From assembly GCF_000012925.1 (NCBI RefSeq), contig NC_007517.1, positions 3,900,001 through 3,932,000 on the forward strand: a stretch of 32,000 bases of DNA. Reading direction: 5' to 3'. The stretch comes from Geobacter metallireducens GS-15. GTDB lineage: Bacteria; Desulfobacterota; Desulfuromonadia; Geobacterales; Geobacteraceae. The notes below the pieces were generated by a model. The model made no database searches, was not told the origin of the DNA, and worked only from the letters and a program-made list of their open reading frames with translations. Both the position numbers and the translations under genes were made by a program. Shown one piece after another: positions 1-32,000 of this stretch; positions within the stretch are counted from its first letter, which is position 1, and every line of letters starts with the position of its first letter.

Positions 1-67
1 CGGAGAGCCGCTCCAAGGAGTTGAGAATATGCTCTTCATCATCCACGAACAGAATTTTGGCACTCAT
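1..67 (-). CDS. Response regulator receiver domain, N-terminal fragment (gene continues past the left edge)
   Basis: The minus-strand ATG at 67-65 overlaps the TGA (66-64) of the upstream kinase as ATGA. Translation is MSAKILFVDDEEHILNSLERLS, a typical receiver N-terminus with a DD acidic pair. Confidence 0.6.
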   Translation of the reverse strand, partial: MSAKILFVDDEEHILNSLERLS

Positions 68-3000
68 AGGGGTTCCTCCCCATTGAAGACAAGAACGATT
101 CCCTCCTGCTCCCCCTCCTTGAGATACACCCCCAGACTCCGGACTCCGGCGACACCGGCCAATAGCCGGCACATGGAGGTCTTTTCCCGGGCGAGCTCGT
201 CAATGAACGCACAGATCTCCGGCGACAGGGCTTCGGCTGCGCCTCTACCGACGACTGCGTATTCATCGAGCCCCAGAAGCCGCGCCGCACTCCGGTTGCA
301 TTGGACCACCGTCCCCTCCGTGTCCATCCCCAGGACCCCCACCGGCAAAGCGTCGAGGATGTTCTGGGCGGCACTGAGGGCCCGGTTGCGGAACAGGACT
401 TCCTCGGTCCGTTCGGCAACGATCGCCTCCAGGTTCTCGTTCATAAGGACGAGCTCCTCGTTGGACCGGCTCAACTCATCAAGGAGCTTGGCGTTATGCT
501 TTTGGAGCTGGTACTTCTCCAGGGCGTTTATCACTGTAACCCTGAGTTCGTCGTCGGTCCACGGCTTGGGGACGAACTTGTAGATCTGCCCCTCGTTGAT
601 GGCGGCGACAATGGCGGCCGTGTCGGCATACCCCGACAGGACGATGCGGACCGTGTCGGGCCACTGGGTACAGACCTTACGGAGAAAATCGACCCCGTTC
701 ATGACCGGCATCCGGTAGTCAGAGATAACGATCTGCACCGGGGACTCCCGCTCGAGGATTTCCAGCCCCTCGGCCGCCGACGAAGCGGTAAGGATGTCGT
801 AGTTGTCGTCGAGGAACATCCGTCCCAGCGACCGGAGCACGTTCATCTCATCATCCACACAGAGAATGCGTACCTGTTCGTCCATATCAGTTCCTCTCCC
901 GGACAGGGACCGCACGGTGAAGGTGGTCCCCCGGCCTTGCTCGCTCTCCACGGTAATCTCGCCGCCGTGCTTCTTCACGATGTCGTAGCTGATGGAAAGC
1001 CCGAGCCCCGTCCCCTTTCCCACCTCCTTGGTGGTGAAGAAGGGCTCGAAGATCCGGGCTCTGATCTCCTCGGGAATCCCGCAGCCAGTGTCGGAAATGG
1101 CAATGAAGGCGTCCTCCCCCTCACGCCAGGTCCGGACGGTAATCTCTCCCTGGCTCTCGATGGCATGGCCGGCATTCACGAGGAGATTCATGAATACCTG
1201 GTTGAGCTGCTGGGGGTTGCACCGCAGGGGAGGGACGTCGCCGTACTCCTTCTTGAGAGTCGCTTTGTACTTCAACTCGTTCCAGACGATGTTGATGGTG
1301 CTGTCGAGGCACTCGCGCAGATCCACCACCTTCACCTCTGCCTCATCCACCCGGGAGAATCCCTTGAGATCCTGCACGATCTTCTTCACCCGCTCCGCCC
1401 CGTCGAGGGATTCGGTGATGAGGCCGTCGATGTCTCCCATGATGTACTCTATCTTCAGCGTCTTTTTTGCTTGGGCGAGGCGCTGCGACACCGCTTCCCC
1501 TTCCAGTTCGGCGATGGTCTCATCCTGGGCGGCGATGAATTCCCGAATCCGTCCCAGATACTTACCGAGGGTTCCGAGGTTGCTCATGATGAAACCGATG
1601 GGATTGTTGATCTCATGGGCCACGCCGGCGGCCAGCTGCCCGATGGAGGCCATTTTTTCCCGCTGGAGCATCTGTCCCTGGGCCTCCTTCAACTCGCCGT
1701 AGGCCTTCTCCAGGGCTTCGCCGACCTTTTTCAGCTCCGTGGTATCGTGAAGTGTGACGACGCTCCCACTCATCCCGCTTTCATTTTTTTGTCTGAAGGG
1801 GTAGATGGCGCAGAAGAACCAGCGTTCCGTCAACCTGTGGAAGAGCTCTCCTCCCTCTTGGGTGAACCGGATCCTCTCCATCTCGGGCGAGAGAACGATC
1901 GAACGCCACTCTCTCCCAAGGACATCCTGGTAGGGAAGACCGGCAAGCTCGACGACGGCCCGGTTGCAGCGCCGGATGTGTCCTTCGTTGTCCGTCAGGA
2001 TCACCAGGTCGCCAATGCAGTCTAGTGTCTGCTCCCACTCCTTTTTGGCCATTTCAACCTCCATGAACAGGGTGGATAGTTGCTTGTGTTTTTGCGCGAG
2101 GTCCCGCTGACTTTCGCGGAGTTTTTCCGCCGCCCGCCGGCGGTCGGTAATGTCGTAACAGACCCCGATATACCCGGCGAAAGCGCCGTCGGGCTCCTGG
2201 AAGGGCCTCCCCGTGTGCACAATCCACCGGTAGTCACCATCGTGGCAACGCAAGCGGTATTCCATGGAAAATGGTTCGCGACTGTCGAACGCCCGTAGAT
2301 ACGTGGAGACGCACCGTTCCAGGTCTTCCGGGTGGACCCCTTCGGCCCACCCGCCCCCCAGTTCCTCCTCCAGGGAACGGCCGGTGAACTGGAGCCAGGT
2401 CTTGTTGAAATAGTTGCATTTCGCATCGGTGCCGGAACGCCAGATGAGGGCCGGAAACTCCTCGAACAGGGTGAGGTAGAAATCCTTCAGGAGAACCACG
2501 CTGTCCTCGGCGATCTGCCGGTCCGTGATGTCGTGGAACGTCTCGATGGCCGCCACCAGCTCCCCCTCGGCATTTCTGATGGGGGCGGCGTCGAAGAGGA
2601 TGTAGCGGTTCTTGCCGCCGAGGCCCAAATACCACCCCTCGGCCTGCATACCCTCCTTGGCCAGCTGAGAAGGTGAAAATTTCTCATAGAGTTCCGAAAG
2701 GGTTGCCTCCTCCCCGCAGTCAATGATCACATCCGCCAGGGTGGGCCGCCTGCCGCAATAAAACGGCTGCCATTGCCGGTCGGTGCCGATCATCGTGGCC
2801 GCCGGGTATCCGGTCAGCTCTTCGCACGCCTTGTTCCAGAAAAGGATCCGGTTCCGGCTGTCAAGCACGAAGATGGGGGCTGTCGCGCTGCTGATGAGAT
2901 TTTCCGCGAAGTTTTTCTGGGCGATAACGACATCAAGGGCCATCTTCTTTGCCGAGATATCGCTGAAGCTCCCCCGGACCCCGATGAGCTCCCCGGCTTC

Positions 3001-4395
3001 ATCGTGGACGAACCGGCAGAAATGGCTGACCCAACGTACCTCGTTCGCCTTGGTGACGATGCGAAATTCCAGGGGAGTTGCCTGGATTTCGGTACCCACA
3101 GTCTCCTTGTGCTCGATCCACAGGTCACGGTCATCGGGATGGATGATCCGGTCCATGAGCCCTGGGTCGGCATAGAATTCGGCGTCCGTGTACCCCGTGA
3201 TCTGGAAGCAGTGGGGAGAGACGTAGGCCATCGTGCCGTCGGAATTCCGCCAGACCGCCATGTCCGTGGAGAAATCGGCCACCACCTGGTAGAGCTCCTT
3301 GCTCCGCTTCAGCTCCTCCTCTTTTTTTTCCAGCCTAGCCACCATGGCGTTGAAGGTCTCGGCCAGGGTTCCGATCTCGTCCCGCGACGGAGCGGAGAAA
3401 CGCCTCCCTTTCGGCGACATGTCGCCGAGGTTGGCCACATGTCTGGTGAAGTGAAGGAGCGGGGCGGTCAGGTACGCCATGGTCAGCCGCACAACGAAGA
3501 TCGACAGAAGAATCGCCCCCACGAGTGCAGCAAGTAAGTACTTTTTCACAGCATGGACCGGGGCGTAGGCCTCATCCACGGGATAGTGGGCAGCGATGGT
3601 CCAACTGGCGTTCCTGAGCCTCTTGAAGGATGTGATCCCCCTGTTTCCACGGGACGTCACATTCTCCATGCTCCCCTCGAATCCCTGGAGTGCCCTCTCG
3701 AAGCCGATGTTCTTCCCGACGGGCACTGTCTCCAGTATCCGCGGACTGTCGGGATGGGTAATGAGTCGTCTGTCGGCGTTGAATGTATAGAGATACCCGG
3801 TCTTGCCGACCCTGGTCTTTTCTATCTTTCCCAGGAAATTGTCCTTCAGCAGGTCAAAGCTCCCGGCCAGGATACCGGCAAGCTTTCCATCGGTCCCGAA
3901 GAGCGGCACGGTGAACATGACGGCCGGATTCCGGTGCTGCCTGGTGGTGCAGTAAGGGATGGAAATGTGGGGGCGGCCGGTGGCAACCGTCTGGCGGAAG
4001 TATTCGCGGTAAGAATAGTCCTTTCCCAGGAGGTTCGGCTCATGGGGGGTCGCAGCCATGAGCGTTCCCTCCGGAGAGAAGAGGGAGAGGCCGTCGTCGA
4101 AGACCGAGAGGGTTTCCGCGCAGCCGTCGAGGTATCTCTGGGCCTTGAGTGGGTCTCCATATGCGTCCAGAGGCATCCGCTTCGCCGTCTCCCGGAGGAG
4201 GGCGCTGCTGGTCGCCAGCTCGTCGTCCACCTCGTCGGCCAGGGACGATACCAGCGTAAACTGCTGGGCACAAATCAACCGCTTGAACTCCCCTTCAAAA
4301 TACCCGTAGGAGAAGAATGCCAGAGAGGACATCAGCACGGCCACCAGGAGAAAGACCGTGATGCTCATCTTCGATTTCAGGCTCAAGGGTCGCAT
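64..4395 (-). CDS. Hybrid multi-sensor histidine kinase (TM, Cache-like periplasmic domain, TM, HAMP, multiple PAS, HisKA, HATPase, receiver, C-terminal coiled coil plus PAS-like domain)
   Basis: 1465-aa ORF; the likely start is MRPLSLKS at 4395 (the ORF maximum is 4461). Motifs seen: H-box [18 protein letters not shown]-box NLLVNAGHAI, G-boxes DTGCGIP and GTGLGLS, receiver ILCVDDE...ISDYRMPVMNG...KP, HAMP DEIGTLAETFNAMVARL, and two TM helices flanking a ~270-aa Cache-like region. Confidence 0.9.
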   Translation of the reverse strand: MRPLSLKSKMSITVFLLVAVLMSSLAFFSYGYFEGEFKRLICAQQFTLVSSLADEVDDELATSSALLRETAKRMPLDAYGDPLKAQRYLDGCAETLSVFDDGLSLFSPEGTLMAATPHEPNLLGKDYSYREYFRQTVATGRPHISIPYCTTRQHRNPAVMFTVPLFGTDGKLAGILAGSFDLLKDNFLGKIEKTRVGKTGYLYTFNADRRLITHPDSPRILETVPVGKNIGFERALQGFEGSMENVTSRGNRGITSFKRLRNASWTIAAHYPVDEAYAPVHAVKKYLLAALVGAILLSIFVVRLTMAYLTAPLLHFTRHVANLGDMSPKGRRFSAPSRDEIGTLAETFNAMVARLEKKEEELKRSKELYQVVADFSTDMAVWRNSDGTMAYVSPHCFQITGYTDAEFYADPGLMDRIIHPDDRDLWIEHKETVGTEIQATPLEFRIVTKANEVRWVSHFCRFVHDEAGELIGVRGSFSDISAKKMALDVVIAQKNFAENLISSATAPIFVLDSRNRILFWNKACEELTGYPAATMIGTDRQWQPFYCGRRPTLADVIIDCGEEATLSELYEKFSPSQLAKEGMQAEGWYLGLGGKNRYILFDAAPIRNAEGELVAAIETFHDITDRQIAEDSVVLLKDFYLTLFEEFPALIWRSGTDAKCNYFNKTWLQFTGRSLEEELGGGWAEGVHPEDLERCVSTYLRAFDSREPFSMEYRLRCHDGDYRWIVHTGRPFQEPDGAFAGYIGVCYDITDRRRAAEKLRESQRDLAQKHKQLSTLFMEVEMAKKEWEQTLDCIGDLVILTDNEGHIRRCNRAVVELAGLPYQDVLGREWRSIVLSPEMERIRFTQEGGELFHRLTERWFFCAIYPFRQKNESGMSGSVVTLHDTTELKKVGEALEKAYGELKEAQGQMLQREKMASIGQLAAGVAHEINNPIGFIMSNLGTLGKYLGRIREFIAAQDETIAELEGEAVSQRLAQAKKTLKIEYIMGDIDGLITESLDGAERVKKIVQDLKGFSRVDEAEVKVVDLRECLDSTINIVWNELKYKATLKKEYGDVPPLRCNPQQLNQVFMNLLVNAGHAIESQGEITVRTWREGEDAFIAISDTGCGIPEEIRARIFEPFFTTKEVGKGTGLGLSISYDIVKKHGGEITVESEQGRGTTFTVRSLSGRGTDMDEQVRILCVDDEMNVLRSLGRMFLDDNYDILTASSAAEGLEILERESPVQIVISDYRMPVMNGVDFLRKVCTQWPDTVRIVLSGYADTAAIVAAINEGQIYKFVPKPWTDDELRVTVINALEKYQLQKHNAKLLDELSRSNEELVLMNENLEAIVAERTEEVLFRNRALSAAQNILDALPVGVLGMDTEGTVVQCNRSAARLLGLDEYAVVGRGAAEALSPEICAFIDELAREKTSMCRLLAGVAGVRSLGVYLKEGEQEGIVLVFNGEEPL

Positions 4396-4533
4396 GTGCT
4401 TGCCTTTAAAAAAAATAGTTACAGCTAACTTATCGGCAAAAGTAGCCGATTCCTTTAGCATGTTTCAGACTGCGTACATCAAGTATCACCGAGGCCCATC
4501 CTCATGACCGGTTCACGGCCAACAGCCGGCGTT

Positions 4534-7500
4534 CTACCCCTGGCCAGCAGCGCATGACGGCAGACGGACGACGAAGGTGGTTCCCTTCCCCTGTTCGCTG
4601 GTCACAGTGATCTCACCGCCGTGCTTCTTCACTATGTCGTAGCTGATGGAGAGCCCGAGCCCCGTCCCCCTTCCGACCTCTTTGGTGGTAAAAAACGGCT
4701 CGAAGATCCTCGCCATGACATCGTCGGGAATCCCGCAGCCGTTATCCTCGATGGCGATGCTGACCCACCCCTCTTTCGACCTGGTCCGGACGGTGATCTC
4801 TCCCTGGGTTTCGATGGCGTGGGCCGCATTTACGAGCAGATTCATGAAGACCTGGTTAAGCTGCTGGGGGTAGCAGCGGAGCGGCGGCAGTTCTCCGTAC
4901 TCCTTTTTCAGGGTTGCCTTGTACTTCAGCTCGTTCCAGACGATGTTGATGGTGCTGTCGAGACACTCGGTCAAGTCAACCACCTTGTATTCAGCCTCGT
5001 CGACCCGGGAAAAACTCTTGAGATCGGCAACAATCTTTCTGACCCTCTCGGCCCCCTCCAATGACTCAGTGATGAGGTTCTCCAGATCGTCGGCCACGTA
5101 GTCGATTTTGAGCCTTCGCCGCTCAGCCTCGATTTCCTTCCGCAGATCAAGGTGACTTTCCGCTTTCTCTGCAATAAACGCCATGAATTCCAACAACTTG
5201 TCCCCATACTTGCGCAGCGTTCCCAGGTTGCTGGTAATGAACCCCATGGGATTGTTGATCTCGTGGGCCACGCCGGCCGCCAACTGGCCGATGGAAGCCA
5301 TTTTCTCCCTCTGGAGCATCTGGGACTGGGTTTCCTTCAGCTCGGTGTTGGCCTGCTCCAGTTCAAGGGCAGACCGCTTGGCCTCGGTCACGTCATGGAG
5401 CGTAATGACAGCGCCCTTCTCCGTTCCAGTGCCGGTGAACGGATAAGAGGTGAGCAAGAACCACCGATTTGTTTCCCTGTGGTGTATTTCACCTCCCCCG
5501 TTCGCGTAACTATCGGTTTCCACCTCAGGAAGAATAACAACCTCGGGCCACGGTCGGCCAATCAGCTCGTCCACGGGCTTGCGGGCAAGCTCGGTCACGG
5601 CGCGGTTACACCGCCTGACCCGACCGGCGGCATCCGCCATGATGACCAAGTCACCGATACAATCAAGGGTGAGCTCCCACTCTTTCTTTCCTTGAGCCAC
5701 CTGGAGAAAGGCACTTTTGAGCTCCTTGTGCTTCGCGACAAGCTCCTCCCGACTTCTGGCCAGCTCCTCCTCCGCCAGCTTCCGGACCGTCACGTTTTCA
5801 TGGGCAACAACCACGAGGGGTGGACCATCTCCCGAAAAGCGGGTGACGCGCCCGACAAACCAACATTTCTCTTCGGGGGAATGGCAGGAATATTCCCGGG
5901 AAAAAACGGCAGCTTTCCCCTCCAGCACGTTCCGTATCCCTTGGGCAAAGGATTGCGCCGTCTCGGCATCCTCACCGACCGCCGCATCGCAGACAGCCAG
6001 ATAATTGGCTCCTTCGTTCACATTGTTTGACAGAGGTGGATTGGCCAGGACGAACTCCCGCCACGCTTTGTTGACTGCAACAATGGTTCCCGTGGCGTCC
6101 AGAATGGCGATATGGCTCGACAGGGCATCGACCGTGGAACGGGCAAAGCGCTCCGACTCCCTTAGCGCCTCTACCGCTCTCATCCGTTCGGTTATGTCGA
6201 GGGAGAAACCGATGTATCCGGCAAAGTTGCCGTCTAGATCATTGAAAGGTCTGCCATTGTCCTCGATCCAGCGGAATTCTCCGTTGCGGTGGAGAAGTCT
6301 GTATTCCATGACATAGGCGCTACGGGCGGCGAATGCCTTCGCAAAGCAGTGCTCAACCTCCGGGCGGTCGTCGGGATGGATATCTTCGAGCCAGCCGTCT
6401 CCGAGAGCTTCGGCGGATCTCCTACCGGTAAACTCGAACCATGTCCGGTTCAGGTAGTTGCACCGTCCGTCGAGGCCCATCCGCCAAATGAGGGTGGGAA
6501 ACTCTTCAAAGAGTAAGAGGTGAAAATCCTTGGCCCGCTCCAGTTCCCCCCGCTGCTGCTCGATCTTCCGGACCATGCCATTGAACGCCCGGGCCAGATC
6601 GCCAATCTCGTCGGGGGTATCGACGCGTACCAGCCTGTCCGCTCCGTTCTTTTCGGCCATGTCCCTCACGTGCCGGGTCAGGGAAAGGAGGGGGGCCACA
6701 ACCCTTCCCATTACGAACCAGACAACCATCGCGGAACAAAACATGGCGGCCGCCAACATGATCCCGAAGTAGAACCGGACACGGTAGAGGGAGTCATACG
6801 CCTCCTGGAGGGGAAGATGAACCGCGAGAATCCAGCCGGCCGAGGAAAGTCGCTTGAACGATGTGAGGCCGCGCACGCCGCTTGCGTTGGTGTTCTCCAC
6901 GGTTCCCTCGAAGCCATGGAGGGCCTTTTCGATTCCCTCGTTGGCGCCGACGTGCAGTGTTTCCAGGATCCGGATCCGGTCCGTATGCATGATGAGAGTA
7001 CGGCGGGAATCGATAACGTACGCGTATCCGTCGCTCCCCACCTTCAAAGCGGTAAGCTCGCCGAGAAAATGCTTTTTGGTGACATCGAGCCGTCCCGCCA
7101 GCACCGCGACCAGGCTTCCGGAACGGTCACGGATGGGAGCGGCCACTGTCAGGCAGGGGATCGGCCCGTGGGGCGAAGCACAGGCATTCGACACGGCTTT
7201 TCCCCTCACGAGGAGATCAATTTCGTCGGGAGATATTTTCCTCAGGGCAGCATCCCGGGAGGTGGCCGCGACCAGGGTGCCGTCAAGACGGATCACATAC
7301 ATCCCTTGGTCGAAAAATGTCTGGAGTTCCTGCTCGAACTCCAGAAATTCCCGAAGACCGGCCGGATCGTTCACTTCAGCGGGATTGAGGGCTGCCGCGC
7401 ACTTTGCGATCTTCTCCCTCGCCATGTCGACATTGTCGTCGAAATGGGCAGCCATATACCTGGCCAATGCGAACTGCTCGCTGGAGATCTGCCTCTTTAG

Positions 7501-7611
7501 CTCGCTGGAAATGTAGATGTAGGCAGGAACAGCCGTCAGCACGAGAAAGCCCGCCACAAGGCAACAGGCGATAACGCTCATCCTGGTCTTGATGCTCATG
7601 ACTTGTTTCAC
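4534..7611 (-). CDS. Multi-sensor histidine kinase (TM, Cache-like, TM, HAMP, 3-4 PAS, HisKA, HATPase); paralogue of the downstream kinase
   Basis: 1025-aa ORF. GTG start at 7611, with GGAG 8 nt upstream (7620-7623 on the plus strand). H-box [17 protein letters not shown] is identical to the neighbour. Also [24 protein letters not shown] and [21 protein letters not shown]. Confidence 0.9.
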
Positions 7612-7889
7612 GGAATTGACTCCAAGGGGAAAAATCGGCCACGGGCGGACTGGCGTACAGATTCAACGTGTATGGGCGCCAGACCAAAGAAGAAGCCTTT
7701 CACTAGCTTATCGACTTAAAAAGGAAAAACTGAAGAAAAGTCGTAGAGGAGGGGATGGGGGAATTCCTTGGGAGGCGATAAAAGATTGCCTGAGATAGCC
7801 CAACGTTGTTCCCAAGCGCCGGCACATAGAGGTGGCCCCGGTTAGTAGGACAGGTTGGCGGCCCAAATAAGGTGGATAGCCAGTTGTAG

Positions 7890-8204
7890 TCATGCCGCCA
7901 GTAAGAGCGACCGGCCGGCGTAGCCAGGCCGGGGTTTTTGCCAATATGCCTCATTCGGAGTCCGGTCGTCCAGACTGGAATGCGGGCGCAGCCTGTTGTA
8001 GAACTCGATCCAGTGTTTCAATCCTTGGCGAACCTCACTGCCGGTCTTGTAGGCTTGCAGGTAGATGCACTCGTACTTGAGGGACCGCCATAGCCGCTCG
8101 ATCATGACGTTGTCCCGCCAACGCCCCTTCCCATCCATGGAGATGCGGATATTGGCGTCCTTGAGCACCTTGGTGAATGCATCGCTGGTGAACTGGCTCC
8201 CCAC
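7890..8204 (-). pseudogene. IS3-family transposase, C-terminal (rve integrase core) fragment only
   Basis: Translation GSQFTSDAFTKVLKDANIRISMDGKGRWRDNVMIERLWRSLKYECIYLQAYKTGSEVRQGLKHWIEFYNRLRPHSSLDDRTPNEAYW is the conserved end of IS3-family OrfB. The N-terminal two thirds and OrfA are absent. Sequence 7825-7889 (rc ...TGTCCTACTAACCGGGGCCACCTC...) resembles IS3-type terminal sequence, so the remnant may extend to about 7825. Confidence 0.8.
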
Positions 8205-8560
8205 GCCTCATGCCCAAGCGGTGCCCGGTTCAGCTCATCGCGGTAGAGACGCCACTGGGGCATGAACCGATCCATGAGGGCCGTGAACCGATCGCTATGG
8301 TGCCGCTCCAGCAGGTGGGCCAGCTCGTGGACGACGATATACTCCAGGCAGGGGGCCGGTTTCTTGGCCAGCTCCAGGTTCAGCCAGATCCGAGGGCCGT
8401 GGTGTTGCAGACCCCCACTTGGTTTTCATCCGCTTCCCCCCCATGCGGCGGCCTGGACGACGATGGGTTCTTCCCATTTTTCCAGGAGAAGGGGGATCTG
8501 CTCTTTCAACTGGCGACGATGCGGTTTTGGGTCTTCTTCTCGATCTGACCTACGGGAGTC
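8205..8560 (-). pseudogene. DUF45 / YgjP-like HExxH zinc metallohydrolase remnant (5'-truncated, frameshifted)
   Basis: Minus-strand translation of 8208-8345 gives GPRIWLNLELAKKPAPCLEYIVVHELAHLLERHHSDRFTALMDRFMPQWRLYRDELNRAPLGHE. Upstream family motifs read RMKTKWGS in a different frame (ATG at 8429-8427) and LKEQIPLLLEKWEEP (8509 downward) in the original frame. This implies two frameshifts plus an in-frame stop. The N-terminal half is missing. Confidence 0.75.
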
Positions 8561-8580
8561 ATGCCTGAACTCCTCTCATG

Positions 8581-9952
8581 GGGCTCTTTAGCAGAATCTG
8601 TGGTGACACAGGGGTTCTGGCAAGTCGCCAAGTGTGTGATATAGCGCCACTTGCAGGCACTTGATGGTTCGGAAACCGTACGCTTTTCTGATAGTCAGTT
8701 TTGCTTTGAGGTTCAGACCCTCTACCGCGCCGCTGGAAAGTCGGCCTTTTGCCTTGAACCAGTTGAGAATCATCGGTTTGTGGTTGCGTAACATCCTGGC
8801 AACCTTCTTCATCGGTTCCAGGTCAGTTTGCATTGTCCTGATGACCCAGTCGTCGAGGAACTTGCCAGCAAAGTCAGACCGCTGGTAGTCCCAGAACTGC
8901 TGAAAGTCCTCGCGCAGCAGATATGCCTTGATTGATGAGAGGTTGAGCTTGAGCAAATCTCCCAATCGTGACGTCTGCTTCTCGGACAGATTTTCCGGCC
9001 GTTTCAGCAGCAACCAACGGCCCTTTTCCAGGACGTTCTCCTGCTTTACGGCCTTGAACTCCTTGGCTTCGGTGCGCCGAACCTCGTCAATCGCTTCGTT
9101 AAACTTCCGCATGATGTGGAAGCGGTCGAGGATGTTCACGGCATTGGGTGCCCGCTTGGCGATAACCTTGAGATACGGTGCCCACATGTCGCTGCAGACA
9201 TACTTGAGCTTGGCGCTGCGTTCTTTGCCGAATTCCCGAAAGAAGCGCAGTAGCGTTCTTATCCGACGTTGCGGACCACACCAGAGAAGACGCCTGACGC
9301 CGGCATTGAGCTGATAGACCATCGTAAGATACTGATGGCCCTTGAAGACGGCAATTTCATCAACACCGATTTCCGTAACGCCATCAAGGTTTCTGTTTGC
9401 CAGGCCGTAATCGACAGCATACTGCACCGCCCGAAAGATGCTGTCCCAACTGGTCTTAAAGATTTCGGCAACTTCCTTCCAGGAGAGTCGCCGAGCCCAC
9501 CGGGCAAGATAGACCTGGTACGAGATCGTCATTTGCTCTTTGCCATACCCCCAGGGGAGGGATTCAACCTTTACCCCATGGATTGGGCACAGAACCCGAC
9601 GGGGAGCGTAGCGAAAGAAGACCTTGAACGCCCAGATCGGCACATACTCGAACAGTCGGGCCGGTTGCGTGTCGTATGTCTTGCCTCGCTTGCCACATTC
9701 CGGGCATTCGGGCTTGCTGTTGCGACGAGCCTTGATGTCAATGACTAGTGCTTCTGAGCCGCCGACTTTCGCCAGTCGGCAATCTCCGTAAATGAAGGAC
9801 TTGAAACGCTCGAACTTGTTCAGTACAGTCTTGATAAGCATTGCTTCTCCCGTGTCGGACTTGATCGTTTCTCGCAAAAACAATCTTATCCTTCACGGAG
9901 GGGCAATGCCCTTATTTTTTCAGCCAACTACCCACAGATTCTGCGGACGAGG
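8581..9952 (-). mobile_element. ISL3-family insertion sequence, apparently intact (~1.37 kb)
   Basis: Terminal inverted repeats: GGGCTCTTTAGCAGAATCTGTGG (8581-8603) against the rc of 9932-9952 (CCTCGTCCGCAGAATCTGTGG), with a perfect 13-bp core GCAGAATCTGTGG. An 8-bp direct repeat CTCTCATG sits at 8573-8580 and 9953-9960, matching the 8-bp target duplication typical of ISL3. Boundaries are good to about +/-5 bp. Confidence 0.8.
8588..9841 (-). CDS. ISL3-family transposase
   Basis: 417 aa from MLIKTVLNKFERFKSF. It has a zinc-finger CPECG...CPIHG, a DDE region (GVDEIAV...CSDMW...) and the characteristic C-terminal ...LPEPLCHHRFC, which ends inside the left IR. Confidence 0.9.
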   Translation of the reverse strand: MLIKTVLNKFERFKSFIYGDCRLAKVGGSEALVIDIKARRNSKPECPECGKRGKTYDTQPARLFEYVPIWAFKVFFRYAPRRVLCPIHGVKVESLPWGYGKEQMTISYQVYLARWARRLSWKEVAEIFKTSWDSIFRAVQYAVDYGLANRNLDGVTEIGVDEIAVFKGHQYLTMVYQLNAGVRRLLWCGPQRRIRTLLRFFREFGKERSAKLKYVCSDMWAPYLKVIAKRAPNAVNILDRFHIMRKFNEAIDEVRRTEAKEFKAVKQENVLEKGRWLLLKRPENLSEKQTSRLGDLLKLNLSSIKAYLLREDFQQFWDYQRSDFAGKFLDDWVIRTMQTDLEPMKKVARMLRNHKPMILNWFKAKGRLSSGAVEGLNLKAKLTIRKAYGFRTIKCLQVALYHTLGDLPEPLCHHRFC

Positions 9953-9979
9953 CTCTCATGGATTCATTCTCCGGATGGG

Positions 9980-10339
9980 TCACGCCGGATAGCCCCAGTG
10001 GGTGCAGCGATGCAGAAAGAACCTGCCGGCAAGGCTTTCGGTCAGCCCCTGCTGCATCAGCAGGGCCGACGACCCGAGGATCAGGACACGGATCTCCGGG
10101 CCGCCGGACGCGGCCTCTTCGGCCACGGCACGGCGCCACTGGGTTTCGATCCAGGCCGAATCCAGCGGTACCAGGCTATCAGCGGTGGCGTAGATGGAGG
10201 AGATGCCGATGGATTCCTGAATCTGGCGGGTAATGGTGGTTTTTCCCACCTGCCGCGGGCCGATCAGGACGTGAACCACCGGCGTCGGGCGGGACAAGGC
10301 AGCGCGAAGGGGTGCTAAAAGGGGACGTTCGTAGCTCAT
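9980..10339 (-). pseudogene. P-loop ATPase (AAA_14/DUF4143-type), N-terminal ~119 aa only
   Basis: Walker A GPRQVGKTT and LGSSALLMQQGLTESLAGRF are typical of this ~400-aa family. The ORF stops after THWGYPA. The region expected to carry Walker B (hhhhDE) appears to be deleted. Confidence 0.6.
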
Positions 10340-10409
10340 AACCGCCTTGTATCATAGAGCAATTCAGAGCATAACCAATTTTACTCAGTCACTGAGTGAT
10401 TTTACTCCA

Positions 10410-10577
10410 TCACACTAGCCTGATACTCCCGGTCAACAGCTCCTGCATCATCCCCTGCTTCAGCAGCCGGGTTTTGTCGCGCTTTTGTTCCAGGGAGGCG
10501 TTCCCGGTGTCCATGTCGGAGAGGATGGCGGCGATGGCGGTTTGTTCTTCTTTAGCACTTGAGTTCCATGACGTGTC
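10410..10577 (-). pseudogene. hsdS: Type I restriction-modification specificity subunit (HsdS), C-terminal remnant only
   Basis: Minus-strand translation ...SAKEEQTAIAAILSDMDTGNASLEQKRDKTRLLKQGMMQELLTGSIRLV-stop (stop at 10412-10410). This is the conserved distal coiled-coil of HsdS. An in-frame stop lies just upstream (about 10578-10580) and no target-recognition domains are present. Confidence 0.7.
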
Positions 10578-10621
10578 CTGTCAAGAACAGAGCAGATAAT
10601 CGCGGCATGGGAATCTTGTTA

Positions 10622-10650
10622 TTGACATCCCAAATCCGGTGTGATACAAG
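10622..10650 (+). promoter_or_regulatory. Candidate sigma-70 promoter upstream of tRNA-Asn
   Basis: TTGACA (10622-10627), a 17-nt spacer, then TACAAG (10645-10650) preceded by TG at 10642-10643 (extended -10). It lies about 120 nt upstream of the tRNA. Confidence 0.3.
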
Positions 10651-10769
10651 AATCTTCGCTTTATGCTACAAGGTTTTCGGAACGTAAATTCAGGCATTTA
10701 CAACATGTGCTTGTAGTCAAAACCCAGCAAAAAGCACCGTAGGGTTAACAACCTGCGGAAACAACTCAT

Positions 10770-10845
<76 letters not shown>

Positions 10846-10853
10846 AATTGGAC

Positions 10854-10889
10854 AAAGGCCGTCATCCATAGGATTGACGGCCTTTTTTT
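10854..10889 (+). terminator. Rho-independent terminator after tRNA-Asn
   Basis: AAAGGCCGTCA (10854-10864), a loop, TGACGGCCTTT (10875-10885), running into a T7 tract. Confidence 0.8.
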
Positions 10890-10977
10890 GTCGCCACTCT
10901 CCCATTGTAGCTGCCAGTAAATCAAAGGGTTTTGTCTCCTGGGACACCCTCCAATCTGTCCACGTAGAGTGCATCCA

Positions 10978-11160
10978 GCCTCCTCTGAAGCATCTGCCAC
11001 TGAAGCTCGAGATTCTACCCGTCCCGGAAAGAGCTGTTTAGTGTAACTGACAAAAGACGGTTTCAAAAAGCCTCCTCTGAAGCATCTGCCACTGAAGCTC
11101 GAGTTCTACCCGTCCCGGAAAGAGCTGTTTAGTGTAACTGACAAAAGACGGTTTCAAAAA
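10978..11160. repeat. Head-to-tail tandem duplication, 92 bp + 91 bp, differing by one indel
   Basis: Unit GCCTCCTCTGAAGCATCTGCCACTGAAGCTCGAG(A)TTCTACCCGTCCCGGAAAGAGCTGTTTAGTGTAACTGACAAAAGACGGTTTCAAAAA at 10978-11069 and 11070-11160. The only difference I see is GAGATTC against GAGTTC. Confidence 0.9.
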
Positions 11161-11189
11161 TGACCTCAAAATGGTATTAGCTATATATT
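11161..11189 (+). promoter_or_regulatory. Candidate sigma-70 promoter for the CoADR-rhodanese gene
   Basis: TGACCT (11161-11166), 17 nt, TATATT (11184-11189). It starts exactly at the end of the second repeat unit. Confidence 0.3.
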
Positions 11190-11232
11190 CGAATTGCACC
11201 ATTCACAAGACTTTAAGCTACGGAGGTCTCTC

Positions 11233-12918
11233 ATGAAACTGCGAGTTGTCGTGATCGGAGCCAACGCTGCGGGGGCAAAGGCCGCCTCCAAGGCAAAAAG
11301 GATGAACCCCCATGCGGAGGTTACTCTGATCGAGCGGGGCAATTTTATTTCTTACGGCGCCTGCGGTATTCCCTATTTCGTTTCGGATACCGTAGCCGAT
11401 GTAAAAGAGTTGATGAGCACCCCGGTCGGAGTGGTGCGAGATGCAGCCTTTTTCAACAAGGTGAAGGGAGTCCACGTTATCACCGGAACCGAGGTGGTCA
11501 GCCTCGACCGGCAGTCGAGGACGGTCCAGCTGTTCGAAAAGGAGAGCGCGAAAGCCTTCTCCCTTGAATACGACCGGCTGGTTCTGGCCACGGGGAGCTC
11601 GCCGTCCCTTCCACCGTTGAAGAACCGGGATCTTGGCAACATCCTGACGGTCAAGGCCATTGAGGATGCGGAACTGCTGAAAGAGCGGGCCGTGACGGGA
11701 AAGAGAGCCTGTATCGTCGGCGGCGGTCTGATCGGCCTGGAAACGGCAGAGGCCTTGAGGCAGAAGGGGTTGGAGGTCACGATCGTCGAGATGCGCGACC
11801 AGCTTCTGCCGGGAATACTGGACCCGGAGATGGCGAGTCTGGTTGAAAGGCATATCCGTCAGAACGGTGTCGAGGTTGAGACTTCTTGCCGGGTGGCCGG
11901 TTTTGACGGCACCGGAGTAGTGAATAAAGTTCTGACCGAACGGGGAGAGATCCCGGCTGACGTGGTGGTACTGGCACCAGGGGTGACGCCGAACGTGAAG
12001 CTGGCGAAGGAGGCCGGATTGGAGATCGGCCCCACTGGCGCCATCGCCGTCGACTCCCGCATGGGGACCAGCGACCCGGCAATCTACGCCTGCGGTGACT
12101 GCTGCGAAACCACCCACTTGGTTACCGGGAAAAAGGTTCATGTCCCCCTCGGCAGCACCGCCAACAAGCAGGGGAGGGTCGCCGGGATAAACGCATCCGG
12201 GGGGGAGGCAACCTTTGCCGGAATCCTCGGCACCAGCATCCTCAGGGTCTTCAGTGTCAACGCCGGGAAGACCGGCCTCACTGAATCCGAGGCGAGGGCA
12301 CAGGGGTATGACGTCGAAACCGTCCTCTCGCCGGCCCCCGACAAAGCGCACTTTTTCCCCGGCGCGAAACCGATCGCCCTAAAGCTCGTGGCAGACCGGG
12401 CTACCGGGAGGATTCTCGGGCTTCAGGCTGTCGGCGAGGGGGCCGTGGACAAGCGGGTGGACGCCGCAGCCGCGGCCATTACGTTCGGCGCCACCGCCGA
12501 CCAGCTTTCGCACCTGGATCTGGCCTACGCACCCCCCTACTCAGCCGCCATGGACAACCTCATCGTGGCCGCGGATATCCTGAAGAACAAACTGGCCGGC
12601 CACGCCAGGGGTATCTCCCCCCGAAAGGTGAGGCAGATGCTGGATGATGGCGACGACTTCATCCTCCTCGACGTCCGCTCTCCCGCGGAACATGCAGAGG
12701 TCGGCATCGAGGGGGCCACGCTTATCCCCCTGGGGGCATTGAGGGAAAAGCTGGAGAGTCTCCCCAAGGACAAAGAGATCGTCACCTTCTGCAAAATCAG
12801 CCTCAGAGGCTACGAGGCCCAGAAGATCCTCGATGCTGCCGGCTTCAGGGATGTCAAGTTCCTGGATGGCGGCATAATGACGTGGCCCTATGAACTTCGA
12901 CGCGGCGGAGGAGCCTGA
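11233..12918 (+). CDS. FAD-dependent pyridine nucleotide-disulfide oxidoreductase (CoA-disulfide reductase / NADH oxidase class) fused to a C-terminal rhodanese domain
   Basis: Start MKLRVVVIGANAAGAKAA (FAD GxGxxG) with GGAGG 6 nt upstream. Redox Cys in SYGACGIPYF. Second dinucleotide fold ACIVGGGLIGLE. The C-terminal rhodanese has the active-site loop FCKISLRG. Confidence 0.88.
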   Translation: MKLRVVVIGANAAGAKAASKAKRMNPHAEVTLIERGNFISYGACGIPYFVSDTVADVKELMSTPVGVVRDAAFFNKVKGVHVITGTEVVSLDRQSRTVQLFEKESAKAFSLEYDRLVLATGSSPSLPPLKNRDLGNILTVKAIEDAELLKERAVTGKRACIVGGGLIGLETAEALRQKGLEVTIVEMRDQLLPGILDPEMASLVERHIRQNGVEVETSCRVAGFDGTGVVNKVLTERGEIPADVVVLAPGVTPNVKLAKEAGLEIGPTGAIAVDSRMGTSDPAIYACGDCCETTHLVTGKKVHVPLGSTANKQGRVAGINASGGEATFAGILGTSILRVFSVNAGKTGLTESEARAQGYDVETVLSPAPDKAHFFPGAKPIALKLVADRATGRILGLQAVGEGAVDKRVDAAAAAITFGATADQLSHLDLAYAPPYSAAMDNLIVAADILKNKLAGHARGISPRKVRQMLDDGDDFILLDVRSPAEHAEVGIEGATLIPLGALREKLESLPKDKEIVTFCKISLRGYEAQKILDAAGFRDVKFLDGGIMTWPYELRRGGGA

Positions 12919-13010
12919 TCAGCCGGGCAATGCCGACACTCCCGCAAAATCCTGCTTTAGGAAGGGACTGATCCGCTGGCTGTTTGTCACCCGGGACTTC
13001 AAGAATACTA

Positions 13011-13038
13011 TTGACAAAGCCTCATTGTGATGTACTAT
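13011..13038 (+). promoter_or_regulatory. Candidate sigma-70 promoter driving the riboswitch leader
   Basis: TTGACA (13011-13016), a 16-nt spacer, TACTAT (13033-13038). It lies about 25 nt upstream of the first aptamer. Confidence 0.45.
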
Positions 13039-13060
13039 TGCCAAAAATTTTGCTTGAGTA

Positions 13061-13145
13061 GATAGACGACAATACTTAACCATTCGCGAGAATGGGGCGG
13101 AAAGCCTATAGGGTCTCATGGAGACAGCCGGGTTGCCGAAATATC
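13061..13145 (+). promoter_or_regulatory. GEMM-I-type cyclic-dinucleotide riboswitch aptamer, copy 1
   Basis: ...AATACTTAACCATTCGCGAGAATGGGGCGGAAAGCCTATAGGGTCTCATGGAGACAGCCGGGTTGCCGAAATATC aligns position for position with the Vc2 GEMM-I core (AAACC-AUUC-GNRA-GAGUGGG-ACGCAAAGCC...AGCGGGGUUACCGA). It has a GNRA loop (GCGA), the AAAGCC junction and GGGTTGCCGA. A occupies the G20-equivalent position (13074), and a C21/G46 pair covaries with the Vc2 G21/C46 pair. Confidence 0.8.
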
Positions 13146-13171
13146 ACACGATATTTGGTCCCGGCTTTTTT
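13127..13171 (+). terminator. Intrinsic terminator / expression platform of riboswitch 1
   Basis: GCCGGG (13127-13132) pairs with CCCGGC (13160-13165), with an inner helix CCGAAATATC/GATATTTGG, followed by T6. The 5' arm is shared with the 3' strand of the aptamer, so the two folds are mutually exclusive. Confidence 0.75.
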
Positions 13172-13268
13172 ATTGTGCAAACCATGACTGGAGGCCGAGC
13201 CGACAAGGAGTGCGTCTCTGACGTGGCGGTGCCTGTGGGCGCCGGAAAACTGCAACAAAATAGTTGGT

Positions 13269-13353
13269 GGTAGACGATAATACTAAACCATTCGCGAGAA
13301 TGGGGCGGAAAGCCTATAGGGTCTCCCTGAGACAGCCGGGTTGCCGAAATATC
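13269..13353 (+). promoter_or_regulatory. GEMM-I-type cyclic-dinucleotide riboswitch aptamer, copy 2
   Basis: Same architecture exactly 208 nt downstream of copy 1. The P2 hairpin loop differs (GTCTC-CCT-GAGAC against GTCTC-ATG-GAGAC) while the stem is kept. A again occupies the G20-equivalent position (13282). Confidence 0.8.
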
Positions 13354-13379
13354 ACGCGATATTTGGTCCCGGCTTTTTT
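13335..13379 (+). terminator. Intrinsic terminator / expression platform of riboswitch 2
   Basis: GCCGGG (13335-13340) pairs with CCCGGC (13368-13373), followed by T6 (13374-13379). Layout is the same as copy 1. Confidence 0.75.
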
Positions 13380-13431
13380 GTGTCTTGACGCGGAACTTAC
13401 CCATTCTCGAGAAAGGTACCGAACTCAATCC

Positions 13432-14748
13432 ATGTACCGAATCGCTGACCTGCCCCTCTCTACCGCCTGTTTTCGCCTGATCGCTCTAGGGGTATGTATC
13501 CTATCCCTTCAAGGATGCGCTGTACTCAGGGGTGCCCAGGAGCAATCATCGCTTGCGCCAGGCCATCTTGCCGCGGAGATCGAACGAAATGACTTTCCCG
13601 TTGCCAATGGCGACGACGTCATTGGCCGGCTTGCCGTCCTCAGACTTGAACAGGGGGATACGCTCCCGGATATTGCGAGACATTTCGGTCTGGGGATCAC
13701 GGCACTCAGCGCCGCCAATCCGGGCATGGATGTCTGGGCGCCCGAGGCCGGAAAACCGGTCATCCTGCCCCTGAGCTTTGTCCTGCCGGACACCCCGAGA
13801 CGAGGGATTGTGGTCAACGTCGCCACAATGAGGCTCTTTCAGTACAAGGGCGATGGCGCCTCCCTGGCGGTATCCACCTACCCCGTCGGCGTCGGCACCA
13901 AGGAGCGCCCCACCCCCACCGGCCCAACGCGGGTGTATCGCAAGGCGGCCCGGCCGACCTGGCATGTGCCTGCTTCAATTGCCGAGGACCATCGAAAGAA
14001 GGGGGATCCGCTCCCCCCGGAAGTTCCGCCGGGGCCGGAGAATCCCCTGGGGGAATACGCTCTCTACCTGAGCAAACCGGGGTATCTGATCCATGGCACG
14101 AACAAGCCGGCCAGCATCGGGCTTAAGGCAACCAATGGCTGTATGAGGCTCTATCCGGAAAACATCGAGGTGCTCTATAACGACACGCCGGTCAACACCC
14201 CGGTGGCCATTGTCAACCAACCCTACCTCATCGGTCAACGGGACGGGGTGCTTTACCTGGAAGCCCATACCCCGCTGGAAGACGCAGGCACTCTCGAACT
14301 GACGAAGGTGTATGAAAAGTTGAGAGCCATTGAAAAGAAAACAGGCCGTGCGCTTGACTGGACAAAAATCAGAAAAGTTCAGGCCGAGGCCCGGGGGATT
14401 CCGGTTCCCATCCTCGAACTGCGCCAGGGAAGTGAAAAAGGGATTCCGCAAACCATGGAAGTCGGGCACCCCGACACACTGCACGGCAGACCGGAAATAC
14501 CGGACCTGAAACCGGATGCCTGGTATGTTCTGGCTGCCGATGTGCGTAACGAGCTTGAGGCCCGGAGGATTGCCGCCATCATCAACCACCAGGGCCCTCC
14601 GATACCGGCACGGGTCTTGGCAAAGAACAACGCCTACCGTGTCATCGCCGGCCCGTTCGCTGATGGCAGTAGGGCCAGGGATGCGGCCAAACGCCTGAAG
14701 ATCGATTTGGAAATCGACGGCATATTGATTGATCCTGCTGGGAAGTAG
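13432..14748 (+). CDS. L,D-transpeptidase lipoprotein of the ErfK/YbiS/YcfS/YnhG type, with LysM-like N-domain, YkuD catalytic domain and C-terminal SPOR domain
   Basis: Start MYRIADLPLSTACFRLIALGVCILSLQGC (lipobox). LysM-like segment LRLEQGDTLPDIARHFGLGITALSAANPG. YkuD core LPDTPRRGIVVNVATMRLFQY...PENPLGEYALYL...YLIHGTNKPASIGLKATNGCMRL (catalytic His and Cys). SPOR-like tail WYVLAADVRNELEARRIAAII...YRVIAGPFADGSRARDAAKRLK. Confidence 0.88.
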   Translation: MYRIADLPLSTACFRLIALGVCILSLQGCAVLRGAQEQSSLAPGHLAAEIERNDFPVANGDDVIGRLAVLRLEQGDTLPDIARHFGLGITALSAANPGMDVWAPEAGKPVILPLSFVLPDTPRRGIVVNVATMRLFQYKGDGASLAVSTYPVGVGTKERPTPTGPTRVYRKAARPTWHVPASIAEDHRKKGDPLPPEVPPGPENPLGEYALYLSKPGYLIHGTNKPASIGLKATNGCMRLYPENIEVLYNDTPVNTPVAIVNQPYLIGQRDGVLYLEAHTPLEDAGTLELTKVYEKLRAIEKKTGRALDWTKIRKVQAEARGIPVPILELRQGSEKGIPQTMEVGHPDTLHGRPEIPDLKPDAWYVLAADVRNELEARRIAAIINHQGPPIPARVLAKNNAYRVIAGPFADGSRARDAAKRLKIDLEIDGILIDPAGK

Positions 14749-14799
14749 ACAGCCCCTCTTCCTGGCTGGGCAACCTAGAGAGAAAGGAGGTGATTAGCG

Positions 14800-15102
14800 A
14801 TGAAAGGGATTCTCTTGCTGATCGCAATGCTGCTCGTTCTCCCTGTCACCATGATTGGTTGTGCAACCTCCGGTGACCTGGAGAGAGTGCAGGCGGATCA
14901 AAGAATGCTTGATGCGAAAGTCGAGCAGGCAGTGCAGGATGCACAAGCAGCCAAGGCCTCAGCCGATGCGGCCAAAGCAAAGGCAGATAATGCCACAGCC
15001 CGCGCCGATAGTGCTATAAAGGCGGCTGAGGAAAGGGAACGGATCGCCGATGAAAAGGCGAAAAAGGCTGACGCTACTTTCCAGAAATCCATGAGGAAGT
15101 AA
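14800..15102 (+). CDS. Braun-lipoprotein-like (Lpp-like) alanine-zipper lipoprotein ending in Arg-Lys
   Basis: Strong RBS AAGGAGGTGA 8 nt upstream. Signal plus lipobox MKGILLLIAMLLVLPVTMIGC. The mature part is an Ala/Lys/Asp-rich coiled coil (LDAKVEQAVQDAQAAKASADAAKAKADNATARAD) that resembles E. coli Lpp ([34 protein letters not shown]). The C-terminus is ...KSMRK, compared with Lpp ...KYRK. Confidence 0.8.
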   Translation: MKGILLLIAMLLVLPVTMIGCATSGDLERVQADQRMLDAKVEQAVQDAQAAKASADAAKAKADNATARADSAIKAAEERERIADEKAKKADATFQKSMRK

Positions 15103-15148
15103 GGCACATTCAAGGGGGCCGTCGCGTTACCTGCGACGCCCGGACAAG

Positions 15149-15178
15149 AAATGGCAGGGTCCACGCGCCCTGCCATTT
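15149..15178 (+). terminator. Strong hairpin after the lpp-like gene (possible partial terminator or attenuator)
   Basis: AAATGGCAGGG (15149-15159) pairs with CCCTGCCATTT (15168-15178), an 11-bp perfect stem. The U tract is only short and interrupted (TTTCCTTATCC). Confidence 0.45.
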
Positions 15179-15276
15179 CCTTATCCGGCAGGTGGGTCCG
15201 GCCGGACATTTTGAACATACGGACATCAGGCTCCCGGAACGGGATATTCCTGATGATTCCAGCAAGGGGTGAGGAG

Positions 15277-16278
15277 ATGAGGGGACCGGAAATCTTTCGC
15301 CGTGGACCGTCTGCGGAATCAGGACGGTCTTTGGCCGATACGGCAACAAAACAAAGCCGGCCGGGCAAACGCCTTAGCTTTTTTCGTATCGGCATCCTGG
15401 TAACACCGATGCTCATGGCGGGATGCGGTCACCTTCAGTCCAAGCCGACCTTTGAAGAAGCGAATGACTTGTTTAATCAGGGAAGCTACCAGGCCTCGCT
15501 GAGCAAATACGAGCAGATTGTCGACCAGCAACCTGCGGCGGGCGACAGGGCTCTCTTCGAGATGGGTATCGTTTATTCGTACCCGAAGAACGAGCGCAAA
15601 GATTATCAGAAATCCCTGGAGTGCTTTCAGCGGGTCATAAAGGATTATCCCGGGAGCCACTACCGGCAGAACAGTCAGACGATGGCATCGTATATCAATA
15701 CTGTCCCGGTCAAGGACGCGACGATTGCCACGCAGCAAACGAGGATCGAGGCCCTCCAGCGCGAGCTCACGGGCAAAGAGGATGAGATCGCTGCCCTGCG
15801 GGGAAAGATTGAAGCGCTTGAAAAAAATGTGTTTGCCTACGCCATCCGGAAGCCATCGCTCGACAAGATCCTGATAGAAAAACAGGCACGACGCATGATG
15901 CTGATCTCAAAGGGGGCGGTGCTCAAAACCTACAGGATCGCCCTGGGGGGAGACCCCATCGGCCCGAAAGAACGGCAAGGCGACAACAAAACCCCGGAAG
16001 GAGCCTACACCATCGATGCCAGAAACAGGGATAGCCGTTATCACCGGGCTCTCCATATCTCCTATCCCAACGAGAGGGACAGGAAGCGCGCCCGGGAACT
16101 CGGAGTCTCCCCGGGCGGAAACATCATGATCCACGGCATCAAGAATGGTTTCTCGTGGGTTGGAGATGCTCACGCAGGGGTGGACTGGACAAAGGGGTGC
16201 ATTGCCGTAACGGACGAGGAAATAGAGGAAATTGACACGTTGGCGCCCAATGGCACCATTGTCGAGATCAGGCCATAG
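15277..16278 (+). CDS. YkuD-domain protein of the YafK/LdtF(DpaA)-like type with N-terminal TPR-like and coiled-coil regions; probable lipoprotein
   Basis: Catalytic domain ...GPKERQGDNKTPEGAYTIDARNRDSRYHRALHISYPNERDRKRARELGVSPGGNIMIHG...WTKGCIAV. It resembles E. coli YafK as I recall it (GPKQRQGDFKSPEGFY...MIHG...GC). TPR-like segment FEEANDLFNQGSYQASLSKYEQIV...FQRVIKDYPGSHY. Lipobox-like LMAGC. The start is uncertain: ATG at 15277 or 15253, or a TTG further downstream that gives a normal signal peptide KRLSFFRIGILVTPMLMAGC. Confidence 0.75.
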   Translation: MRGPEIFRRGPSAESGRSLADTATKQSRPGKRLSFFRIGILVTPMLMAGCGHLQSKPTFEEANDLFNQGSYQASLSKYEQIVDQQPAAGDRALFEMGIVYSYPKNERKDYQKSLECFQRVIKDYPGSHYRQNSQTMASYINTVPVKDATIATQQTRIEALQRELTGKEDEIAALRGKIEALEKNVFAYAIRKPSLDKILIEKQARRMMLISKGAVLKTYRIALGGDPIGPKERQGDNKTPEGAYTIDARNRDSRYHRALHISYPNERDRKRARELGVSPGGNIMIHGIKNGFSWVGDAHAGVDWTKGCIAVTDEEIEEIDTLAPNGTIVEIRP

Positions 16279-16307
16279 AAGGCCGCACGGATCATTCCGC
16301 AGGGCGA

Positions 16308-17444
16308 CTAGAAATGCTCCCCCTTGGCCTTTTCCGTAACCTTTCTGCTGACGGTGCGACGATCCCAGACACTCACCTCCCAGTTGTCCGGCTGGTTTTC
16401 CGCGGCGATCCAGGGGGGAACTTTGACCCGAAAGTACGCTGCCAGGGCGTGGACGTAGGGCTCATACATCCAGCGCAGCTCGGTCAGCTTCCGGTCAACG
16501 GTATCCCTTTCACGGAGCTTCAGTCCCCTTTCCGCCAGAAGGGCGCGGAGATCCTCCAGCTTTTCGGGCGGAAGTCGTGGTGACGCGGGCTCCTGCGGCC
16601 TGGTCCTGAAGACCAGGGAGAGATCGACCACGGCGTGGCGGGCCATGGCGAAGGTGAGTTCCGCCTGGCGCTCGCAGGCCCCGTCCACGCCAGCCATGAG
16701 GAGGGCGCAGGTGTCCAGGATCGCCGTCAGGGCCCCCAGCCACGACTGGTTTTCGTGCTGGGAGCGGAAATAGGCAAGGACCGGGTAGGAGAGGTGCCCC
16801 TCCAGAAACTCCGACGACCAGTTCTCCCACTCGTGGAGGAGTTGCCGGAGCGCGTCCATCCCCCGTTCGTGGCCGTGGCGGCGAAGCATTTCGGAGGCGG
16901 TAGGAGGTGAACCGGCCCGGGCATCCAGGAGCGAGATGCTCACCTCGCGGCTGGCGAACGACTGGTTGAGGGCCGGCAGATAGCCGATCACGAGGGCGAG
17001 AAAGCCGAACCCCATCCCCGATTCGAGCACCACGAGAAAGCGCGCCGCCGTGCTCCGGGGGATGGCATCCCCCAGCCCGAGGGTGAAGAACGTGGTGCCG
17101 CTCAGGTAGAGGTCGACAAGGAGCCCGCTGCTCCCGTCATGGGTTACGATGGCCGAGCCAAGCCCCCAGTGGAGGAGGGCAAAGCCGACGATCAACCCGA
17201 AGGCCCAGATGCTGAGCAGGAGGATGAGCGACAGGGGGCCGAAAAAGCTCAGCCAGGTTTCCCGCCGCCGCGGCGGGACACAGGCGTTGACCATCGTTAC
17301 CCAGGGGAGCCAGGTGCGCCGGTAGAAAAAGCGGGTCATGCGGAACCGGCGGGTCACCCGGCGGGGGAGGACAATGGTCTCAAACCCCTCCCAGAGCACC
17401 ACCACGATCAGGGCAATGCCGCACATGACGGCAACGATAGTCAC
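16308..17444 (-). CDS. Potassium-channel-family (Ion_trans_2-like) membrane protein with a C-terminal domain of unknown function
   Basis: Pore-like signature [11 protein letters not shown] flanked by hydrophobic helices. GTG start at 17444 with GGAGGGG upstream, only 12 nt after the iorB-like stop. Confidence 0.7.
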
Positions 17445-17456
17445 AGGCCCCTCCGG

Positions 17457-19697
17457 CTACACGAGCTTCGTGTTCTTGACCGGCAAGCGGCGGATGCGCC
17501 GGCCGGTGGCGGCGAAGAGCGCATTGCAGATCGCCGGCGCAATGGGGGGAACGCCCGGTTCACCCGCGCCGGTCGGCAGGGCGTCGGAGGGGACGATGTG
17601 CACGTGGACCTCCCGCGGGGCCTCGGCCATCCGCGCCACCGGGTAGTTGTCGAAGTTGGATTGGGTGATCCGGCCATGGGCTGCCGTGATCTCCCCCATG
17701 AGCGCAAGGCTCGCGCCGAATACGGCGGCCCCCTCGAACTGGGCCGTCACCCGCTCCGGATGGATCACCCGCCCGGCATCCAGGGCCATGTCGATCCGCG
17801 GGATGGTGATCCGCCCCTGGTCGTCCACCTGGAGATCAACCACCACCGCCACGTAGGTGAGGAAGCTCCGATGGGCGGCAAAACCGAGCGCACGCCCCTT
17901 TTCCGGTTTCCGCTTCGCCCACCCCGACTTCTCCGCCACCACTTCGATCACCCGCCGCAGCCGTCCCGTCTCCCAGGGGTATTGATCGGCCGGCTTGCCG
18001 TAATTGGCGTTCTTCGTCCCCTCGGCCGTGAAATCGATGGTCCGGGGCGGGCCGAGAAGGTCGAGGAAATACTCGATCCGGTCGCGCCCCGCGGCGGCGG
18101 CAAGCTCATCGGTGAACGACTGGACCGCGAAGGCGTGGTAGATATTGGCCACCGACCGCAACCAGCCGATCCGGACGTGGGGCTCTGCCGGTCCGTTTTC
18201 CGCGCGCAGGTTCGGGATGGCGAACGGCACGTCCACCCACCCCTGGGCCAGCTCCCCGTCACCGCCGTAGCGCACCGACGCGTCGAAGGTGGAGGGGATC
18301 GGCGGGAAGGCGCACCGCTGCAGCCATGCGGTCGGCTTTCCCCGGGCATCCGTCGCCGCCTTCAGGTACATGGCCGCCACGGCGTGGTAGTAGTCGTGGG
18401 CGATGTCGTCCTCCCGGGTCCAGGTGACCTGCACCGGCCTGCCGACGTTCTTGGACAGCAGCGCCGCCTCCACGACGTAATCGGGTTTCGATTTCCGGCC
18501 GAAGGCGCCCCCCAGAAGTGTCACGTGGCACGTCACGTCCTCCTTGCGGATCGTGAGCGCCTTGGCCACCGCATCCTGCACCGCCTGCGGGTTCTGGGTC
18601 GCGGCCCAGGCCGTCACCTTGCCGTTCTTGAACTCGGCCACCGCCGCCGGAGGCTCCATGGAGGCGTGGGCGAGGTGGGGAACATAGTACTCCGCCTCCA
18701 GCACCGTCCCCCCCTTGGCAAATTCCGCATCCACGTCCCCGACGGCCCTCACTGCCTTCTGGGGCTGCCGGACGGTTTCCAGGAGCGATTTCTCGAAGGC
18801 TGCCGAATCATAGCTGCCGTTCTCCCCTGCCTCCCAGGCGACCTTCAGTTTCTTGCGCCCCTCCATGGCCGCCCAGCTGCTCCCGGCGATCACCGCCACT
18901 CCCCCCAGCGCCTTGAACCCGTAGGGAGGGATGGGGGTCTCCAGCACCACCGTGCGCAGCACTCCCCTGACCTTGCGGACTTCCCGGTCATCATGGGATT
19001 TCAGTCTCCCACCGAGGACCGGCGGCCGCTCGATGGAGGCATAGGCCATCTTCGGCATCCGGGCGTCGATGCCGTAGACGGCCTTTCCCGTGCAGATGCC
19101 GGCCAGATCGACGATGGGCACCCCGTGGCCCACGTAGCGGAAGTCGGCCGGCGCCTTGAAGCGGAGCTCATCCGCGGCGGGGACCGGCTGGCGTGCGGCA
19201 AGGGCGGCCAGTTCGCCGAAGCCGAGGGTCTTGCCGCCGGTATGCACAACCTGGTGATTGCTGGCCCGGCATTCGGCAACCGGCACTCCCCACCGGGCAG
19301 CGGCGGCCCGCTCGAGCATGAGACGCGCCGTGGCCCCGGCCTGGCGCAGGGCGCCGTAGAAATCGCGGATCGACTTGGAACCGTCGGTGTTCTGGTCGCC
19401 GTACCGGGGGTCGCCGATGGCCTGCTCGACCCTGACCCGCCGCCAGTCGGCGTCCAGCTCGTCGGCTGCCACCATCGGCAGAGAGGTGCGGATGCCGGTC
19501 CCCATCTCCGAGCGATGGGCGACGATGATCACCGTGCCGTCCGGCTCGATCCCCAGGTAGACGCCGGGATGCCACGTCTGCGCCGCCAGGGCGTCGAGGG
19601 CTCCGCCGGGAAGAACACGGGCGCAGAGGATCAGGGCCCCCGCCGAAAACGTCGTCTTGAGAAATCCGCGGCGGCTCATGCGAACCACGGCGCTCAT
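17457..19697 (-). CDS. Molybdopterin-binding large subunit of an aldehyde oxidase/xanthine dehydrogenase-family hydroxylase (IorB-like), with Tat signal
   Basis: True start [24 protein letters not shown] (twin-arginine motif) at 19697, with GGAGGTG upstream. The ATGA overlaps the small-subunit stop. 746 aa. The 875-aa ORF in the track is an upstream read-through extension. Confidence 0.85.
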
Positions 19698-20155
19698 GGC
19701 TTCACCTCCGCTGCCCGTTTGATCCCCTGGCGGATCCGCTCGTAGGTTCCGCAGCGGCAGATATTGCCTCCCATCGCCTCGTCGATCTCCTGATCGGTCG
19801 GATGGGGCTTTCCCTTGAGAAGAGCCGCGGCCTGCATAATCTGGCCGCTCTGGCAGTAGCCGCACTGGGGCACGTTCAGCTCCTGCCAGGCCTTTTGCAG
19901 CGGGTGGTCTCCCCGGGCGCTCAACCCCTCGATGGTGACGATCTTCTTCCCCGCCACGCTCTTCATGGTCGTTATGCAGCTGCGCGTCGCCTCCCCGTTG
20001 ATCTGCACCGTGCAAGCCCCGCAGAGCCCCTTGCCGCAGCCGTACTTGGTGCCGGTCAGGTGCAGTTCGTCCCGGAGATACCACAGAAGCGGCATCTCCG
20101 GTTCCCCTGCGAACGAGTGCGTAACGCCGTTGACCTTGAACGTGATCCTTTTCAT
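19694..20155 (-). CDS. (2Fe-2S)-binding small subunit of the Mo-hydroxylase (IorA-like)
   Basis: [10 protein letters not shown]..., two cluster motifs [11 protein letters not shown] and CGYCQSG...CRCGTY. RBS GGAGGAG upstream of the ATG at 20155. Confidence 0.88.
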
Positions 20156-20223
20156 GGACTCCTCCCCTGTTGCCGGCACCTCCGGTGGCACAATTCTCCT
20201 TAGCTCATGGCGACAAGTATTCT

Positions 20224-20796
20224 TCACGTTATGGCGGTTTTGATCCCTCGAGCGGAAACGCCGCTATCCTCTTCCCCCTGAGCCGGATAGGTTACCTGCC
20301 CCCCCTCGACCCTCGCCATAGGGGTCAGGAGGTGTTGTTTCACGCTGTTTATCCCCATGATGTCCTTCACCTCGATCCCCCGGACAACGAGCGCATCGCC
20401 GATGAGCGAGCGGTGGCAACGCCAGGGAACCGCCTCGGCGCACATGATGGCGGTCGGTCGTTTACTGGCCAGCACGATAAGCTTTTCCAGGGCCGCGGCA
20501 AACACCGGTGTCTGCATGTAGTCGGCAAAGCCGCGGAAGGAGGCGTTGCGCCACCCCATGTTCACCGAATCGGCCCGGGCATGCCGCAGCCCTCCCAGCT
20601 CCTTCATGTGCCGGTAGCCGATACGGCGGTTGCGGAGAAACGTCCCTAGGGTGTCGCGATTGAACTGTGGATTGTGCCGTGAGCGGGGTATCGTGCGCAC
20701 ATCCACAAGCTGCCTGATGCCGTGTGCCCGCAGCAGCACCACGAATTCCTCCAGGCTGCGCGTCGAATGCCCCACGGTGTAGATCGTGAGCTGCAT
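20224..20796 (-). CDS. DUF488 family protein
   Basis: [50 protein letters not shown]...LGGLR...[11 protein letters not shown] matches the family pattern as I recall it. Confidence 0.75.
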
Positions 20797-20819
20797 GGGT
20801 GCCTGGTAGAGTTCGGCGC

Positions 20820-21041
20820 TCAGGCGAAGCTCTTCAGGTAATCGGGGTCGGTGCTCCAGCTGATGCACGATACCGGACAGGCATCGATGGCATCGCTCTG
20901 GATAACATCCTCAGCGGCGCCGTTTGGGTCGAAGCATTCCGCCTTGTTGTCGTCATCGAAGCGGAACACGTCGGGAATGTTGTCGACGCAGAGCCCGCAA
21001 CTGATGCATACGTCCTTGTCCACCAATGGTGCTTTTGTCAT
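20820..21041 (-). CDS. Small single-cluster ferredoxin
   Basis: 73 aa with CISCGLC...(distal)...CP motif, acidic composition. Confidence 0.8.
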   Translation of the reverse strand: MTKAPLVDKDVCISCGLCVDNIPDVFRFDDDNKAECFDPNGAAEDVIQSDAIDACPVSCISWSTDPDYLKSFA

Positions 21042-21107
21042 AGCTGTTTCCTCCTCGTGGGGTTACTGAACACACTGACGTTGGATATGCGCGAACCTCT
21101 TCCTCCT

Positions 21108-23378
21108 TCACGACCGTTTCCTCACCATCCGGTAGGTGAGCCCCGTGGCGGCCAGGAGGGGAAAAGCGCCCGCGACGATGAAAACGAGGTCTCCCGGCAT
21201 CCGGAGCCACTCGATGAGGCGGGGGATCGTCCCGTTGAGGAACCCGGGTCCCCGGGCGTGCCAGTAGCCGTGGTCCAGGACGTCGAAAAGCTGGAGCACC
21301 CCGCCGGGGAAGAGATTGGTCACCACCATGAGGGCCAGGCCGATGTTCAGCCCCCAGAAGGAGAACCGGACGAATTTCTCCGGTCCGGCCCACTGCTCGT
21401 CGGTCAGCACCTGGCGCAGGGCAAAGACCGTAAGCGCCACTGCAAGCATGCCGAAGACCCCCATCATGGCGGCGTGGCCGTGGTTCGGGGTGAGCATGGT
21501 CCCCACCTCGAAGTAGCTGACGATGGGAAGGTTGATGAGGAAACCGAACACGCCAGCGCCGACGAAGTTCCAGAAGCCGACGGCGATCAGGAAGTAAAAC
21601 GTCCACTTGTGGGGGATAGAGACCGGTTTGTTGCAGACGTCGCACTTTCCCCGGGTGAGCTTGACGAAGTCCCACGCATCGAGGGTAAGGAGGGTGAGGG
21701 GGACCACCTCCAGGGCCGAGAACATGGCGGCAAGAGCCATGGTGACGGCGGACTGCCCGGTCCAGTACCAGTGGTGCCCGGTGCCGACGATGCCGCTTCC
21801 CAGGTAGAGGAGCGCATCCAGGTAGACCACCCGCGCCGCTGTCAGGTGGGAGACCATGCCGAGGTTGTAGAAGATGACCGCCACCATGGCGGTCACGAAG
21901 ACCTCGAAGAATCCCTCGACCCAAAGATGGATGATCCAGAACCGCCAGGTGTCCACCACGGAGAAATGGGTGGTGCCGGTGAAGAACATGGCGGGGAGGT
22001 AGAAAAGCGGTATGGCCAGGGCGCCGTACAGGAAGAGGGAGGCGATCTCGCGGCGCTCCGGGTCCTGCCTGGCCGGGGCGAGCGCCCGGAACAGGAGGAA
22101 TCCCCAGACCACAAGCCCCACCGCCAGGAGGATCTGCCAGGCGCGCCCCAGGTCGAGGTATTCCCACCCCTGGTGGCCGAACCAGAACCAGAGTGAGCCG
22201 AGCATCTGCCGGACGCCGAGCATCTCGCCCGCGAGGCTCCCCACCACGACAACGACCAGGGCGCCGAAGAGGAAATTGATCCCCCCCACCTGCCCCTTGG
22301 GCTCCTTGCCGAGGGAGGGGGCCAGAAGGAGCCCCCCCGCCACATAGGCGGTGGCAACCCAGAAGATCGCCAACTGGAGGTGCCAGGTGCGGAGGATGTG
22401 GCTGGGAAGGAGGGAGGAGATGTCGATCCCGTAGAAACTCTCCGGGTCGACCCGGTAGTGGACCGTTGCCCCTCCCACCAGGGTCTGGGCGAGGAAGAGG
22501 AGCGCCACGACGACGAAGTACTTGATCGTGGCCCGCTGGCTGTCGGTGGTGGCGCCGGGGAGCATCTGGGGATGGATATGCTCCCCCCTCCCCCGCCAGC
22601 CGAGAAAATCGAACTTGCCGAAGGCGAACAGGACGGCCGCGGTGCCGCCCAGGAGCATGATCAGGCTGAGGGCGCTCCAGAGGAAGGCATCGCTGGTGGG
22701 TCGGTTGCCGACCGCCGGGTCATAGGGGAAGTTGTTTGTATAGGAATACGGCTTGCCGGGACGGTTGGCGACCGACGCCCACGCGGTCCAGGCGAAAAAG
22801 GAGGTGAGCTGCTCCAGTTCCCGCGGGTCGCTGATGTAGGCGCCGGGGAGTCCTCCATCGTTTGTGGGGTGGGAGAAATAGTCCCGCCATTTCCGAATCT
22901 GCTGCCGGTACGAAGCCGCTTCGGGCTCCAGGAAGGTGAGGGTCCGGGTCCGGAAATCATAGCGGTTCTCCTTCAGAAGGGTCCCCACCGCGCCGGCAAC
23001 GGTTTCCCGCTCCGCGGCATTCAGCCCTCCGGCATCCCGGCCATGGCGCTGCCGGGCGAGGGACTGGGCAGTATCGCCCGCCAGCGTGTGGAGGTATTCC
23101 GCCGAAAAATCGGGCCCCAGGTAGGCGCCGTGCCCCCAGATGGTCCCGTTCTCCATGAGGCCGTACCGGAGGAACACCTGCTGTCCCGCAAGGATGTCGT
23201 CCCCGGTGAAGATGGTTGTGCCGTCCCCGCTCACCACCCTGTCGGGGATCGGCGGCGCATCCCGGTAGCTCCGGACGGCAATCCAGATCAACACCGTGAA
23301 CCCGAGCACGAGGACCAGGATGACGGAATTCCGCCACCAGGGCGAAAGGGTTTCGACCGGCGTGATTCGTTCGGCCAT
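21108..23378 (-). CDS. norZ: Quinol-dependent nitric oxide reductase large subunit (qNOR, NorZ/NorB-type heme-copper oxidase)
   Basis: 756 aa from MAERITPVETLSPWW, with GGAGGG upstream. It has the N-terminal extension with one TM helix plus a periplasmic domain that is typical of qNOR. Heme-copper motifs seen: IIHLWVEGFFEVF, GTGHHWYW, LTPNHGHAAMMGVFG. Confidence 0.88.
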   Translation of the reverse strand: MAERITPVETLSPWWRNSVILVLVLGFTVLIWIAVRSYRDAPPIPDRVVSGDGTTIFTGDDILAGQQVFLRYGLMENGTIWGHGAYLGPDFSAEYLHTLAGDTAQSLARQRHGRDAGGLNAAERETVAGAVGTLLKENRYDFRTRTLTFLEPEAASYRQQIRKWRDYFSHPTNDGGLPGAYISDPRELEQLTSFFAWTAWASVANRPGKPYSYTNNFPYDPAVGNRPTSDAFLWSALSLIMLLGGTAAVLFAFGKFDFLGWRGRGEHIHPQMLPGATTDSQRATIKYFVVVALLFLAQTLVGGATVHYRVDPESFYGIDISSLLPSHILRTWHLQLAIFWVATAYVAGGLLLAPSLGKEPKGQVGGINFLFGALVVVVVGSLAGEMLGVRQMLGSLWFWFGHQGWEYLDLGRAWQILLAVGLVVWGFLLFRALAPARQDPERREIASLFLYGALAIPLFYLPAMFFTGTTHFSVVDTWRFWIIHLWVEGFFEVFVTAMVAVIFYNLGMVSHLTAARVVYLDALLYLGSGIVGTGHHWYWTGQSAVTMALAAMFSALEVVPLTLLTLDAWDFVKLTRGKCDVCNKPVSIPHKWTFYFLIAVGFWNFVGAGVFGFLINLPIVSYFEVGTMLTPNHGHAAMMGVFGMLAVALTVFALRQVLTDEQWAGPEKFVRFSFWGLNIGLALMVVTNLFPGGVLQLFDVLDHGYWHARGPGFLNGTIPRLIEWLRMPGDLVFIVAGAFPLLAATGLTYRMVRKRS

Positions 23379-23416
23379 GTGCGTCCCTCCTTCCCCGCTT
23401 CCATCCTTGGACATTG

Positions 23417-23450
23417 GGACGTATCGTCCATCACAACCATCTGATATCAG
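23417..23450. promoter_or_regulatory. Two palindromes in the norZ / ric divergent intergenic region (candidate operators)
   Basis: GGACG-TAT-CGTCC at 23417-23429 and the perfect 10-bp CTGATATCAG at 23441-23450. They lie 40-70 bp upstream of the norZ start. Confidence 0.3.
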
Positions 23451-23606
23451 GCGGGCGCACAGTCAACAGTACAACCTTTTCCGGGAAATACAAATCCGGG
23501 CTCCCCTGCCTGCTTCCGCCGGGAAGAACAAGCAGGTGAAGGTGGCTTGACCTCGCAGGGGAATGCGATAACGTAGGTGTGTGCAGCAACTATCCAAGGG
23601 GGGACG

Positions 23607-24356
23607 ATGATGGAAGACACAAAGACGCAGCAGGAAGATGCAGGCGCCGTCAGGACCATCGGTGGGTTCGTGGCCGAGGATTACCGGACGGCGGAGGTGT
23701 TCGAGCGGCACGGGATCGACTTCTGCTGCGGCGGAAATGTTCCCCTTGATACTGCCTGCCGACAGAAAGGGATCGACCCGGCCGTTATCCTGGACGAGAT
23801 CGAAGCAGCGAAGAGGGAACCGATGGAGCGGAGCCAGAACTTTGCGGTGTGGGAACTCTCGTTCCTGGCCGACTACATCGTTGCCGTCCACCATGCCTAC
23901 ATCAAGGACAATGCCGGGCAGATCGTCTTGTACGCCCGCAAGGTTGCCGAGGTCCATGGCGGCCGCCATGCCGAAGTGAAGGAGATCGCCGCGATCTTCG
24001 AGAAGGTCGCCGCCGATCTGGCAACCCATCTGCGCGAGGAGGAGGAAATCTTCTTTCCGGCCGTCAAGCGGGCCGATGCGGCGAAAAAAGCGGGGAAGAG
24101 GCCGGAACGGCAGGATATCGACGCCATCCGGGGGGATCTGGCAAGGCTCCGCCGGGAGCACGAAGAGGTGGGGGATGCGATTCACACCATCCGCCGCCTT
24201 GCCGGGGATTTCGCGATCCCCGACGACGCCTGCAACACCTACGCGGTCACCTACCGGAAACTGAAGGAGTTCGAGGACGACCTCCACAAGCACGTGCACC
24301 TAGAAAACAACATCCTTTTTCTGAACGCGGAAAGGGATCTGGGGGACTATGACTGA
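23607..24356 (+). CDS. ytfE: Iron-sulfur cluster repair di-iron protein (RIC; YtfE/ScdA family)
   Basis: ScdA_N motif ...FERHGIDFCCGGNVPL..., followed by hemerythrin-like His/Glu ligand patterns (VAVHHAYIKDN, THLREEEEIFFP, REHEEVG, LHKHVHLENNILF). Confidence 0.88.
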   Translation: MMEDTKTQQEDAGAVRTIGGFVAEDYRTAEVFERHGIDFCCGGNVPLDTACRQKGIDPAVILDEIEAAKREPMERSQNFAVWELSFLADYIVAVHHAYIKDNAGQIVLYARKVAEVHGGRHAEVKEIAAIFEKVAADLATHLREEEEIFFPAVKRADAAKKAGKRPERQDIDAIRGDLARLRREHEEVGDAIHTIRRLAGDFAIPDDACNTYAVTYRKLKEFEDDLHKHVHLENNILFLNAERDLGDYD

Positions 24357-25137
24357 GAAAAAGCGCGGCAAGGGCGGCTTACGGGTAGATCCGTTCGAGC
24401 TGAAACTGGCACGGGAGGTGGAGCGGCTCCTGTTCCCGAAGAGTTCGCCGGTCTGCACCTGGAACTGTATCGGCGTGAAGAATCGCACGGCCGGGGTGCT
24501 GGGCGGAGACTATTTTGACTCCATCACCCTGCCGGACGGCCGATTGGCCCTCATTGTCGGCGATGTCACCGGCCACGGTCTCCACGCATCCGTCGTGATG
24601 TCGATGCTCTACGGATTCATCCACCATGCGGCATTCGACCAGATCGAACCGAAGGGACTGGCCGCGCAGGTAAATGCCTTTCTCTCCCATTTTGCCGAGC
24701 GGTCCCGAACGTTCGACCTCTATTTTTCAACCACCCTCTTCATGGGGATCATCGACCCGACAACCCTGAAACTGGAGTACATCAACGCCGGGCATGTCCC
24801 TCCCCTTATCCGCCGCGCCGACGGCATCATCGAGCTTCCCCCGACCACCAACCCCCTCGGGTATTTCAAGGCCCTCGACATTCCGTCCGCGTCGGTCCGC
24901 CTGGAACAGGGCGACCGCCTGCTCCTCTATACCGACGGGATCATCGAAGCCGTCAATCCCGCCGGGGACCGGTTCGGCCTGGAGCGCCTGAAGGAGACGC
25001 TGGCGGGCAACTCCCCTGACCACATGGAGTTTCTCGACCGCGTCTTCGCGGGCCTTCGCTCGTTCGGCGCCGCCGACCCTCCGGAAGATGACTGCACCCT
25101 CCTGGTCGTGGATATCCACGGTCAGGTGCCGCCCTGA
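24349..25137 (+). CDS. PP2C-family (SpoIIE-type) serine/threonine phosphatase, catalytic domain only
   Basis: GGDYFD, VGDVTGHGLHASVVM, YINAGHVPP and LLLYTDGIIEA. Its ATG at 24349 overlaps the end of the RIC gene by 8 nt (ATGACTGA). Confidence 0.82.
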   Translation: MTEKKRGKGGLRVDPFELKLAREVERLLFPKSSPVCTWNCIGVKNRTAGVLGGDYFDSITLPDGRLALIVGDVTGHGLHASVVMSMLYGFIHHAAFDQIEPKGLAAQVNAFLSHFAERSRTFDLYFSTTLFMGIIDPTTLKLEYINAGHVPPLIRRADGIIELPPTTNPLGYFKALDIPSASVRLEQGDRLLLYTDGIIEAVNPAGDRFGLERLKETLAGNSPDHMEFLDRVFAGLRSFGAADPPEDDCTLLVVDIHGQVPP

Positions 25138-25194
25138 CATCTGTAAAAATTTCAGACTCTCCTGGTGCCGGTCCTGTCCTTTGCGGAACGTGAT

Positions 25195-25246
25195 GGCCCC
25201 ACAAGAAAAGTCCCCGCTGTTGAGCGAGGACTTTTCTTGTGGGGCC
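25195..25246. terminator. Bidirectional hairpin terminator between convergent genes
   Basis: Perfect 19-bp stem GGCCCCACAAGAAAAGTCC (25195-25213) / GGACTTTTCTTGTGGGGCC (25228-25246). Confidence 0.75.
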
Positions 25247-25283
25247 TACGCCCTGAATCGGGTTTATCGTGCGGAACGTACGC

Positions 25284-26117
25284 TTAAAAGAGGTAATAGA
25301 GGGAGAGGCCGCCACGGAATCCGTCAGCCGGCCCCAAGCGGAGTTCTGCAGCCTTGTCGGTGGCATCGGTGGCGACCGTGTAGGCCACGGAAGGAATCAG
25401 ATAGAAGTTGTGCGCCACCTGAAGGTAACTCGACACTTCGAAGACGAAATCCTCGTTGGCACCCATGTCAGCTGTCGAGGTGTTGAAGTTGGCATCGATC
25501 TTCGCGTCGAGCGTGACCGTATGGTTAAGCTCCTTCTCGAGGCCGAGGGAAAGGGTATGGGTGTCCTGCATGTCGTGATTCCTGATGGTCGCGCGGTAGA
25601 CGGCATAGGGGAGGTAATGGTGGCCAAGGTTTGCGCTTGCCGCGATAAAGGGACTCACGTCCGTCGTGCCTGTCCCTGCGTCCTTCTTCCGGGCGGTATC
25701 GAATTTCAGGCCGAGGCCGGTGACAACGGTGAACGGTTCTTCTTCTCCCCCAAGCAACCGATACTTGGCTTCGAGTGCAACGTCGCCGAAGCCGTCACGC
25801 TTTTCAAATTCAGCCTCGACCGCGCTCAGTTCCGTCTTTGCCCGCTCGTTAAAAACGAACGGAATCGAGGCGGTTATCTCCAGGCCATGCCCGAGACCGG
25901 CACCGAGGGAGTAAACGGACTCGAGGATGTTGGTCGTCCGTGTCCCCGAACCATCGATGGGGCTGCTGACATCCCCTCTGGTGTGGGAGTACTCGAAGCG
26001 GGCCTGGGCCTCCATCTGCTTCTGCTCCAGAACGTCAGTGATCAGCAGTTTGTGCTCCGCATGCGCCGCTGTCGCCGACAGCAACATCCCTACCACTGCA
26101 ACAACCGTCTTCTTCAC
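25284..26117 (-). CDS. Outer-membrane beta-barrel protein (possibly MetA-pathway/transporter-like OMP family)
   Basis: Probable GTG start at 26117, giving the signal peptide VKKTVVAVVGMLLSATAAHA with GGAG 7 nt upstream (the ORF maximum is 26165). It has an alternating amphipathic strand pattern and a C-terminal ...GGLSLYYLF beta-signal ending in Phe. Confidence 0.7.
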   Translation of the reverse strand: MKKTVVAVVGMLLSATAAHAEHKLLITDVLEQKQMEAQARFEYSHTRGDVSSPIDGSGTRTTNILESVYSLGAGLGHGLEITASIPFVFNERAKTELSAVEAEFEKRDGFGDVALEAKYRLLGGEEEPFTVVTGLGLKFDTARKKDAGTGTTDVSPFIAASANLGHHYLPYAVYRATIRNHDMQDTHTLSLGLEKELNHTVTLDAKIDANFNTSTADMGANEDFVFEVSSYLQVAHNFYLIPSVAYTVATDATDKAAELRLGPADGFRGGLSLYYLF

Positions 26118-26279
26118 GACACTTCTCCTTCCGATGAAATGAAATAATCCGCCAACCTCTGGCATGACGCTTTAATGAAGAGGCAAAACCACAACACTCA
26201 ATACACCAATTTTCACCGTTGTGACAACCTTATTAGCGAATATCCGATGCCTGTGACATTGCCAGGAGGTTGAACAACG

Positions 26280-28754
26280 TCAACGCCGTACTTTCTCCAG
26301 CAGTCCCGGGGCCCGCCGGTCAAAGATGCGGTAGGCCCCCAGTTTTACCCGGTCCTCGATCACGAACCAGACAAGGGCGTAGGCCCAGACGATCCCGCCC
26401 CATGCCCAGCCGATGGGAGCCATGAAGAGGCCATAGACCGCGATGGCGGTGGCGACGAGCTGGGTGCCGACGGTGGCGGCCAGAAGGGCCGTGGCCGGCC
26501 GGTTGCTCCAGAACGGCCCCCGCGCCCTGGCGGCGAAGATGGTGAGGTGTCCCGATACCGAGAGTTTCAGGTAGATGAGGCTCTGGATGACGTCACGGCC
26601 AAGACCCGAGAGCCGTTCCGCCAGGTAGTAGAGACCGAAGGTTGCGACGACGCCGACGATGCCAAGCACCGTGGATACGCCGAGGACCACCGGCATGTTC
26701 CAGGATTGGGGCTCCGGGGCCGCCTCCTGCCGGTCGACGGCAATGGCGAGGATCGCCCCGTCGTTCAGAAGCGCCAGGAGCACGATCATCACCGCCGTGA
26801 CCGGATAGAAGTTGAAGACAAGGATCGAGAGGGTGATGAAGAGGAGAACCCGGATCGTCTCGGAGATCCGGTAGATGGTGTAGCTGTTCATCCGTCGGAA
26901 AATACGGCGGCTCTCGGTGACGGCGTCGATAATGACCGAGAGGCCGGGGGTGAGGAGAACGATGTCTGCCGCGGCCCGGGCGGCGTCGGTGGCCCCGGAG
27001 ACGGCAATTCCCGCATCCGCCTTCTTGAGGGCCGGAGCATCGTTGACGCCATCGCCGGTCATCCCCACGATGTGCCCCTGCTGCTGGAGGGCCTCGACAA
27101 TGTGGAACTTGTGCTCGGGGAAGACCTGGGCAAAGCCGTCGGCCTTGTCGATGGCGTCGGCGAGCCGTGAGGCCTCCCGGTAGTCGGCGCCGGTAAGGAG
27201 CGCGGCATCGAGAATCCGGTCCCCAAGGCCGAGCTCCCTGCCGATTTCCCGCGCAATGGCGAGTTGATCCCCCGTCACCATCTTGACCCGGGTCCCCATG
27301 CGACGGGCAGCGGCCAGGGTCTCCCGTGAATCGTCCCGTGGGGGGTCGAAGAGGGGGAGGATGCCGAGCATGCGCCACGCCCCTTCCTTGTCGGCGCGGG
27401 CCACACCGAGGGAGCGGAACCCCCGGGCCGCGAACGCCTCCACGGCTGCGTCGATCCGGGCTCGGACCTCGGGGGGAGGCGACGCAAGTCCAACGATGAC
27501 CTGGGGGGCTCCCTTGGTGACCGTGAAAGTGGTCCCGTCGGGGGCGGAAACCGTTGCCTCGGTCCGCTTGGTCACGGGGTCGAAGGGGACAAAGCGAAGC
27601 ACCCGGTATCCTTCCAGGGATGCTCCTGCCGGGAGTTTTCGTAAAATGGCCAGATCGATGGGATCGGCGTCCTCCCTTCGGGAAGCGAGGGCCGCGGCGA
27701 GGATGACGGCGTCAGGGTCGATCCCCTCGGTGCAGGAGGGAGCGCCGAGGGTGAGCTCGTTCTTCGTGAGGGTCCCGGTCTTGTCGGAGCAGAGGATATC
27801 CATCCCCGCAAGCTCTTCGATGGCGGCAAGGCGGCTCACGATGGCCTGGCGGCCGGCCAGGATCCGGGCTCCCACCGCCATGGTCACCGAGAGGATGGTC
27901 GGCATCGCCACCGGGATGGCCGCCACGGTCAGAACCAGGGCGAACTGGAGCGTTTCGCCGATTGGGTCCCCCCGAAAGAGGGCCACGGCGATGATCAGCA
28001 GCACGAGGCCAATGGCGACGATGATGAGGTAATCGCCGATCTTGAGAACGGCCCGCTGGAAGTGGCTGACGGTCCGGGCCTCCTCCACGAGCCGGGCGGT
28101 TTTCCCGAAGGATGTCTCCCGGCCGGTGGCGTAGACAAGGGCATTACCCTCGCCCCGCCTTACCACGGTTCCCGAGTAGACCGCCTCCCCCACCCCTCGC
28201 GAAACCGGGAGCGATTCGCCAGTCAGGGCCGACTGGTCCACCTCCAGGGGATTTCCTTCGATGAGGCGCCCATCGGCCGGGACGATGTCCCCGAGCCGGA
28301 GCCGGATCACATCTCCCGGGACCAGTTCCCGGGCAGGCACACTCTGCCACTCGCCACCACGCCGGGCCTTTGCCTTGAGGGCAAGGGTCTGCTTCAGGGC
28401 CGCAATGGCATTCCCCGCCTGGTACTCCTCCCAGAACCCCACGACGGCATTCACCATGAGGAGGACGATGATGATTCCGAAATCCTCCCAGTGCCCCACG
28501 AGCGCAGAGAGCAACGCCGCAGCCTCGATCATCCATGGGATAGGCCCCCAGAAGAAGGTGAGGAGTTTCCGGAAGGCGGAGGGCTCCCTTTCCTGGAGTT
28601 CGTTGTAGCCAACCTTTTCGAGACGTCGGGCAGCCTCGGTGGGGGAAAGTCCTTCGGGCGAAGAAGAGAGCCGGCCGAAGAGCTCGACAAGGGGGATCGT
28701 TTGCAGCGAAGGATCCTCAGCGGATCGTTCCTCGTTTACAGGGTTCTGGTTCAT
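26280..28754 (-). CDS. P-type ATPase of the plasma-membrane H+-ATPase (P3A-like) type
   Basis: CSDKTGTLTKNELTL (phosphorylation site), MVTGDQLAIA, and GMTGDGVNDAPALKKADAGIAVSGATDAARAAADIVLLTPGLSVIIDAV, which is very close to the fungal/plant PMA1/AHA hinge as I recall it. N-terminal LSPTEAARRLEKVGYNELQE. Start at 28754 (MNQNP) or 28781. Confidence 0.88.
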   Translation of the reverse strand: MNQNPVNEERSAEDPSLQTIPLVELFGRLSSSPEGLSPTEAARRLEKVGYNELQEREPSAFRKLLTFFWGPIPWMIEAAALLSALVGHWEDFGIIIVLLMVNAVVGFWEEYQAGNAIAALKQTLALKAKARRGGEWQSVPARELVPGDVIRLRLGDIVPADGRLIEGNPLEVDQSALTGESLPVSRGVGEAVYSGTVVRRGEGNALVYATGRETSFGKTARLVEEARTVSHFQRAVLKIGDYLIIVAIGLVLLIIAVALFRGDPIGETLQFALVLTVAAIPVAMPTILSVTMAVGARILAGRQAIVSRLAAIEELAGMDILCSDKTGTLTKNELTLGAPSCTEGIDPDAVILAAALASRREDADPIDLAILRKLPAGASLEGYRVLRFVPFDPVTKRTEATVSAPDGTTFTVTKGAPQVIVGLASPPPEVRARIDAAVEAFAARGFRSLGVARADKEGAWRMLGILPLFDPPRDDSRETLAAARRMGTRVKMVTGDQLAIAREIGRELGLGDRILDAALLTGADYREASRLADAIDKADGFAQVFPEHKFHIVEALQQQGHIVGMTGDGVNDAPALKKADAGIAVSGATDAARAAADIVLLTPGLSVIIDAVTESRRIFRRMNSYTIYRISETIRVLLFITLSILVFNFYPVTAVMIVLLALLNDGAILAIAVDRQEAAPEPQSWNMPVVLGVSTVLGIVGVVATFGLYYLAERLSGLGRDVIQSLIYLKLSVSGHLTIFAARARGPFWSNRPATALLAATVGTQLVATAIAVYGLFMAPIGWAWGGIVWAYALVWFVIEDRVKLGAYRIFDRRAPGLLEKVRR

Positions 28755-28921
28755 TCTCTGCAGTCCTTTGCGTGCCTTCATCCTGATAACGGTGGGTCAG
28801 GCTAAAGGATATCCCGTCCCGCTCCACAGGCAACCGCCCGGACGACTACTTTCCTCGCACTTGATCCGTGTTACACTTGTAGCAGGAAAGGCGTTCAAAT
28901 TTACTGACAGAGGTGAAAATC

Positions 28922-29383
28922 ATGGAAGATTTCAGGCGTATTCTCGTGGTGAGCAGAATGACCACCTACTGCCAGGAGGCGGTTCACTGCGGCGTCTCCC
29001 TCGCCCGCAAGTATGGCGCGGAACTCTTTCTTATCCACGCAATTCACAATCCGTTTGGACTTGAAGGATGGAACCTCCCCGTTGTTTCCCTCGAAAAGGA
29101 GTATGAGAAGATCACGCGGGAGGCCAAGGCAGACCTGGACAGGATTCTGGAGAGGGAACGAAGCAATGGTCTCCCGGTGGCCGAGTTGATCAGGAAAGGG
29201 GAGCCAACCAAGGAGATCCTGAAGGCGGTGGAAGAGCTGAAGATCGATCTTCTGATCATGCTCTCCCATGAAGAATGGCGTCTCGAGCATTTCCTGTTCG
29301 GAAGGAGCAACGAGGAGATCGTCCGGAAGATGCCCTGCTCGGTCCTTCTCGTAAAAAAGGAACCCCAGTCGGTGAAGTGGTAG
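28922..29383 (+). CDS. Universal stress protein (UspA family)
   Basis: MEDFRRILVVSRM...ELFLIHAI...IDLLIMLSHEE...GRSNEEIVRKMPCSVLLVKK. RBS GAGGTG 6 nt upstream. Confidence 0.82.
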   Translation: MEDFRRILVVSRMTTYCQEAVHCGVSLARKYGAELFLIHAIHNPFGLEGWNLPVVSLEKEYEKITREAKADLDRILERERSNGLPVAELIRKGEPTKEILKAVEELKIDLLIMLSHEEWRLEHFLFGRSNEEIVRKMPCSVLLVKKEPQSVKW

Positions 29384-29448
29384 GAAGGTCGCCTTGCCAA
29401 CCAGCCATCAGCAGAGTGATGCAGCGAACGTGGCAAGGCGTGGGTAGA

Positions 29449-29481
29449 GGGGCAAAGGAGCCGTTCCGGCTCCTTTGCCCC
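29449..29481. terminator. Hairpin between the convergent usp and pal genes
   Basis: Perfect 15-bp stem GGGGCAAAGGAGCCG / CGGCTCCTTTGCCCC with a 3-nt loop. There is no clear U tract on either side. Confidence 0.55.
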
Positions 29482-29492
29482 CATGGTTTCCG

Positions 29493-30077
29493 TTACTTGA
29501 CCATTACGACGAATTCATCCCGCCTGTTTTTTGCCCAGGCTGCTTCGTCGTGTCCCGGATCAGCGGGTTTTTCCTCTCCGTAACTGATGATGGAGAGGCG
29601 ATCGGCCGGCACACCCATGGTAAGCAGGTATTTCATTGCTGCCTGTGCCCTCCTCTCCCCAAGGGCAAGATTGTACTCGTCAGAACCCCGCTCGTCGCAG
29701 TTCCCTTCTATCCGCACCTTGAAACTGGCACTCTTTAACAACTCGGCGTTCTTGACCAGTGTTTCCCGCCCTTCCGAAGAAAGCACGGACGAGTCGAAAT
29801 TAAAGAAAATCTTGGTAAGGGCAGCCTGCAGTTGAGCTTCTGTCATAGTGCCCTTTGCGGCACCTTCCTTGGACTGGTCTTTGGACTGAACCTCCTTGGC
29901 CGGCGGAGTCTTGATTCCCCCATCCTTTACTGCCGGCTTGGCAACGGCCGCTTGAGCAGTCTTGTTTGATGCGACCGGGACCATCTCATCTTTCTTTATC
30001 GTCTCGTTTTTGGCACAACCTGCCACCGCAAGGATTCCGATGCTTAACATTGTGACACGACACAACATTTTTCTCAT
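29493..30077 (-). CDS. pal: Peptidoglycan-associated lipoprotein (Pal / OmpA-C family)
   Basis: Lipobox ILAVAGC, a low-complexity linker, then the OmpA-like domain FNFDSSVLSSEGRETL...IEGNCDERGSDEYNLALGERRAQAAMKYL...YGEEKP. Confidence 0.88.
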   Translation of the reverse strand: MRKMLCRVTMLSIGILAVAGCAKNETIKKDEMVPVASNKTAQAAVAKPAVKDGGIKTPPAKEVQSKDQSKEGAAKGTMTEAQLQAALTKIFFNFDSSVLSSEGRETLVKNAELLKSASFKVRIEGNCDERGSDEYNLALGERRAQAAMKYLLTMGVPADRLSIISYGEEKPADPGHDEAAWAKNRRDEFVVMVK

Positions 30078-30140
30078 GGCGATACTTCTCCTGGTAAAAA
30101 TGGAAGCTGATTGGCATCAAATTTTCCGCTTCGGCGATTA

Positions 30141-30255
30141 CATCATCCCCTCTCCCTGAGGGAGAGGGCCAGGGTGAGGGGGGAGTGGCGATATCGTGTC
30201 GCTCCCCTCATCCGGCCTTCGGCCACCTTCTTCCCTAGAGAGAAGGTTTTAGCAG
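30141..30255. repeat. REP-like GC-rich multi-hairpin element
   Basis: CCCTCTCCCT-G-AGGGAGAGGG perfect 10-bp palindrome (30148-30168), followed by GGGTGAGGGG, GGGGAG..GCGA/TCGC..TCCCC, GGCCTTCGGCC and CCTTCT...AGAAGGTTTT. The CCCCTCTCCC...GAGGGAGAGGG...AGGGTGAGGGG motif is a widespread intergenic repeat type in proteobacteria. Confidence 0.5.
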
Positions 30256-30340
30256 AGATCAGTGCCAATCAGAAAATGGAATGAATGGTGATTACGTCCG
30301 GAACATGCCTGACGTCAACGAACAGAGAGAACAAAATGTA

Positions 30341-30676
30341 TCAGGCGTACGCTAGGGGAGGTGCTCTGGCGGAAATGAAGCAGAGTACGGAAGAAACAAT
30401 CTTGTGGGGTTCGAAATGGACGGCTGAAACCCGTGGCGCTGATACATTGAAGAACTCGGCTCGATGGCAGAGTTCAACCGCCTGACCGTGTTTTTCAATA
30501 CCTGCCTGTGTCGTTTTTACCTGAGTTTCAATTACGGCACGGGGCCGTGACGTGGGTTTCTGGGGTCTTGCTATGTTCGGAGTTCTCGTCCCCAGAAACA
30601 CGAGGACAAGGGAAACGGTCACTATGACCGGCCACAGAACCCTTTTATCTGCAAGAGAAACCCTCCACTCTTTCAT
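30341..30676 (-). CDS. Hypothetical small membrane protein (weak call)
   Basis: 111-aa ORF with one predicted TM helix (VLWPVIVTVSLVLVFLG). No convincing RBS, locally lower GC, and nothing I recognise by similarity. Confidence 0.3.
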   Translation of the reverse strand: MKEWRVSLADKRVLWPVIVTVSLVLVFLGTRTPNIARPQKPTSRPRAVIETQVKTTQAGIEKHGQAVELCHRAEFFNVSAPRVSAVHFEPHKIVSSVLCFISARAPPLAYA

Positions 30677-30746
30677 GAGAACACTATCTATACCGAATAG
30701 AGGAGCATTGCAAGGAATTCTCTGAAAACCTGAAGGCTATCAGCAG

Positions 30747-30796
30747 GCAAGCAAAAAGGCCGTCTCCCTCTCATAGGGGACGGCCTTTTTGCTTGC
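30747..30796 (-). terminator. Rho-independent terminator downstream of the small-protein pair
   Basis: GCAAGCAAAAAGGCCGTC.CC / GGGGACGGCCTTTTTGCTTGC, a ~20-bp stem containing A/T runs. It lies 65 nt after the stop at 30862. Confidence 0.75.
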
Positions 30797-30861
30797 GGCT
30801 CCATTAATTCTCCCGTGCCGGGCACCCGATCATCTTGAGGCCGCAGTGGTTGCCGTGCGTT

Positions 30862-31095
30862 CTAGCGGCTCTTCACCTCAGCTTTTTCGCCGAAGCTCTC
30901 CTTAACCCCTTTGGCCATGCCGAGCATGGTGAGAACCGCCGGGACCATCTGGGCCACGATGATCAGGGCGCAGAACCCGAGGAAAATCCACACGAACACG
31001 CCGCTGTTGTCTTCCCGTGCTCCCGATGCCGCCAGGGCCGACGTTACGCTCCCCATTACCAGTGCCAGTGTGCCGGCTGCAGTTCTCGCTCTCAT
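30862..31095 (-). CDS. Small membrane protein (77 aa), paralogue B
   Basis: ATG at 31095 with AAGGAGA 5 nt upstream. Sequence MRARTAAGTLALVMGSVTSALAASGAREDNSGVFVWIFLGFCALIIVAQMVPAVLTMLGMAKGVKESFGEKAEVKSR: a signal-like N-terminus, an acidic spacer, one TM helix and a charged tail. Confidence 0.65.
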   Translation of the reverse strand: MRARTAAGTLALVMGSVTSALAASGAREDNSGVFVWIFLGFCALIIVAQMVPAVLTMLGMAKGVKESFGEKAEVKSR

Positions 31096-31157
31096 GGCCG
31101 TCTCCTTTCTCATCGTATTCGTATTGTGCCGGTCTCTGACCGGGTTGTTTCCGAAAC

Positions 31158-31376
31158 CTAGCGGGCACCTTCCTCTTCCTTGCCCGAGAAGAGCCCCTTT
31201 ACCATGGAGCCGAGCAGGACGATTGCCGGGATGGTCTGGAAGGCGATGACGGCGGCGCCCAGGGTCAGGAACAACGGGGCGAGGAATCCCCCTTCGTCGG
31301 CGGCTGCGCCGCTGGCGGCAAGGGCTGAAGAAGCGGTGACTATCGTAACGATCAGGGCGTTGGCTATGGCTTTCAT
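31158..31376 (-). CDS. Small membrane protein (72 aa), paralogue A
   Basis: Strong RBS AAGGAGGA. Sequence MKAIANALIVTIVTASSALAASGAAADEGGFLAPLFLTLGAAVIAFQTIPAIVLLGSMVKGLFSGKEEEGAR. It aligns with paralogue B (SALAASGA...; AFQTIPAIVLLGSMVKG against VAQMVPAVLTMLGMAKG). Confidence 0.7.
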   Translation of the reverse strand: MKAIANALIVTIVTASSALAASGAAADEGGFLAPLFLTLGAAVIAFQTIPAIVLLGSMVKGLFSGKEEEGAR

Positions 31377-31426
31377 GACATCCTCCTTGTTTTCCGGTGC
31401 TAACTGATTGCTTTTGTCTTTTACAT

Positions 31427-31442
31427 AGCATCGGGCATGCCA
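31427..31442 (-). promoter_or_regulatory. Sigma-54 (-24/-12) promoter
   Basis: The minus strand reads TGGCATGCCCGATGCT, against the consensus TGGCAC-N5-TTGCW. GG and GC are at the exact canonical spacing. It lies 51 nt upstream of the ATG at 31376. Confidence 0.65.
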
Positions 31443-31680
31443 GGAGTATGAAAATTTATTATTATTTTATAACATATTGAAATTACTGAATGATTATTCG
31501 AAGCATCCGGCAACGGAGATACGGCGGGGGAGGAAATCGTATAGGGGGGGCATACATGCTGGGAAGGGAAATCTCTCCTTCCCTGAAACACATCAGTGTA
31601 ACAGCTTGATATTACTCATCACTAAACCTCGTATCGGGTGCATATAAAAATAATGCGTCTTAAGAAAAAATTCTAACTCC

Positions 31681-32000
31681 TCACCCATGGCGCGAGGCGA
31701 CGGCCGAAAGGTCGGCCGCCAGGAGATCCACGTCCGCCTCGGTGGTCTCCCAGGAGCACATGAAACGGGCCCCGCCGGAGCCGATGAAGGAATAGAAGTG
31801 CCACCCCCGCTCCTGGAGGGCGGCGGCCACCTCAGGGGAGAAGTCGGCGAAGACCGAATTGGCCTGGCGGGGGAAACGGATTCCCACGCCGGGAATCTCC
31901 CGCAGGCGGGCCTCCAGCCTGGCGGCGCAGGCGTTGGCGTTGGCCGCGCGGGTGAGCCAGGCGCCGCTTTCCAGCATGCCGACCCAGGGGGCGGCCAGGA
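31681..32000 (-). CDS. Threonine aldolase / beta-eliminating lyase family protein, C-terminal part (gene starts beyond the right edge)
   Basis: The reading frame is open to the window edge (...LAAPWVGMLESGAWLTRAANANACAARLEARLREIPGVGIRFPRQANSVFADF...GWHFYSFIGSGGARFMCSWETTEADVD). The pattern matches low-specificity threonine aldolases as I recall them. Confidence 0.7.
   Translation of the reverse strand, partial: LAAPWVGMLESGAWLTRAANANACAARLEARLREIPGVGIRFPRQANSVFADFSPEVAAALQERGWHFYSFIGSGGARFMCSWETTEADVDLLAADLSAVASRHG

Follow-up and report, generated by a model that had tools for sequence, protein, structure and literature searches.

The window analysed here is a 32,000-nucleotide stretch of the Geobacter metallireducens GS-15 genome, and the locus under study, Gmet_3485-3487, lies on its plus strand, as do all features given below by their window positions. 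Behind a sigma-70-like promoter come a tandem pair of GEMM-I aptamers, both with a terminator of their own, and then three co-directional lipoprotein genes (genes 1 to 3). A preliminary description made from the sequence alone had placed three co-directional genes behind tandem riboswitches; all of these features were found where it had put them, with Rfam aptamers and gene calls on the same strand. It had also proposed that no terminator separates the first two genes, and indeed the 51-nt gap between them holds no significant hairpin (fold, z -0.13), with a GGAGG ribosome-binding site inside it. We have little doubt that Gmet_3485-3487 is a riboswitch-controlled three-gene operon.

The putative promoter (TTGACA, a 16-nt spacer, TACTAT; 13011..13038) came from a consensus scan with 10/12 matches and is a pattern match only; position 13011, from which the locus had originally been counted, is the start of its -35 hexamer. 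Both aptamers exceed the gathering score of 35 of Rfam model RF01051 (c-di-GMP-I, GEMM-I). Aptamer 1 (13064..13140; 41.9 bits, E 4e-5) is of the cGAMP class and corresponds to riboswitch 'Gm3485', cGAMP-selective per two 2015 studies (tabulated in PMC12285248, Table S2); aptamer 2 (13272..13348) scores 45.4 bits (E 6e-6). Each is overlapped by a GCCGGG...CCCGGC-U6 hairpin, giving intrinsic terminators at 13127..13171 (fold -24.1 kcal/mol, z -4.09, then U6) and 13335..13379 (-24.8 kcal/mol, z -3.8, then U6). The 5' arm of terminator 1 (GCCGGG) is common to the 3' strand of aptamer 1, and this sharing implies an ON switch.

What do the three genes encode? Gene 1 (Gmet_3485; 13432..14748; protein identity confirmed as ABB33690.2) specifies, by Pfam and NCBIfam, a lipoprotein L,D-transpeptidase of 438 aa, with an LQGC lipobox conserved in orthologues (residues 26-29; 13507-13518), a weakly matching LysM domain (13651-13770), a YkuD domain (13801-14211; Pfam 2e-21) with the catalytic motif TNGCMR (14131-14148), and a SPOR domain (14512-14724; Pfam 1e-10). 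Its best NCBIfam models are LdtE (top), PRK10190 and PRK10260, BLASTP against E. coli LdtA, LdtB, LdtE and LdtC gives 147-162 bits, and its PDB matches include 9tyw (1.7e-68) and 4lzh (1.7e-44). Pfam, NCBIfam and E. coli BLASTP thus agree with the ErfK/YbiS/YcfS/YnhG-type family proposed for it, and on this sequence evidence gene 1 belongs to the LdtA/B/C/E lineage of L,D-transpeptidases, with a LysM-YkuD-SPOR architecture and an (S/T)xGChR motif.

Gene 2 (14800..15102; 100 aa), described earlier as an Lpp-like lipoprotein, clears the 43-bit cut-off of the Lpp/OprI alanine-zipper model NF040598 with 76.5 bits (PF11839, 7e-13) and is an Lpp/OprI-type lipoprotein. It has an MIGC lipobox (14851-14862), a predicted mature protein of 80 residues and the C-terminus SMRK (15088-15099). 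The orthologues carry FxKSM[KR]K at their C-terminus in 74/76 loci, the terminal Lys being kept in 75/76 complete orthologues, and their predicted mature lengths are 73, 80, 87, 94 or 101 residues; as judged from these sequences, the lipoprotein changes in length by heptads with the terminal Lys retained. Downstream lies a region (15103..15215) conserved by fold and by comparison across loci, with a strong 13-bp hairpin (15148-15179) followed by the tail CUUAUCC, a weak U-tail. A matching hairpin is present in 68/76 loci, with compensatory changes at 10/14 pairs (0/500 shuffles reach the observed values), and a 'predicted RNA' is annotated at its place in G. sulfurreducens. This element is probably a leaky terminator or an mRNA stabiliser, and it probably raises the lipoprotein-to-enzyme ratio.

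Gene 3 (Gmet_3487, ABB33692.2; 15277..16278) encodes, from the GenBank start, a lipoprotein of 333 aa whose N-terminal extension and MAGC lipobox (15415-15426) are conserved. They precede a region with weak TPR/YfiO-like matches, all under Pfam cut-offs (15445-15651), a single long helix of ~60 residues in AlphaFold models (15664-15846) and, by Pfam and NCBIfam, a YafK-like YkuD domain (15847-16275) with the sequences GPKERQGD (15961-15984) and TKGCIA, a hydrolase-type motif (16189-16206). LdtF_DpaA_YafK is its best NCBIfam model, as for every sampled member of its subfamily, and DpaA is its best PDB sequence match and best E. coli paralogue (35% identity, 68 bits; LdtA-E <=26 bits). The suggested resemblance to YafK/DpaA, joined to a TPR-like region, is therefore upheld at the level of best paralogue and best model, but not as equivalence: with 50 bits against an equivalog cut-off of 365, gene 3 is, by sequence, not a DpaA equivalog. 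Residue mapping finds DpaA K83, Q86, Y109, M133, H135, C143 and A145 conserved, and no equivalents of K130 and Y131; a DpaA Y131A mutant retains only 4% activity. The catalytic His and Cys are 21 residues apart, versus 7 in DpaA. Across 116 diverse subfamily members the K and A are conserved (Ala in >=90%), and 12/116 also match the ElsL carboxypeptidase model.

The two enzymes differ invariantly at one position of the catalytic motif, which holds R in 70/70 gene 1 orthologues ((S/T)NGC[IML]R) and A in 79/79 gene 3 orthologues (T[KQ]GCIA). This R-versus-A polymorphism has been proposed in the literature to separate transpeptidases from DpaA-type hydrolases, and the split is, at the sequence level, what the original hypothesis of one attaching and one detaching enzyme requires. 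That gene 3 is a hydrolase of some kind appears quite likely.

The trio travels together. In all loci with enough flank, ~72/80, the genes are adjacent and co-directional, with or without riboswitches, in several lineages, Geobacter included, at 48-89% protein identity, so the three genes of the proposed riboswitch-ldt-lpp-yafK arrangement are indeed very strongly co-conserved. Four loci have the order G3-G1-G2; in permuted-order loci genes 1 and 2 remain adjacent and the 3' hairpin stays with gene 2. Tandem GEMM-I pairs are kept in 26 related loci, but GEMM-I is absent from ~40% of loci. Cyclic-dinucleotide control, which the preliminary description had made part of the system, holds for expression in G. 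sulfurreducens (see below) and is not intrinsic to the three-gene module.

That the arrangement had not been described before proved incorrect. [quoted passage not shown] 2019, eLife, PMC6456294), and the operon and its riboswitches also appear in a 2025 G. metallireducens table, in which expression of Gmet3485-3487 moves together. GSU0183-GSU0182-GSU0181 with riboswitches GSUR3002/GSUR3001 agree with the present locus in order and in annotated architecture (tandem GEMM-Ib, YkuD+SPOR lipoprotein, lipoprotein, intergenic 'predicted RNA', YkuD+TPR lipoprotein), all cGAMP-dependent (PMC6456294); on a match in architecture and order, as opposed to sequence, orthology of the two operons is almost certain. 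The response to cGAMP that had been proposed as a check is seen there in published RNA-seq: when gacA (cGAMP synthase) is deleted, the three genes GSU0183, GSU0182 and GSU0181 and the intergenic RNA drop by log2 -4.1 to -4.7 (~16-25-fold for the genes), deletion of esnD raises all four (+0.6 to +0.86), and increased termination at the riboswitch was reported alongside these changes. These shifts speak for an ON switch and for joint regulation of the genes. While operon and regulation are thus already published, the trio synteny, the invariant R/A split, the heptad length variation with terminal Lys and the conserved gene 2 hairpin are new here. No peptidoglycan-bound lipoprotein has been reported from Geobacter in the literature.

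The three roles proposed here are those of E. coli Lpp, LdtA/LdtB/LdtC (attachment) and DpaA/LdtF/YafK (detachment). Common to both are a lipoprotein ending in Lys, a transpeptidase of one lineage with the SxGChR motif (35-40% identity) and, with SxGChA, a YkuD enzyme that has DpaA as its best paralogue. In contrast to the dispersed E. coli genes, whose enzymes are soluble and single-domain or LysM proteins, those of Geobacter form one operon of three lipoproteins, with SPOR on gene 1, TPR and long helix on gene 3 and riboswitch-gated expression as extras, and the lipoprotein is of the OprI/alanine-zipper family PF11839 (80 mature residues) rather than PF04728 (E. coli Lpp, 58). Pseudomonas aeruginosa OprI is of one family with gene 2, and the two C-termini resemble each other (...SRK in OprI, ...SMRK in gene 2). 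In that species LdtPae2, which anchors OprI, is of the ErfK/YbiS lineage, and the YafK-like LdtPae3, with a proposed role in release, carries SXGChA (PMC10434034). Unlike the Geobacter trio, these genes are unclustered, and a riboswitch is not reported in PMC10434034; LdtPae3 is close to YafK, whereas gene 3 falls in a subfamily of its own, with 15 inserted residues.

Several other readings need to be weighed. Could the genes be chance neighbours with unrelated roles? Synteny across several lineages, permuted orders included, and joint expression changes in two species effectively refute this, and we give it hardly any credence. Alternatively, gene 1 might be a 3-3 cross-linking transpeptidase sent by its SPOR domain to septal or denuded peptidoglycan, with the lipoprotein non-covalently or otherwise attached and the operon serving a general envelope-stiffening response instead of being a cassette dedicated to tethering. 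LdtE is its best NCBIfam model and matches it (149 bits) as well as the Lpp-anchoring LdtA/B/C do (147-162 bits), and according to the literature the Ldt lineage does not tell lipoprotein anchoring from cross-linking. E. coli lpp itself adjoins ldtE, a 3-3 cross-linking enzyme gene, so that adjacency alone is no proof of anchoring. Gene 1 also has SPOR, a domain that the E. coli Lpp-anchoring enzymes are not known to carry. However, gene 2 has an invariant terminal Lys, the feature by which Lpp and OprI act as acceptors, and other explanations for it are difficult given that the neighbouring proteins end variably (G, R, K and others among gene 1 orthologues; P in gene 3); genes 1 and 2 also stay adjacent even in permuted orders. 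We consider the cross-linking reading distinctly unlikely.

For gene 3, a role as second transpeptidase, attaching or 3-3 cross-linking, had been offered as an alternative at the outset. The protein retains the YkuD-fold catalytic His and Cys, and its five best structural matches include the transpeptidase B. subtilis YkuD, but the Ala replacing Arg at Cys+2, the DpaA model matches, the low scores against LdtA-E and the ~100 times worse structural matches to mycobacterial transpeptidases than to hydrolases make this very unlikely. Gene 3 could instead belong with L,D-carboxypeptidases such as Csd6, Pgp2, Bd1075 and ElsL, shortening stem tetrapeptides to tripeptides close to the outer membrane; it would then limit the donor substrate of gene 1 and antagonise tethering, leaving existing links unbroken. 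The catalytic-domain model (pLDDT 96.8) has Bd1075 (7e-9), Pgp2 (1.8e-8) and Csd6 (2.1e-8, TM 0.73) as its top fold matches (TM 0.69-0.73), and an open active site of hydrolase type and a conserved L1 Lys are common to all of them; the ElsL matches, the missing K130/Y131 and the different His-Cys segment point the same way. Since these three, B. subtilis YkuD and DpaA all fall within a four-fold E-value range, structure cannot choose between amidase and carboxypeptidase. By sequence, though, DpaA is closer (32-35% identity versus 22-25%), gene 3 has, like DpaA, Met in place of the D-Ala-pocket Trp of the carboxypeptidases (Trp158 position), their NTF2-like C-terminal domain is missing, and action on the lipoprotein is the simpler explanation for the tight linkage to an Lpp/OprI gene. 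We regard a carboxypeptidase as unlikely, and tentatively take gene 3 to be specifically the detaching amidase, at somewhat less than even chance.

How might the operon work? Transcription from the sigma-70-like promoter would have to pass both cGAMP-class riboswitches, where, as aptamer and terminator have a strand in common (3' in the aptamer), bound cGAMP would prevent termination; two ON switches in series may sharpen the response. Read-through would yield three lipoproteins. Gene 2, we infer, forms a long alanine-zipper coiled coil of Lpp/OprI type (~11 nm when helical throughout), lipid-anchored in the outer membrane with the invariant Lys at its C-terminus. Gene 1, presumably bound to peptidoglycan through LysM and SPOR, would join the epsilon-amine of this Lys to a stem peptide's meso-DAP, in the way that LdtA-C act on Lpp and LdtPae2 on OprI; such covalent linkage of gene 2 by gene 1 strikes us as rather likely. 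The TPR region and ~60-residue helix of gene 3 may hold its hydrolase-type YkuD domain at about peptidoglycan depth, where this domain, with TKGCIA and the equivalents of DpaA K83, Y109, M133 and A145, would cleave the Lys-DAP amide, so that the tether would turn over and not accumulate. The dynamic bound and free Lpp of E. coli is a precedent, as are the same three functions around an OprI-family lipoprotein in P. aeruginosa, where OprI anchoring increases in biofilm (PMC10434034). Together, a role of the products in making and breaking tethers is probable, and there is about an even chance that the operon as a whole serves Geobacter as a cGAMP-switched system for making and breaking covalent links between outer membrane and cell wall.

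What controls the expression of these genes, and do they belong together? Three co-directional ORFs follow the riboswitches on the forward strand, namely gene 1 (Gmet_3485, window positions 13432-14748, 438 aa), gene 2 (at the position of Gmet_3486, 14800-15102) and gene 3 (Gmet_3487, 15277-16278), and Rfam searches, RNA folding and the ORFs themselves confirm this layout as previously described. The three products are identical to ABB33690.2, ABB33691.1 and ABB33692.2 of G. metallireducens GS-15, respectively, and to their counterparts in strain RCH3. A sigma-70-like promoter (+ strand, matching the consensus at 10 of 12 positions) starts at 13011, where the preliminary description had set the beginning of the module. 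Next come a first GEMM-I aptamer at 13064-13140 and a second at 13272-13348 (both on the + strand; 41.9 and 45.4 bits against Rfam RF01051, c-di-GMP-I, with a gathering score of 35). Behind each aptamer, folding places a GCCGGG...CCCGGC hairpin with a U6 tract (-24 to -25 kcal/mol, z of about -4). In both cases the 3′ strand of the aptamer includes the GCCGGG that forms the 5′ arm of the terminator, so that a competing expression platform is present. The unpaired G that precedes P1 in the Rfam consensus is an A in both window aptamers, which we take to be the G20A signature of the cGAMP-selective GEMM-Ib subclass. Because the terminator arm belongs to the aptamer, an ON switch is predicted; this agrees with RNA-seq data showing that, in G. 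sulfurreducens, termination at these riboswitches increases once the cGAMP synthase GacA is lost (PMC6456294). The riboswitch ahead of gene 1 ('Gm3485') was cGAMP-selective in two 2015 studies, as listed in Table S2 of PMC12285248, and we predict that the window aptamers belong to the cGAMP-selective GEMM-Ib subclass and prefer cGAMP over c-di-GMP. Genes 1 and 2 are separated by 51 nt, which hold a GGAGG ribosome-binding site and in which folding gave no significant structure. The neighbouring features appear unrelated to the module: a tRNA-Asn(GTT) at 10770-10845 and a rhodanese-domain pyridine-nucleotide-disulfide oxidoreductase at 11194-12918 lie upstream, and an Ion_trans_2 channel-like gene (16308-17444, - strand) followed by a molybdopterin oxidoreductase cluster lies downstream on the other strand.

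That the genes are expressed together is already on record. The G. sulfurreducens counterpart is ordered GSUR3002, GSUR3001, GSU0183 (YkuD, SPOR), GSU0182 (lipoprotein), a 'predicted RNA' and GSU0181 (YkuD, TPR); deletion of gacA changes GSU0183, GSU0182, the 'predicted RNA' and GSU0181 by log2 -4.14, -4.64, -4.75 and -4.42, and deletion of esnD raises the operon by log2 +0.6 to +0.86 (PMC6456294). G. sulfurreducens is absent from the best 80 of 579 loci considered below, and GSU0181-0183 were matched by annotated architecture and order. In G. metallireducens, expression of all three genes goes up jointly (log2 1.15, 1.82 and 1.66) in a strain that was engineered to have high c-di-GMP (PMC12285248). 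RNA-seq, one of the checks suggested in the preliminary description, is thus already available and speaks for co-regulation. The arrangement had been presumed undescribed, which does not hold for the cGAMP-riboswitch operon as such (Hallberg et al. 2019); in our literature search, no paper tied Geobacter to peptidoglycan-bound lipoproteins or proposed the attachment/detachment reading.

How widely is the trio kept? Scanning one genome per species returned 579 relatives of gene 3, and we fetched the best 80 of these loci. Conservation of the gene arrangement, which the preliminary description had proposed to check, was borne out: genes 1, 2 and 3 are adjacent and on one strand in all loci with enough flanking sequence (~72 of 80), in the order 3-1-2 in four of them. 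The loci span Geobacteraceae and metagenome-assembled genomes (MAGs) that their submitters labelled as Nitrospirae/Thermodesulfovibrionales, Deferrimicrobiaceae, Smithella and Dissulfurispiraceae; a few of them are clearly mis-binned. Implausible labels stand on three short MAG contigs that carry the module, itself specific to outer-membrane bacteria (L020, Thermoplasmata archaeon; L082, Peptostreptococcales; L077, Acidobacteriota); these are probably binning errors.

The riboswitches are less evenly distributed than the genes. A purpose-built GEMM-I model was applied to the 67 loci in which gene 1 is complete and preceded by over 450 nt of sequence; it found two aptamers before gene 1 in 26 loci, three in a single locus (L014:3618-4127), just one in 14 loci and no aptamer in the other 26. 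The tandem pairs of Geobacter-type loci were confirmed by Rfam, which found no GEMM-I in eight loci whose labels name other lineages or whose affiliation is uncertain. Three of the single-aptamer matches are weak (36-50 bits; L055:3914-4010, L057:867-909 and L063:3953-4048), and Rfam at E 0.01 or better returned nothing upstream of gene 1 in these loci; in the alignment their GEMM-I-like 3′ half matches the aptamer almost exactly, and the first hairpin is different and longer. Further matches to the GEMM-I model (42-106 bits) occur a few kb away from the module, at L019:8443-8529 (-), L071:5918-6003 (+), L080:10544-10628 (-) and L060:8402-8489 (+). The partial distribution indicates that the riboswitches, seen mainly in Geobacter-type loci, are a regulatory overlay and that the three-gene module itself is older. 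Loci lacking GEMM-I have a conserved segment of ~90 nt before gene 1 (e.g., L018 at ~3690-3783, L024, L046 and L054), which includes GGCATTACTTTTGCAT or GGATTGATTCTTGCG and resembles a sigma-54 -24/-12 element (GG-N10-GC). This element suggests a different regulation of the same module where GEMM-I is missing.

The lipoprotein encoded by gene 2 passes the Lpp/OprI alanine-zipper model NF040598 (76.5 bits against a threshold of 43) and PF11839 (49.1 against 23.1), and has a MIGC lipobox, 80 mature residues and the C-terminus SMRK. It is not Braun lipoprotein proper, as PF04728 gave no match, PRK15396 reached 25.8 bits where its cut-off is 108, and identity to E. coli Lpp is 28%. Across 76 related loci, the orthologues end in FxKSM[KR]K (74 of the 76), and 75 of the 76 close with a Lys, the exception being one apparently disrupted copy. 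The C-terminus varies in gene 1, and Pro is the last residue of gene 3; the terminal Lys is hence conserved specifically in the gene 2 lipoprotein, and the same features rule out either enzyme as a Lys-anchored substrate. By analogy, the terminal Lys of gene 2 would be covalently linked to meso-DAP of the peptidoglycan. No second Lpp/OprI paralogue of G. metallireducens appeared among the best 120 homologues. The mature lengths in the 76 loci advance in whole heptads (73, 80, 87, 94 and 101 residues, exemplified within loci L003-L082 by L006, L003, L018, L022 and L054, respectively), plus two cases of 90 residues, and such steps are expected if the distance from outer membrane to cell wall changes and the coiled coil nevertheless has to stay in register. 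The length of the gene 3 linker correlates with that of mature gene 2 (Spearman 0.85); most of this signal stems from two clades (80/67 and 87-101/79 residues), within each of which the linker is nearly constant, and a 'molecular ruler' is hence suggestive only, the correlation being largely phylogenetic.

Which enzyme might attach this lipoprotein? The gene 1 product contains an LQGC lipobox, whose L-x-G/A-C form is kept in all orthologues, and profile searches add LysM (a weak match), YkuD (77 bits) and SPOR domains. It is closest to E. coli LdtA, LdtB, LdtE and LdtC (147-162 bits, 35-40% identity), as compared to 28 bits for LdtD and 19 bits for DpaA, and its catalytic motif, TNGCMR, takes the form (S/T)NGC[IML]R in 70 of 70 orthologues. 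By its (S/T)xGChR motif and closest similarity, gene 1 is assigned to the ErfK/YbiS/YcfS/YnhG (LdtA/B/C/E) lineage as a whole, its scores staying under every equivalog cut-off for the individual E. coli enzymes (173, 169 and 159 bits against 480, 517 and 583). This lineage does not separate lipoprotein-anchoring from cross-linking enzymes (PMC10434034), and the SPOR domain would also fit a role of gene 1 in septal cross-linking. In E. coli K-12, lpp directly adjoins ldtE in convergent orientation (L088:5422-6726), LdtE being a 3-3 cross-linking rather than an Lpp-anchoring enzyme, a pair that warns against reading function from adjacency alone.

Two starts are annotated for gene 3. GenBank gives 333 aa (from window position 15277) and RefSeq 289 aa (from 15409), the latter form beginning with MLMAGC and having no signal peptide. 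Because the N-terminal extension and the lipobox (L46, G49, C50) are conserved, we prefer the GenBank start. In the full-length AlphaFold model, a TPR region (residues 57-125) leads into an unbroken helix (130-190), after which comes the catalytic domain; mean pLDDT was 68, the catalytic loops were poor and the corresponding fold search was discarded as non-discriminating. Among the E. coli paralogues DpaA is the best match (35% identity over 143 residues, 68 bits, the others at most 26 bits), as it is among PDB sequences (8ikr, 2.6e-10) and NCBIfam models, where DpaA/LdtF/YafK (NF040599) scores 50 bits and thereby falls short of the equivalog cut-off of 365. The catalytic domain belongs to a large subfamily, with at least 349 clusters at an E-value of 1e-30 or better, whose members mostly consist of one domain and are 165-230 residues long. 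DpaA is the top NCBIfam model for 116 of 116 sampled members, 12 of which match the carboxypeptidase ElsL as well, and the subfamily is uncharacterised. Relatives of window 15847-16275 (P0121-P0270) show the motif DWTxGCIA and 21 residues between His and Cys, and are mostly stand-alone secreted proteins; one member, P0163, is fused to a PAP2/undecaprenyl-diphosphatase-like membrane domain.

Does gene 3 hydrolyse rather than form bonds, and if so, which ones? We took discriminating residues from the DpaA crystal-structure paper, according to which the residue at Cys+2 is Arg in transpeptidases and Ala in DpaA (SxGChA). Of 79 gene 3 orthologues, 77 read TKGCIA and two TQGCIA, with Ala at Cys+2 in all 79. 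Gene 3 keeps DpaA residues K83, Q86, Y109, M133, H135, C143 and A145, with K231 corresponding to Lys83 of loop L1, Y255 to Tyr109 of L2 and A310 to the Ala at Cys+2, and thus carries the DpaA-type combination of SxGChA motif, L1 Lys and L2 Tyr. The L3 residues K130 and Y131 of DpaA are not kept (G281 and N282 in gene 3), 21 residues lie between catalytic His and Cys versus 7 in DpaA, and DpaA's C-terminal tail is absent. A carboxypeptidase of the Csd6 type would have an aromatic D-Ala pocket (Tyr133/Trp158) and a C-terminal NTF2-like domain, the correspondence to DpaA being given in PMC10653827; by that correspondence gene 3 lacks the pocket Trp and has Met284 there, Met as in DpaA, and its chain stops 25 residues past the catalytic Cys, leaving no NTF2-like C-terminal domain. 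When the catalytic domain was remodelled alone with a 116-sequence alignment (pLDDT 96.8), the fold search returned Bd1075, Pgp2, Csd6, B. subtilis YkuD and DpaA as about equal (TM 0.68-0.73), the top five matches spanning a four-fold range of E-values; DpaA (8ikr) gave a TM of 0.72, an rmsd of 2.7 and 32% identity at an E-value similar to those of the other four. Mycobacterial transpeptidases matched ~100 times worse. On this evidence, gene 3 very probably encodes a hydrolase-type YkuD enzyme; it may be either an amidase or a carboxypeptidase, and the fold search favours neither. As an amidase of the DpaA kind, it would hydrolyse the DAP-Lys(lipoprotein) amide.

Between the lipoprotein and gene 3 lies a further conserved element. 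Folding located a 13-bp hairpin with a weak U-tail at 15148-15179 (+), ~50 nt past the gene 2 stop, within a stretch of ~100 nt (15103-15215) that is conserved in sequence across distant lineages (e.g., L018:5453-5572 and L045:8967-9086). The hairpin covaries and spans 13-14 bp (GGAAGUGGCAGGG...CCCUGCCACUUCC), and 68 of 76 loci have a matching one. Aligning 30 sequences gave 94.5% paired cells and compensatory changes at 10 of 14 pairs, values that 0 of 500 shuffles reached. For the first ~50 nt past the stop, RNAalifold gave no consensus fold despite their sequence conservation, and Rfam had no match for the hairpin region. As the hairpin stays 3′ of gene 2 where the gene order is permuted and gene 3 is not downstream, it is a 3′ element of the lipoprotein gene and not a leader of gene 3. 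At the same place, G. sulfurreducens has the 76-nt 'predicted RNA', with a coverage of 242 as compared to 175 and 128 in the flanking genes (PMC6456294). Most simply, the hairpin would be a leaky terminator or would stabilise the mRNA, to the benefit of the structural protein relative to the enzyme; it is also possible that the region is the source of a 3′-derived small RNA.

An attachment/substrate/release triad is a known kind of system, since P. aeruginosa possesses OprI, of the same family as gene 2 and anchored through its terminal Lys by LdtPae2, an enzyme of gene 1's lineage, together with the YafK-like LdtPae3 (SXGChA), which has been proposed to release OprI; OprI anchoring increases in biofilm (PMC10434034). 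The preliminary description had read the locus as a riboswitch-gated set of attaching Ldt, Lpp-like substrate and DpaA-like detaching enzyme. This interpretation is partly supported, and the comparative evidence strengthens it; the operon had already been published, and gene 3 misses the DpaA cut-off. We infer the biochemical roles of the three products, that of gene 3 above all, and regard the operon as a well-motivated variant, encoded in one operon, of the Lpp/OprI-Ldt-DpaA tether system. A bolder reading, which we put forward tentatively and rate as rather unlikely, is that of a self-contained, horizontally shared tether cassette. The length of the link would be set in whole heptads (73 to 101 residues), and the attaching and detaching enzymes would both be membrane-anchored, the latter on a helical stalk of about tether length. 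Geobacter would have put this cassette under tandem cGAMP riboswitches, and contact-dependent signalling might thereby re-tether or re-space the envelope during extracellular electron transfer.

What would this mean for Geobacter and beyond? Covalent Lpp-type tethering is currently regarded as limited to a few gammaproteobacterial orders. This view comes from a survey with the Pfam LPP model, which restricted Lpp to four such orders and would have missed the OprI-type family of gene 2. Here, Geobacterales and other anaerobic lineages encode a lipoprotein of the OprI family, ending in an invariant Lys, in an operon with one transpeptidase-type and one hydrolase-type YkuD enzyme; if the gene 2 lipoprotein is peptidoglycan-linked, such tethers would be far more widespread than thought. 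To our knowledge, how the balance between bound and free forms is set in such tethers is little understood. Here a single transcription unit, whose inducer is a known small molecule, brings together enzyme, substrate and presumed antagonist, and G. sulfurreducens mutants exist in which the operon is off (gacA deletion) or up (esnD deletion), so that regulated tethering could be studied in a compact setting. The operon could also tie envelope mechanics to cGAMP-controlled metal-oxide respiration.

Follow-up and report, generated by a model that had tools for sequence, protein, structure and literature searches.

The closest described relatives of the leader analysed here come from Geobacter sulfurreducens and from Geobacter metallireducens itself. 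In G. metallireducens, the RNA elements Gmet_R3015 and Gmet_R3016 were annotated 5' of Gmet_3485-Gmet_3487, with matching product names (Aklujkar 2009; PMC2700814, Additional file 5). A 2025 study lists the riboswitch as 'Gm3485', gives its ligand as cGAMP for both Nelson 2015 and Kellenberger 2015, and names as its targets the two L,D-transpeptidase genes Gmet3485 and Gmet3487 and the Lpp/OprI lipoprotein gene Gmet3486 (PMC12285248, Table S2). The tandem pair is already known, as it was annotated in 2009 and placed in the cGAMP-selective class in 2015.

Likewise, the leader of the operon GSU0183-0181 in G. sulfurreducens contains two annotated riboswitches, GSUR3002/GSUR3001, called GSU0183a/b (Hallberg 2019; PMC6456294), and several of the 17 GEMM-I elements of this species are arranged in tandem (PMC6456294). 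The deletion of gacA, the gene of the cGAMP synthase, changed the riboswitch RNAs by a log2 of about -2.7 to -3 and the GSU0183-0181 genes by -4.1 to -4.7, and the tandem was down ~16-fold without GacA; after the deletion of esnD, both GSU0183a/b and GSU0183-0181 were up ~2-fold (PMC6456294). The GacA dependence of the operon is known for this orthologue only, and the GacA protein of G. metallireducens, Gmet_1914, is encoded outside the window (PMC6456294). Given the 2009 annotation of the pair and the in vivo support for its orthologue in G. sulfurreducens, the discovery value of the pair itself is small. At a broader scale, tandem c-di-GMP-I riboswitches were catalogued in 2022 (347 doublets and 12 triplets), and complete riboswitches in series were described there as 'pseudo-cooperative', with a more digital response (PMC9481103).

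The window, i.e., the whole 32-kb stretch of the G. metallireducens GS-15 genome that was analysed, very probably carries two complete and independent GEMM-Ib (3',3'-cGAMP-type) transcriptional ON riboswitches, placed in series in the 5' leader of Gmet_3485-3487. The cmscan search of the whole window returned three matches above the Rfam gathering thresholds: two plus-strand matches to RF01051 (c-di-GMP-I/GEMM-I), with E-values of 4.1e-05 for the first and 5.7e-06 for the second, and one tRNA. Both RF01051 matches scored above the curated gathering score of 35 bits, and both alignments span model positions 1-87 of 87. The scan with the locus-specific covariance model R1 revealed no third copy in the 32-kb window. 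The two aptamers, which belong to the same class and are both complete, share one leader without an intervening gene. Only two ORFs overlap the leader, an antisense frame of 94 aa and one that extends the transpeptidase gene upstream in frame, and neither was called as a gene. The tRNA match is a tRNA-Asn (GTT) at 10770-10845 (64.4 bits in Rfam), and a CoA-disulfide-reductase-like gene with a rhodanese domain (11194-12918) lies downstream of it. The coordinates of the leader and operon features are presented in Table 1.

Table 1. Features of the tandem leader and of the operon Gmet_3485-3487; positions are those of the window.
Feature	Position	Strand	Evidence and remarks
Promoter-like site TTGACA-16 nt-TACTAT	13011..13038	+	consensus scan, 10/12 matches; putative function
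GEMM-I aptamer 1	13064..13140	+	RF01051 41.9 bits; model R1 101.6 bits; P2 loop AUG
Intrinsic terminator 1	13126..13171	+	stem 13126-13166, T6 13166-13171; -21.3 kcal/mol, z -4.88
Spacer between units	13172..13271	+	differs between copies; without promoter-like site
GEMM-I aptamer 2	13272..13348	+	RF01051 45.4 bits; model R1 103.1 bits; P2 loop CCU
Intrinsic terminator 2	13334..13379	+	stem 13334-13374, T6 13374-13379; -21.3 kcal/mol, z -4.56
Gmet_3485, lipoprotein L,D-transpeptidase	13432..14748	+	Pfam YkuD 2.2e-21, SPOR 9.9e-11, weak LysM 9.7e-4
Gmet_3486, Lpp/OprI-family alanine-zipper outer-membrane lipoprotein	14800..15102	+	Pfam PF11839 6.7e-13
Gmet_3487, second lipoprotein L,D-transpeptidase, TPR repeats + YkuD	15409..16278	+	Pfam YkuD 4.5e-17

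Both copies carry the motif AACC-ATTC-GCGA-GAATGG together with GCGGAAAGCC and AGCCGGGTTGCCGA. In each of them, P1 is the hairpin CCAUUC-GCGA-GAAUGG, closed by a GNRA-type GCGA tetraloop and accompanied by the conserved junction GCGGAAAGCC, and the P2 stem GUCUC/GAGAC is the same in both, with the loop ATG in copy 1 vs CCT in copy 2. The pairwise alignment of units 1 and 2 showed only 6 mismatches over ~110 nt, three of which fall in the P2 loop, and the pairwise comparison of the 100-nt spacer showed no conservation between the copies. The 11-nt GAAA receptor was absent from the P2 of both aptamers, whose P1 loop is GCGA. The lack of this receptor is expected for a GEMM of the GYRA type.

A permissive E-value scan placed the c-di-GMP-I-GGC family, RF03167, marginally above RF01051 in bits, yet its scores of 46.4 and 44.2 bits are far under its own gathering score of 59. 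As the scores stay below this cut-off and position 47 is A, not G, the GGC variant does not apply here and was rejected. The matches to hya, mir-73 and drz-agam that Rfam gave in the leader have E-values of 2-6 and were treated as noise.

The specificity of the aptamers was analysed on the covariance-model alignment. In RF01051, 11 unpaired 5' positions are followed by a two-pair helix, and the consensus G at position 11 is the equivalent of Vc2 G20. Both copies have A there with maximal posterior (13074 and 13282), A as the A47 equivalent (13101 and 13309) and C as the C92 equivalent (13128 and 13336). The pairs next to position 20 are C-G and U-G vs the consensus G-C and C-G. The combination of A20, A47 and C92 in one pocket is the GEMM-Ib signature, and, judged from the aligned pocket, both elements belong to the GEMM-Ib (3',3'-cGAMP-type) class and most likely sense 3',3'-cGAMP.

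These results agree with the sequence-only reading, in which two GEMM-I elements exactly 208 nt apart had been aligned by eye to Vc2. The offset recurs as the distance between the starts of the two matches, the motifs and the changed P2 loop on an unchanged stem are all present, and the A proposed for the Vc2 G20 equivalent is what the model alignment gives in both copies. The same is true for the claim that the G21-C46 pair is flipped to C-G, while the identity of position 92, which had been left for checking, turned out to be C. Moreover, the proposed cGAMP-type ligand fits both the entry of 'Gm3485' as a cGAMP riboswitch (PMC12285248) and the GacA-dependent orthologue of G. sulfurreducens (PMC6456294). 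Inspection of the sequence by eye was enough to recognise the GEMM-Ib aptamer with its specificity position and expression platform.

Position 20 is described as a selectivity factor and not as a hard filter, and a protonated adenine can allow cGAMP riboswitches to bind c-di-GMP (PMC9262584). Promiscuous binding by the A20 aptamers might let the tandem leader sense c-di-GMP as well and the operon integrate both dinucleotides in vivo, which we consider unlikely; were it so, the tethering of the outer membrane to the peptidoglycan would be tied to the cGAMP/c-di-GMP balance. It is quite improbable that the aptamers are promiscuous or effectively c-di-GMP-responsive in vivo to the point that the operon tracks c-di-GMP or the sum of the dinucleotides. 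Apart from the binding mode mentioned above, this alternative draws on Gm0749, another G. metallireducens element, which is tabulated as binding both ligands (PMC12285248), and on anode biofilms of G. metallireducens, in which Gmet3485-3487 were significantly up (log2 +1.15 to +1.82) in a strain that had been engineered for higher c-di-GMP and had lower cGAMP, and only by +0.2 to +0.43 log2 in the higher-cGAMP strain (PMC12285248). The rise in the high-c-di-GMP, low-cGAMP strain is a caveat on strict cGAMP-only control in vivo, and the authors of that study suggested that c-di-GMP may act through GEMM-I riboswitches (PMC12285248). However, these values were obtained on pooled electrode biofilms that differed in thickness, with ELISA-based dinucleotide measurements, and the authors themselves advise caution; moreover, the same source gives Gm3485 as cGAMP under both 2015 studies (PMC12285248, Table S2). 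In G. sulfurreducens, the orthologous operon loses its expression without GacA to the extent given above and rises when the deletion of esnD lowers c-di-GMP (PMC6456294), which argues against this alternative.

Both aptamers have an intrinsic terminator of their own, a long, bulged 17-bp hairpin with TTTTTT after it, as had been proposed by eye for both units; the z-scores of the hairpins were taken against dinucleotide shuffles. A generic terminator scan detected neither of them, its only match being the minus-strand P1 hairpin; it is blind to both terminators because their stems are long and bulged. In the minimum-free-energy fold of the whole unit (-39.8 kcal/mol) the terminator is formed, and the aptamer alone reaches -22.5 kcal/mol. 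The 5' arm of the terminator, AGCCGGG, consists in both units of the same nucleotides as the 3' strand of the lower P2, including the C92 equivalent. Competition of this kind between terminator and P2 was described for GEMM elements in 2007 (PMC1950547). The overlap predicts that ligand binding raises expression, and the modelled geometry is consistent with the ON switch that had been suggested from the letters.

The consensus scan found three sigma-70-like sites, all of them upstream of unit 1, and the best of these is likely the single promoter of the whole leader. It is very improbable that the units are not in series and that unit 2 has its own promoter, with two independently regulated transcripts and no multiplied decision, because, although the 100-nt spacer is dissimilar between the copies, the consensus scan gave no sigma-70-like site within it (13172-13271), the ORF-free spacing of 129-229 nt (median 217) is conserved across 33 related loci, and in the tandem omcAHG leader of G. 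sulfurreducens the RNA-seq signal falls progressively over the successive riboswitches (PMC6456294).

With two ON riboswitches in series, the leader would work as follows. Transcription would probably start ~15-20 nt upstream of aptamer 1. A ligand captured by the nascent aptamer would lock P2 and the junction and thereby hold back the terminator 5' arm AGCCGGG, and if there were no ligand, the more stable terminator hairpin would form and RNA polymerase would halt at the T6 run. The full-length mRNA would require two successive read-through decisions. As their probabilities would multiply, we infer that basal expression would be lower and the response to cGAMP steeper (pseudo-cooperative). 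This expectation follows the standard model of complete riboswitches in tandem (PMC9481103) and matches the steeper, more digital response that had been proposed from the letters. The signal would be the cGAMP produced by the Hypr-GGDEF cyclase GacA (Gmet_1914).

The first gene downstream of the tandem leader is Gmet_3485, the product of which is identical to ABB33690.2 / WP_004513642.1 of G. metallireducens. The product of Gmet_3486 is identical to ABB33691.1, and Gmet_3487, a gene of 289 aa called here on the public contig, has the lipobox LMAGC after the ATG at 15409. In E. coli, it is enzymes of the YkuD class that link Braun lipoprotein to the peptidoglycan. As the operon pairs a lipoprotein of the Lpp/OprI type with two YkuD L,D-transpeptidases, cGAMP may control the tethering of the outer membrane to the peptidoglycan. 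The operon genes are still labelled 'uncharacterized' in the literature, and the operon could connect cGAMP signalling with this tethering.

The Lpp-like gene is separated from the second transpeptidase gene by a spacer of 306 nt. Its part 15103-15200 folds at -47 kcal/mol (z -3.6), and a hairpin of ~15 bp near 15146-15181 has no T-run after it. In the equivalent spacer of G. sulfurreducens, a 'predicted RNA' was annotated from RNA-seq. The folded part of the spacer might set the ratio of the Lpp-like protein to the transpeptidase.

To place the doublet in a wider context, 80 genomic loci with relatives of the first transpeptidase were scanned using Rfam and model R1, and the counts are based on the 42 loci of Geobacterales in which a close match lies upstream of the transpeptidase gene. 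A doublet was present in 31/42 loci and a triplet in 2/42, and the remaining 9/42 had a single element, at least three of these singles being at contig ends. In the 33 related loci with more than one copy, the start-to-start spacing stayed within the range given above, and no ORF was located between the copies. Within the 42 loci, A20 was found in 71/77 aptamers, A47 and C92 in 77/77, and CCGG(C/T) with a T-run after 75/77. Taking all the aligned matches, A47 and C92 were invariant (86/86). The 36 distinct orthologous aptamers had 99% of cells paired and five pairs with double changes, which 0/500 shuffles equalled. GEMM-I was absent at all 20 transpeptidase loci tested from Nitrospirota and other MAGs, the homologues of which are 65-70% identical.

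Across species, copies in the same position (a-a and b-b) share a higher identity than copies a and b of a single genome do (a-b). This means that the duplication is old and preceded the radiation of the family; concerted evolution or a recent re-duplication of the copies was rejected on the same grounds. On this comparative evidence, the doublet that precedes the envelope operon is of ancient origin and occurs in nearly all Geobacteraceae. What is mildly new in the present analysis is comparative only, namely this near-universal doublet and the mixed A20/G20 leaders of a few relatives.

Such mixed leaders were observed in five Geobacteraceae loci, L012:2621-2911, L017:2612-2916, L044:2614-2910, L007:2437-2937 and L018:2437-2934. 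Three of them have the pattern A,G, one has A,A,G and another A,G,A. Nearly all of their aptamers keep the terminator, and three G20 copies have a 4-T run only. Mixed A20/G20 leaders could be two-input gates (cGAMP AND c-di-GMP) and, if the dual reading considered above were true, they would be its explicit two-input versions. The 2022 catalogue of tandem riboswitches has no entry of a mixed A20/G20 pair (PMC9481103). The leaders of L007 and L018, both MAG loci, are at the same time the two triplets, i.e., triple GEMM-I tandems before the transpeptidase operon, with a spacing of ~210 nt.

In more distant relatives, a single G20 GEMM-I element was found (L015:825-911, L024:2892-2978 and L036:1919-2005), which ends 23 nt before the start codon and is not followed by a T-run. 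These features point to c-di-GMP control at the level of translation, and not of transcription termination, in the same gene family. An additional G20 GEMM-I lies directly downstream of the three-gene operon in two loci (L017:5993-6072 and L019:5212-5292). The element in L019 has its best Rfam match in RF03167 with 61.3 bits (cut-off 59), though its position 47 aligns as A.

Compared with the known systems, the annotated pair Gmet_R3015/Gmet_R3016 ('Gm3485') of strain GS-15 is the same pair of elements as the one analysed here and differs in nothing. GSU0183a/b of G. sulfurreducens precede the orthologous operon (SPOR-YkuD transpeptidase, lipoprotein and TPR-YkuD transpeptidase) and likewise form a leader with two riboswitches; as far as the published description allows a comparison, their starts are ~200 nt apart vs 208 nt here, and the flanking genes differ. 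The elements Gs1761 (pgcA) and G. metallireducens pilM (Gm0970) are also transcriptional GEMM-Ib ON switches with A20 and with competition between terminator and aptamer. However, they are single units and regulate a cytochrome gene and genes of pilus assembly, respectively, whereas Gm3485 is a tandem, and the structural and kinetic data are those for Gs1761/Gm0970, not for Gm3485.

The common fold, with a P1 capped by a GNRA loop, a P2 and the A47/C92 pocket, is shared with Vc2 of Vibrio cholerae, the canonical RF01051 aptamer. Unlike the present pair, which has A20, the C-G pair and the GCGA loop, Vc2 has G20, c-di-GMP as the ligand, the G21-C46 pair and a GAAA tetraloop. In terms of layout, the tandem TPP riboswitches of Bacillus anthracis and the triple c-di-GMP-I riboswitches of B. 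thuringiensis likewise consist of complete units, each with its own terminator, in front of one operon. Among the pseudo-cooperative tandems, the leader described here stands out by its ligand, cGAMP, whereas the 2022 catalogue pools the A20 subclass within c-di-GMP-I (PMC9481103).

Follow-up and report, generated by a model that had tools for sequence, protein, structure and literature searches.

The murein lipoprotein gene of Geobacter metallireducens GS-15 lies at 14800..15102 (+) of the window, the 32,000-nucleotide stretch of DNA that was analysed. It is the middle gene of a three-gene operon, between a LysM-YkuD-SPOR L,D-transpeptidase (LDT) and a TPR-coiled-coil-YkuD protein. By its family-model scores, the product is a member of the Lpp/OprI family of alanine-zipper lipoproteins and falls within the OprI branch. 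The evidence as a whole makes it likely that this orthologue of Geobacter sulfurreducens GSU0182 is an outer-membrane Lpp/OprI tether that is anchored by the LDT, released by the second YkuD protein and switched by cGAMP. The annotation, the riboswitch regulation and a remark on the “long Lpp” have each been published separately. What the present account contributes is a single testable model assembled from these published pieces; it is not a discovery.

The reading frame opens with an ATG at 14800, its stop codon ends at 15102 and it codes for 100 amino acids. A Shine–Dalgarno sequence, GGAGG (14786..14790, +), was read from the sequence 9 nt 5′ of the start codon. The translation runs MKGILLLIAMLLVLPVTMIG up to the signal cleavage point, followed by CATSG...FQKSMRK. 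The signal peptide covers residues 1-20 and ends in the lipobox MIGC (...TMIG before C21ATS), and the protein terminates in Arg99-Lys100. Cys21 is expected to be the lipid-modified residue. The mature protein of 80 amino acids is rich in Ala (29%), Lys (12%) and Asp (11%). Hydrophobic residues, mainly Ala, occupy 73% of the heptad a/d positions of its coiled coil, a value matched by 19 of 5000 shuffled sequences. The first-pass annotation had described a lipoprotein signal with Ala at +2, an Ala/Lys/Asp-rich heptad coiled coil and a C-terminus of SMRK in a non-enterobacterial, Desulfuromonadales-type genome; all of these features are confirmed, the host being G. metallireducens.

The annotation had also noted a visible resemblance to E. 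coli Lpp. The two proteins have in common the lipobox, the coiled coil and the C-terminal Arg-Lys, and the protein in the window is 22 residues longer. This likeness is real at the profile level, with an hhalign probability of 95.7%, but weak in sequence, as the phmmer E-values against the PDB chains of E. coli Lpp range from 0.002 to 0.1. The curated family models place the protein with OprI of Pseudomonas aeruginosa. It scores 49.1 bits against Pfam PF11839, where the gathering threshold is 23.1 and OprI itself reaches 44.8, and 76.5 bits against NCBIfam NF040598 (Lpp/OprI family alanine-zipper lipoprotein), where the cut-off is 43. OprI shares the Arg-Lys C-terminus and has a mature length of 64 amino acids versus 80 here. 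A search with Pfam LPP (PF04728) had been proposed as the check on family membership, and this model proves to be the wrong instrument. With a limit as loose as E <= 10 it still finds no match in the window protein, against 89.5 bits for E. coli Lpp, and it fails equally on OprI, although OprI is experimentally peptidoglycan-bound. PF11839 detects both proteins.

The proposal that the gene might represent an independent instance of tethering does not survive these comparisons. A convergent Lpp-like protein arising separately in the Desulfuromonadales could be argued from the weak pairwise similarity to E. coli Lpp and to OprI (BLASTP E = 0.007 for the latter), from the score of 25.8 bits against the E. 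coli Lpp model NF011925 (cut-off 108) together with the PF04728 result, and from the capacity of coiled coils to converge. However, the protein exceeds the curated cut-offs of two family models with OprI among their members, and the profile comparison with Lpp gives the same answer. Members of the aligned family share a GC(A/S)(T/S) lipobox region and a C-terminal F/M-x-K-x-x-x-K pattern (alignment A1). The LDT partner is, in addition, homologous to LdtPae2, and in Pseudomonas and E. coli, too, an LDT gene lies next to the lipoprotein gene. Convergence is thus hardly credible, and an independent origin was rejected on the family-model and profile evidence. The protein is best described as a homologue within the OprI branch of the Lpp family.

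The C-terminal Lys, whose conservation the first-pass annotation had made a test of its proposal, is indeed retained among homologues. It is the last residue in 119 of 120 close homologues, in 79 of 80 genomic loci and in 57 of 74 representatives obtained by clustering at 50%, the remainder of which seem truncated or frameshifted. Across alignment A1, which spans 27-65% identity, the only invariant columns are Cys21 and Lys100. In the family at large the penultimate residue may be R, K, M, S, T, L, Q or another, whereas Lpp and OprI both end in Arg-Lys. Mature lengths among the loci change in steps of 7 residues, which gives tethers of 73 to 101 residues. When A1 served as the profile for searching a large protein database, the matches were again those of the close Geobacter-like group, with no added taxonomic breadth. 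The family membership, the conservation of this Lys and the flanking genes of the L,D-transpeptidase fold together lend strong support to the view that the protein is an Lpp-type lipoprotein, cross-linked to peptidoglycan via its terminal Lys.

The lipoprotein might instead never be covalently attached, and persist as a free outer-membrane coiled coil, either a spacer or surface-exposed, with the Lys either a remnant of family ancestry or a point of non-covalent contact. E. coli Lpp itself exists largely in free form as well. In addition, no biochemical report of a peptidoglycan-bound form in any Geobacter was found in the literature, and the main text of a Nat Commun 2026 article on Geobacter Lpp reports nothing on muropeptides, sacculi or LDTs. 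A wholly free form is nevertheless very unlikely, given that only Cys21 and the terminal Lys are kept through such divergence and that a compact, conserved operon groups the gene with those of two YkuD enzymes whose motif types complement each other. The characterised member of the branch also argues for attachment, since OprI is covalently bound to peptidoglycan at its Arg-Lys end and LdtPae2 is the only enzyme that anchors it (PMC10434034).

The candidate for the attaching enzyme in Geobacter is encoded directly upstream. The LDT gene (13432..14748, +) codes for a lipoprotein of 438 amino acids with a lipobox LQGC and with LysM (19 bits), YkuD (77 bits) and C-terminal SPOR (42 bits) domains in Pfam. 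The ATG at 13432 was chosen as its start because the longest open reading frame, from 13264, overlaps a riboswitch aptamer. Its catalytic motif is TNGCMR, which fits the (S/T)xGCh(R/N) pattern of lipoprotein-anchoring enzymes of the LdtPae2/ErfK-YbiS-YcfS lineage, and the form (S/T)xGChR is present in 74 of 75 orthologues. The protein is 43% identical to LdtPae2 (PDB 9tyw; E = 4e-74) and shows no significant similarity to E. coli DpaA. The identities of PDB entries 9tyw and 9tz4 were set by sequence, no paper having been found for either. On this similarity, the upstream LDT is probably the Lpp-anchoring enzyme.

The competing possibility is that the lipoprotein is anchored by another LDT encoded elsewhere, and that the LysM-YkuD-SPOR enzyme is a septum-targeted 3-3 cross-linker. 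SPOR domains, one of which is carried by this LDT, target septal, denuded glycan. The best NCBIfam model for the enzyme is LdtE (score 172, under the equivalog cut-off of 480), and it is 35% identical to LdtE itself (E = 8e-46). The E. coli lpp gene likewise adjoins an LDT gene, ldtE, whose product (YnhG) is reported to be a 3-3 cross-linker and not an anchoring enzyme, and it has been noted that the function of an LDT can be predicted neither from lineage nor from phylogeny (PMC10434034). Against this, the enzyme is closer to LdtPae2 than to LdtE. Its gene is co-directional with the lipoprotein gene, with 51 nt between its stop codon and the ATG, and the two are co-regulated in G. sulfurreducens. 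The pairing of LDT and lpp also spans two phyla while the flanking genes change. Anchoring by an enzyme from elsewhere is, on balance, quite unlikely, and the upstream LDT is retained as the probable anchoring enzyme.

The third gene (15331..16278, +) encodes a YkuD lipoprotein of the DpaA/YafK/LdtPae3 type, identified with Pfam, NCBIfam and PDB 8ikr, with a lipobox MAGC, a TPR region, a short coiled coil and the motif TKGCIA. Its start is uncertain: TTG at 15331 is favoured, ATG at 15277 is possible and the longest open reading frame begins at 15151. The Pfam YkuD match reaches 63 bits, and the TPR matches are weak. E. coli DpaA is 35% identical (E = 8e-18), and the best NCBIfam match is LdtF_DpaA_YafK. 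In the catalytic motif Ala replaces Arg, and TxGCIA is present in 67 of 72 orthologues. Locally the sequence is nearly that of LdtPae3 of P. aeruginosa (IMIHG...DWT[KN]GCIA...GT[IL][IV]EI), with which the DWTxGCIA motif is common. An SxGChA signature has been proposed for amidases, and LdtPae3 carries the same signature (PMC10434034). These features suggest that the downstream protein is probably an Lpp-releasing amidase.

A second transpeptidase, acting on other envelope proteins or supplying a further anchoring activity, or a non-catalytic scaffold would be the alternatives for this protein. Its score against the DpaA equivalog NF040599 is 49.6 bits, under the cut-off of 365, with the catalytic core alone matching. 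The additional lipid anchor, TPR region and coiled coil are absent from E. coli DpaA, and the amidase role of LdtPae3, its nearest Pseudomonas relative, has been assigned only tentatively (PMC10434034). However, the DpaA similarity is specific to the downstream protein and is not seen for the upstream LDT; the GChA motif, with Ala for Arg, is kept in nearly all orthologues, and the local sequence is almost that of LdtPae3. Roles other than that of an amidase are thus doubtful, and the assignment as a probable Lpp-releasing amidase is preferred.

The grouping of the three genes is widely conserved. In 72 of the 80 Desulfobacterota and Nitrospirota loci, lpp lies between the LDT gene and the DpaA-like gene, and 7 of the remaining 8 are interrupted by contig ends. 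At one locus (L047), lpp and the DpaA-like gene are present with no LDT within 5 kb. The genes outside the three-gene block are not conserved among the 80 loci. This locus search was seeded with alignment A2, which represents a closer set of sequences than the diverse A1. Two stable hairpins were found by RNA folding between lpp and the next gene (15114..15179, +); the fold of 15100-15200 has an energy of -47 kcal/mol (z = -3.3). It is possible that these hairpins act as an attenuator or as an mRNA-stabilising 3′ structure.

In Pseudomonas, ldtPae2 adjoins oprI in 61 of 80 loci. There, the LDT gene is convergent and not co-transcribed with oprI, and the amidase-type gene lies elsewhere. The Pseudomonas enzymes appear to be without SPOR and TPR/coiled-coil regions, judged by length (322 aa for 9tyw) and by a DpaA-like architecture. 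In E. coli, the genes for LdtA/B/C, for DpaA (YafK) and for Lpp are scattered, whereas in the window the corresponding functions would be gathered in one operon. To our knowledge, no riboswitch is associated with the Pseudomonas oprI system.

The Geobacter operon is preceded by two riboswitches of the GEMM-I class. Aptamer 1 (13064..13141, +) scores 41.9 bits against Rfam RF01051 and aptamer 2 (13272..13349, +), a near-duplicate of the first, scores 45.4 bits, the gathering threshold being 35. Each is followed by an intrinsic terminator with a run of six U. The stem of terminator 1 (13126..13171, +) is formed by AGCCGGGUUGCCGAAAU...AUUUGGUCCCGGC, and the 3′ strand of aptamer 1 doubles as its 5′ arm. 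Terminator 2 (13334..13379, +) overlaps the 3′ strand of aptamer 2 in the same manner. Both terminators were found by sequence reading and RNAalifold, a simple terminator scan having missed them. The terminator stem is kept, with GU/GC changes, in the RNAalifold consensus of 15 riboswitch units. Such tandem riboswitch-terminators precede the operon in 34 Geobacterales-type loci. A consensus scan also returned a sigma-70-like promoter candidate, TTGACA-16-TACTAT (13011..13038, +; 10 of 12 positions, a pattern match only), which sits just 5′ of aptamer 1.

The alignment to RF01051 places an A at model position 10 of both aptamers, the equivalent of G20 in Vc2, and this A20 column is invariant in the 15 units. 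An A at this position is the signature of the GEMM-Ib, or cGAMP, class, and some A20 riboswitches bind c-di-GMP as well as cGAMP (PMC6140456). By the A20 signature, both aptamers are classified as GEMM-Ib, cGAMP-type. Geobacter riboswitches of this class, such as Gs1761 upstream of pgcA, show the same GEMM-I fold, A20 and competition between aptamer and terminator, and function as ON switches. The tandem arrangement has been described for other Geobacter operons as well.

The same system has been described in another species. Hallberg et al. (eLife 2019, PMC6456294) reported the G. sulfurreducens locus GSUR3002/GSUR3001-GSU0183-GSU0182-GSU0181, which has an identical anatomy. GSU0183, at 435 aa against 438 aa in the window, is a lipoprotein with a YkuD L,D-transpeptidase domain and SPOR, GSU0182 is a lipoprotein of 100 amino acids, the length of the window protein, and GSU0181 is a YkuD lipoprotein with TPR (309 aa). 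Tandem riboswitches lie in front of the operon, and a “predicted RNA” is placed where the window has the hairpins 3′ of lpp. The orthology with GSU0182 is judged from an identical order of genes, from their lengths and domain annotations and from the riboswitches, not from a direct sequence match. Deletion of the cGAMP synthase gene gacA lowered the expression of GSU0183-0181 by log2 -4.1 to -4.6, a fall of about 16-25-fold (PMC6456294). That account ends at “uncharacterized lipoprotein transpeptidases”; the division into ligase and amidase and the reading as an Lpp tether are not made there.

The gene itself is already known, both as an annotation and in print, so the tether candidate that the first-pass annotation had put forward is not new. 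GSU0182 is listed as “Murein lipoprotein”, and close relatives are named “Lpp/OprI family alanine-zipper lipoprotein” by NCBI and “murein lipoprotein” by JGI. Geobacter Lpp is treated in an eLife paper of 2022 and in the Nat Commun article of 2026. The latter calls it a covalent cross-linker, an attachment that is assumed there.

The proposed mechanism would begin with lipidation at Cys21. The outer-membrane-anchored protein would form a trimeric coiled coil reaching about 12 nm across the periplasm, and the epsilon-amino group of the C-terminal Lys would become amide-linked to the meso-DAP of a peptidoglycan tripeptide stem. The linking enzyme would be the LdtPae2-like LDT encoded directly upstream, with its TNGCMR motif. 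The DpaA/LdtPae3-like YkuD protein would hydrolyse the Lys-DAP bond and so balance the bound and free forms. In Geobacterales, 3′,3′-cGAMP would turn the whole module ON through the two tandem GEMM-Ib riboswitch-terminators. Within this scheme, we infer that the bond is covalent, which part each enzyme plays, that trimers form and that the protein resides in the outer membrane.

The wider consequence concerns the distribution of covalent tethering. A widely cited survey, made with PF04728 alone, limited Lpp to four gammaproteobacterial orders. This result arises because PF04728 misses OprI and the whole OprI branch. In two further phyla a gene of this branch travels with anchoring-type and amidase-type YkuD genes, so the survey probably understates by far how widespread covalent Lpp-type tethering is. 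If the module reading is true, such tethering is not confined to Gammaproteobacteria, contrary to that prominent survey.

For the organism, it is somewhat probable that the operon forms a module, complete in itself, that makes and breaks a covalent link between outer membrane and peptidoglycan, with all three proteins lipid-anchored. This module would be conserved in Desulfobacterota and Nitrospirota and gated by cGAMP in Geobacterales. There, it may retune tethering, periplasm width (through tethers of 73-101 residues) and vesiculation upon the switch to particle-associated extracellular electron transfer. The Geobacter Lpp module is among the most strongly cGAMP-dependent operons, and in this way would link a second messenger to envelope mechanics, vesiculation and extracellular electron transfer.

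The lpp-like open reading frame (14800-15102, forward strand) spans 100 codons and is preceded by a GGAGG Shine–Dalgarno sequence located 9 nt to its 5′ side. It encodes a protein with a signal peptide closing with the lipobox MIG/C, followed by Ala at +2, and with the C-terminus ...FQKSMRK. Ala makes up 29% of the 80-residue mature protein, Lys 12% and Asp 11%. Hydrophobic residues, nearly all of them Ala, occupy 73% of the heptad a/d positions, a value attained by only 19 of 5000 shuffles. The first-pass annotation had described the lipobox, the Ala at +2, the Ala-rich heptads and the SMRK end correctly, and its guess at the taxon was also right, as an identical protein is carried by Geobacter metallireducens.

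The protein scores 49.1 bits against the Pfam model PF11839 “Alanine_zipper” (curated cut-off 23.1) and 76.5 against the NCBIfam model NF040598 “Lpp/OprI family alanine-zipper lipoprotein” (cut-off 43). The E. coli Lpp model NF011925 gives 25.8 against a cut-off of 108, and PF04728 does not match the protein at all. In a control run, E. coli Lpp matched PF04728 only and P. aeruginosa OprI matched PF11839 only, the latter with 44.8 bits, below the score of the Geobacter protein. The search with PF04728 proposed at first pass therefore finds neither this protein nor OprI, while PF11839 finds both. When a profile of diverse relatives was compared with E. coli Lpp by hhalign, the probability was 95.7%. 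Judged by sequence, these family-model scores and the match to Lpp place the protein as a homologue within the OprI branch of the Lpp family. They make the independent invention of an Lpp-like tether, a reading that had been entertained earlier, very unlikely. P. aeruginosa OprI has been found by experiment to be peptidoglycan-bound, and the Tri-Lys-Arg muropeptide is lost upon deletion of oprI or ldtPae2 (PMC10434034).

Conservation of the terminal Lys, which the first-pass annotation had put forward as a check, was borne out. Lys is terminal in 119 of 120 close homologues with 68-100% identity (SMRK in 84, SMKK in 34 and SMMK in one) and, in an independent set, in 79 of 80 genomic loci. When 1.84 billion cluster representatives were searched exhaustively, 74 relatives emerged, 57 of them Lys-terminated; the remaining 17 are visibly truncated, frameshifted or have adapter-derived ends. 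Across 38 aligned intact representatives, which share 27-65% identity with the query, no column is invariant other than the lipobox Cys and the terminal Lys, in part through selection, since intact sequences were chosen. The penultimate residue is variable across the wider family. One sequence from the representative search (P0128) runs 29 residues beyond its ...FQKSMKK end, which would bury the terminal Lys; loss of the stop codon or faulty assembly is the probable cause.

The gene is flanked by two YkuD proteins, both with lipoprotein-type signals in the form of a conserved G-C behind a hydrophobic stretch. The upstream protein (13432-14748, forward strand) comprises LysM, YkuD and C-terminal SPOR domains. 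The downstream protein (15331-16278, forward strand; start uncertain) comprises TPR-like repeats, a short coiled coil and YkuD. The closest solved relative of the upstream protein is PDB 9tyw (234 bits; 43% identity over 276 residues, E = 4e-74). The catalytic stretch of this structure is identical to that of LdtPae2 in a supplementary alignment (PMC10434034), and on a metagenome contig with a 100%-identical oprI the adjoining gene encodes a 100%-identical 9tyw sequence. On these matches, 9tyw is identified as P. aeruginosa LdtPae2, reported as the sole enzyme of OprI anchoring (PMC10434034). Over its catalytic core, the downstream protein shares 35% identity with the E. coli amidase DpaA (YafK; E = 8e-18), whereas the similarity of the upstream protein to DpaA is not significant. 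The literature ties the pattern (S/T)xGCh(R/N) to transpeptidases and SxGChA to amidases (PMC10434034). The upstream motif, TNGCMR, matches the former; the downstream motif, TKGCIA, matches the latter and is near-identical to the local sequence of LdtPae3, a putative releasing enzyme. This split is kept in 74 of 75 upstream and 67 of 72 downstream orthologues. From catalytic motifs and homology, the upstream enzyme would probably anchor the lipoprotein and the downstream enzyme release it. The Pseudomonas and E. coli counterparts are much shorter and appear without the SPOR domain and the TPR/coiled-coil region of the Geobacter enzymes.

Scanning a single genome for each GTDB species gave 80 lpp-like loci, in Geobacterales, Syntrophales (Smithella, Syntrophus), Syntrophorhabdus, Desulfobacterales and Nitrospirota (Nitrospiraceae, Thermodesulfovibrionia, Dissulfurispiraceae), with one Acidobacteriota-labelled MAG (L032) and one Actinomycetota-labelled MAG (L018). 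Both YkuD genes adjoin the lipoprotein gene in 72 loci: the order is LDT-lpp-YkuD2 in 60, YkuD2-LDT-lpp in 11 (Syntrophales type), and the LDT is inverted in one. In seven of the other eight, a contig end falls where the missing gene would be. The only clear exception is a Nitrospiraceae MAG (L047:1-6731), which has the lpp-like and DpaA-like genes and in which no LDT was found within 5 kb upstream. Genes on either side of the window's block are not conserved across loci, and the unit is therefore the three-gene block, conserved across two phyla. The LDT and DpaA-like proteins of Nitrospirota are as similar to those of Geobacter (~65-72%) as are those of other Desulfobacterota orders (59-69%), a hint that the block may have moved horizontally or that some MAGs carry wrong labels.

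In Pseudomonas, ldtPae2 lies ~185 bp downstream of oprI in convergent orientation in 61 of 80 Pseudomonas-type loci and, unlike in the window, no DpaA-like gene is near oprI. In E. coli K-12 (L162:3422-4726), lpp is followed 64 bp on by a convergent ldtE. Adjacency of lpp and an LDT gene is thus common to Gammaproteobacteria and this clade, with the linkage weaker in the characterized gammaproteobacterial systems. The E. coli case also bears on the chief alternative to the roles assigned, namely that the upstream enzyme, though adjacent to lpp, is a 3-3 cross-linker rather than an anchor. LdtE (YnhG) makes 3-3 cross-links according to PMC10434034, and the window LDT is also 35% identical to it; adjacency by itself is therefore no proof of anchoring activity. 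The anchor role is preferred on the closer relationship to LdtPae2.

Mature lengths across the 80 loci are 73 (two loci), 80 (19), 87 (25), 94 (26) and 101 residues (three), with five off-series, so the heptad ladder holds in 75. Longer forms contain additional copies of a AEERERIADEKA-like segment. Length changes by exactly whole heptads are compatible with a coiled-coil spacer whose register is kept. A fully helical stretch of 80-101 residues would extend, as a rough estimate, ~12-15 nm, compared with ~8.7 nm for E. coli Lpp.

Directly upstream of the operon are two complete, near-duplicate GEMM-I units, each an aptamer with an overlapping terminator (13064-13379, forward strand; 208 nt spacing). 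The c-di-GMP-I aptamers at 13064-13141 and 13272-13349 (both forward strand) exceed the Rfam gathering score. As the second overlaps the longest-ORF start, the LDT start was taken as ATG 13432. In both, the nucleotide corresponding to Vc2 G20 is an A; this substitution characterizes cGAMP-binding GEMM-Ib riboswitches, although some A20 riboswitches bind both c-di-GMP and cGAMP (PMC6140456). Behind each aptamer is a long hairpin with U6, whose 5′ arm is the aptamer 3′ strand. Ligand binding should therefore block termination, and the riboswitches are predicted ON switches. In 34 of the 80 loci, all of Geobacterales type, the LDT gene has one to three such units before it, and none were found in the Syntrophales, Desulfobacterales or Nitrospirota loci. 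A Geobacteraceae MAG (L050:3021-3561) has three consecutive riboswitch-terminator units, not two, and the “Acidobacteriota” MAG L032 has a Geobacterales-type riboswitch. Two hairpins of very high stability lie in the 228-nt spacer behind lpp (15103-15330, forward strand), where a 100-nt stretch folds at -47 kcal/mol (z = -3.3). In G. sulfurreducens, a “predicted RNA” is annotated at the equivalent place, and the lpp transcript level is higher than that of either flanking gene.

Elsewhere in the window are an ISL3-family transposase gene (DDE_Tnp_ISL3; 8588-9883, reverse strand; 264 bits) and, ~0.9 kb from it, a tRNA-Asn(GTT) gene (10770-10845, forward strand). Two genes that lie on the opposite strand, downstream of the operon, are unrelated to the lpp finding: a quinol-type nitric-oxide-reductase-like gene (21108-23414, reverse strand; NorB cytochrome-c-like and COX1 domains) and a molybdopterin-binding oxidoreductase gene (17457-20084, reverse strand).

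The G. sulfurreducens annotation runs from riboswitches GSUR3002 and GSUR3001 through GSU0183, a YkuD L,D-transpeptidase lipoprotein with SPOR (435 aa), to GSU0182 “lipoprotein” (303 nt, 100 aa), the predicted RNA and GSU0181 “...YkuD family, TPR domain-containing” (309 aa). Deletion of the cGAMP synthase gene gacA lowers expression of GSU0183, GSU0182 and GSU0181 from 53, 175 and 128 to 3, 7 and 6, and deletion of esnD raises it. Two transcriptome papers list GSU0182 as “Murein lipoprotein”, and Mandela et al. noted that Geobacter has Lpp proteins of at least 99 residues. A 2026 paper takes G. sulfurreducens Lpp, upregulated at low Na+, as a covalent Braun lipoprotein; muropeptide, sacculus or LDT data were not found in it. 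From annotation and transcriptomics, the gene, its family, the operon and its control by cGAMP were known before; the first-pass observation holds, but it is not new. A survey limiting Lpp to four gammaproteobacterial orders used PF04728 only, at gathering threshold, and missed the block because this model misses OprI and the Geobacter protein alike. This explanation is added here, together with the anchor/release split, the two-phylum conservation and the heptad-quantized tether length; no paper stating these four points was found within the literature library searched. Covalent attachment of the lpp-like protein to peptidoglycan is predicted with good confidence.
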